NCBI RefSeq assembly: GCF_001447785.1
Contig: NW_015171503.1
Location: 3,234,314-3,298,313, forward strand
Length of the DNA stretch: 64,000 bases
DNA from: Gekko japonicus
Lineage: Eukaryota
Reading direction: 5' to 3'
Shown here: positions 1 to 64,000 of the stretch, piece after piece
Layout: each line of letters begins with the position of its first letter
How positions within the stretch are numbered: the stretch's first letter is position 1
Notes under the pieces: model-generated
What the model was told of the DNA's origin: nothing
The model's database searches: none
Seen by the model: only the letters and a program-made list of their open reading frames with translations
Position numbers and translations under genes: made by a program

Positions 1-422
1 ACCAAGTGTCATTCACAGCTTTTGCAGCAAGGAAGGGTGGGAGAGAGAAGTAAGTTTGGGCTTCTCTATCTTTGTTCTTCTAAACCCCTGCAGCTGGAAG
101 GCAAGGGGGAAATACCAGGCAGGGAACTAGGCCTTCCTGCTGCCTGCTTCTCCTCCTATAGATGAGCTAGGTGTGTCCCACTTGGTACTGTCTCCTTCAG
201 CAGAGCTAGAGGCAAACCAAAGGACTGGGGCTTCTGATTGACTATGCAAGGCTCACTCTTGCCCTAGAGACAGAAAGAAGCAGAATGCAACAAAGGGAAT
301 AGGGCCACAGGATTCAGCTCAAGAAATCCCATGCATCAAACAAGGCACAAAGACCCTGAAACAAACTAGAAGTTTCCCCATCATCCCAGGGCACCATCTA
401 CTAACGAACCATTGTTTCGCTA

Positions 423-12777
<12,355 letters not shown>

Positions 12778-13270
12778 CTTGGCAGCCCCCGTCTCCGACT
12801 CCCGCCACATTTGCATAGGCCCCGCCCAGCCTGTCTCAAATTATACAGAAGCCGCGAGTCTGCTTAATAATTCATTACCTTACCCGCCAATCGCCGCGCA
12901 GCCTCATTAATAATTACTACGCTTCTATGACAACTGTGACATCATTATTAATATTCATAAGTCACGCCTCTCTCACTTCATTTCCCCCCTATTTTCCGTT
13001 TCCCCCAGATCGGAATGATAAATACTGAAGCAGCGGTGCGGCGCCAGCTCTTTAATATAGGCTTGAAGTATAGAACCAATCCTACGCGTTTAGCATGTCG
13101 AGACCAATGGGAGCGGAGAAACCTTGATAAACAAAGCTCGTCTCCAATCGAGCTAAATATTTAAATGAGAGGCGGGAGCAAAATCCTCGCCAATCACAGA
13201 GCAGGATAGCGACAGAGGCGGCTAGGTTAGAAAAGAAGGCTGTAAATTTATCGTTTTGACCAATTAGAAA
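12778..13270 (-). promoter_or_regulatory. GTPBP1 CpG-island promoter
   Basis: CpG-rich; YY1-type CGCCATCTT over the start codon, octamer ATTTGCAT 12809-12816, GC box, six CCAAT motifs (~12887, 13076, 13104, 13144, 13190, 13260). Confidence 0.75.
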
Positions 13271-13696
13271 GCGATGTGCATTTGAAAGGCGCATCAATAA
13301 ACTAATCAAACATTAAGGTTTTATTATGTTAGAGTATGGGGATTTCCTGTGTTTACTTTTGCTTCTTTGTGGCAGGACTCTCCGGCTCCGGGATAGTCCC
13401 TGGCTATTGCTGATGACAGAGGGCCGAAATAAATTCTTTTCACCGGTAGTGAACTGATGCAAAGGAGCTGACATAATATGAAGCATACTGCCTGAACATG
13501 CCTGGACTAGTCTCCAGACCTGCGAATTGTAAAGATTCACTCATCCAGATGTTTTAATGTAGATTCATAGTTTCCAGGAGAACTGGCCCATTAAGCATAA
13601 TTGTTCTCCCACCATAAAGCTTGTTTATATAGCTCCCTGAAAAACAGGGCCAAAGGGGCAACTAGAATCTGGAAGTTGTCTTAAGCAGAGCAAAGT

Positions 13697-13905
13697 GAGG
13701 TGGCTCAGTGGTAGAGCATTTGCTTTGCCTGCAGGAGGGCCCATGTTCAGTTCCCAATATACCCGGATAAAAGGACCACATAGTAGGTGATGTGAAAACT
13801 GTTTGCTGCATAAGACCCCAGAGATTCAATACCAGTCTTAGCAGGCAATACTGACAGTGACGGACCAATGGCCCGATTCAGTATACGGGAGCTTCATATG
13901 TTCAT
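13697..13905 (+). mobile_element. tRNA-derived SINE
   Basis: GGCTCAGTGGTAGAGCA A-box head with degenerate B-box; related copies at ~31275-31440 (+) and ~39010-39160 (-). Confidence 0.7.
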
Positions 13906-14279
13906 GATCCGAGTTCAGATCTCCAGTCCACCATGAAACTTACTAGATAACCTTAGGTCAGCCACTACCTCACAGGGTTGTTGTGAAGATAAGACAGAAG
14001 AAGAGACAATGATGTTGTAAGCCTCAGGCACCCACAAAGGGAAGTTAAGCAGGGTATAAATAAGTCAATAAACATACAAAACAAGAGTTTAAAAGAAACC
14101 AACTGCTCATCATTCATCACAGCATGAAACATTTTTTGGGGGGAGAACAGGCCTCAGTTCCTGCCAGAGCGCACTGCAGCACCGCTCCGCCAGTCAGGAG
14201 CCCAGGGGGCGGGCACATAAGCCCCGCCCCTGCTCCCACCAGCCATCAGTTGGGACACGGTGTGTGTGGGGGGAAGAAA

Positions 14280-14980
14280 CATTCCCCCGCCTCCCTGAGC
14301 CCCGGGGTGGTGGCCTTGGACTCGTAGAGGCAAATTCCACCTCTCGTGCGAGAGGTCGTTCTGGCTCCCCCAGCTCTCCTTCGGGGCTCTTTAAAAAGTT
14401 ATGGCTGCCGGGGGGGGACTTCTTGGTGGCAGCTGCGATGCCCGCGTGGGGACGACGACGTTGTTTTGCCTACCTGAGCCCCGGGGTGGTGGCCTTGAAC
14501 TCGTAGGGGCAAATTCCACCTCTCTCGTGTGATGTCTGAGCGGCAACGCCACTCAGACATCACACCCAGATCTCGGGAGGGGCTCTTTAGAAAGTTATGG
14601 CCGCCGCCGCCGGCAGCTGCGATGCCCGCGTGGGGACGACGACGTTGTTTTGCCTACCTGAGCCCCGGGGTGGTGGCCTTGAACTCGTAGGGGCAAATTC
14701 CACCTCTCTCGTGTGATGTCTGAGCGGCAACGCCACTCAGACATCACACCCAGATCTCGGGAGGGGCTCTTTAAAAACTTATGGCCGCTGCCACTGTTCG
14801 CAGCAGCAGCCGCGATGCCCGCACGCAGGGGGGCGGGGCGAAATGTTCCCTTGCCTCCCTGAGCCCCGGGGTGGTGGCCTCGGACTCGTAGGGGCAAATT
14901 CCACCTCTCGCATGTGATCACACGCGAGAGGTCATTCTGGCTCCCCCAGCTCTCGGGAGGGGCTCTTTAAAAAGTAACTT
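14280..14980. repeat. GC-rich minisatellite, four units of ~180-200 bp, inside a probable DNA-transposon remnant (~14150-15460)
   Basis: CCTGAGCCCCGGGGTGGTGGCC...GCAAATTCCACCTCTC at ~14294, 14473, 14657, 14858. Confidence 0.9.
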
Positions 14981-16329
14981 TTTTCCCACCATAGAGAGCA
15001 ATAGAGGGGATGGGGGCAACCTGTTTGGGGGACTGTAGAATTAGACCCCCTAGTTCAATGTTCCTGAAACATGGTGGGTATCTTGGGGAGGGGCTCCAGC
15101 AGCTACCCTGTGATTTTGGAGCATCTCCCTCTAACTCCCTCTCCTCCAGCCCCCAGAATATACCCTATGTTTTCGCCATTGACTTCAATGGCCCATAGGA
15201 TATAATGGGGACGAACTGCGGGAAGCCGATTCAGAGCAGAGAATCTGATTTGGCCCGCAGCAGCCTGAAAGGGGCCCGAATGGGCCATTTTCGGGGGTGC
15301 ATTCCATTCAGACGAACCAAATGCACATCCCTCCAGCAGCCGGCTTGCTCGGGCTCTCTGCAGCCGCGGGGATCCTGAGCAAGGGAAGGGAAGGTGGTTT
15401 AAACCGCCTCTCCTTCCCTCCAGCAGCTGGCTTGCTCGGGCTCCCCGAGCAAACCAAGGGAAGGGAAGGTGGCGGAGCAGCTGGAGACATTGAGCCTCAG
15501 CTCCACAAGTAATGAGCACTCGAGCCCCACCCCCAGCAGCCCTCAGGCCGGAGCACCTGAAGCAGTCTTGGAAGGCGGATTGGCAAAAAGCAAAACCAAA
15601 AGCGCAGGAACTCGAGAGAACTCCAGGAATGGAGCCAGTTCCTCTTCCACAGCCCAAAATGTGACCCACGAACCCTGAGCTTGCTTTTTCTCATTTGCGA
15701 GTCTAGCCTCTGCACTCCTTTAACAAGGCAGCCCTGAAGCTCGGGGCGGTGGGAGTTTCTTTGCACGCAGCTTGTGCGGCTGGCTGAGTGCCTCTTCTGC
15801 TTGCCCACCTCTCGCCTCCGCATCTCATCTTCTGCCAGGCATGGAGGAGCCCAGCTCGCCCAGGCTTCTTGCCTCCTGCTGCCTTCGCCCTCTGGTGCAC
15901 GGGTGAGTCCCCAAAGTTTGACTCTTCCTCTACAAGTCTCTGGCGCTGGAGGTATTTGCCTCCTTCCCTCCTGCCTGCTATGGCTGCATAATTGTGAGAG
16001 ATTTCTTAACATAGTGTTCCTGCCAGGGAAGCTGGGGACCCTGCCCATGAGTCTCAATTTCATCCTCACAAAAACCCTGTGGGGTAGGCTAGGTAGAGAA
16101 GGGGAGATTTGGCCCGGGGTCACTCAGCCAGCAGAGTGAGAATACAAACCAGAGTGAGAATATAAACCACATCAATCTGCAACTCTGACCACTGTGCAGT
16201 GCTGCCTCTACTGATCTGTAATGTTCCAGAGGTGTTGTAATGTAATCCTCAGTTTCTCAAATGAGCGTATGCCTGTCTGTTGGTCCTTTTAAATTTATAT
16301 CATGCTTTCAACTTTAAAAGGATCATAAT

Positions 16330-16640
16330 GCTGCTTGTGTGAACTTAAACAAATCACGAGAGGTAGAACAGGAAGAGTTGCATCAGTGCTTAGTTCTTGT
16401 GGCCCTTTCTTACACGCCCAGGGAAATGCTGATCACCACTTTGGGGCCAGGAAGCAATATTTCTCCAGGCCAGTTTGGCCCCCAGTGATCCTGGAGGTTT
16501 TTAAAAAAATCATATTCTGGGCGTGGAACAGGGATCACTGGGGTGTGTGGGGGGTATTGGTGAATTTCCTGCATTGTGCAGGGGGTTGGACTAGATGACC
16601 CTGGAGGTCCCTTCCCACTCTATGAGTCTATGATTCTATA
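16330..16640 (+). mobile_element. CR1 LINE 3' end
   Basis: GGGTTGGACTAGATGACCCTGGAGGTCCCTTCC...CTATGATTCTAT tail; homologous to 46110-46335. Confidence 0.85.
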
Positions 16641-17309
16641 ATTCACCCAGGCTGGCTGTGGGTACGCCAGCCCCTCTGTCAGGCAGAAGCGCCTGAGATC
16701 CTCCCCCTCCCCTTTTCCTTCGCCCAACTTGGAGGCGAAGGGAAGGGAGAGGGGGGAAAGAATGGATCCCAGGTGCTTCTGCCTGTCAGAGGGGCTGGCG
16801 CACACTTCCAGTGATGTCAGGGGGTGTGGCATATGCTAATAAGTTATGCTAATGAGCTCCTGCAGCTCTTTTTCTACGAAATGACCCCTGGGGGGGAACA
16901 TTTCTGATGGAATCTGGAAACAAGCAACCGATAACACTATTTTAAGACTGGCTTTATATGATCAGATCTATGGGCTCCAATCAGCAGAAAGGGCTCAAGA
17001 TTCCCCCCCCCCCCCAAGTAAAGTTTCTGAGTTGTCTGTAAGAAGACCACCGCTGGACCTTACCACTCCAGCTGAAACTGTGTTTGTGTTTATACACAGT
17101 TGTTTTAAACTGTATTACTTAGTTGTTTTAAATATTGTTATATTTATTAGTGTATGTTTTTATCTATTTATGAAGTGATCTGCTCTGAGCTCACTTGTGG
17201 GGAGAGCAGAATATAAACCCAAATAACTAACTAAATAACTAAATAAATAAATAAGACCATGTTTCAGTAGTCTCACTGCCAGGTTACGTAACATGATGGA
17301 TCAGCAAGG

Positions 17310-17640
17310 CAGCCCTGGATTAACCATTAAGCGAAATAAGTGCATGCTTAGGGCATCAAGGGAAGGGGGCAACACAGAGGGGTTGGGGTGTGTTTTTTTG
17401 CTTCTATTGCTTACTGCTATTCAGGGTTAAATAAATTTAAAATATTTAAAGTTTATATTTTATTATAGTTGTGGGGTCTGGTCTGGGTGATGGCCTGGAA
17501 GAAAACCGCATTTTTAATCTCTTATTACACCTCCAGCACTTGTTGAGCACTCAATGTCTTGTCAGTCAAGCAACGGAAGGGCCAAGGGGCATCATTGTGG
17601 GGCTGTGCTTAGGGCATCAGTTGGCCTTAACCCAGCCCTG
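17310..17640. mobile_element. hAT-type MITE with 8-bp TSD
   Basis: Imperfect TIRs CAGCCCTGGATTAA / TTAACCCAGCCCTG; flanks CAGCAAGG (17302-17309) and CAGCAAAG (17641-17648). Confidence 0.8.
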
Positions 17641-18234
17641 CAGCAAAGCCAGAACAGCTGAGTCTAGAAGGTAAATTAAGCTCCACGCAAACTGTAATTG
17701 CATTCTTGCATCAGCAGCACCAACGTGCTTTTCCAAGAGCAAACTTGAATCAAAGAGCACTCATAAATCAGTTAAGTGCTAAATTCACTCAGTCCAAAAC
17801 TGGGAGGAGTATCTCCAATGTCAGCATTAGCTAACCATCATCACCTCTGACTTGTCTGGATTCCATTTTTGCTTGTTCTTCCTTAGCCATTTGACCACAG
17901 CGTCCACATATTGATCCAGGATTGACCCATCCAGCTGCTTCTGGAGGATCATTTAATGATATGCAGAGCTGGATGTTACTTGCATATTGATAGCACACAA
18001 ACACAATGGTGCGGATAATCTCTAATCTAATGTGATATTAAAATGCACTGGGAGAAGGAAAAAGTGTGGCATAACACAGCACATTGCACCAGAAGGTCAA
18101 GGTACAATACAGTCAGCAGTGTTACATCCTTCTAAGCCCATTGACTTCATTTGGCTTAGAAGTATACAGCTCTGTTTAGGACTGCACTGTTAGAGACCAG
18201 CCTGTACATTGCTACATCTTCTTTCAACAAATGT

Positions 18235-18593
18235 GTAAACGGATAAAAGGAAGTACTTCTTCACCCAAACAGTGATTAACACATGGAATTCACTGCCACA
18301 GGAAGTGGTGGCAGCTACAAGCATGGACGGCTTCAAAAGGGAATTAGATAAGCATATGGAGCAGAGGTACATCAGTGGCTATTAGCCACAAGGTATAGAT
18401 AGGGGCTCTGGGGCAAGTGATGCTCTGTCTTCTTGGTGCTAGGGGGGGTCAACAGTGGGAGGGCTTCTAATGTCCTGGCCCCACTGGTGGACCTCCTGAT
18501 GGCACTGGTATTTCTGCCCACTGTGTGACACAGAGTGTTGGACTGGATGGGCCTTTGGCCTGATCCAACATTGGTGTCTCTTATGTTCTTATG
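18235..18593 (+). mobile_element. CR1 LINE 3' fragment
   Basis: ORF2 end KYFFTQTVINTWNSLPQEVVAATSMDGFKRELDKHM, tail GTTGGACTGGATGG...CTTATGTTCTTATG. Confidence 0.88.
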
Positions 18594-19371
18594 TGTACTA
18601 GTAACAATTCCTTTGTTCAGATGGGAAATCCTCCTACTCAGGTTACTCTCAGCTTCTCGGGCAGGATTGGTCACAAGGGACAGGGTTCCAAGCCACATGG
18701 ATCATAGCCTTCAGAACACACAGAATCCTGCCTGTCTGCATTGTTCAAGGCTATCCACAGAAAACTGGCAAGACAGTGCTTCTGACATTGTTGCTATATA
18801 ACCTACATTTGAACTGGCATCCAAGTTAGATTGAATCAGAAAGATTTTATCTGCAAAGAACAGAGCCAATTAATCACAGGTGATAATCACATCATTATCT
18901 GCAAGTGTGTCAGATGCCGGTTTTGTACAGTCCTGAACAATTGTGCTGGATGTGATTCAGCAAATGCTACAGTAGAGGAAACAAAAGCCTTTGCTGGTGT
19001 CAGCACCACCTCATAGATCTTCAGTTGGCTGTATGGCCTGCCTGTCAGCCTTGATGTGAGTCAATCACACAAATTATCTCCCAGCACTTCTTAATTCCCC
19101 AAACTCCTTAGTAAACCAGGAAGCTGGAGTTCTGCTAGAAGGAAGACATTGGGGAGCAACATTATCTATTGCCTCAGCAAGCCTAAGATCCCAGGCCTAC
19201 ATAAGGGCTCCAACCTCATCCCTGTTTAAAATATCAAGATTTCCCAAACCATTTCAGATATATTAATTCCCATGGGCAGGACAGGTTAATGCCCACTGCC
19301 TGCAAGGAGGGGCACCACCAACAATAACCAGGCCCTAATCAAATAGTAATCTTGACCAAGACTAAGACCTA

Positions 19372-19651
19372 GACCGATTCCCCACAAGCAGTTGTGCCGC
19401 CCTCACTCTTCCATTTGCCCTGGTTGCAATTTCACCCTATTCGCTGCGCAGCTGCATTTTGACCCTCATCTCCCCCCCGATTTCCCCTGTGTCTTCTTGA
19501 TCCTTGTTTTTTGAAATCAAGAAGACATGGGGGGAATCAGGGGGAGATGCGGGTCAAAATGCGGCTGTGCAGAGAATAGCGTGAAATTGACCAATGCAAC
19601 CAGGGCAAATGAAAGAGCGAGGGTGGCACAGCTGCTTGTGAGGAATCAGTT
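19372..19651. mobile_element. Fold-back (palindromic) MITE, ~280 bp
   Basis: Left arm GATTCCCCACAAGCAGTTGTGCC...GTGTCTTCTTGAT is the reverse complement of right arm ATCAAGAAGACATG...GGCACAGCTGCTTGTGAGGAATC. Confidence 0.85.
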
Positions 19652-19889
19652 CTACTCTTTAGCCCAGGGCTCCCCAACCTTTTAGAGATTTGGAATCCTG
19701 ACACAGCAGGTGGGCACAGCAAGAAAATGGCTGCCACAGGAGATGGAGCCAACCAAAAAAATATTGCCACCACCTAATTTCAGTAACATGGTGTAGATCC
19801 TTGTGCTGTGGTGGCAACTGCTACCAAAGCAACATTTTAAAAAATCTGCATAGCCAATCAAACTTCCAACAGTCAACCAGAAGCTTTGA

Positions 19890-20790
19890 TGCCAGCTTCG
19901 GATGTTAGGAGTTTGGGGGTGCTTCTGGACCCCACCTTAAAGATTGGAGGCCCAGGTGGCGGCCACTGCCAGAGCAGCCTTTTATCATCTTCGGCTGGTG
20001 CGGTAGTTGGTACCCTTCCTTAGCCGCGGCAATCTGGCCACAGTGATCCATGCGACGGTCACCTCGAGGCTAGACTACTGTAACGCTCTCTACATGGGGC
20101 TGCCTTTGTCACTAATTCGGAGGCTGCAGCTGGTGCAGAATGCGGTGGCCAGGTTGTTGGTGGGTGTCCCTAAATGGGAACACATCCAACATGTGCTGAA
20201 GGCGCTGCACTGGCTGCCTATAGCATACCGGATCCGCTTCAAAGTGCTGGTGCTTACCTTTAAAGCCCTACATGGCCAGGGTCCGGCCTTTCCCCATATA
20301 GGCCCCAAAGAGCACTTCGGTTGGGGTCACAACACTGCCTAGTGACCTCGGGCCCTAAAGAGGCCAGGCTAGCTCCCACGAGGGCCAGGTCTTTTTAGGT
20401 GGCGGCTCCTACCTAGCGGAATGAGCTCCCAGAAGAGATCAGGGCCCTGCGGGACCTTTTACAGTTCCGCAGGGCCTGCAAGACGGAGCTCTTCCACCAG
20501 ACTTTTGAGTAGGAGCCGCCGCCACTACCACCACCGTGTAACTGCAGAGCAGTACCGCCGGGTTGGGCCAATGGACCAACTGGAACATCGTGGCCCATGG
20601 CGTCCCCCTTCCTGACCTCCTCCTGATATGCAATGGGGAGTGTATAATTACAGTCTTTCATGTATCCTGTTAGTTGTGAATTTTAGCTTCAACTGTTTTA
20701 CTCTGTTTTATCTCTATTGCACTTTGTGCCTTGGCCCTGAGCCTGCATGCGGGGAGGGCAGGGTATAAATTAAATAAATAAATAAAATAA
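19890..20790 (+). mobile_element. L2 LINE 3' fragment (RT C-terminal region, 3' UTR, (TAAA)n tail)
   Basis: ATVIHATVTSRLDYCNALYMGLP...LQLVQNAVARLL...LHWLPIAYRIRFK typical of L2; frameshifted and stop-interrupted. Confidence 0.9.
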
Positions 20791-21329
20791 GATACACTCC
20801 CTCCGTTGCCACTATGGAGAAGGAGACAAGGCTACCAAGCCCCGTCCTTTGCTACTTTTAAATTTATAAAAAGGTGCCCATTTCCTTGCAATGTGAGACG
20901 GATTTATATATGTAGAACATTTGCGTCCCAACACAACAGGCTATAAAAGATGATCCGTGCAGCGCGCGCCAAAGCAAAAACATGACTATGTTAGCCACAG
21001 CGCCGGAGGCATACAGTTATGTGAGCAAAGGCGACTCCTAAAAATCAGTAAGGGAATTCCGTGTCCTGTCTTTCCTCCGAGAAGCAGGAGGAAAGCTTCT
21101 CCGCCTCTCCGTTTTTTACCCCGCAACCAGCCCTTGCCAGTAGAGAGAGCGCAACTTTCCAGAGCCGCGCGAGGAGATTTGAACCGGCTTGGTAGCTTAA
21201 CTCCAATACTTTAGTCCCTGCAATTGTGCACTAGTTCTTCAAGGAAAATTACAGCCCTACACTGTGCAATGTTGGGCAACTACGATTACACCGGCTTAAC
21301 TCCTTGCAGCTGTTCAGGCTCAGCCCACT

Positions 21330-21520
21330 TAGCTGGACGGTCCCCAGAAGGGGCGGAGAAGCGCTTTGGTCCTGCCTCAGAGACTCGAACCCCACCTGGT
21401 GTGACGTCACGCGGAGTCCCGCTCTTGCGACGTTAACAGGCGGGGCTAAGCGTGCGCGCGACGGCTGCGCATGTGCAGGCTATGCGTCCAAGGTGGTCTG
21501 GGCCGCCAGCGGGTGAGTAG
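21330..21520 (+). promoter_or_regulatory. JOSD1 promoter and probable non-coding first exon (donor GG|GTGAGT at 21512/21513)
   Basis: CpG island; full CRE TGACGTCA 21402-21409, GC boxes, NRF1-like TGCGCATGTGCA. Confidence 0.7.
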
Positions 21521-22834
21521 GGCCGGGGAGGGGGGGCGAGGTAACGGGGAGGCGTTCTTCCCCCCCGCTTTGAAAGGGGGTCCAGCCGTGGGGTCTCCCG
21601 CCCTTCGTGTCTGAGGGCCTATGTAAGGTTGACCCCGTGAAGGAGTCGCTTCCCTCACGCGCCACCCTGGCCAGTTCCCCTCCCCAAGGAATATCTGAGT
21701 CACCCCAAGTTGGTAGCTGTTCCAGCGTGCCCCCCCCCCCGCGGTCCTCAAGAAGGGGCTGCCATAAGCAGCAACTTTCTCCCGTTACTAGTGGGTGGTG
21801 GTGGTGGTGGGGTGTTTACAAGGCCTTGCTTTCTGCCCAGTTGCGGCTTTACAGTGCAGGCCAGAACTGGTGGGATTGCAAACGCAGAATCCCCCCTCCC
21901 CCAGGCACCCTTTCCTCCCGGAGCTTTTCCTTCTGGCCGCACAACGATGGTGGGAAAGGAGAGCATCCTTTGCTCCGCAGTGCCTGGAACGGCTGTATTT
22001 GTAAGGCAAGGGAAAGTCAGCCTACCCAAACAGGGAAAGGGGAGGGTGTGAGTCCTAGATGGTGTAGGCCTTGGAGTTTTGCTGTTGCCTTGGGTAGTAT
22101 AGCGTAGCTGTAAACACCAGCTTTGAGGTGCTTATTTATATTTTTGTATTCGGCATAGTGAAAGGGAAAAAACATGCCTAATTGGATCTGTCTTTTCTCC
22201 ATCAGGAATACAAGGAGCATTAGCTAGGTGGAGCTGCTTTTTCCTCCCTCCTGCCGTGGAAGAGGCAGTTTTCTCCCTCTTGGGATCTTTTGTTTCTAGG
22301 ACGTAGCCTCTCAAGAATGGGAAAATGCACTTGATGCCTTGGTGGCATTACTATATTCCTTTTGAACAGCAGCAGGCTGGCCTTGCTTAGTTTCATGAAG
22401 TTTGTCCTATCTTTTGTTTTTTGGAAGTGAGCATAATTTCAGAGTTAGGCTGCGGATCTTTTGCTTAGTGGGCATAATTGACCAAAGGAAATGGAGGAAA
22501 AGGAGCGATGTGATAAATTCCATCTGACAGTCTGATGTTATGGTCATGTAAATTATAAAATATTTTTCAAGGGGAACCCCAAGAGAAAGGGGGGACTATA
22601 TTAAGGACAGTCTCTTGAAAGCTGAAGAAGAGCAAAGATGGAAGAAAAAGGATCCAGATCTTCAAAAGTTTCTTATGCAGTCATCTGATAAAGCCAACTG
22701 TTAAAGCAGCAACAGGTTTGCAGCTTGTGAACTGGAGCTGTCTATAAAAGAAGTGGTTAGTTGTTTTTTGTGTGTGGGAAGAGATTTTACACATTTTATC
22801 TCTTCCCATCTTCACCTCGTACACTACGAAAAAA

Positions 22835-23019
22835 ATGAGTTGTGTGCCATGGAAAGGTGACAAGACCAAATCAGAATCACCAGAGACGCCGCAGCTGATG
22901 CCAGTGCATATTTATCATGAAAAACAACGAAGGGAGTTGTGTGCTCTCCATGCCCTCAATAATGTCTTCCAGGACAGCAATGCCTTTACACGTGACACGC
23001 TACAGGAGATTTTCCAGAG
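22835..23019 (+). CDS. JOSD1: JOSD1 coding exon 1
   Basis: [15 protein letters not shown]...[37 protein letters not shown]. Confidence 0.96.
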
Positions 23020-26000
23020 GTAGGCAGAACTTATCTTTACTGGCACTATAATATTCTTTATGTATGTGTGTACTGCTGTGTTTTCTTTTTTGGACTTTGG
23101 ATTAATGCCTCAGAAGCAGTTTGTAGAGTGAATGAGAGAAAGAAGAAAGGTTCTCAGAATGTTACTGTTGATTGTTGAATTTATTTCTTCTGCCAGTCCC
23201 TACCAAACATTTTTCTACAGGGACCCAAACATTTTCCTACAACGAATATGACCCTGAACAAAGACATTTTGTTTTTGTTTAGGGTCATATTCTGGCCTTT
23301 GACTTGGAAACAAAATCCACTTAGAGCCACTTCATATAGGTCTTAAATCAATACGCGTTGAAAAGCCCCACATAGATATGTACGCATAACAAAAGGGAAG
23401 CCAAGTTTGGCTGATGTTCCCTGCTATGTTGACACAGAGTTAAACATATGTTTGCTGCTATGTTTGGTGTGTGGCCTTTAGTCCTTTGAGCTACAGCTGA
23501 TAACATAGACAGATCATCTTCATATTGCCTACAGTCTGCTATTTGGAAATCACTGTCTTCTGCAAACACTTCTTTGTTTTCCTAACCTTCAGCTGCACAG
23601 GTGGCGTTACTGTCAGAATTCAGTGGTGCACCCTGTATTCCCTATTCTCTGACAAGAGGAGATAACATGTTCATAAGTGGCTTGAGTAGAGGAGGCTTGA
23701 GCTGAAAAATAAAGCAGAAGTTGTGCTTAAATCTACACTAGGACTTGTAACTATTTATTTGATTGTATTAAATGTATTGTTTAGCCATTTGCAAACTGAA
23801 ATTCTCTCCTAGCATGTGTTATGTATGCCTATTAGGAGTGAATCCCATTGATACAGAATGGTGCTATAAAGGCAGAATTTTCTAACTGTGATTCAGAGCT
23901 TGAAAATGAAGATGGCTAAAATAGTGAGTGCAATAGATCCTGTGTTGTTTGTGCAGTGTTTTCTTGCTCTTAGGAGAGTTCTCTGTATTCGTTACAACTC
24001 TCAGGAGCATTAATTTACAAGACAGCACATAGAACTTGATTCCCTTGGTTTCATATTGGGCTGGCTGTGAAAAATCACATTTGTGTAAAGCATCTGAAAC
24101 TTTAGGAAACCTCTGTGCTTCTAGATGCTTGATTGAAGACTGTGAGGTTGACATCCTTACAAATATAATATAATTGCAATAATATGCATGTAGTTTAGCC
24201 TACAGACATTGATTCCTACAGAAAAATGGCCCTATCCTGTCAGAATTCAGCTAATATTTCTTCTTGCCTGTTTCTTTGCTTAACTAGTCGTGGATCAGAG
24301 TTCTGTATTGCTCCCAGACATATGTGAAACAGGTCATGGCAGGCCCCTTCTCCCCCATTTCAAAACATGGAGCAATTAAAAGGCAAAGTGTGCCATCAAG
24401 TCACAACCAACTAATGATGATCTCTTGAAGTTCTACCTTAAAGGGGTTTTCAAGGCAAGAGATGAGGTGTTTTTCCATTGCCTTCCTCTGCATAGCAGCC
24501 CCCGTTTTCATTGATGGTCACTCATGCGAATACCGACCTGCTTATCCTCCGAGCTCTAGAGACTGAGCTAGTCTGGGCTATTAAATGTCACCTAGTAGTA
24601 GAGAGGAAGGATCTGTTCATATTAAATGTTTGAGGATGTCATTCCTAATGTATGGAAACATTAGAGACCCTTGCAAAAAAGGGTTTGAGCGGTATATAAA
24701 CCGAAAGTTAAATAAATAAATAAATAATGGTCATATTGAAGCATTGCATTTTACTGTTCTTGTGACTGAGGCCAAGATGACCTTCCTGTCTTGCTTCAGA
24801 TAATATTTGATCTACGACTCTTACAGAAAGTCTTGTGAAAAGGAGGTGGAATCTTTTTGTATTGTGCCTTTTTGAAATTTAGGATACGAGGTTCTCAAAA
24901 GCATTTCTCTGAAATTATTTATACTGGATAAGGCTTCTATTAGATGCTGGCATCCGTTGAGTGTTGTTCAGGCAGTCTGTAGCCTCATCTGACAAGGGAG
25001 TCTTGCTCCCATAGTTGTGGGTTCTGCAAAGGCTTTCTGAATTCCCAGGAAGACCATATATTCTGATTGAAAGAGCTGGTGTTGGTAGAAGTAGCATGCT
25101 TTTGAAATGTATATTCTGGGAAGGATGGAGAAGACAAATGTGCAGTGTCTTTCTGCTGCAGATGAAGAAAACCTGGTAACCATTCTCATCCTTCTGTCCC
25201 TAATATGACCTTCAATGGTTCNNNNNNNNNNNNNNNNNNNNNNNNNNNNNNNNNNNNNNNAGGTTGTCTCCCAATACCATGGTGACCCCACACAAGAAGA
25301 GCATGCTGGGAAATGGGAACTATGATGTGAACGTCATCATGGCAGCTCTTCAAACCAAAGGCTATGAAGCAGTTTGGTGGGATAAGCGTAGGTAAGAAGA
25401 ACCAGAGTATCAAGAGAGGCTCACTATCAGCAGAAGACTCTGCTTCTCAGTTGGGTTTTATAACTGGATGCAAGTGCCTTACCATTTCTTTCTTTCCTAG
25501 GGATGTTAATGTAATTGCGCTCTCTAATGTGATGGGCTTCATTATGAATTTGCCCTCAAGCCTCTGCTGGGGCCCATTGAAACTTCCCCTTAAACGACAA
25601 CATTGGATCTGTGTTCGGGAAGTGGGAGGTTCTTACTACAATCTTGACTCTAAACTCAAGGTGCCTGAATGGATTGGAGGTGAAAGTGAGCTCAGGTGGG
25701 TGGTCTTCCATTTTAGCCTTGGCATACAGTGTAAGCTGGAGTATGTATTTGGTGAAGTATGGTTGGATTTTAACTTCTCTGAGAGGTGGAGAGACTGAAG
25801 CTTGACAACAAAGCTTAAAAAGGAAAAGGAAGTATATGTATGTGTTATTCTGGATCTTGTCCTTCAAATTTGGGAAATTATCAGTAGGAGATAGGATCTG
25901 GAAGTAGGCATTCGTTATTCTGTGTACCACAGACTGTGTCCTTGGTCTGAGGAATGAGTATAGATTTCTAGCTTCAATTTAAACTGAAGTAGTAATTCTC

Positions 26001-26359
26001 GTATTATATTCATTGTCCAGATAAGCCACTGAGGTAGAGAGGTAGCAACTTGTCTGAGGCCACAAAGTGAGTCCATGGCAGATTAGGACTTGAGTCCAGA
26101 TCTCCCGGATTAAGTCCCAACTGTCTGGCCTTTGAGCTGTGAGGAAGAGAAGGCTTGAGGTAATAATTTAGATATGCAGGCCCAAAGACATTAGGTCTCT
26201 CTCTAGATTAAAGCTAATGTCATTAACTGTCCTTTCCCCTCTCCTTTTCAATATCATAGGAAGTTTTTGAGACACCAGCTGCGAGGAAAGAACTGTGAAC
26301 TTCTCTTGGTAGTGCCTGAGGACGTAGAGGCACATCAAAGTTGGAGAGCTGATGCATGA
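22835..26359 (+). CDS. JOSD1: Josephin domain-containing protein 1 (deubiquitinase), complete, 202 aa
   Basis: Exons 22835-23019, 25263-25391, 25501-25695, 26260-26359 sum to 609 nt; [10 protein letters not shown]...[10 protein letters not shown] (Cys)...QHWIC (His)...YNLDS (Asp)...WRADA*. Confidence 0.98.
25222..25260. other. Assembly gap (39 N)
   Basis: Run of n. Confidence 0.99.
25263..25391 (+). CDS. JOSD1: JOSD1 coding exon 2
   Basis: [43 protein letters not shown]; acceptor AG directly after N gap. Confidence 0.95.
25501..25695 (+). CDS. JOSD1: JOSD1 coding exon 3
   Basis: [20 protein letters not shown]...[33 protein letters not shown]. Confidence 0.96.
26260..26359 (+). CDS. JOSD1: JOSD1 last coding exon
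   Basis: [32 protein letters not shown]. Confidence 0.96.
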
Positions 26360-28595
26360 CCTGCAAACACCTTGTTCTTGCACTACAGTACTGGTCTTTT
26401 CCCCTCACCAACTTCTGTGTCCTGTGGTGTGGATAATAAGTGCTCTAACTCCTCTTCCCTGGAACTTGGAAGTTTGGGGGGTATTTTATTTTAAGGGTGC
26501 AATAAAAGCAGCCACGAGGTATTGTCAGGGCCAACATGAAGAACAGAAACTGGACACTTACTGGGAAAAGGAAGAATCAGCTGTGTGCTCTAAAATGCAT
26601 TAATATACTAGGAGTGAGGAATTGGAATCCCCCTTTTCTCTTCCTTCCCAGACTTTAGGCAGTTACACACTAATGTCCCCAGACGTTTCCAAAGCTCCTT
26701 TTGGCTGGAAAGCATGTCTTTCCTTTATGGGAAGGCTGGGGCCAAGCATGCTCCCTTCATAGTCACACACAACTCTTTTGAACTTGCAAAACCATGTGGG
26801 TCTCTCAGGAAACTCTAGATACTCTTAGCAACAGTATGGTGCTTGCGGAGTCCTAATTGTGCCAAGAGTTGGGGAACGTGTAGGGGGGAAAATGGGACCA
26901 TCACTATGGAACTCCTGTGGTTTTCTTGCCTTCTACTAGCTGATATAAATGTGTCCTTTGTTGGTCTGAGCATAAGAGAGTAGCCTGGTTGGAAGAGGTA
27001 AGCGATAGCTTACTGAAAAATCTCACAGGTTTTTTGTTTCTCTTGGGGTGAAGGGGAGTGACTCAGCTGTGGTCTAAATACATTTTTCCTGTTTGTCGAT
27101 CCTGTTATGCAGGGAGATACTCATTGAGCAAGGAATAAAACTAGGGGATGGAATCATGAAATTAAAGGGAAGGCTGGCTAAATATTAGTAACCTAAGACA
27201 GTGCTGATGGAAGGGCAATGTTCTTTTTTAATTTCCAGGAGGAGAAATGTGAACTAGGATCAAAGGGCTAGATTTCTTTGGCTCCCATAGCAGTTGGAAG
27301 TGGTTGGGGTAGAAGGTGTTTCAGCAAGTTGGCTGAGGGCAAGAGGAGATTGTTTACTGGAGGTAGACTGAACCACAGTCTTCCACTATGGTTGGCAGGT
27401 GAACAGTCCTCTGAATTAATCAGCTTTATGCTGTACCACCCTCTCCTTCCTCCCTCTGACCTCATACCCCAGCAGGAAACTGAATTATGGTTTTCCTTGT
27501 TACCCCATGCAGGTGCTGTATGTAATATTCTTGTCACAATCAGTAGATGAAATGAATAATTTAGAATGGACTTTTCATTATCGACCCTTCTTTGAGGCTG
27601 GGTTTATTCTGTTGTTGCATTTTTCATTACTGTTGTTTTCTACCAGCTTCACCTCCAATAATATTGGAACAGCAGAAACAGAACCCACGTTTTCTGCATT
27701 TCATACTAGCAGGCAGGCTATTTACATTAGCTACAAAGGAGGGCTGAAACAGACTTTTCCCACTGCTGTGGGAGTCTTTGGCCTGCCCTTCCTGAAAGTG
27801 AGCATGATGTATACTGCTGGCTAATTCAGCATTCCAAGTACCTACACCCTCCTTTCAGTTTGATGCAGCATGTGGTGTCAAGATAGGAATATGATCTTAT
27901 CTGTTGGCCTTTGGACAACCTGCAGACAATATACTGGAAACACGAGTGGCTCTTCTCTGCATGTACTACAGTTCCAAGCCCCAATACGTCTATTTTTACA
28001 AAGCCCTCCCCCTCCGGATTACACATTCCAATGACCAAAACCAGCTGGCAGAATTTGTACACACCTACCCACACTTTTCACAAGCAGAACGTCAGGCTTG
28101 CAGTTCTGCTTCTGACTTGAAGCCATTTTTTGAAGAGCATTAAAAAAAAAACTCAGCAGGAACGACTATGCTCTGACTAAATAGCACTTTGGATTGACCC
28201 TGTTTGCATGGAAGTCAATGGACCAGTGCACAATATGCAAATATCTTTTAAAAAACTTAAGGCTGTTTCTCTTCTCTGTATTAATGCCATTGTTCTGTTC
28301 CCAGGGAAAGGGGTGTGATTCAGCTGCTCAGGAAAAGGGAACATGTGATCACACACACCCTTCTGGATAAGGGTTATGGTAACAGAGAGAAGAAACTAGC
28401 CCAGTCCCATTGCTTGGGAATGGAGAAGCCCATAATTGTTTTCTTGCTTGTTTGGTTTTGTTATAGCCTTGTCTTGGGTTTGTTTACAGAGATGTATTTT
28501 GTTTAACCAAAATATTAAAAATGAAAAAACCTTTCTGTGTGTCTTGTCACTTTCTGTTGCAGTGAAGAGTCTTGTAATGATGCATGCAAAGTAAA

Positions 28596-28631
28596 AATAA
28601 ACATTGGTAAGAAGTTGAAGCTTTAAATAAA
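28596..28631 (+). terminator. Distal JOSD1 poly(A) signals (AATAAA at 28596 and 28626)
   Basis: Two canonical hexamers at the end of a ~2.3 kb repeat-free stretch after the stop codon. Confidence 0.6.
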
Positions 28632-28782
28632 AGTCTTCTTGCCCCCATTCTAGTTTAGGAAGGATCTCTGCTAAACACACACACATAAAGCTGAGGTATA
28701 ACATTATATATTATCCAACCTAAAGAAGCAAACAGTACATGAAATTTTAAAAGAAAACACTCCAGTGTTTGCACTGAAACTA

Positions 28783-28788
28783 TTTAAT
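28783..28788 (-). terminator. TOMM22 poly(A) signal ATTAAA
   Basis: ATTAAA on minus strand followed ~25 nt later by GU-rich GTGTTTTCTT. Confidence 0.6.
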
Positions 28789-29372
28789 ACAAAAGTACTT
28801 TAGCTGACTTTGATACTAATAGATTCAGCAGAGAGACTTGGCAAAAATGACTTTTCCCGCTTCCCCATATTTTTTAAATACATTTACAGGGCATGTAATT
28901 TCTTTCAAGTAGGAGCCCACTGCATATACAGTCTAATGTACATACTAGATTCTTCCATTCGCTGTATGTGCTGGAATATTCACTCAATTTCTTGCTGTTA
29001 CTGTGCTGAAGTAGGTCTTCAATACAGCAGGAGAGGAATACAGGAATATTTACATGGACACTATTTCTGGCTGAAGTTAACCAGAATGTGACATATCCTG
29101 AGGTGGCTTCCTGGAGATAAGGATACCAGAACATAAGCTATTAAAGTCTTTGCAGTTGCTTAGAACATGGATTCAGTGGATGGAAAAAGTCAAGACTGCC
29201 TAAGGGGGAAGGCAGATAGCCCATTTCAGGAGATCCAGAAAGGGATCCTGCCTCCACCATGAATAGGCTGATGTTCCAATGCTTATGGGGGGGAAATGCT
29301 CCAGCCTAACCAATCAAAAGTTCCAACAATTTCAAGATTTCCTTTCATGATATGGCTCCAATGTAATTTTCT

Positions 29373-29447
29373 CTAAATCTTTCCAGGAAGAGAAGGCAGG
29401 GCTCCTGGCATGCCTCCGGACAGCCCTGTGTTGGGTCCTAATAAAAT
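29373..29447 (-). CDS. TOMM22: TOMM22 exon 4
   Basis: ILLGPNTGLSGGMPGALPSLPGKI*. Confidence 0.96.
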   Translation of the reverse strand: MLLGPNTGLSGGMPGALPSLPGKI

Positions 29448-32400
29448 CTGTAAGAAATCATGAGAAAACAAGACTGAACACAAGAACAACATTCAAGCCT
29501 TCTTTACAGCTTAACTGGGAAGGATTTCCCCTCAGATTTGCATGTCTCATAGTTCTTTTGAAGAATGCAAGCCCAGCATTTGATGACATTTTGTAGTGTT
29601 CGTTGTTGCCTTTCATTAAAATAATTCTACCCAAACTGCCTTGGTGCACAAGGTCAATGTGAGAAGCTCCGTAGTGATTCAAGCAATGCACTGTTTCTTA
29701 TTGTGCAACACAATGCCTCACAGTCTATATCACTGCTGGAAGGGTTTCCCCTTCAGAAGATGAGAATTGTCAAGTCAATACAGAAATATTAAGGCATCAG
29801 CTGTGCAAGATTAGGTTCCAATATTTTGATCTCTAGTCAGATAGTCAAGGAATGTACATGTTTTACCACGAATTATATTTATGGCTGAGCACCTTAAACA
29901 AGGATGGCATGTGCCACCATGATCCACTAAATGAAGGATGGAACCCAACCAAGGTCATAGATATGCCAATGACAAGAAGAAGGTGATGCCTTCTTTTGAG
30001 GACATATATCATAGGCTAGGAAGCCCTGCAGTCACTTGCATGTTTTGCTGTAATAATGGCTCCAGCTCTCAGATGCCCTCATTCTGAAAGCACTAAATAT
30101 TAAGGTAAAGGTTTCCCTTGCTCGAAAGCTAGTTGAATCCAACTCTAGGGGGCGGTGCTCATTTCTGTTTCCAAGCCAAAGAGCCAGCACTGTCTGAAGA
30201 TTTCTCTGTGGTCACATGTGGCCGGCGTGACTAAACGCCGAGACACACTGAATGCTGTTACCTTCCCACTGTAGCTGTACCTATTTATCTACTTGCAATT
30301 TCTTGCTTTCGAACTGCTAGGGTGGCAGGAGCTGGGACCAGAGACGGGAGCTCACTCCGTCAGATAGCACTAGGGTCTCGAACTGCCGAGCTACCGATCT
30401 TCCAGTCTGCAACTCAGCGTCTTAACCTCTGAGCAAATACACCCAAGCAAATCCTATCAGAAGAAATGGTAGATGTAAGTTTCTACCTCCAGGTGTTCAT
30501 TTAAAGGCTTGAGAAGGTTCATCTTACTGAAAGGAGAAAAGCAATTATGATTGGAAAGGATAAGAACGTGGGCGTGTGGTGATAATGTGTGTCTTCATCA
30601 GGGGAAAAGTTAATATATAATTGGGGTATGTTTTGGAGTAGATTATACATATAAGGGTTGTGAGACATTACATGTGTAGAAGAAACTACAAATAAATAAC
30701 ATACAAAAATAAAAACTATGTTTACATTTCAGTGGCTAATGATGGGGGGAGGGAGGGAGAGGAACAGAAGTGCTGAAGGTCTAGAGATCAAAGAAAGTAA
30801 TTTCAAAAGCAGGACAAGAATCACTAAATGAACAGGCCACACAAGAGTAATTCAGTTCTCACCTGCCGTTGCTGCAGTTGCTGCTGCTGCTCCATCTGAA
30901 GTTTTTCCGTTTCAAAAACAACAGGAAGAACTAGGATCATGAAGGAGGTGGTCCCAATCCACAAAGCTGCCCTGGAGAACCTTTAGAGGTAGAAGGACAC
31001 AAGTAAAGCAATGGTTTTCCATCTCTGCTATGATGGAAAGGATATGCTATTAAAGGAAAGGATACGACTTAACAATACACTATTACTTCACCTAAAATAC
31101 TTGCATATCGCGCCAGATTTAGGAGCCATTTCCAAAACTCAGGAGCTACCCCAGCATCATTTGTCTGCCTAGAGATCCAATACTATAGCTTCTTCCCCTT
31201 TGTCTCTCTCAGCTACCCTGCTTTGAGTGTCACTGATATCGTTGAACCTAAGGCATTTTCTTCTTCCTTGGGGAAGGGCTGTTGCTCAGTGGTAAAGAAT
31301 CTGCTTTGCATGCAAAAGATCCCATGTTAACTCCCCAGCATCTCCAGGAGTGAAAGACCTCTTCCTGATACTCTGAACAGCATCTGCCAGTGAGAGCAGA
31401 CAGGCCAATGGTCTAATTCTGCCTAAGGCAGCTTCATGTGTGTGTTATTTCACCACTGCTTTCTACTCCAAAATTCTCTCTATTAGCCATAATCTGAAAT
31501 CTTTCTATTTTGTAACATTCTAACATACCACGAGGAACTAGTAAGCCTAGGAAAAAATTATAAAATATACAACAGGTAGCCAATATTCAGATTTCTACTA
31601 TAACAAGGTTGTCTGATCTCTGAGAAATCCTGAAAATAAGTTGATTTTTTCAATAAGAAAAACAACTGTTATGTTTGTGATGGCTGGGGAATACAATGGT
31701 AGTGGATTAAGAAAGCCCAGAAAGCATATACTTTTCAGTCCTCTGATGGTTTAAAACACTGGAAAAGTACTTTAATCCAATGGTTCTTAAACTTTAGCAA
31801 CCTAGAGACACCCCCCCATTTGGATTTCAATTTTTTTTGCAGACCCTCAAAACCTCCCCCCTCCTCGGTTTACCACATATTAGCCAGCCCCATTTTAAAA
31901 GGCATGGCAAGCCACACATGCTTCATGGAGCCCTCTGTCCTCTAGCGTCCTCAAAACCGTACAATGAGAACTACAGCTGCTATACTTTAAAATCAAGTAT
32001 GTAAAATCTTTGTATTGTCTGTAAATGGCCCACAAGGTCAGGTCTCAGAGGACAGCAGAATCTATAAGGCTGCAACTGAAAAGCTGAAGCCCTAAACAGG
32101 AACATGTTTACTTTTACTTATCTGTTTTAACATACCTCATGTTAATGTTAGAAAATGTTATGTCATTAGGAAAAAAATAAATCAAATGTGGCTATACTCA
32201 AACAAATCCAAAGTTTTAAGTAGAAATCTATATATCTAATAAACACTATTTTTTCTGTGCAGATACTTATTTTCACCAACAGAGGGCTCACTCTCCTCCA
32301 ACAGCTTTTCCTACATACTCAGGAGGCCTTCCTGGGTCTACAGAAATATCCAAAAAGTAAAAAAAAAAACACAAAAAAAAACCTTCAGGCATGGTTGAAT

Positions 32401-35400
32401 TCCCCCCCAATACCTTTTGAAATGGCCTCTGCAGGGATCTACTCCAGACATCAACTGTGTGACATTAGAACACGGGGGGGGGGCGCTTCTAACGGGCTCT
32501 GTCAGTAAAAGGCAGGGGGAGGGGCTCTTTCTTGGCCTATTTTGGCCATTGAGGGAGGGAGCCTTGGGGCCAGGCCTGACAAGGGTTGCCACTGCCAGGC
32601 TGGGGAATTCCTAGAGATTTTGTGGTGGGGTCTAAGGAGGGCTGGGTTTGCGGAAGGGAGAGGCCCCAGCCGGGTATAATACCACAGAGTCCACCCTCCA
32701 AAGCAGCCATTTTCTCCAAGGAGACAAATTTCTGCTGCCTAGAGGTCAGTTGTAATTCTGGGGGGTCTCCAGGTCCCACTTGGAGGTTGGTAACCCTAGG
32801 CCTGGCAGCAGTCTAGGGCTGCCAGGTCCCCTTTGATTTGCATGACTCAACTAGGCCCAGCTGCCTGCTACTGTTCATCAGCAGTCACCCTATGAAAGCC
32901 AGTGTGATGTAACAGATAGAACTTCAAAGTAGGGTCTGCAAGACCCAGGTTCAGATCTCTATCTTGTGATGGAAGCTGACTGGGTGATTTTGGACCAGTC
33001 ACATACTTTCAGCCTAACCAACCTCACAGGATTGCTGTGCAGATAAAAAAAGGAGGCGAGAATAATGTAAGCTGCTTTGGGCCCAACTGTGAAGAAAGAC
33101 TGGATTTTTCCTAGGTAGAGGCTGTGGGGGAGGGGGGTGGAGACGGAAAGCTGAAGACAGGCAGATAAAGGTAGGTTGGCTGTTGGGTGGGAAGGAAATA
33201 GGGTTGCCAACTCCACGTTGGAAAATTCCTGGACATTTGAGGGGTGGAGCCTGGGGAGGGTGGGATTTGAGGAGGGGAGGAACTTCAGACCGGTATAATA
33301 CTATAGACTCCACCCTCCAAAGCAGCCATTTCCAGCCTCCAAGTGAGGGCTGGAGATCACCCAGAATTACAACTGCTGTCCAGGTGACAAGAGATCAGTT
33401 TCCCTGATAAAATGACTGCCTTGGAAGGTTGACTCTATGGCATTATACCCTGCTGAGGCTGCTTGCCTCACTGTCCCAAGGCTCCACCCCCAAATCTCCA
33501 GGAATTTCCCAACCTGGAGCTGGCAACCCTAAGGTGAATTGATCTCTGTAGCTGGGAGATCCACTGTGGTTCCCAGAGTGCTGCCACTGCTGCTGTGGGG
33601 GGAGAGGAAGTTGGTGGGTGGCTGGGAGCACCACCACTGCTGCTGCTGCTGTGCAGGGTGGGGGAGGAAGCAGGCAGGAGGCTAGGAGAGTGATTGGGAC
33701 AGAAAGAGAAAGTTATTGGGGTGGGGGCAGAAAGAGAGAGAAAGAATGATGAGGTGGGGAGGCAGAAAAACAAAGAGAATGATAACAGGCCAGAATGAGA
33801 GAGGAAGTCACATGCATGGAGGAGAAAGAGAATAAGAAAAGGGAGGCAGAAGGGAGAAATAGTGTGAGAGAGATAGGGGGAGAGGGGAGGAAGCAAAGGT
33901 GTGAGGAATGGGATAACCATCCCGCAAGTTTCTTGCGGGTCTCCACTTGTTACTTCTATTGAAATAATACTTGTAAAAATTAAAGACAATGTAACATGAA
34001 CTTCCCTTACATTTTTAAATTTAAGGGGGAAATGAAGGTACTGAAAACTGCCGTCATGTGAATTTTAGCATTCCTTTTTATTTTTAAGTGGTATTTGTCC
34101 GCAAAAATTGTTAGAGATACAAAAAGGACAAAGTCTAATATATACATAAACCATGGTTAACTGTCCATCTGATTCACCACCTGTCTCCAAACTTCAATAT
34201 TTGAAAGGTTATTTCCCTCCAACATCTAGCATAAACAATACAAGCAACTGTTACTGCACATAGAACCAGCTCCTGAATATAAAACAGACTACATAATATA
34301 ATAGCCACTAATCAGTGTGTTTTCTGACTAGTGCTCTGAGATTATCTGAAAACTAGGTGATTGCAGGGATGGTAGTTCTACAAGCTCACCCCCCCTCAAA
34401 AGAAGGGAAATCTGATTCCATTCCACCCTTTCTCTGTACGGAAATTACCTTTCCTAGAAAAATGAGAGGGGCCAATTTTTATTTTAGCCAGATAGGTATG
34501 TTCTTGTGGATTCCCAAAGGTGTCTGGATTCCAGCTGAGAAATGCTAAACCTAATTTCTCATGTCCCTAGGGTTTAGCATGGGAACCCAATAAAATCCAT
34601 GGCGTGAAATACCAGTTCAGCAGATCACAATGCTTGCAATAGAACATAAAGTAGATGACATTTTTAAGGACTATAAGGACCAAGCTATTCAGCAAGACTG
34701 GTTTGAAGGCTAAAGATGAACATGGAGAATCTATATTTCCTAGTGTACACTGAAAATTATTCTGCCCCACCCACCAATTCACTTCTCTCTTTTTAATAAA
34801 ACGGCAAGTCCCGATCTTTTAATCTCAGTTTCAAAAAGGCTCAGTTGTCTTTTTTGACATTTTTATCATTAAGTTTTCTGAGTTCTCAACTGCTCAACCA
34901 TCAATTGAAGAACATACAAAGGTTATTTATGGCCTCACACTGAGCACAAACGATCACACAGGGCTTTAAGTTAAAAACCATGAAACAGATAACACATTCT
35001 TTTTGCAGTCTTTGGTAGAGAACAGACCATTCATCTCATTTAGATTGTGAGCCCTGTGGGGATAAAAATGTTTGACTTCGGAAAAACTGCTGGTAGCTGC
35101 AACTGCTCCAAGTCTGTGGGATAAAGGAGGATAGGAGGATATTTCAGATTCAGTGCTCTGCAGCACTAGTAATGGAGTATTACCATGCTCACCAGCAGCA
35201 CGTGTAACAGCTCTAACGTATATAAGGGTAGACGGGATTTGGGTGCCTCCATTTCTCACCTGTACATTTTCTGGACAACAGAACAAGACAAGTCGAAGGT
35301 CGCTCCGGCTGCAGTTCGGACGCCCTCGGGGAACATCTCTGTCAAACCCCAAAGCCTCTCTGCCAATGTCTCATCCAGCTGCAATCAGAACCAAGAAGAT

Positions 35401-35772
35401 CGGTGGGCGGGCGCTGCCTGGACAGCCTTCCCTGCCTCTACCATTGTGGTATACTATCGCAGGACAACGCTGCCCCCTCCAGCCCCAACTCCTGGGCCCC
35501 CACAGCAAAGGGAAAGCACGCTGGCCCCGTCCCCATCTCTCCAACCTCCATTACACCTACAGGCTCAGGGCCGGCCCAGGCCGGCCCGCCCCCAGGGCGT
35601 GACCTCTCGCACATGGCGAGGCCCGGCAGGGCACCCCGCAAGAAGGACGAAGACTCGCTACCTCCTCGTCATCGTCCTCCTCCGTCATCTCTTCTTCCAG
35701 CTCTTCGGCCTTGCCCGTGCCTCCCTTGGGCAGGAGCAAGTCCTCAGGGGAGAGAGGCGTCGCGGCAGCCAT
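29373..35772 (-). CDS. TOMM22: Mitochondrial import receptor subunit TOM22, complete, 140 aa
   Basis: Exons 35662-35772, 35260-35378, 30863-30980, 29373-29447 sum to 423 nt; acidic N-terminus, LDETLAERLWGLTEMFP, TM ALWIGTTSFMILVLPVVF, QQQQLQQRQILLGP...PGKI*. Confidence 0.98.
30103..30430 (-). mobile_element. Sauria SINE
   Basis: Collinear and highly similar to 5063-5397. Confidence 0.9.
30863..30980 (-). CDS. TOMM22: TOMM22 exon 3
   Basis: FSRAALWIGTTSFMILVLPVVFETEKLQMEQQQQLQQRQ. Confidence 0.96.
32582..33560. mobile_element. Cluster of TAGGGTTGCCA-terminated MITEs plus a MIR-like SINE in TOMM22 intron 2
   Basis: AGGGTTGCCA...AGAGTCCACCCTCCAAAGCAGCCATT...GGCAACCCTA family at 32582-32800 and 33200-33530; SINE ~32895-33110. 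Confidence 0.75.
35260..35378 (-). CDS. TOMM22: TOMM22 exon 2
   Basis: LDETLAERLWGLTEMFPEGVRTAAGATFDLSCSVVQKMYR. Confidence 0.96.
35662..35772 (-). CDS. TOMM22: TOMM22 exon 1
   Basis: MAAATPLSPEDLLLPKGGTGKAEELEEEMTEEDDDEE. Confidence 0.95.
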
Positions 35773-36070
35773 GTCTGCAACTAGGGAACGCGGAGAATCG
35801 AGACCAGAGACCGGCAGCGGCTAGAATGTCACCGGAAGCGGCGCGGTAGATGAGCAGCGACACCTGGCGGCACGGGAGTAAGCTTGCTTCCCGCAGCCGT
35901 GGCCTGAGGATTGAGTAGAGGCGGAGAAAATCGGGCGAAGCTGCGGGGAAAATGCAGCCGCGAAGTACTTAGTGTGAAATTGACAGATACGAGCGGGGCT
36001 AAGGGAAGAGCCAGAGAGCGCTGCAGCAGCTTGTGGGAAATCGGTCAGAGAGGTTCTGCGCCGCTCCAAA
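35773..36070 (-). promoter_or_regulatory. TOMM22 CpG promoter with ETS/GABP motif
   Basis: CpG-rich; ACCGGAAG at 35831-35838, a motif common in promoters of nuclear-encoded mitochondrial genes. Confidence 0.65.
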
Positions 36071-36089
36071 GAAAAATCCGAAAGTCCTT

Positions 36090-36240
36090 GTAAGACATTT
36101 TATTAAGACCAACCAACACGACTCATAACAGTGTGCAAGCTTAACAAAGTTTGAGTCCAGTGGCACTTTTAAGACCAACGAAGTTCATTTCTGGGTATAA
36201 GCTTTCTTGGGCATGCACACTTCTTCAGATACACTGAAAC
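36090..36240. mobile_element. Penelope-like element terminal fragment
   Basis: GAGTCCAGTGGCAC..TTAAGACCAAC...ATAAGCTTTC...CACTTCTTCAGATAC; related pieces ~37465-37590 and ~37870-37950. Confidence 0.55.
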
Positions 36241-36492
36241 AAGACTTTGCCAACCTTCACTACCCTCCTGAATCTCTCTAGCGTGCAAGCTTTTAAGTGA
36301 CGTTTTTTAAAAAGGGTGGGTAGCGACGGGGAAAAGTTGTTTCAAGAAACGTTTCTGGAACTCATCCTTGCATTTAACTCTGAGAAATGGGGAAAGTGAG
36401 GCTGAAGCATCCAGGGGCATAGCCAGAACATTTTGGGTGGGTGGGAAGTTGGGAAATCGGGGGGGGGGGTATAGATAGAGATCCCGTTGGCA

Positions 36493-36708
36493 GTAGGGTT
36501 CCCAGGTCTGGATTGGAAAATACCTGGAGACTTTGGGGGTGGATCCAGGAGAGGGCAGGGTTTGGGGAGGGGCCTCAGCATGGTATAATGCTATAGAGTC
36601 CACCCTTCAAATCAGCCATTTTCTCCAGGGGAGCAGATCTCTGTCAGCTGGAGATCAGTTGTAAAAGCGGGAGATCTCCATGCCCCACCTGGAGGCTGGC
36701 AACCCTAG
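36493..36708. mobile_element. MITE of the same TAGGGTT(G)CCA family
   Basis: TAGGGTTCCCAGG...CTGGCAACCCTA terminal inverted repeats. Confidence 0.8.
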
Positions 36709-39501
36709 TTGGCAGGCAGGTGAAGAAGGGAAGAGTCTTTCCTTATCTGCCAGCACAACTCCCACAGCAGGAGTTGTGGGGCACGAGTGAGGGGGCACTG
36801 CCCCTAAATGTCCCACTGTGGCTACAGGCCAGAAAGCATCCCCAGGACTCTGAAACAGACGTTAGAAGCACAGCCTACAGTCAAGAATTGCCTATTCATA
36901 TATGGTCTGCCCCTACCACCAGTTCACCAGTTAGAGTGAACACACATACAAACTGTGATGTACACTTGATTTTTCTTTATACACGCATCAAGAGAGTCTC
37001 ATGTTACATTCAACACATGCACAATGCTGAACATTTTATTCAAACCCCATATTTATCCAGGTATTGGTCCCCGCTTTCACTTGCAAAGTGAATGTGCATT
37101 GGCTTTTTCTTACAGACCTAATACAGGATATAGATGCATTCATAAGATAAAAGGTGGATAAAAGGACACTGCTTTTGCAGCATATAACAATTATCTCACC
37201 AAACCTGGGGAATGAGGCGGGGCTGCTGTGGGTGGGGGTTTCCAGTGTCCCTGACTGCCCATGAAGCTGTGTAAGTCATGTGATTTAGTTTCATATTATA
37301 TTTGGGTCAGGTCTTGCCACTACCGGGAAGGCTAGGGAAAATTTTTGCCTTTTGATGGCTTTTGGCAGCCCAGCATGCAGATGGAAGATATATTTCCATT
37401 TTCAGTGGTGTTTCATAGGAATCCAAACACGTGGAGAGATGGTGAAATGTGCAGAAAGAGAGTAAAGGAGTAGCTGAGTTAGTCTGTTTAGCAAAATAAA
37501 AAAGAAGTTTGCTTGCGCCTTAAAGACCAATGTTTATCTCAATATGACCTTTCTTGAGTCACTGCTCACTTCTTCAGATATGCATGGAAATCAAACTGAG
37601 AATCCTTCTTATGGGACAGGTTAGAATGGGGTGAATGAGTTAAAGCAGAGGGTTAATTCCATCAGCTTGCAGGGAGGGCGGGTTATAAATATAATAAATA
37701 AATAAATCATGAGTCCTAGTATAGATTCACTGTATGGGGAAAAAGAGGTTAAAGAGGTGTGACTCCCATTTTAAAACTTCAAAGTACAATCTCTCTTATG
37801 TCTGAAACAGAATTAGCAATTATAAATAATGGGTGATAAACTTATCTGTTTTAAGTGAAAATTAACTGATACTGAAGTGAGCTGTAAGTCATGAAAGCTC
37901 ATACTGAAATAAATATTGCTAGTCTTCAAGGTGCCATTGGGCTTCTTTTATTTAGTAAGAATACCAACTGATCTATGACAAAAACATGGATGTTAGAGGG
38001 AGGCAAGCTTGCAGGATCATGATTAAGATACACAAAATCTAATTTCAGTTGCAAAAATGACTGTGACAGAAATGGTTGACTATATCTTTTTATGGCCTGT
38101 GGACTATCAAATTAAATTGTACTCCAAGTACTTCTTGCTCTTTTATGAATGAATTTTTTTTACTGATCATGTGTTTAATGTAAAAGCACTATCACACATC
38201 CAGTTCTCACAATAACTCTGCTCTCTCTTTTTGCTAAGATGGAAGCCAGCTGGATGTATAGTGAGATAGTGGGCCAACAGAGACTCTCCTTTGCCAATGT
38301 ACTCAAGACTTTCAATATTTAGAAAACAAGAAAAAATGGACATGACATTATAGAATCTTGGTCTGCCAGTCTCATATACACACACATTAAAAGATTCATT
38401 TTCTCAGTACAGTCTGAGGAGGAAAACACTTGTCAGTGGAACCAGATGATATCACTGACCACAGCCAGCTTAGCACAAAGCATATCTGAAAAATTTGCTG
38501 TAGCCAGACCAGCTTTTTTAAAATTGAAAGAACCTCCTTTATGAGAACGCTCAGTGGAAAGAATGTTATGAACCACAAGACTGTGAAAAGGAAGACTAGC
38601 AGGAGGAAATAGCACAAATCCAGCCTCTGGACAATCAAAGCAACACATACACGAACATCTGGACTTGATGTTTCATGGCCAAGGTTCCAGGCCAGCAGTT
38701 CAAGCCCCACCCCCTAATTTTATGGCACTAATAAATTGCCACCTCTCTTTTATAGACTTAACTGGAGTGTGAAATGCCATGAACACTGTTGCATTTGTCA
38801 TGCAGCATTTAAACAAAAACTCCAGTTCCAAGAACTGTAATGCATATGTATCCACCATTATATTCTCAAGGCAAAACTGATAACAATGGAATTGTCCTGA
38901 CTTGACTGGAAAAAGCATTTCTCATCATGCTTGGTGCTTTTCTTACAGGTTGTTTCAGGTGGTTAGCCAGTTGATGGAGGAAGTATTCTCAAAACATATT
39001 TTACCAAATCACACCATTGGTCTATCAGGATCCACATCGGCTACTCTGGCAAGGAGCAGCTCTCCAGGGTGTCTGATGGGGTCCTCCATATTACTCACTA
39101 CCTGGGGACGTCTGGGGTCTTCTGTATGCAAAGCAAGTGCTCTACCATTGAGCCATGGCCCCAGAGCGTAACTGTGAATGTTGCATTATGTAATCTCTGG
39201 TATTGCATCTGGTACTGCATATGCCCCTCTAAATGCAAAACATGTCACAGGCAAGAAAATAACATTAAACAGCTGTGGCGCTTCATATGTGTCATTCAAA
39301 CACTAGTAAAGAAGACAGTGCACTCTAGTTACAGATGGTGTGCTAAACAATCTGAGTTCAGCCTCATGTTCAGGTACTGGAATATTACCTCACAATTTGC
39401 CCTTCCAAGCTGCACAGAATGCTCCCAGCCTTATGCTGAGTTGACCTGAAGGTGTCATGCCACGTAGTAGTTTGCAGGGTGCATTTCACTACTGCTTACT
39501 A

Positions 39502-40050
39502 GGGAGCGGTGGCGTAGGCGTTAATTCCCCTGCTTAACTATAACATCTGAACTGCCAAGCTTTGTCAGTTCTAGCCCTGTGCTGGTGTGAGCAACCAAGC
39601 CTTGTCCTAGCTCATCGTCTACCCAGTGATTCGAAAGCTTCGGCAAGTAGATAAATTGGGGACCACCCGTAAGGGGGTGGGCACACCACTCCCTTTGGGA
39701 AGGTGTTAGCTGCTGAGAGTGATTTCTGTGGCGCAGCAAGATCAAAAGCTGAAAGATCTGTTTCGGCATCCCTGCAGTGGAGCAAGTCGGCCAGGCGATG
39801 GCAGCGCGACATCAAGAAGCCCTGACGTCATCAGCCAGCCGACAAGAATACATGCTGTCGGAACACAACTGATCCAGCTTGCAGATGAATCCCCGGCCAG
39901 CTACAATATGTGTGTAATTAAAAATATACTGTATGTTGTCTTCTCTATCCCCCATGAGTATTGTTAGTCCAACTGTCATAAATCGCTCTGAGCCCACAGG
40001 TGTGTGGGAAAAACGATCAATAAATCAAAAGTATTATTATTATTATTACT
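39502..40050 (+). mobile_element. SINE with Sauria-SINE-like 5' half and L2-like (TAT)n tail
   Basis: GGTGGCGTAG head; TTCGAAAGC...GCAAGTAGATAAAT shared with local Sauria SINEs; tail AATCGCTCTGAGCCC...CAATAAAT...TATTATTATT. Confidence 0.65.
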
Positions 40051-41229
40051 ACCTGCCATCATATTCTGTCTTTACTTTCCCCCCCCCCTTAATTATAAGC
40101 TTTACTAAAGGGGTGGGAAAGAGCCACACAACCCAATTACCAAAAACATTTAAACATAGAAAATACCACATTCATGAAAATGCATGAAGATTTATTATCA
40201 AAGACACCAAAATCCAGAAACATCTAGGTCCACAGCCCTGTTTCTGGGAATAAAGACTGTCAGAGTCCAAAACATACCTGATTATTCATAACGTTTATAA
40301 ATACACCATTCTTTTTCTTAGCACTGACATCATTTGAAAAAAAATGCAACAGAAAATTCAATAAAACAACTTACACTAGGAACAAAATCGCTTTAATCCC
40401 TTTAAAAATAAAGTAGAATGACACAGAGACCAATGCATGCCACCATTCTGCCTTACCATTGCATGATGGTGGTGCAAAAAGAAACACATGAAAGGCAAAG
40501 ATTAGCTGAGGATCTTTTTTTGCCAAGACAAGAGCCAGAATGGAAATGCACCTGGAACTCAGGAGGCCATCTGAGTCCCATTTAACTGTTTTCCATTAAT
40601 GTGCCATGTCAGTTACATACAGGGGCAGGAACAGAAATGGAGGGATTTAAATCCATACCCATGAGGCAAAACGGCATGGTGATAGGGCAGATAATATGGC
40701 CAAGAGTTCACACTTTCCAGCACACCCCTACACTGTGCCAGTCAGCTTTAGAGTCCAACCAACATCCAGAATGACTGCAAACTACTCTTCATTACTGTTT
40801 AAAATCAGATGTCAAATTAGTTTCTGTCAGTCACACACACTTCGGAGCTATAGGAAGGGAGTCCAGAGTGATACTTATCCCCCTTACTGTATCTTTGTCA
40901 GCTCATGGGCAGGAACTGAAGTCCAGACCTCATGTCTCCAGATATAAGAATGAAAGGGTTCAAAGGTACACAACACAACTTAGACTGCAACAGATCCGAA
41001 ACAGGTTCAGCAAGACAAGAGTATGGGAGATCTCTGCATGCATCCTTTCTCCCCCATATTCAAACCACATTACTTTTACTCCCTTCTCCGGGGGGGGGGG
41101 GGGGGGGGGGGGGGGGAAGGTGCATATTATCTGCAGGGAACTTTATTGGCTAGAACAAAAGTGTGTTGCACAGGAATGTTATGTGCACTTTACAAAAAGA
41201 TGCTTCACAAAAAATGTGAAATAGTACTA

Positions 41230-41318
41230 ACTGCCATTTTAAGCAGAGTTACACCTTTCTAAGCCCGCTGACTTCAGTGCACTTGGAAGGGTGTAACTGT
41301 GCCTAGGATGATACTGTA
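41230..41318. mobile_element. ~90-bp palindromic MITE; other copies at 18108-18190, 49590-49679, 62027-62115
   Basis: TAAGCAGAGTTACACC.TTCTAAG...CTT.GAAGGGTGTAACT.TGC.TAGG self-complementary. Confidence 0.8.
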
Positions 41319-41532
41319 GATCTGCTTCCTGACTGCACCTGAGACCTTATTAACATTTCACACTTGGGATCTTGGTTACATATCCTATCAGGATGCAACA
41401 AGATGCGAGACCAGAACACTGCAGTCTTCCTAGGGAGATGTGACTTCATCAGTTCTGGAAAGCACATGTTTTTTAAAGTGGATCCTCATGCTCTTTCCTT
41501 CCTACCATCACCTGAAGACCCTCATTTCTTGC

Positions 41533-41613
41533 TCACTTCCTCCTCCGGCTGTAATTTTTCAGTTCCTCCAGTTCCTTCTCCATGAGATGAGATTCTGCGG
41601 TTGTTTCAGAGAG
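41533..41613 (-). CDS. CBY1: CBY1 last coding exon
   Basis: LSETTAESHLMEKELEELKNYSRRRK* (C-terminal basic NLS). Confidence 0.95.
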   Translation of the reverse strand, partial: LSETTAESHLMEKELEELKNYSRRRK

Positions 41614-43836
41614 CTGCAAATGGAAGGCAGCAACAGCAATAAGAGAACAATCTTTGTTTTCCCATGGTGCACTAGTGCTGGCAGATTAACAGCACAGAAA
41701 AAGAACCTTTAGCTTAGCTCCCTGAAGATGTAGATTTCATCTCCACATTCCACAGTAGAAATATCTGCCAAGGAATTCTACCTATTGCAAACTGCATGGG
41801 ACTTAATGTTCTCAGTTAATGCAGGACACCCTCCTGCACCTAGCTGTCCATATGTGGCTGCAAGGGAAGTCTGGCAAAATTGGGCGAGCATGGTCAGTTG
41901 TTTCTTTGCCATTACCCTGCTCCTCAAAAGGGAATCCCAGGAACATAGTTTGGAAGCCACTGTTTTCCCTTCAACAGATATCTGCTCAGGAGCACATGAA
42001 CAGATTATTCATTAATCCACAAATCCAACAGCGGAACAAATCCCAAAAGGAACCAGATACTGTAGTACAGAACTGCATCAACTAGCTCTGTGGAAAACTG
42101 AAGGTTAGAGAAAACAGGAGAGGGGAGTTACTGTTTTATCTAAGATCCAGAATTTCCAGGAACCCAGAAAATATGGATTAGAGTTTTGACAGGGATTGGG
42201 ATCTGAATCCCTGCTACCACATAAACCCTCTGATGAGTCATGTGGTGGCCTCCATCTCATAGTTTCAGTTTCCCTGTTCTGCATTAGAAAGACCCATGAA
42301 TACAGACTTTGCTAGATTGCCAAAGGCAAGCCGCATCATCCCATTCTCACCATATCCAGCAAAATATCCACTTTTAGCCGCAAGAGATTGTTCTCTTCCT
42401 CCAGCTGCTGGTTCCGTCTGCGTAGTCGCTGGGTCTCTCTGCGGTCTCCACTGCCCCCCAATGAGTCTACAAGTGAAAAAGGGGAACGGTATTAAGAATT
42501 GCCCTGCATTCTAGACTCCACACTGCCTACAGCCCGTGAAAGGCTCAGCAGGTGTCAGCCTTGGCCAGACAGCTTGGCAGGAAGTGACAATACTGCCAAG
42601 GTGTTAACCTACCAACACATGCCAAAAGACCCACAAATACCTTTCCTGGTAACCTCAGGCTGGAGACAGCAAGAGCTAGTAGCAGTGTCAGGAAGGAGAC
42701 TGAGCAGAGCAAAAGGTAGCTGAGGTTCCCCAATGGAGCACCAACACCCAAGTAGACCCAAGCCACAGTGTCAGTGCCACATGGTACAAACCCAGGCACC
42801 ATAACCAGTGCCTGCAAGGGTGATATAAGGGAAAGACCAAAGGGTCTTGCCCTCCGTGAATGAATCCAGGACAGAGACAGCAAGCACAGTCAACCCACCA
42901 ACCAATCATGAAGGAAGTATCCCTCTAAGTGGCAACTAAGACTGGTAGCAAAGACTCAGGTTGCACAGAGGCTGCCGTCACACCAGGATGTGTCCTCGGA
43001 GGTACTGGATGTTCCCCTGACTATGGCTTCTGCCACTGCCAATAGGAGTGGTGATCTTCCTCACCTGTAACCCACTGGCCATTCTCAAACTTCAGGCTCT
43101 GTCCAGCAAGTGTCATGGCTGGAGTGCCATAGTCTAGGCCCAACTCAATCTCACGAGTAGATCTATCCAGCTGTAGGGAGAAAGTAGATTCAACATGTTT
43201 AAAGAATTCAATTTCACCCACCCTAATGCTTCTCCTTCATGTTTTAATGTTCAGTACAAATATTAACAGGAGTGGAGTTATATGATGACTTGTGGGGGAG
43301 GGAAAATTCTTCGCCCCACTGGATCCTGCTTCCTCCCCTCTTGCTCTGACTCCAGTTCCCTCCCCTTTGTCCACCCACCCAGTTCTTCCCTCATTCAGAG
43401 TACAGATTTGGAAGGGGGGATTTAAAGCAACACCTCTTTTTTCCTACATAGAGGGGTCAGCCAGGTTCTTCCAGCCTCAGTATTTCTCATCTCTAAAATG
43501 GAAGTGTTGATTGGCTGACTGCCTCCAAATATATGTGTAGCTCATCTGGTGCATTCATTTTTAGAATCCATGAGCTGCAACAGCTATGGGTTAGTACAGA
43601 GAGGTGACAGATTGGGTGTGGCGTATAATTCTGATACGTTCCACTCCTCAGAGTTGCCAGTCTGTGTCTGGTGGACCTGAGGCATTGGTTAAACAAAACA
43701 AAGCTCTATCCCACAAAGCTGAAGTCTGCCCACTCCCACTCCAGGTTCTAGAACGTACCGAGTGCAGGTTGGAAAGTGAAGCTGATTTCCTGGGTGGGGT
43801 TTTCTTGGGGCTGAAGGTGTTCCCAAAGAGCGGCAT
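41533..43836 (-). CDS. CBY1: Protein chibby homolog 1 (beta-catenin antagonist, basal-body protein), complete, 126 aa
   Basis: Exons 43759-43836, 43065-43170, 42351-42466, 41533-41613 sum to 381 nt; MPLFGNTFSPKKTPPRKSASLSNLHS|LDRSTREIELGLDYG...LEEENNLLRLKVDILLDM|LSETTAESHLMEKELEELKNYSRRRK*. Confidence 0.98.
42351..42466 (-). CDS. CBY1: CBY1 coding exon 3
   Basis: DSLGGSGDRRETQRLRRRNQQLEEENNLLRLKVDILLDM (coiled coil). Confidence 0.95.
43065..43170 (-). CDS. CBY1: CBY1 coding exon 2
   Basis: LDRSTREIELGLDYGTPAMTLAGQSLKFENGQWVT. Confidence 0.96.
43759..43836 (-). CDS. CBY1: CBY1 first coding exon
   Basis: MPLFGNTFSPKKTPPRKSASLSNLHS, includes 14-3-3 type RKSAS motif. Confidence 0.96.
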
Positions 43837-44794
43837 GGTTCCTCAGCCTGAAAGCCTCCCTCTGGTTGCCAATATGCAAAAGCAGCAAAAAAAAAAAAAA
43901 AAAGAGCAAGAATGACAAAAGGCACATCAAGGCAGAGCTGAAACATGCACATTCTGTGAGGCAGTAAGCTTGGCCTACATATAAATAATGGGAAAGACAA
44001 CTGTCGTTTTTTCAAAAGTGAGTCTGTAGCCCTCTTTGATTGGAGAACAGACAAAAACATTCCCAGTCTCCCCTCCCTAAACGCTTAGCCCCCACCTCAT
44101 TTGGGTTAAGGGTCAACAGCTCATTGCAGAGAACAGAAAGGACCGCGGGGGAAACAGACAGCTTGGATGTCATCTTTAGATCCAAAATGAGGTTAATCCA
44201 TCATCTCTTCCATAGTGAAAAATACCAGAGTAATGGGCAGTTCTGAAGGCTTTTTGTGTGATGAACAGTGTAATCCTTAGCAGAGTTATACCTAAGCCCA
44301 CTGACATTAATTTTATTTACTTCATTTATACCCGGCTTTTCTCCCCAATGGTGACCCAAAGTAGCATATTATAACTGTGTAACCTTGTGAGGCAAGTTAG
44401 GCTGAGAGTGTATGGCTGGGTCAAAATCACCCAGCAAGTGTCTACAGCACAGCAGGGATACAAAGCTGGGTCTCCCAGACCTCGTCTGACACTCTAACCA
44501 CTACACCATACTGTGACTCACAAGGGAGCAACTCTGTTTGGGACTGCATTGTTAGGGTGGTCAGTTATGGCAAAATCTAGGAACATTTAACACAGAGTGT
44601 TTAAATAAAAGTATTGCATGCACCATTCTTTTCAGTCCCTTATTATGGACATCAAGACTGCTAAATATCATTCTGAAAATGAGGATAACTCAAAAACAAG
44701 ACTGTAATTTACTGTGTGTATCTTCAAAAAATCCCCGGCCTAGCTTTTACTGGAGTAAAGTAGGTGGTGATAAGACATGTCAAGAATGCAAGCG

Positions 44795-45185
44795 TAGCCA
44801 TGTTGGATCAGGCCAATAGTTCATCTAGTCCAGCACCCTGTTTCTGACAGTGGCCAGTCAGATGTCACAGAAAAGCCCTCAAACAGGGCCCACAGATAAC
44901 AACCCTCACCTTCTTCCCAGCATCTGACAGCTATCATGGTTAATCGACCTACCCTCTATCAACCTGTTCATCCTCCTTTTAATTCCATCTAAGCTAGCAG
45001 CTGTCACCACATCTTGTGGCAATGAGTTCTGTAAGTCAGCTCCCCAGTGTGTTAAGTAATGCTTCCTTTTTTCTGTCTCAGATTTTCTGTCAACCAGTTT
45101 CAAAGAATGACTCTGAGTTCTAGAATTATGGGAGCAGAATAAAAGTCTCTCTGATCCATTTCTTCTACACCATGGATAGATTTCC
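44795..45185 (-). mobile_element. CR1 LINE 3' fragment
   Basis: RTQSHSLKL...LQNSLPQDVVTAASLDGIKR and GCTGGACTAGATG tail on minus strand. Confidence 0.8.
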
Positions 45186-45221
45186 ATCATGTTACCACTC
45201 AGTGGGGTTTTCTCTCCTCTA

Positions 45222-45630
45222 CTCTCGCAGCCATACATGACTACTGGGAATACCATTGCTTTGACCATGCGGACTTTTGTTGGCAGGGTGATGTCTCTAC
45301 TTTTTATCATGCTGTTTAGGTTCACCATCGCTTTCCTCCCAAGGAGCAGGCGTCTTTTAATTTCATGGCTGCTGTCACAGTCTGCGGTGACTTTGGCCAC
45401 CAAATGAGAAGGGAGCACTCACTGGAGAAGACCCTGATGCTGGGAAAGATTGAAGGTCAAAGAAGACGGGGACGGCAAAGGATGAGATGGTTAGACAGTG
45501 TCACAGATGCAACGAACATGAAATTGAGCAAACTTCAGAGGACAGCGGAAGACAGGCGGGCCTGGCGGGAGCTGGTCCATGGGGTCGCGAAGAGTCGGAC
45601 TCGACTGTGCGACTGAACAACAACAACAAA
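45222..45630 (+). mobile_element. Bov-B/RTE LINE 3' end with inverted 5' segment
   Basis: Minus 45222-45390 encodes EIKRRLLLGRKAM...DITLPTKVRMVKAMVFPVVMYGCES; plus 45391-45630 encodes FGHQMRREHSLEKTLMLGKIEG...HGVAKSRTRL* then (CAA)n. Confidence 0.9.
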
Positions 45631-45804
45631 CTAACCCCCACCAAAAGGCTTTATCTTTCCTTCATATGGCAAGCACACCAACTCCTGTGATCATTTAGGT
45701 CATACTTATTCCAACTTTTCAATATCCTCTAGAGCCTTCTGTTTCAATGCCATTCCCGCATCTCCTAACAAGAGGCTCCCCACCTTTGCCTGGCTTAGGC
45801 AAGT

Positions 45805-46335
45805 CCTGTGAGGAGAGGTTGAAGAAGCTGGATATGATTAGCCTGGAGGAGACTGAGAAGTGACATGATAACCGTACTTGAAGGGCTGTGATATAAAGGA
45901 TGGTGTGGAGTTATTTTCTGTTGCCCCAGAAGGTCAGACCAGAACCAATGGCTTGAAATTAAATCAGAAGAGTTTTTGGCTAAACATTAGGAAGAACTTC
46001 CTGACAGTTAGAAAGAGGTACCTCAGTGGAACAGGCTTCCTTGTGAAGTGGTGGGCTCTCCTTCTTTGGAGGTTTTCAAACAGAGGCTAGATGGCCATCT
46101 GACAGCAATGCTGATTCTGTGAACTTAGGCAGATCACAAGAAGACAGGGCAGGAAGGGTTGCCTCAGTGCTTAGTTCTTGTGGCCCTTTCTTACATGCCC
46201 AGGGAAATGCTAATTGCTACTTTGGGGTCAGGAAGCAATTTTTCTTCAGGCTAGTTTGGCCCCCAGTGATCCTGTTTTTTTTGTTATCTTCTAGGCATGG
46301 AGTGGGGGTCACTGGGGGTGTGGGAGGGAGGTATT
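45805..46335 (+). mobile_element. CR1 LINE fragment
   Basis: ELFSVAPEGQTRTNGLKL...LNIRKNFLTVR (CR1 ORF2 C-terminus) plus 3' UTR. Confidence 0.85.
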
Positions 46336-46949
46336 TCTGAAGGGGGGGCACAGAGCAGAGGAGATGGATTGGGCTGTACCACTTCAGATGTAGGTGGGGA
46401 AATTGACAGCTCAGGATTCTACCACCTTTCCCTATACGTGTGTAGATCGGGCCTCAGCTACTACCAGCGAGGCCAAGTGTGGAAGCAATTCACTCCTCAC
46501 ATCGTTCAGAACCCATACCTCCCTTCCTTCCCTAGAAGTTCAGAAGTTCAACAGGTTTAGCTGACCTCATCTTTGCAACGAGGTAAGCTCTTTAGATGGG
46601 CACCTGGAAAAAAGAGAAGATGCCTCACAAAGAAAAGCTTCAGTTCTGGCCACATCCTAGAAACCCTGGGTCCTCAACCCAATCAGCTCTTCCAAAGCAA
46701 ACCTACGCTGGGTAGAAATCCATACAAAGGGAATTCCTAGCTTCACTTGCGAACAAGATCTAATAATCTGAATATGTTCTTCAGATACGGGATGGGGGAC
46801 GAAATTCACTGTACGAGAAGAGATGCACAACATTGCCTTGCCGAATTCAAAACTAGTCCCTAAGAGCCTCATGCACCAACCGTTGAAACCATCGCACCAA
46901 CATTTACACAAATAACCTCCGTACCCCCCCCCCTTTTAATAGCTTTTTA

Positions 46950-47900
46950 TGCCAATCTGCGCAGGCGCACACTTACCGCGGTTTCCAAACTTCGCGAATG
47001 CAGACGGGTGGGAGAGGGACGCGTGGGTAACGGGAGCAACAGTCAGCCCCGCCTTGAGCAAAAAAGATGGGTTCTACCACGAGACAGAGAGGGGGAATGG
47101 AACTGGTACAGAACTATTTTATAAAGAATAGGCGAATTAGCACCGTCCTACCGAAAAGCTGAAAGTAAGTCAAATGGTCTTATGTAGAAGAAAAGTGAAG
47201 AGGTTATCAGGAAGTATCAGAAAATATGCTGCCGTTTCTTTTCCTATAATGGTAGCGTCCCAAACCGCCGTGAAGGGCGGAGCGAGAAACGGAGCCTCAG
47301 TCGGGACCATACCATTGATTGGGGGGGGGGGAGTTTAAGCCCAGCTTTCCCCCTTAGAGTATATATTAATAATGCTATTCCCTAATTAACAGAGACGCGA
47401 GCAACTCACTCTCCTCATGTCATGTGAACTCCCCAAGAACAGCGAGTGGTCTGTGCCTCCTTTTCGAGAGGAGGCATAAATGCCCGCGACATGGTTTGCG
47501 CCGTGCGGTTGCCGTGGTTATAGCGGGACGCCCGTTACCAAGCGAGAACCTGGTGGGAGCTTCGGCCTGTTCCGGGCGAGGGCAGCAGAACACCTGGGCT
47601 CAGCACCAGACGCCGGAGGAGCGCTTCGCGGGCAAGCCGTGATTTGAGGCCGCAGCTAATTAACCAATAAGAAAGCTCTCCCGGCCTTAGCTGGTCTGGG
47701 AAGGAACGAGGGAGTATTCCTTCTCGCTCTCTTCCCCTGCTGGTAGTAGGATCCTTGTCTGTTCCCTCTCTCTGTCCTCCCCGCCCCCTCGAGGCGCGCT
47801 TCTTTGTCTCGTAACTTTCGACTCGGAATAAGCATGCCCAGGATCAGGCTGAGCAATCGTCTGCATAACCGAAGCCTAGGGGGCGCCAGTGGGACACTGC
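46950..47900. promoter_or_regulatory. CpG island, probable divergent promoter of CBY1 (-) and FAM227A (+)
   Basis: CpG-rich; minus-strand donor CG|GTAAGT at ~46977 (candidate CBY1 non-coding exon 1), NRF1-like TGCGCAGGCGCA ~46958, RFX X-box-like GTTGCC/GTTAC/GCAAC motifs. Confidence 0.7.
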
Positions 47901-48239
47901 CTTTCCTTCTCACACCCGTCCAGTAGTTCTTTGTGGCTGGGTCGAAAGAAAGGCACTTTTCACATACGATGCATTGCTTTTCTTTATTATTAATCAGTCA
48001 GTAGCTGGGTACATGCTACAGACACACACGCACCCGCGATTTCCCTAGAGCCAGTGTAGTGTAGTAGTTAATTAGGAGTATCTGGAAAACCCAAGTTCGA
48101 ATTCCCGCTCATGCCATGGAAATTCAGTGGGTGATCTTGGGCCAATCACACTCTCACTTTGGAAGAGAAGGACCGGATGATGTCTCTTAGTCTCAGTCGG
48201 GGGGGGGGGGGGTTTACAAAAAAGTCAAGTAGAGAAGAA

Positions 48240-48440
48240 GGAGAAGACCCTGATGTTGGGAAAGATTGAAGGTCAAAGAAGACAGGACGGCAAAGGATGA
48301 GATGGTTAGACAGTGTCAAAGATGCAACAAACATGAAATTGAGCCAACTTCAGAGGACAGCAGAAGACAGGAAGGCCTGGCATGATCTGGTCCATGGGGT
48401 CGCAAAGAGTCGGCCTCGACTGTGCGACTGAACAACAAAA
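48240..48440 (+). mobile_element. Bov-B/RTE LINE 3' fragment
   Basis: GGAGAAGACCCTGATGTTGGGAAAGATTGAAGG...GACTGAACAACAA. Confidence 0.88.
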
Positions 48441-51400
48441 GATAAGAAGGCAAACTGTGGGTTTCCTTCCTGTTATCTCTTCTGCCGCTGTCCCTTTGAT
48501 GCGTAGACTGATTCTCTCAGGGAATTGCCTTCTTCCTTCCATTCACTTCTCTCTTGCGCATGCACACAAGGAAGGAGGCACGTTGCCCTCTATCTTTGGG
48601 ATGCTAGACACACATCTCTGCATCCGCATCCATAGTAGATAGTTTAGTTAGATTTGATCTCTGTCTCTTGCCTTGAGTTCCCTAAATAAAGAACTCTTTA
48701 TTACTTTGAAACTGACAAGTGCCTCTGTGTAACTCTGTAACTTTGCCAGCGCATGTAGAACAAAGAAGCTCTGCTGCATTTAGCCTTCCTGCAGTCTGCC
48801 ACAATAGAATGTAGATGTTTGGCTTGCTATGCCAGTGATTCTAACAATCATCTCAGACTAACCTACCTGGCAGAGTTCTTGTGAGGATAAAATGGAATAG
48901 AGGAGAATGATGTAAGCCACTTTGGGTGAAAAAACTAGGGTGAGGAAAAGAACATTCAGTATAATGATAGTGGATGGGCTCAAAAGACAAATTTACTTTA
49001 TTGTTGAATGCACCAGTCTTAAGGCTGCAATCCTGTGCATACTTACTGTGCCAGTGAACGTAGTGGGACTGTTGTTTGACTAGACATGCATATCTTCTAG
49101 ATAAGTGTGATGAACAACTAAGTAATGCTGCCTATACTAGCCAAAGAAAGGAGACTCTCCAAAGTCTTGAGGGTGTTGTTAGCAGGAAAGGGAAAGCGTT
49201 AAACTGCTAGGGAAATCCAGAATCTTATTTATTTTGGCTATGATTACAACAAAACATGTTGACCAGTTTGATCTATGCATTTCTACTCTGAAGTTCAATT
49301 GAGCTCCATGGGATATAACTTGAAAGAAAAGTGTGCATAGGGTTGTGAGGCCAAAATGCTATATGATACTTTAAAAAAAAAATCCCCCTGTGTCTTTCCC
49401 TGTAGTTTGAATTAAACATATAAAGCAAAGCAACAGGATTCAAGAGAACATAAACAGTGTTTCAAAACTGAGGATGACTGTTTGAAAAAGTTTACCTTTC
49501 AGATTCTCTGTGTCATCCTATTGGACATCAGAGAAACATAAGGGTAATATATAAGTATTTCCAGGCTTTATGTTTCTTCTATGTGTATCTACAGTGCCAT
49601 CCTAAGGAGAATTACACCCTTGCAAGTCCACTAAAGTGAGTGGGCTTAGACGGATGTAACTCTGCTTAGGAATGCACTGCTGAACTTCTTTTGCAGCTAG
49701 CACAATGTAATCTAAATATGGGCCAAAATAAATGTATGCTAGGAGATCCATTGATGGATATTTTAGCACAATGTCCACTTTGGCCCAGATTGTGCAAAAC
49801 CCTTCAACTTAATATTGAGGATGAAATTGGACATGTGGTGGTGCAAAGCTTATTTTGGGGTGCAGAGGGCATGCAGCTGTTCCAGTTCCTTATTGAAACC
49901 TTCCCAATATAAGCTTCTTGGAGGTAACCCAAATAGATGCTCTTGGTGCCATAAGCAGTGTTTGGACTTGGCACCAGTGCATCTCCCCTTGTAGGGGACA
50001 GTCTTCAAAGGGTGGGGTATGTGATTCAGGGTGGTCCGACTCCAAATATTATTGGGGATATAGCATCCCCCCAGTTTCTAAATGTACATTTCCCCAGGGG
50101 CACTCTACTTTTTAGCAGTTCTCAAAAGCTGGGCTTTGGTCCAGGAAACAGCATCGGTCCAGTGTGGGGGTGTATGAGGTGTGGTAGGCCAAGGCTTACT
50201 TGGGGGTAGAGATTATTTTAAGTATTTTCAGTATTTGTGGTTGTATTCATGAGTGAGGAACTAGGAATAAGGAACTTGGACCTGGTAACCAACAACAGCC
50301 CCTTTGGCAATCCTAGTATATACTGAACATTCGTACTCATGAAGTGTCCTGGAGAATTTGAAAGCTTGGTCAATGTTTTGTGACATTTTTGGTCCTCATA
50401 AATGCGTTGCCCCGCTATTGATTTTGAATTTTTCCTAAACGTCTAGTGCCTTATTTCTGTCTCTCTGCTGACTGTATCAGTTGCTACAAAGTAACAGAAA
50501 CAAGTCAGAAGTTGCTGTAGAGTCCCCTTCCCCTCTAAGCTGTATATGGTGTCTACCTAAGGTAGACTACCTTATAACTTTCCACCATTGCACTCTAGTT
50601 TAAATCAATTCTAGACGATAACAGGTAATGTTCAAGTGAGATTGTGTTTTGCAAGCAACACAGTGGGAAAGTTTGTATGGAAACTATAAAAAATAAGTTG
50701 TTCAAGTTTTCCCTTTTCCCTTCTCTTATACAGAGGAAAGATGGAATTTATACCTACTAATGCCTTTGTGAGCCCTTTAAAAGGATTCTTGATATTGTCA
50801 CCAGCAACTCAGAAAAAGAAAGATGGCACCATATACTCTAAATTAGACGACAAACCACGAAGTATCCTTTGGTCACATAGTAAACAATGTACACAATGTA
50901 CATTTATACACTTACACATTCAGTTTTACTTTTGATTTAATATAAAAGTTCTCTGATTATCCAGATACTTATTTAGTGCCTCTGGCACCCTCCTTTTTCA
51001 AAAGAGAGCATAAGAAATGTGGGGAGATTTTACTTAAGTCTTGCCTGCCCAGCCTCAGATAATGACAACCTGCTTAACAGGGTTTGCAGATACTTGTCCT
51101 GAACTTTCAGCATAGGACAAGCTATAAATCACTTGTGGGCAGCTGGCAGCTATTGGGCCAAATCTGGCTCTCACATTATCTCTAGTTGGTTAAACATAAC
51201 AGCTATAAAGCAAGATTTCTTTTTAGTCCTTATCAACACACTGCTGGCTTCAGGACTTCAGATGACAAGCTACAAGAGTTGTAGGCTTTTGCAGAGTCCC
51301 TTTCTTTCCCAAACTTGGAAGTGTATCAGTGGCTTCTTCTACACAGGGACAGTTTTATGTGTTAGCTTTCATTGCTGCTTTGAATGCAAAGGAACTTTGT

Positions 51401-52084
51401 CCACTTCGTCTCCTATGGCCACCATTCTCCCATCACCACCAGAGAGCTTTTAAAAAAATCTGCATTTGACATATTGCTATAGCATTATAATGTTATTAAA
51501 AATGTATCTTCTAGCTCCTTTGAATAATCACGTTTCAGTTTTTTTTAAAAAGAAAGTCTCTAGACCAGGTGTCTTTGATGAGGCACGCACCGACACCTTT
51601 CCTGGTGCTCACCAAGTGTTCTTAGACTGTAGGTGGGGCATGTAGGATTCTTGCCCAGTAGGCCACTGAAGAGCTGATTGGCTTGTTTCAGTGGTTGCTG
51701 CTATCACCATAATGCTGGTTTTATTCTCTGTCGTTCCTCTTTCCCAACATATTTTTGTTTTAAAATTACCTCTCTTCTCCCCTGCACTTGAGCTTCCTTT
51801 CTGTATGTGACTCCACCTCCTGTGTACAACTCCTGCATACAACACTTGTACTTGTCAGAATTCCAAAGGAGCCCACAGGTTCAAAAAGGTTCGGGACCCC
51901 TGCTCTAGCCCCTTGTGTTGTAGATATCAAGGGAAAGGCATATCTTGACTGCACAAATAGATAGCGGACAGAGACAATTTAAAAAAAATGAAAGCTAGGG
52001 ATTCAGGTAGTAGATTATTATAGTGCTACAGTGATATGTCAACTGATGTTTTTTTTTTTTTAAAGCTCTAAATGCTTCCTGGTG

Positions 52085-52181
52085 ATGGGGACATGGCAGC
52101 TATGGAGGGAAGGGCTGAAGCAAAGAAAATGCAGACAATTTGGATACCACTTGCAAAAATGTACACTTTCCCATCCACATG
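52085..52181 (+). CDS. FAM227A: FAM227A candidate first coding exon (exon acceptor at 52066)
   Basis: Poly-T/AAAG acceptor; MGTWQLWREGLKQRKCRQFGYHLQKCTLSHPH then G|GTATAC, phase 1 fits the next exon. Confidence 0.5.
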
Positions 52182-55100
52182 GTATACATGCATGCTTTTA
52201 CTGTGATATTTTGAAGATTGAATCAAACCAGGTTTGGGAAAAACTATAGGAACATGCAGGACAACACAGAAAATGGCAAATCGGGGGGATGATGTCATCC
52301 AGATCCTCCAAAAAACCTGTTCTGGTTTGCATGCAAAACTAGAGGAAAACCTCCATATGGAATCAGCCAGTCTCTCTCTTTGGGCATAAACCATCTATGC
52401 ATAAGGGGTGGCTGCATGGGAGTGGTAAAAAAACAACAAGGTGAATTCAAGATGTGCTAAATGTGGGCCTTTTAAAATGCATCATAAATGAGTGTCTTTA
52501 CAAAGCGCTGCCATCCTTTTTTTCTGTTGATCCACACCTTGCCCTGAGCATTACTGAAGACTGGCTTTCCAGCCAGATTAAGTAATGATTTCTGCAATAA
52601 CTATAACATTTATACATTACCTTTAAAAAGATAATACATGCAAGGGAAGGCAATAGGAAATGAAAATGGCAGCAGGAAATTCTTACACCTCAAAGGCTTT
52701 CAATCTGTTTATCACATGTTTATCTCACCGTTCCTTCAAGGAGTGATATTTCATGCATGACTTTTCCCATTTTATCCTCACAACAGCCCTGTGAAGTAGT
52801 AGATCAGGCTGAGAGTGTATGACTGGCCCAAGGTTGTCCAGTGAGCTTCATAACAGAGAGAGGATTCAAAGCTACATCTCACCAGCCCAACATATTTTAT
52901 TAACCACTAAATCACACTAGTTTTCAAAAGAAACCCTCTCAGAAGGCTTTCAGTCTTCCAAAAGGCTCCTTAACAGAGATTTGTAGTGTATGTTGTTGGA
53001 ACCATGCAGCAAGTCAACCAGAAAATCGCAAATTTCAAAGGGGGACTGCAAAAATTTGACAGTAGTGACCTGGTGAGTTAAAGAGATCTTGCATCACTTT
53101 TATGCAAAGAATCCCAGAATTCAAGTATTGTTTTTAGTGATGCTGGATTTCATCAGTAGATGATTTGGCAAAGTATCCTACTTAGCCTTTTCAATGACAA
53201 GATGAAAATCAGCTTGGGTTCTTTTCTTTTTAGTGGAGATGTCCTGTAGCATCCTTTATTGAGCTCTCCATAGACCAAGAGTGTAAACCAGGTGCAATGG
53301 TTTTACTGATTACTGAACCAGTTTTAAATTTTGCAAGCTAGCCAGCTTGCAGCCAGTTGTGTTCACAGTGCAAGAAAGCGAGAACAAGATGGCAAATATC
53401 CAGGAGACTAATGGTTTGGCTGTGTCTGTAACTGTTCAAAAAAGAGGGGTAGGAACAGACTATGCTAAACAGGTTACAGGTATGTAAGCCCCAGTCATTC
53501 CTTTTCAGAGACCTATGTTTCTTTAAGTCTCCAAAAAGCAACAAGCAAACAAAAGTGTTCATGAATTAGAAACAAAAGATGTTTTGTGCCCTATTGATTT
53601 CCATGAGAAAGATTTTAGCATGTGTCAATGGGACTGAAAAGTCTGGACTGACTCGTGCCCAGTATAACGTTTTTTTAATAATATATATGTATTAATTTTC
53701 AAACATTCAAAGAAAGAAAGAAAGAAAAACACATCGGAAAAGGCTATTTTGGATTCCACGCCAAGAGGTTCTTACATGACATAACTAATTCAATTCATTT
53801 GTTTCTATAACTTATAACATTAAGTCATCACCTCCTTCCTAACTGAAAACAAAAGAAGAACAAAGAGAAAAGCCATAACCATTCTAATAGTCTAATTCCT
53901 AATCAATTAATCTGATTCAAAATTTATAGGATTATTAAATTATTAATTTAAATCTTTCCCATTACCCATTTTAGAATTGCATTACTATCCACTTCAATAA
54001 TCACTCAATTCAAGTAGTTATCTTACACATCATAAATCACAACAAGTAAACACCAACAGGTTTTGTTAATGGAGAGAGAGGGTCAGATAAGGGAGAGGGC
54101 TTTCCATTTTATAATCATCCTTGTCCTTCCATTCCTCCCTGAATCCAGTTTTCTTCTTTTCTTCTACCCAGTGTCACATACAATTTAAACATTGCTCCTG
54201 CCATACTAATAATTCCTTAATTTCTTATCTATATACTAATAGCGAAACGCGCCCCCTGCGTGCAGATATCTAAATCCACACATCGGGGGCACCTGGGGGG
54301 CAGGGAGATTTTCCTGCACACTTGGGGCAGTCCCCAGGTGTGCACAAAAATCTAAAAAGTTGAAAAAAAGAAAAGGGGCGATATTTAAATGCCCCAAAAA
54401 GTAAAAGAGCCTTCCCTGCGCATGCACAGGGAACGCTCTGGGAACTCTGCAGTGGGCTGGCGGTTGGAATACGCTCAGGCCTTGCCGTGGGGGGGGAGGA
54501 GGAAGAGATCGGCGGAGGAGGAGGAGACTGCCGGAGCCAGGGGGGAGGGGAAGAAGGAGATCGGTGAGGCCTGGCGGCTGCAAGCCGCTCGGGCCTTGCT
54601 GCCGGGGGTGGGGGAGGACACGGGGGGGATCTGCGAGNNNNNNNNNNNNNNNNNNNNNNNNNNNNNNNNNNNNNNNNNNNNNNNNNNNNNNNNNNNNNNN
54701 NNNNNNNNNNNNNNNNNNNNNNNNNNNNNNNNNNNNNNNNNNNNNNNNNNNNNNNNNNNNNNNNNNNNNNNNNNNNNNNNNNNNNNNNNNNNNNNNNNNN
54801 NNNNNNNNNNNNNNNNNNNNNNNNNNNNNNNNNNNNNNNNNNNNNNNNNNNNNNNNNNNNNNNNNNNNNNNNNNNNNNNNNNNNNNNNNNNNNNNNNNNN
54901 NNNNNNNNNNNNNNNNNNNNNNNNNNNNNNNNNNNNNNNNNNNNNNNNNNNNNNNNNNNNNNNNNNNNNNNNNNNNNNNNNNNNNNNNNNNNNNNNNNNN
55001 NNNNNNNNNNNNNNNNNNNNNNNNNNNNNNNNNNNNNNNNNNNNNNNNNNNNNNNNNNNNNNNNNNNNNNNNNNNNNNNNNNNNNNNNNNNNNNNNNNNN

Positions 55101-58100
55101 NNNNNNNNNNNNNNNNNNNNNNNNNNNNNNNNNNNNNNNNNNNNNNNNNNNNNNNNNNNNNNNNNNNNNNNNNNNNNNNNNNNNNNNNNNNNNNNNNNNN
55201 NNNNNNNNNNNNNNNNNNNNNNNNNNNNNNNNNNNNNNNNNNNNNNNNNNNNNNNNNNNNNNNNNNNNCCCCCCCCGCGAGTATCGCGGGTCCCCTTTCT
55301 TGTAATTTCTAAATACGATTTCCCCTTGTTAACTCCTTCCTATATATCAAACCAGCAAAAGAAAAGAAAGAAAGAACAAGGAAATCTAAAACATAAATCG
55401 GTTTATCATTTTTTTCTTAGTTCAATAATTAATTATTATCCTGTTATTTAACATACACTGGCACTGTCAAACAAAACAGAGGTGCCCTTCCAACATAAAT
55501 TTGAGTAATCAAACAATGAAAAATGCCTATAATACACCTTTAGCAGACATTGAAACAAAGGGGGGACTTCTGGTTTTGACGCTTTAAACGATGGCGGCGT
55601 CTCTTGGTTTCTCTGAGAGACGTGTTCCATGAATCGGGGATTAGGAGGGAGCGTGATTGTGCACGCTCCCCCATGGAGACCATAGACAATGGGCTTCTAG
55701 CCAGGGGGCTTTGGAGAGCCCTACCTCCGGCCGGCAGCCGGTACGGGGGTCTACTCTCTGCCCTGAAGGTCCTGCTCTGATTCCCAGTACTGGATTAGAA
55801 GCCACCACCAGGACAAGCATTTGGAGGTTTAGCAATTTTCTCTGCCTGGCATGATCCCAGGGGCCGTCTTAGAACCTGGTAGATCGATTCAAGGATTGAT
55901 GAGTGAGTTGCCGTTGAAACAAGGCACTAAAGCCTAGACGTGAAGTCCCTCTACTATAAGCGTATAAACGGAGGGGGGAGGGGATGCCCTATCTCCCGAC
56001 GTTTTAAGCAAATGCGAAAGCAAGGATGGAGGGACTGATCAAATTGTGGTGATGGACTGTAGCAGAGAGTTTTTCTGAAAGAAAGCTGAGAGTTTAAACA
56101 GACCGTAGAGACTTTGGCATTCTTTCTCGGCTGATGTAAACATCCCCAAAAGATGGCGACGAGAGGTGAAGAGGAAGGCGGGATCAATGCTTTCTTCAGG
56201 AAGGAGAACATTCTCTCCCTCCTCTACACTCTTCTCCCCCTTAATTCGTATGAAAAAAATAAAAAACACACACAACCCCCCCCCCCAACAAAACAATTTC
56301 TAAAAATGGCTGGTCGCAGCTAACGAAAACATGGCGGCCATGTTTTCTACCCTCGGTCGCTCTTGCTCCGGGGCAAAAACGGCACACCCACACACTTGCC
56401 AGGTGCAAGGGGTGGCTGAATCAAGCCCCCTGCTACCCCCTCCCTCTGGGAGATTGGGCGGTGCCCCCGAAGAACCAGGGAACCACCGAAAGGAGCAAAA
56501 GGGGGAGCGGGTGATTTGGGAGTCCCGACGAGCACCCGCTTGCTCGCCGCACCATACCGGAAGTGTTGGAGTTTTTATAAAAATTGTGATTCAGCAGAGA
56601 AAAACAGCTTAGCAATGCCAAAGTGCAATAATCAGACTCAGAGTCCATGTGTGTTTAAAATATAAAAGTTTTACTACATTCTAGCACAGGGAAAGGTAAC
56701 TGGGAGGAAAATAACAACACAGCTAAACAGCTACATCCTCACTCTACAAAGGACGAGACTAGAAGAGCTTGCAATGGCTACTCTTACACGCTTCTTGTTG
56801 AAACAGAACAAAGACGGGAAGAGGAGCCATAAAATGCAAAAACACTTTGACACTTTGCTTCCAATCAAACTCTTAGAACAGGAAGAATTTTCCCGGGCTG
56901 GCAGACCTAAAGTAACATTGGCTTACACAAAAGCATGTGGTTTCCTGTAACAACAAAACAGACATTTAACCCAATATATACTGAGTGTTTTTATCTTCTG
57001 CATTCTCTCTCCCTCCTTTACAGACATCATTCTTCTCCCCCTTAATTCGTATGAAAAAAATAAAAAACACACACAACCCACCCCCCCCACCAAACAAATC
57101 TCTAAAACAGAAATGGCTGGTCGCAGCTAACGAAAACATGGCGGCCATGTTTTCTACCCTCGGTCGCTCTTGCTCCGGGGCAAAAACGGCACACCCACAC
57201 ACTTGCCAGGTGCAAGGGGTGGCTGAATCAAGCCCCCTGCTACCCCCTCCCTCTGGGAGGTTGGGCGGTGCCCCCGAAGAACCAGGAAACCACCGAAAGG
57301 AGCAAAAAGGGGAGCGGGCGATTTGGGAGTCCCGACGAGCACCCGCTCGCTTGCCGCACCATACCGGAAGTCCCTTGCCCAGTATAACTTAAGACTTTAG
57401 TATCTGAATATATTTTAAAAAACTTACATTTTGCTTTCTCCAGCTGGATGAGACGGCCAGGATAGTTCACAGCCCACCACTAAAACAGTAAAATAGCAGA
57501 AAAGTGCAGCAATAATTGCAGAAAACAGGCCAAATCCATTTCTGCATCAGCAATATAAAATTGATCATACAATAAAAAGCTATCTGCCAGAAACAATTGG
57601 CAATTCTCCATCAGAAAAACCTGTCTAATTTCCTAGTTTCCAAAGACCCTCTTTTAAAAATTATTTTCAGCAGCCATTACAAACTTAACAGAGAGGAAGT
57701 GATGCAAACCACCTTTGAGAGTGCCTTCTGTAACAGTAGTGCTAGAAAGCCCTCTCTCTTGTGGCCACCCACTGGTACTTCTGAAAAGGAAGGCTTCACA
57801 GATGACCTCAGTGTTTGGATAGGTCTATCTGGGAGAAGGTGATCCTTAAGAAATTCTGGTCCTAAATCATTTAGAGCTGTAAAGGTTACAATACCAGCAG
57901 TATGAATTGGGACCCAAAATAGACAGGCAACCAGTGCAAATGAAACAGAATAGAATATATCCTTTGTTGGTTTGTCCTTATTACCAGCATGGCAACAGAA
58001 GCCTTCTCAAAACATGAATGAAATCCATGTAATACCTTTTATTAGTACAAATCAAATTTACACAAAACATTATGCAAGCTTTTGAGCTCACCAGAAGTCT

Positions 58101-61100
58101 TCCTCAGGCTGGATGTTAGACAATGTAAAAAGAAAGCTTGAAGCAGGTTCTTCAGGCCATAGGGTTAAAGGTCTGATCTTGCATCCATCCAACGAAAGTC
58201 CAACATCCACCCCCAGATTAGTCATATATCTGGCCAAGAATGCCTCCATTTTGCCTGGATGAAATTTGTCGTGTCCCCCCCCCCCAACGTCCATGCAGTC
58301 ACTGATTTCTGGTATGCCTTCAGAGTCTCCAAAGATTCCCCGATCTTAGATAGAAATGAGAAAGACAGCAATCATATGCATATTGATGACAAAGAAGTCC
58401 AAATCACTGGATAACTACCCCCACCAAAAGAACAAGGTAGACACTTGTTGTATCCCCTCCCACCATCTTTTGAGAACTATCCTCCAGGAAGGAAGGGAGT
58501 CTTGAAAGTCTTGAAAGTCACCAGGGTCAATGGTATCAAAAGACTCTGACAGATACAGAAAGACCAGCAGGAAGGAATGCACTCATCCTATCTATGTCCT
58601 GGCACAGGTCGTCTTAGGTTAAGGTGACTAAGAGCCAAGCTAGATGAGAAGTTTTACATGAGTTACGTCAGAGTTCCAAGGTGAAATGGCCATGGGGGTT
58701 CCTAGCTTGCTCACTGTGGAGCTACATATGTACTGCTTATGGCTGTTTTGGTTCAGGAAAATGACCCTGGATGGAGATTGAAACCCCTTCTCCTTCTGTG
58801 CTATGTTCCCAAGCCAAATTGGGCCCCAGTACACTTGGGAGCATTAGTTTTCCCACAGCATGGATGACTGCAAATCGGGTGTCAGGATTGGTCAAGTTTG
58901 GTCCTAAGGCAGTTCTGAAAACAGGCTAGAAAGCTCTCTGTCATAGATCCAGGTAAGCAGTATCCTCCAGGGAATGCTGGAATTTCACTGCTACCACATA
59001 TGCACCTTGGCCATAAAATATCCCCTTGTGGAGGCTGCATTGCCACAATGAATGCCTCTCCAATTCTCAATGGTAATGTGAGCAGAACAGGGAATCATTC
59101 CCATGTGGAAGCAATCTAAGAATGCATTTGAAGGTGCTCTTGACTTCCTCGTTTGCCACAAAGAAAGTAAACTGTAAGATTCCATTAAGCTCTAGGAAAA
59201 TAATCTGTAACACTAATTATTTTTATTATTGAAGGTAATTGAGGATACAAGTCAGAAAAGATCTTCAGGACAAAAGAGAGCTCGACAGATGTCAAGGCAA
59301 ATTAGGGGGAAAGGTATGCATTAAATTACTACCTACCTTTGCACTGTGTTTATAAGTCATTAGTACATGTTTTTAAAATATGTGTGTGTTTGTACAGCTT
59401 TTACCGAGGACTCCCTTTCAACTTGCTAGCCAGGTTCATGCCTGCTTAGCTTTAGTAATGTTTTAGTATCAGGTTTTACAGACTGTTCAAAGGGCCTAGA
59501 GCATGTCAGTATTTTCTTTCAATAAGTACCTGTTTGGCACATACTCTGGAGTAGAATTCCATCTGAATGTGGACTAGGTGTGAGGGAAGGGATAGCAATC
59601 TTGCTATATCATTGATAAAAGTTAAATTTTTCAAATGCAAAATTTTTGTATCTCAGAAATGTTTCTGGATCCCAGGGTAAAGTCACCAAATAAGAAACAT
59701 CTCATCAGTGGTGCATCTGAGGGGTGTCAGTCATGAAGCACATTGTGCAGTCTTGGGCAAGTTGCTTTTTGTCAGCTTAAATGGTCTCACAGGGTTCTTG
59801 TGAAGACAACTTGGGTTCCTCCATGTAGTGCACCCAGAGCATCTTGAAGGGAGGAGTGAATTCACATGTGATAGATCAATATATGGAACACGTGGCTAGC
59901 CACCCCTCTCTCCATGCTGAGATGGGTGTAACACCAGTGCAGTTCACTGACATGAAGCAGTTAGTTAGTTTAGTTAGTTTTTTATTGCAGTCTTGAGACC
60001 AACGTACAGAGTAAGCATAAAACAGTCATAATAGACATGAAGGAGATCTAAAGGCCAGACTAGGCACTTGCTTTGTTTAAGAGATGGGGAACCCAGACCA
60101 GTTCAGGTTCTCCATAGCAGCTGTGGGGAATGCCTACTGGAAAAAACCAACGTAGAGTCTGTCTGGGGTCAGAATGCTGCCAAACTCATTTTCCATGCCA
60201 ACACAATAGCGTGTGTGTGGGGGGGGAGTTATTTCTCCATTTTTGCTGCTCCATGTGGAGTATTCTATGCACATTGAGTGACAAAATCATGGAAATAACT
60301 CCCCCCCCCCCGGCTGTTTTGGCATTGAAAACGGCTGAGGGGGAAGCGGGAGCCTCCCCCTGTGGCAGTGTTTTCAGCCCACGTGGGCTCTGCTTTATTT
60401 TTTTATATTCATACCCCACAGCTGCTGTTTGGCCTGGAGTCAGCTATGCCTGGGGAGGGGGAGTCAATAACACCTATTAGTTGAAATCCATTTGATCCAC
60501 ATTGCAATTCTACTATAGTAAAGTACGACCAACACTATGCATATGCACATTGTAAAGTGCAGTACATATGATGAAAATACTACTTCATTTTTCTGGTTGA
60601 ACTGAAGTATCTACAAGCCAAAGTCCAGTACACCAATTCAACCAGTTCCCACATAGGTTTGTCCGTTATATCACAATAATTCAGGTGCTCAGTAGAACTC
60701 TTCGTTTCTTTCTGTTGCAGAGAAAGAGTGGAAGGCAATACAGAGTGCACATGTTTCTGCTGATATACGTCAGAGCAAAGCACCCCCGAAGAAGGTACGA
60801 TGGGTTGCTGGAGCCATCCATTCTATTCCCGTTTTTGGGTATTATTTAGAAGGTAGACAGATTGCAGGTAGTCAGGGAGCTTCTTTTTGAGAGTAGTGCC
60901 TGTAAAGATGCCACATTGGATCAGATTGCTGTAACATTGTTTTATTTACTTAGATATTTATACCTCCACCTTTCTTCTCGTTGGGAACCCAAAGCGGCTT
61001 AAAACATTCTTTTTTCCGCCATTTTATCCTTACCTGTAAATGGGAGAGAGTGAGTACCCAAGGGCACCCAGTGAGCTTCCATGGTGAAGCAGGGATTCAA

Positions 61101-63760
61101 ACCCGAACCTCCCAGATCCTAACTCTGTAGCCGCTACACCGTGCTCCCCACTCCTATAATGACTAAGTTTGACTAGCTGCCTATTTTGACTGTTTCCAGA
61201 CTGGATTTTACCAAAGCATCATGTATGAAAACCCATCAGGATGCTAAATGTTTTCAGAAAACCACAGGTGTTTCCCCATATAGCAGTAAGGCTGCAGTCT
61301 TGTCACACTTAATAAGAAAAAAATCCTACTGCAAAGTGTGGCGCTTACTACTGAGTAATCATGGTTAGCATGCTTGTAAATAAGTACACAAACCCTACTA
61401 GCCCAAAACAATTTTATTGAACTTTAATTTTCTGAATCAACATTTATATCGAGACATAACTAGGCTGAGTTCCTCTATGCACTAAATTGGAAGTAATCTC
61501 CATTTACAGTAAATTGCTGGGACCTCATTCCAGTTCATGTCCTTAGCCCTGGAGTGTTAATCTCACCGAAGATGATAGGACTAAGCTGTTGAGCAACAAG
61601 GATTACAGCCATAACATCATTTCTAGCTAAATAGGGCAATTTTCTAAAGTGCCTCAAAGCCAGTAAAGCTCTTATTTACAATGTGTGACCCTAATTCTCC
61701 AGACTGTGTGTTCTTTATCTTGTTTAAAAGCCTGGTTCACTGTCTCGTGTCTTAAATTCTGCACGCTTGATTCTTGTCCTGTGTGAATGTTCAAGAAGGA
61801 AGGGTTTGTGGAGAACGGATTGGAGGGGCAGCGATGTGTTAATAAAAGGTTGGGACTTTATTAAGTTTATGAGAACCTACATAGGAGAGGGGGGGCTGAG
61901 AACATCCAGAGTTACAGGTGTTTCAGCATTCCATTCTTGTGGTAGAATTCAGAGATGATATGGTACTCCTATGCATTCAGAAGTGTATGAGACTCAAATC
62001 CTGTTAAGTGTACAGCAAAGGCAATTTACAGTGCCATGCTAAGAAGAGTTAACACCCTTCTAAGTCCATCAAAGTCAATGGGCTTAGAAAGGTATAACTG
62101 CTTAAAATTGCACTGTTGGATCACTTACACGTGGTTGGTTTGCCCTAACTTGGGAAGTGGGGGTTCCCGTTGCCCATTTTCCAACAGCAACATGGTGCTT
62201 CTGTGCACCTTCTGCATTTTCCTGGTCTTTTTCGCAATATAATGTTATAGCGTAACAATATTATAACAGTCCATCAGGTTCTTTGAATTCTTAGCTTTCA
62301 TTTTTAAAAAGGTAAGCTTCTTATATGCCTTTCTCCTTATATCTCTGCAAAGGAAGGGTCTAGAGTTTTACTTTAAAAATAAATGAAAACTGGGAATTCA
62401 GAGAACCGGCTTGTTGTTATGCTATAACAATATTCAGTGGCCAACTTAAAAAACTGAAAAGCCCCCGTTAGCATAGGGGGAGAATGGCAGCTGCCAGGGG
62501 ACTGGTACCAGGGAAATACCAGGGAAAATCTGCCATATTGAAGCTTCATTGCTCCTGTGCTTTCTGCAAGCCTGTTCCCATATGAAAAACACATTTGTCA
62601 GCAAAGAGCTTCAGGATTCGGTCTGCATACAAGTGACAATATGTGTAGCTCTCAATGCCAGTATGAATGCAGAAACTTTTGCAGCAACAGTGGAGCACCC
62701 ACATGACAGTTTTCCATGTACTTTCTTTGCCTCAACCACACTTGGTTGCCATTCCCCTGTACATGTGTCATCAGAGGTTTTTTGTGGGGCTTGTTTTCAG
62801 AACTGGTAATAGCAATTATCTTTTTCTTTAAAAAAAAAAAAAACAAAGAAGAAAGCCTACCAAAAGACCTCCTGCAGGACAGGGGTAGGAAATGGCAGCC
62901 ATGGGATGGTGAGGCAAGGAAAATGGCACTGATTGGGACAGGAAGTCCAAAAATGAGCACCTTTCCTCCACATGGTATGCAAATGCACTTTGACTTCAAT
63001 CTTTCCAAAAAGATTGTATCAGATATGATTTGGGAAAGATTACAGAGGTAAAGCTGGCAGGTGCGTGAATGGACAATGAAGTTGTGTGAAGGCTGCTAAA
63101 AAGACCACACCAATTTTGGAGTCAAGATGGAACAAAGCACCCATGTAGCAGTAACTTGTGTCTCCTAGGTTCTGAAGTTAGCAAGCGAGTCTTATCTGGG
63201 AAGCCTTCATAGACTCTGACTTATTGGTGTAATGTAGCTTCCAGCATGGTATAGCTAGTTTCCTACAATTTCCTCTTTTGGCTAGAGCTCAGTGATGGTT
63301 TGCAAGATGAATTCTGCCCAGCATCCCTCAGCTTGTCAATGCAGCTGGCTTGAGCCCTGTAGCATAGCAAGAGATATGTCAGATGCTATGATCCACATTG
63401 CAGATTTCAGAATTCTTTGTTGGAGACATGAGACTATTCCTAGCTTCTAGATCAATAAGTGGTTGACCATATCTGTTTGATTAGGAACTGGAGATGGGAA
63501 CATGATTCTTTCCCCAGTGAAGTCCAAGAAGCTTTGGCATATCAATAAGATGCCTGTTGTACTGGGGAAAGATCTGCTAGCTTTCATGTTTTACTTTCTT
63601 CTTTGATCCCTAGGTGGCAACGGAAAAAGATAAACTTGTAGAAGTGTATCAGTATCCAGGGTACAATAAGCAGGAACTTACTCCTCTGCCAAATGGAATA
63701 GAGCTAGATGAAATTGTGGAGAGAGTAATCCGCGCCCAGGGAAGAACACCCATTGGGAAG
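52085..63760 (+). CDS. FAM227A: FAM227A, 5' coding exons; gene continues beyond window; N-terminal exon tentative
   Basis: Phase-consistent chain 52085-52181 (tentative), 52987-53072, 59235-59313, 60721-60794, 63614-63760; GTMQQVNQKIA and LVEVYQYPGY...PLPNG resemble FAM227 motifs; syntenic position next to CBY1. Confidence 0.85.
52987..53072 (+). CDS. FAM227A: FAM227A exon
   Basis: YVVGTMQQVNQKIANFKGGLQKFDSSDL|GTGAG; acceptor could alternatively be at 52977. Confidence 0.8.
54638..55268. other. Assembly gap (~631 N)
   Basis: Run of n. Confidence 0.99.
56230..57371. repeat. ~335-bp near-identical direct repeat (56230-56564 / 57030-57371) flanking an LTR-like segment
   Basis: TTCTCCCCCTTAATTCGTATG...GCACCATACCGGAAGT present twice. 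Confidence 0.92.
59235..59313 (+). CDS. FAM227A: FAM227A exon
   Basis: VIEDTSQKRSSGQKRARQMSRQIRGK, AG...G|GTATG, phase 0 to 1. Confidence 0.65.
60721..60794 (+). CDS. FAM227A: FAM227A exon
   Basis: Strong polypyrimidine acceptor; KEWKAIQSAHVSADIRQSKAPPKK|GTACG, phase 1 to 0. Confidence 0.75.
63614..63760 (+). CDS. FAM227A: FAM227A exon (start of conserved FAM227 region)
   Basis: VATEKDKLVEVYQYPGYNKQELTPLPNGIELDEIVERVIRAQGRTPIGK; TAG|...|GTACT. Confidence 0.88.
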
Positions 63761-64000
63761 GTACTCTGCATAGTTAAAAAATGCAAGAGTATGTGGCTTT
63801 AGTAGTAGTAGTAGGTAGATCAGGAGTCTCCAACGCGGTGCCTGTGGGCACCACAGTCCCCACTGAATCTTTTCCTGGTGCCTATCAAGTGCTCTTAGAA
63901 ACTGGGTGGGGCCAAGTGAAACTTTTGCCCAGCAAGGCTTCTGATTGGCTGTGCAGATTTTTGAAAACATTACTTTGGCAGCAGCTGCCGCCACAGCACA

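What the first reader, a model, noticed from the sequence alone, without database searches (positions are those of the whole stretch)
53656..57388. 3.7-kb composite retroposon bounded by a perfect 13-bp TSD, built from two L1-like promoters and an LTR-like segment
Seen: TGCCCAGTATAAC at 53656-53668 and 57376-57388. On the minus strand the enclosed unit starts GGGACTTCCGG and ends in an A-run with ATTAAA. Inside, in minus order: a CpG-rich ~335-bp leader, a ~465-bp TG...CA segment, a second copy of the leader, an oppositely oriented L1-like 5' end, a gap, and an AT-rich tail. No RT or endonuclease ORF is visible. Known: G-rich GACTTCCGG starts, A-tails and 7-20 bp TSDs typify L1-clade target-primed insertion. 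Inference: a young non-autonomous chimeric element (SVA-like in logic) mobilised in trans, or an L1 derivative later hit by nested insertions.
Basis: partly seen in the sequence, partly recalled or inferred. Interest (0 to 1): 0.7.

Follow-up and report, generated by a model that had tools for sequence, protein, structure and literature searches.

The report
Nested jumping genes inside gecko retroposon
This is one dead copy of a retroposon, likely from a gecko, whose intact relatives lack a copying enzyme but carry a small protein of no known family; three unrelated mobile elements likely landed inside it afterwards, so it is a pile-up at one site and not a new chimeric family.

Summary
The 13-bp TSD, the two leaders and the gap are real, but the unit is a nest, not a mobile chimera. 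Its frame is one copy of a ~1.9-kb non-autonomous, L1-type retroposon with intact relatives elsewhere in the genome. Contigs of two related organisms leave the reference exactly at the TSD edge, as an empty site would. Inside lie three unrelated high-copy elements: a young copia-type solo LTR, the 5' 646 nt of a second non-autonomous retroposon (antisense; not a full L1), and a Helitron-like element that holds the gap. No second copy of an internal junction was found (top 40 candidates each). Deletions removed ~740 nt, including nearly all of the family's single ORF. That ORF is the real interest: ~210 aa, 147 of 150 scored places in this genome, named homologues only in Gekko kuhli, no Pfam or L1 ORF1 domain, modest purifying selection (dN/dS 0.43 against 0.56-0.66 neutral). 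The scan noted what is probably this family before on other DNA (e1-9506611, e1-9582039). The locus is ordinary; the family works like half-L1 but fails its ORF1p test.

The parts
57376..57388 (.). TSD copy at the element's 5' side (15 nt with 1 mismatch if 57389-57390 are counted); TT/AA nick-site context
   Evidence: contigs of organisms B and C stop aligning exactly at 57376
56998..57375 (-). Backbone leader copy 1: CpG-rich 5' UTR (about 150 nt shorter than in intact relatives) plus the first ~11 codons of the family ORF (ATG at 57030, frameshifted)
   Evidence: 82% to L058 and ~80% to dozens of family leaders; CpG o/e 0.71; 5' junction crossed by contigs of X1 and X2
56564..56997 (-). Young copia-type solo LTR, first 13 nt and left TSD missing; joined to leader 1 through a 4-nt AAGA microhomology; clean CA end followed by CTTCC
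   Evidence: 39 other copies at 93-98% among 40 scored of 1914 candidates; 8 of 11 siblings with a perfect 5-bp TSD; copia-type gag, protease and integrase between two such LTRs in L168
56211..56563 (-). Backbone leader copy 2, starting 5 nt into the element (CTTCC) and ending at a 2-nt TG microhomology with the antisense retroposon
   Evidence: 2.3% from copy 1 over 260 nt, 1.4% without CpG; shares the ~150-nt deletion
55560..56210 (+). 5' 646 nt (plus a G run) of a second, ~1.4-1.7-kb non-autonomous L1-type retroposon, antisense to the backbone; its 3' part was deleted together with ~740 nt of backbone
   Evidence: 39 other copies at 92-94% among 40 scored of 923 candidates; family length, A tails and 12-20-nt TSDs in 8 of 9 copies; junction at 55565 crossed by contigs of X1 and X2 at about single-copy depth
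55303..55559 (-). Backbone 3' UTR, first part
   Evidence: 74-78% to L058 and L059
54228..55302 (+). Non-autonomous Helitron-like element: 5' TC, 17-nt hairpin at 55274-55290, 3' CTTG, inserted between A and T without TSD; holds the N gap
   Evidence: (4217 candidates, 40 scored); flanks put side by side are collinear with L058/L059
54638..55268 (.). Assembly gap of 631 N inside the repetitive GC-rich middle of the Helitron-like element
   Evidence: family copies L049, L051-L053 run 660-890 nt between the same two ends, and L049 and L051 also have gaps there
53669..54227 (-). Backbone 3' UTR, second part, with decayed poly(A) signal (AATACA, 53693-53688) and A7 tail (53676-53670)
   Evidence: 94% to the 5'-truncated copy L061, 76-86% to others; last ~35 nt resemble the 3' ends of this genome's L1s
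53656..53668 (.). TSD copy at the element's 3' side

Best explanation
The unit is one copy of a ~1.9-kb non-autonomous retroposon, likely inserted by L1 enzymes, that holds three unrelated repeat-family inserts and a duplicated leader, which were likely added at this site after it landed. Shown: TSD, tail, intact relatives without the inserts, family identity and ends of each insert, loss of ~740 nt including the ORF, and the element's 5' end present in two runs of organism A while contigs of organisms B and C break off at the TSD. Inferred order: (1) an L1 ORF2 protein nicked TT/AA and copied the backbone RNA in, after the split from B and C; (2) a Helitron-like element rolled in at an A|T site of the 3' UTR; (3) a second non-autonomous retroposon entered antisense; (4) a copia-type element integrated 5 nt into a leader and was reduced to a solo LTR; (5) template-switch or break repair at short microhomologies (AAGA, TG) duplicated the leader around the LTR, clipped 13 nt of the LTR, and deleted the ORF with the 3' half of the antisense insert. 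Step 5 is the least certain: repair from an LTR-bearing allele or sister (my odds about 55%) and a head-to-tail dimer trimmed by deletion both fit. The copy is dead as a protein source. Intact family members likely use their CpG-rich leader as a promoter, borrow L1 ORF2 through an L1-like 3' end, and make a ~210-aa protein (N-terminal helix, acidic middle, K/R-rich C-terminal helix) that would bind their own RNA in place of ORF1p; that role is untested.
For: Intact backbones L058, L059 and L060 carry leader, ORF, 3' UTR and tail in one piece; L058 and L060 have their own TSDs. Only the window itself spans leader1/LTR, LTR/leader2 or leader2/antisense insert; no Helitron hit ran past query position 420 of 458, 8 nt beyond its end; the tail search found 7 candidates in all, and the only one reaching the Helitron site (L059) is uninterrupted. 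The contig across 55565 has depth 57.5 against a flank depth of 65 in X1. Each insert has its own integration marks: 5-bp TSDs in 8 of 11 LTR siblings; A before TC in 9 of 10 Helitron-like 5' ends and T after CTTG in 5 of 5 3' ends, 2 of these tandem joints; TSDs in 8 of 9 copies of the antisense family. X3 record 22 and X5 record 26 align from the right flank to exactly 57376 and run on for 438 and 251 unlike letters; X1 record 7 and X2 record 12 cross into the leader. Ages fit: non-CpG pairwise distance LTR 2.1%, leader pair 1.4%, antisense insert 3.2%, tail to L061 3.6%, against flank differences of 90 in 1499 (6.0%) for B and 44 in 962 (4.6%) for C (my sums, table 8). The LTR family is very deep in A and nearly absent in B and C (table 2). 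Family ends match L1 ends over 30-36 nt at 82-87% (L124, L125, L142 against L161 and L165).
Against: Searches scored only the best 40 candidates in a fragmented assembly, so a parent locus in a gap cannot be excluded. The Helitron-like insert is 5.9% (non-CpG) from the 10 copies compared, about 3% per branch, as old as the split from B and C, so it could already have been in the donor. The letters beyond 57376 in B and C were not printed, so that they run into the left flank is inferred. Two deletion ends lie within 7 nt of each other in backbone coordinates, which a step-by-step history explains only by coincidence or a fragile GA-rich tract. Purifying selection on the ORF is modest and was measured on copies chosen for open frames; at kappa 8-16 the lowest neutral runs (0.42, 0.32) reach the observed 0.43.
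Confidence: 0.8

Rival explanations
1. The composite, or part of it (backbone plus Helitron-like insert), was built at a donor locus and retrotransposed here once as a long RNA; the donor was lost or is unassembled.
For: The TSD brackets the whole unit. The Helitron-like insert looks about as old as the split from B and C. The assembly has 191,500 contigs, and searches are lower bounds.
Against: No donor with any junction was found. The LTR and the leader duplication (about 1% per branch) are younger than the tail's distance to its nearest sibling (1.8% per branch). The junction at 55565 is at about single-copy depth in X1.
Confidence: 0.12
2. An active SVA-like chimeric family, driven by the first leader and mobilised in trans, with several copies.
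For: TSD, A tail, CpG-rich 5' end and no RT; parts of several repeat classes.
Against: No other place matches the leader above 87%, apart from one 216-bp contig identical to leader 1. All junctions are unique among the scored hits. The junctions show microhomologies and integrase or rolling-circle marks; I saw no GT-AG joints by eye. The poly(A) signal is decayed.
Confidence: 0.03
3. The leader-LTR-leader part is an assembly artefact, for example two haplotypes joined.
For: The leaders are 98% alike; a stray 216-bp contig equals leader 1; polymorphism in organism A is about 1.2%; no listed contig crosses these joints.
Against: The joints rest on 4- and 2-nt microhomologies, too short for an assembler overlap (inference). 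The leaders differ by substitutions and three indels. X2's contig from the flank ends at 57229, 31 nt past the last difference between the leaders, as expected if a second near-identical copy exists in that run (inference).
Confidence: 0.05

Closest known systems
HAL1 (half-L1) of mammals
   Same: Non-autonomous, about 2 kb, one ORF, no ORF2, retained 5' leader, A tail and TSDs. HAL1 'encodes only ORF1p' and arose several times (PMC5753468, passages seen; rat HAL1 keeps its promoter, PMC8535693, passage seen).
   Different: The ORF has no detectable ORF1p RRM or CTD; only a 33-column N-terminal helix aligns weakly (E 0.041, probability 1.3). Named homologues come from a gecko only. This copy has lost the ORF. 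Bao and Jurka 2010 was not held, so non-mammalian HAL1s listed there would be unseen.
SVA and LAVA composite retroposons of apes (features recalled, no call)
   Same: Made of parts of several repeat classes, with TSD and A tail, no enzymes of its own.
   Different: SVA is a multi-copy family with fixed junctions; here the junctions are single-copy and carry DNA-level insertion marks.
Nested transposon clusters (general knowledge, recalled)
   Same: An older element interrupted by younger ones of other classes, then trimmed by microhomology deletions.
   Different: Only the density (three classes of insert plus a duplication within 3.7 kb, in under about 3% of neutral change) and the leader-LTR-leader repair product stand out.
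Non-autonomous Helitrons (hallmarks from PMC4038834, passages seen)
   Same: 5' TC, 16-20-bp palindrome near the 3' end, A|T insertion, no TSD.
   Different: The 3' end is CTTG, not strict CTRR; no RepHel partner was sought.
Ty1/copia LTR retrotransposons
   Same: TG...CA LTR, 5-bp TSD, copia-type gag, protease, GAG-pre-integrase and integrase in that order between two LTRs.
   Different: Only a clipped solo LTR is present here; the RT of the family was not located.

Membership tests
SVA-like composite retroposon family | Several copies share the same internal junctions | tested here: not met
   only the window spans them (best 40 candidates each; 7 of 7 for the tail)
SVA-like composite retroposon family | TSD and A tail around the whole unit, no RT | tested here: met
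L1-type target-primed insertion | 7-20-bp TSD at a TT/AA-like site and 3' A tail | tested here: met
   13 bp perfect, TCTT/AAGT, A7; consensus recalled
L1-type target-primed insertion | Empty site with one TSD copy in relatives | tested here: inconclusive
   B and C contigs leave the reference exactly at 57376, but their onward letters were not shown
HAL1 (half-L1) | No ORF2 (endonuclease, RT) | tested here: met
   tblastn with this genome's L1 ORF2: 0 hits in the unit, 14 backbone-family elements and 1 antisense-family copy; control L1 hit
HAL1 (half-L1) | Encodes ORF1p (coiled coil, RRM, CTD; PMC5381506 passages) | tested here: not met
   No Pfam ORF1 family in 1 + 6 family proteins; the family HMM does not hit 11 long L1 frames (9 ORF1, 2 ORF2 starts); tblastn with ORF1: 0 of 16 elements; the ORF is deleted in this copy
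HAL1 (half-L1) | ORF descends from L1 ORF1 | tested here: inconclusive
   Profile-profile match to the ORF1 N-terminal helix only, E 0.041, probability 1.3; only 7 ORF1s from this genome were used
HAL1 (half-L1) | Own internal promoter in the 5' UTR | not testable with these tools
   CpG o/e 0.71 and full-length copies are suggestive only
Helitron (insert 54228-55302) | 5' TC, subterminal hairpin, A|T target, no TSD | tested here: met
   hairpin of 7 bp, -8.7 kcal/mol, 12 nt from the end; flanks collinear with L058/L059
Helitron (insert 54228-55302) | 3' CTRR | tested here: inconclusive
   CTTG in the window and 5 of 5 copies, one base off; CTRY ends are reported for Lep1. Filed as Helitron-like
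Helitron (insert 54228-55302) | RepHel-coding partner with the same ends | not tested
   No search made
Ty1/copia (insert 56564-56997) | TG...CA LTR with 5-bp TSD | tested here: met
   8 of 11 siblings perfect, 1 with one mismatch in the TSD, 1 a 5' LTR followed by a PBS-like stretch; L030 has a perfect TSD but a variant end. The window copy has lost its left end
Ty1/copia (insert 56564-56997) | Copia-type gag and integrase placed before RT | tested here: inconclusive
   Retrotran_gag_2 E 1.7e-25, Pol_BBD, gag_pre-integrs, rve in that order in L168; RT not located (gaps)

The most novel reading that the evidence does not exclude
The backbone belongs to a large, old and still recently active gecko superfamily of L1 parasites that replaced ORF1p by their own ~210-aa protein: an N-terminal helix possibly kept from ORF1p and a basic C-terminal helix that packages their own RNA and recruits L1 ORF2. 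That would be a protein-coding class of non-autonomous retroposon distinct from both SINEs and HAL1.
Probability: 0.4. Interest if true: 0.65.

Novelty: new variant of a known kind. Interest (0 to 1): 0.38.

Why it matters
The locus corrects a tempting reading: a perfect TSD around mixed parts does not make a chimeric family. It also records four transposon families active at one site within roughly 3% of neutral change, a compact marker for gecko phylogeny. The label 'new variant' rests on the backbone family, not on the nest. If its orphan protein works in cis, non-autonomous retroposons can carry a helper protein other than ORF1p, which makes testable what an RNA needs in order to capture L1 ORF2. 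Five paper searches (listings only, plus passages of four papers) showed no description of such gecko elements; Repbase, Dfam and subscription journals were not searchable.

Tried and rejected
An 8-bp TSD around the gap-holding insert (my notebook entry 1) was rejected: the repeat is native to the backbone, and the flanks join without duplication. A Penelope-like reading of that insert was dropped for the Helitron ends; Rfam found nothing in L049 or L058. Splicing as the source of the internal joints: no GT-AG seen by eye; two internally deleted family copies do not break at the donor-like motif. A full L1 behind the antisense piece: no ORF1 or ORF2. phmmer with the single ORF found nothing among 83 candidates; the profile found 34 proteins, of which P0012 (2862 aa, acidic repeats, unnamed) looks like a composition match and was left out. 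AlphaFold2 gave three confident-to-middling helices and a disordered middle (mean pLDDT 65, pTM 0.27); Foldseek gave no match and VIA-align only generic long helices, best Z 4.9; neither says anything about family. The self-association job on the N-terminal helix gave no verdict (0.19, mark 0.32). The ESM Atlas could not be used. A look-up of earlier findings by sequence returned nothing, so the link to earlier notes rests on their descriptions. No supplements were read.
Full report
Observation. The 13-mer TGCCCAGTATAAC stands at 53656-53668 and 57376-57388 and nowhere else in the window; 7 of 200,000 random pairs of 35-nt windows share a 13-mer. On the minus strand the enclosed 3,707 nt begin AGGGACTTCCGG and end in A7 plus C. 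The two leaders are 98% alike over 261 nt. The gap is 54638-55268. tblastn with ORF1 and ORF2 of an L1 from this genome finds nothing in the unit, while a control L1 hits at E below 1e-90.

Dissection. Each segment was searched in the own genome. The leader matched 40 of 40 scored places (222 candidates); apart from the window's two copies and a 216-bp contig identical to leader 1, none exceeded 87%. The tail had 7 candidates in all. One locus, L058, holds leader and tail 1.85 kb apart. L058, L059 and L060 show the uninterrupted element: leader, one ORF, 3' UTR, tail, and in L058 and L060 a TSD. Against them the window copy lacks about 150 nt in both leaders and about 740 nt after the second leader, which held all but the first ~11 codons of the ORF.

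The inserts. (a) 56997-56564 is an LTR with 39 other copies at 93-98% among 40 scored of 1914 candidates. Siblings begin with 13 nt that the window copy lacks and end CA; 8 of 11 have a perfect 5-bp TSD. Between two such LTRs in L168 lie copia-type gag, protease and integrase frames. The join to leader 1 uses AAGA, present in both parents; leader 2 follows the CA directly and starts 5 nt into the element. (b) 56210-55565 is the 5' end, in antisense, of another family (39 other copies at 92-94% among 40 scored of 923). Its copies share about 1.4-1.7 kb, end in A tails and have 12-20-nt TSDs in 8 of 9 cases; L034 has no ORF1 or ORF2 homology. Its join to leader 2 uses TG, present in both parents. 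(c) 54228-55302 on the plus strand starts TC, has a 7-bp hairpin 12 nt before a CTTG end, and sits between A and T; the flanks are collinear with L058 and L059 without duplication. These are the Helitron hallmarks given in PMC4038834 (passages seen), apart from CTTG for CTRR. The gap lies in its repetitive middle; L049 and L051 have gaps there too.

Family or single site. Only the window spans leader1/LTR, LTR/leader2 and leader2/antisense insert. No antisense-family hit ran past position 668 of 962, and no Helitron-like hit past 420 of 458. Each search scored the best 40 candidates only. In contigs of public runs laid on 55450-59000 (4 of the 19 runs listed), organism A crosses the 5' junction (X1 record 7, X2 record 12) and the junction at 55565 (X1 record 1, depth 57.5 against flank 65; X2 record 9). 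Organisms B and C align along the right flank to exactly 57376 and go on for 438 and 251 letters unlike the reference (X3 record 22, X5 record 26). That is what an empty site gives, but the onward letters were not printed. No listed contig crosses the three joints around the LTR and leader 2, and the table was cut.

Timing. Flank differences are 90 in 1499 for B, 44 in 962 for C and 23 in 1845 for X1 (my sums). Non-CpG pairwise distances are 2.1% for the LTR (11 copies), 1.4% between the leaders, 3.2% for the antisense insert (12 copies), 3.6% between the tail and L061, and 5.9% for the Helitron-like insert (10 copies). All but the last are clearly younger than the split, which fits nesting in place; the last leaves room for a donor that already carried it. 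The leader pair is about as old as the LTR, which ties the duplication to the LTR's arrival.

Mechanism. Shown are the parts, their families and the joints. Inferred are the order and the repair route: L1-driven insertion of the backbone, then rolling-circle, target-primed and integrase insertions, then microhomology-guided repair that duplicated the leader and deleted the ORF. Both deletion ends fall within 7 nt of each other in a GA-rich tract at the ORF start, which hints at one complex repair event (for example copying from an LTR-bearing allele); this is not shown.

The backbone family. The L058 ORF (216 aa from the first ATG) matches 147 of 150 scored places among 1075 candidates, most at 25-63% identity. 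Of 20 loci fetched, chosen mostly for stop-free matches, 19 show a 178-276-aa frame, and 6 show a clear TSD with AATAAA and A tail. Of 18 loci picked by leader or backbone match, 9 give a credible TSD of 10-19 nt. Lengths are mostly 1.6-2.9 kb, and shared sequence ends there. The last 30-36 nt of L124, L125 and L142 match the 3' ends of two L1s at 82-87% (12 L1 loci compared, weak E-values). The protein has no Pfam match. A profile of 11 copies finds 34 proteins among 1.8 billion; 9 of 10 looked up are Gekko kuhli hypothetical proteins, and so are all 6 hits of a second profile search. The host is therefore likely a gecko (inference). The family profile does not hit L1 ORF1 frames; profile-profile comparison aligns only the N-terminal helix, E 0.041. 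dN/dS is 0.43 over 5 non-overlapping pairs; neutral simulations give 0.66 +/- 0.08 at kappa 4 and 0.56 +/- 0.07 at kappa 8 (19 transitions and 7 transversions at fourfold sites imply kappa near 5), and 0.51 +/- 0.06 at kappa 16. By region, over 20 overlapping pairs, it is 0.27 for the N-terminal helix, 0.62 for the middle and 0.46 for the C-terminal motif. Selection is thus modest and centred on the helices, and the copies were chosen for open frames. L129 and L130 have almost identical ORFs at different sites with their own TSDs, so some lineages moved recently.

Comparison with known systems. The family works like HAL1, defined as an L1 derivative that encodes only ORF1p (PMC5753468, passages), but fails the ORF1p test (domains from PMC5381506, passages; that paper has no hit for HAL1 or non-autonomous). 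It should not be filed as HAL1 until an ORF1 ancestor is found. The composite is not an SVA-like family (SVA features recalled). Searches (listings) showed no paper on such gecko elements; Bao and Jurka 2010 was not held. Earlier notes of this scan describe what is probably the same orphan-protein family in this genome and similar ones in another; I read them after my own tests, and they are not independent support.

Context. Chibby exons lie at 43024-43842 on minus, a CpG island at 47-48 kb, and FWWh-domain exons on plus just past the window. The unit would be antisense within the 5' part of a FAM227-type gene; no exon upstream of it was identified.

Verdict. The locus is an ordinary, if dense, nest of insertions in a dead retroposon copy (confidence 0.8); alone it would score about 0.15. 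The backbone family with its orphan protein raises the score to 0.38.

Noticed in passing
L168:855-5623 and L169; window 56564-56997: A young copia-type family in a lizard: siblings 2% apart, two-LTR elements with copia-type gag and integrase, very deep in organism A and almost absent in B and C.
   Followed up: partly
L033-L045; window 55565-56210: A high-copy ~1.4-1.7-kb L1-type retroposon without a long ORF; its copies end in a C-run/G-run palindrome just before the A tail.
   Followed up: partly
L129:1178-1807 and L130: Two family copies differ by about one synonymous change in the ORF (pS 0.008, pN 0) yet are only 94.9% alike over the first 1.8 kb, which suggests conversion or recombination of the ORF between subfamilies.
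   Followed up: no
5' UTRs of L106, L124, L125, L129, L131, L132, L134, L135 and others: A splice-donor-like GTGAGT lies 140-315 nt before the ORF in 8 of 18 divergent copies (12 of 18 with looser patterns); no chance control was run. The window copy's leader deletion removes it.
   Followed up: partly
L051:826-1065, L054, L050: Helitron-like copies in tandem (CTTG followed directly by TC of the next copy) and in inverted pairs.
   Followed up: no
L003 (G000:C177070, 216 bp): A whole tiny contig identical to leader 1 (57347-57132); probably an assembler by-product of the duplication.
   Followed up: no
L033, 3' flank of the antisense-family copy: The flank shares 14 nt with this locus's TSD context, inside what looks like a 5S-derived SINE (recalled likeness); probably chance.
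   Followed up: no
L136, L138, L142, P0017: Family proteins with internally duplicated basic or N-terminal modules.
   Followed up: no
window 43024-43842, 47001-48000; G000:C11793:3298765-3303806; G000:C6718:7555-10027: Chibby exons, a CpG island and FWWh exons give a head-to-head CBY1/FAM227-type layout; a second FWWh locus lies on C6718.
   Followed up: partly
window 14428-14918 and 1453-1632: GC-rich tandem repeats of 184 bp (2.6 copies) and 62 bp (2.9 copies).
   Followed up: no
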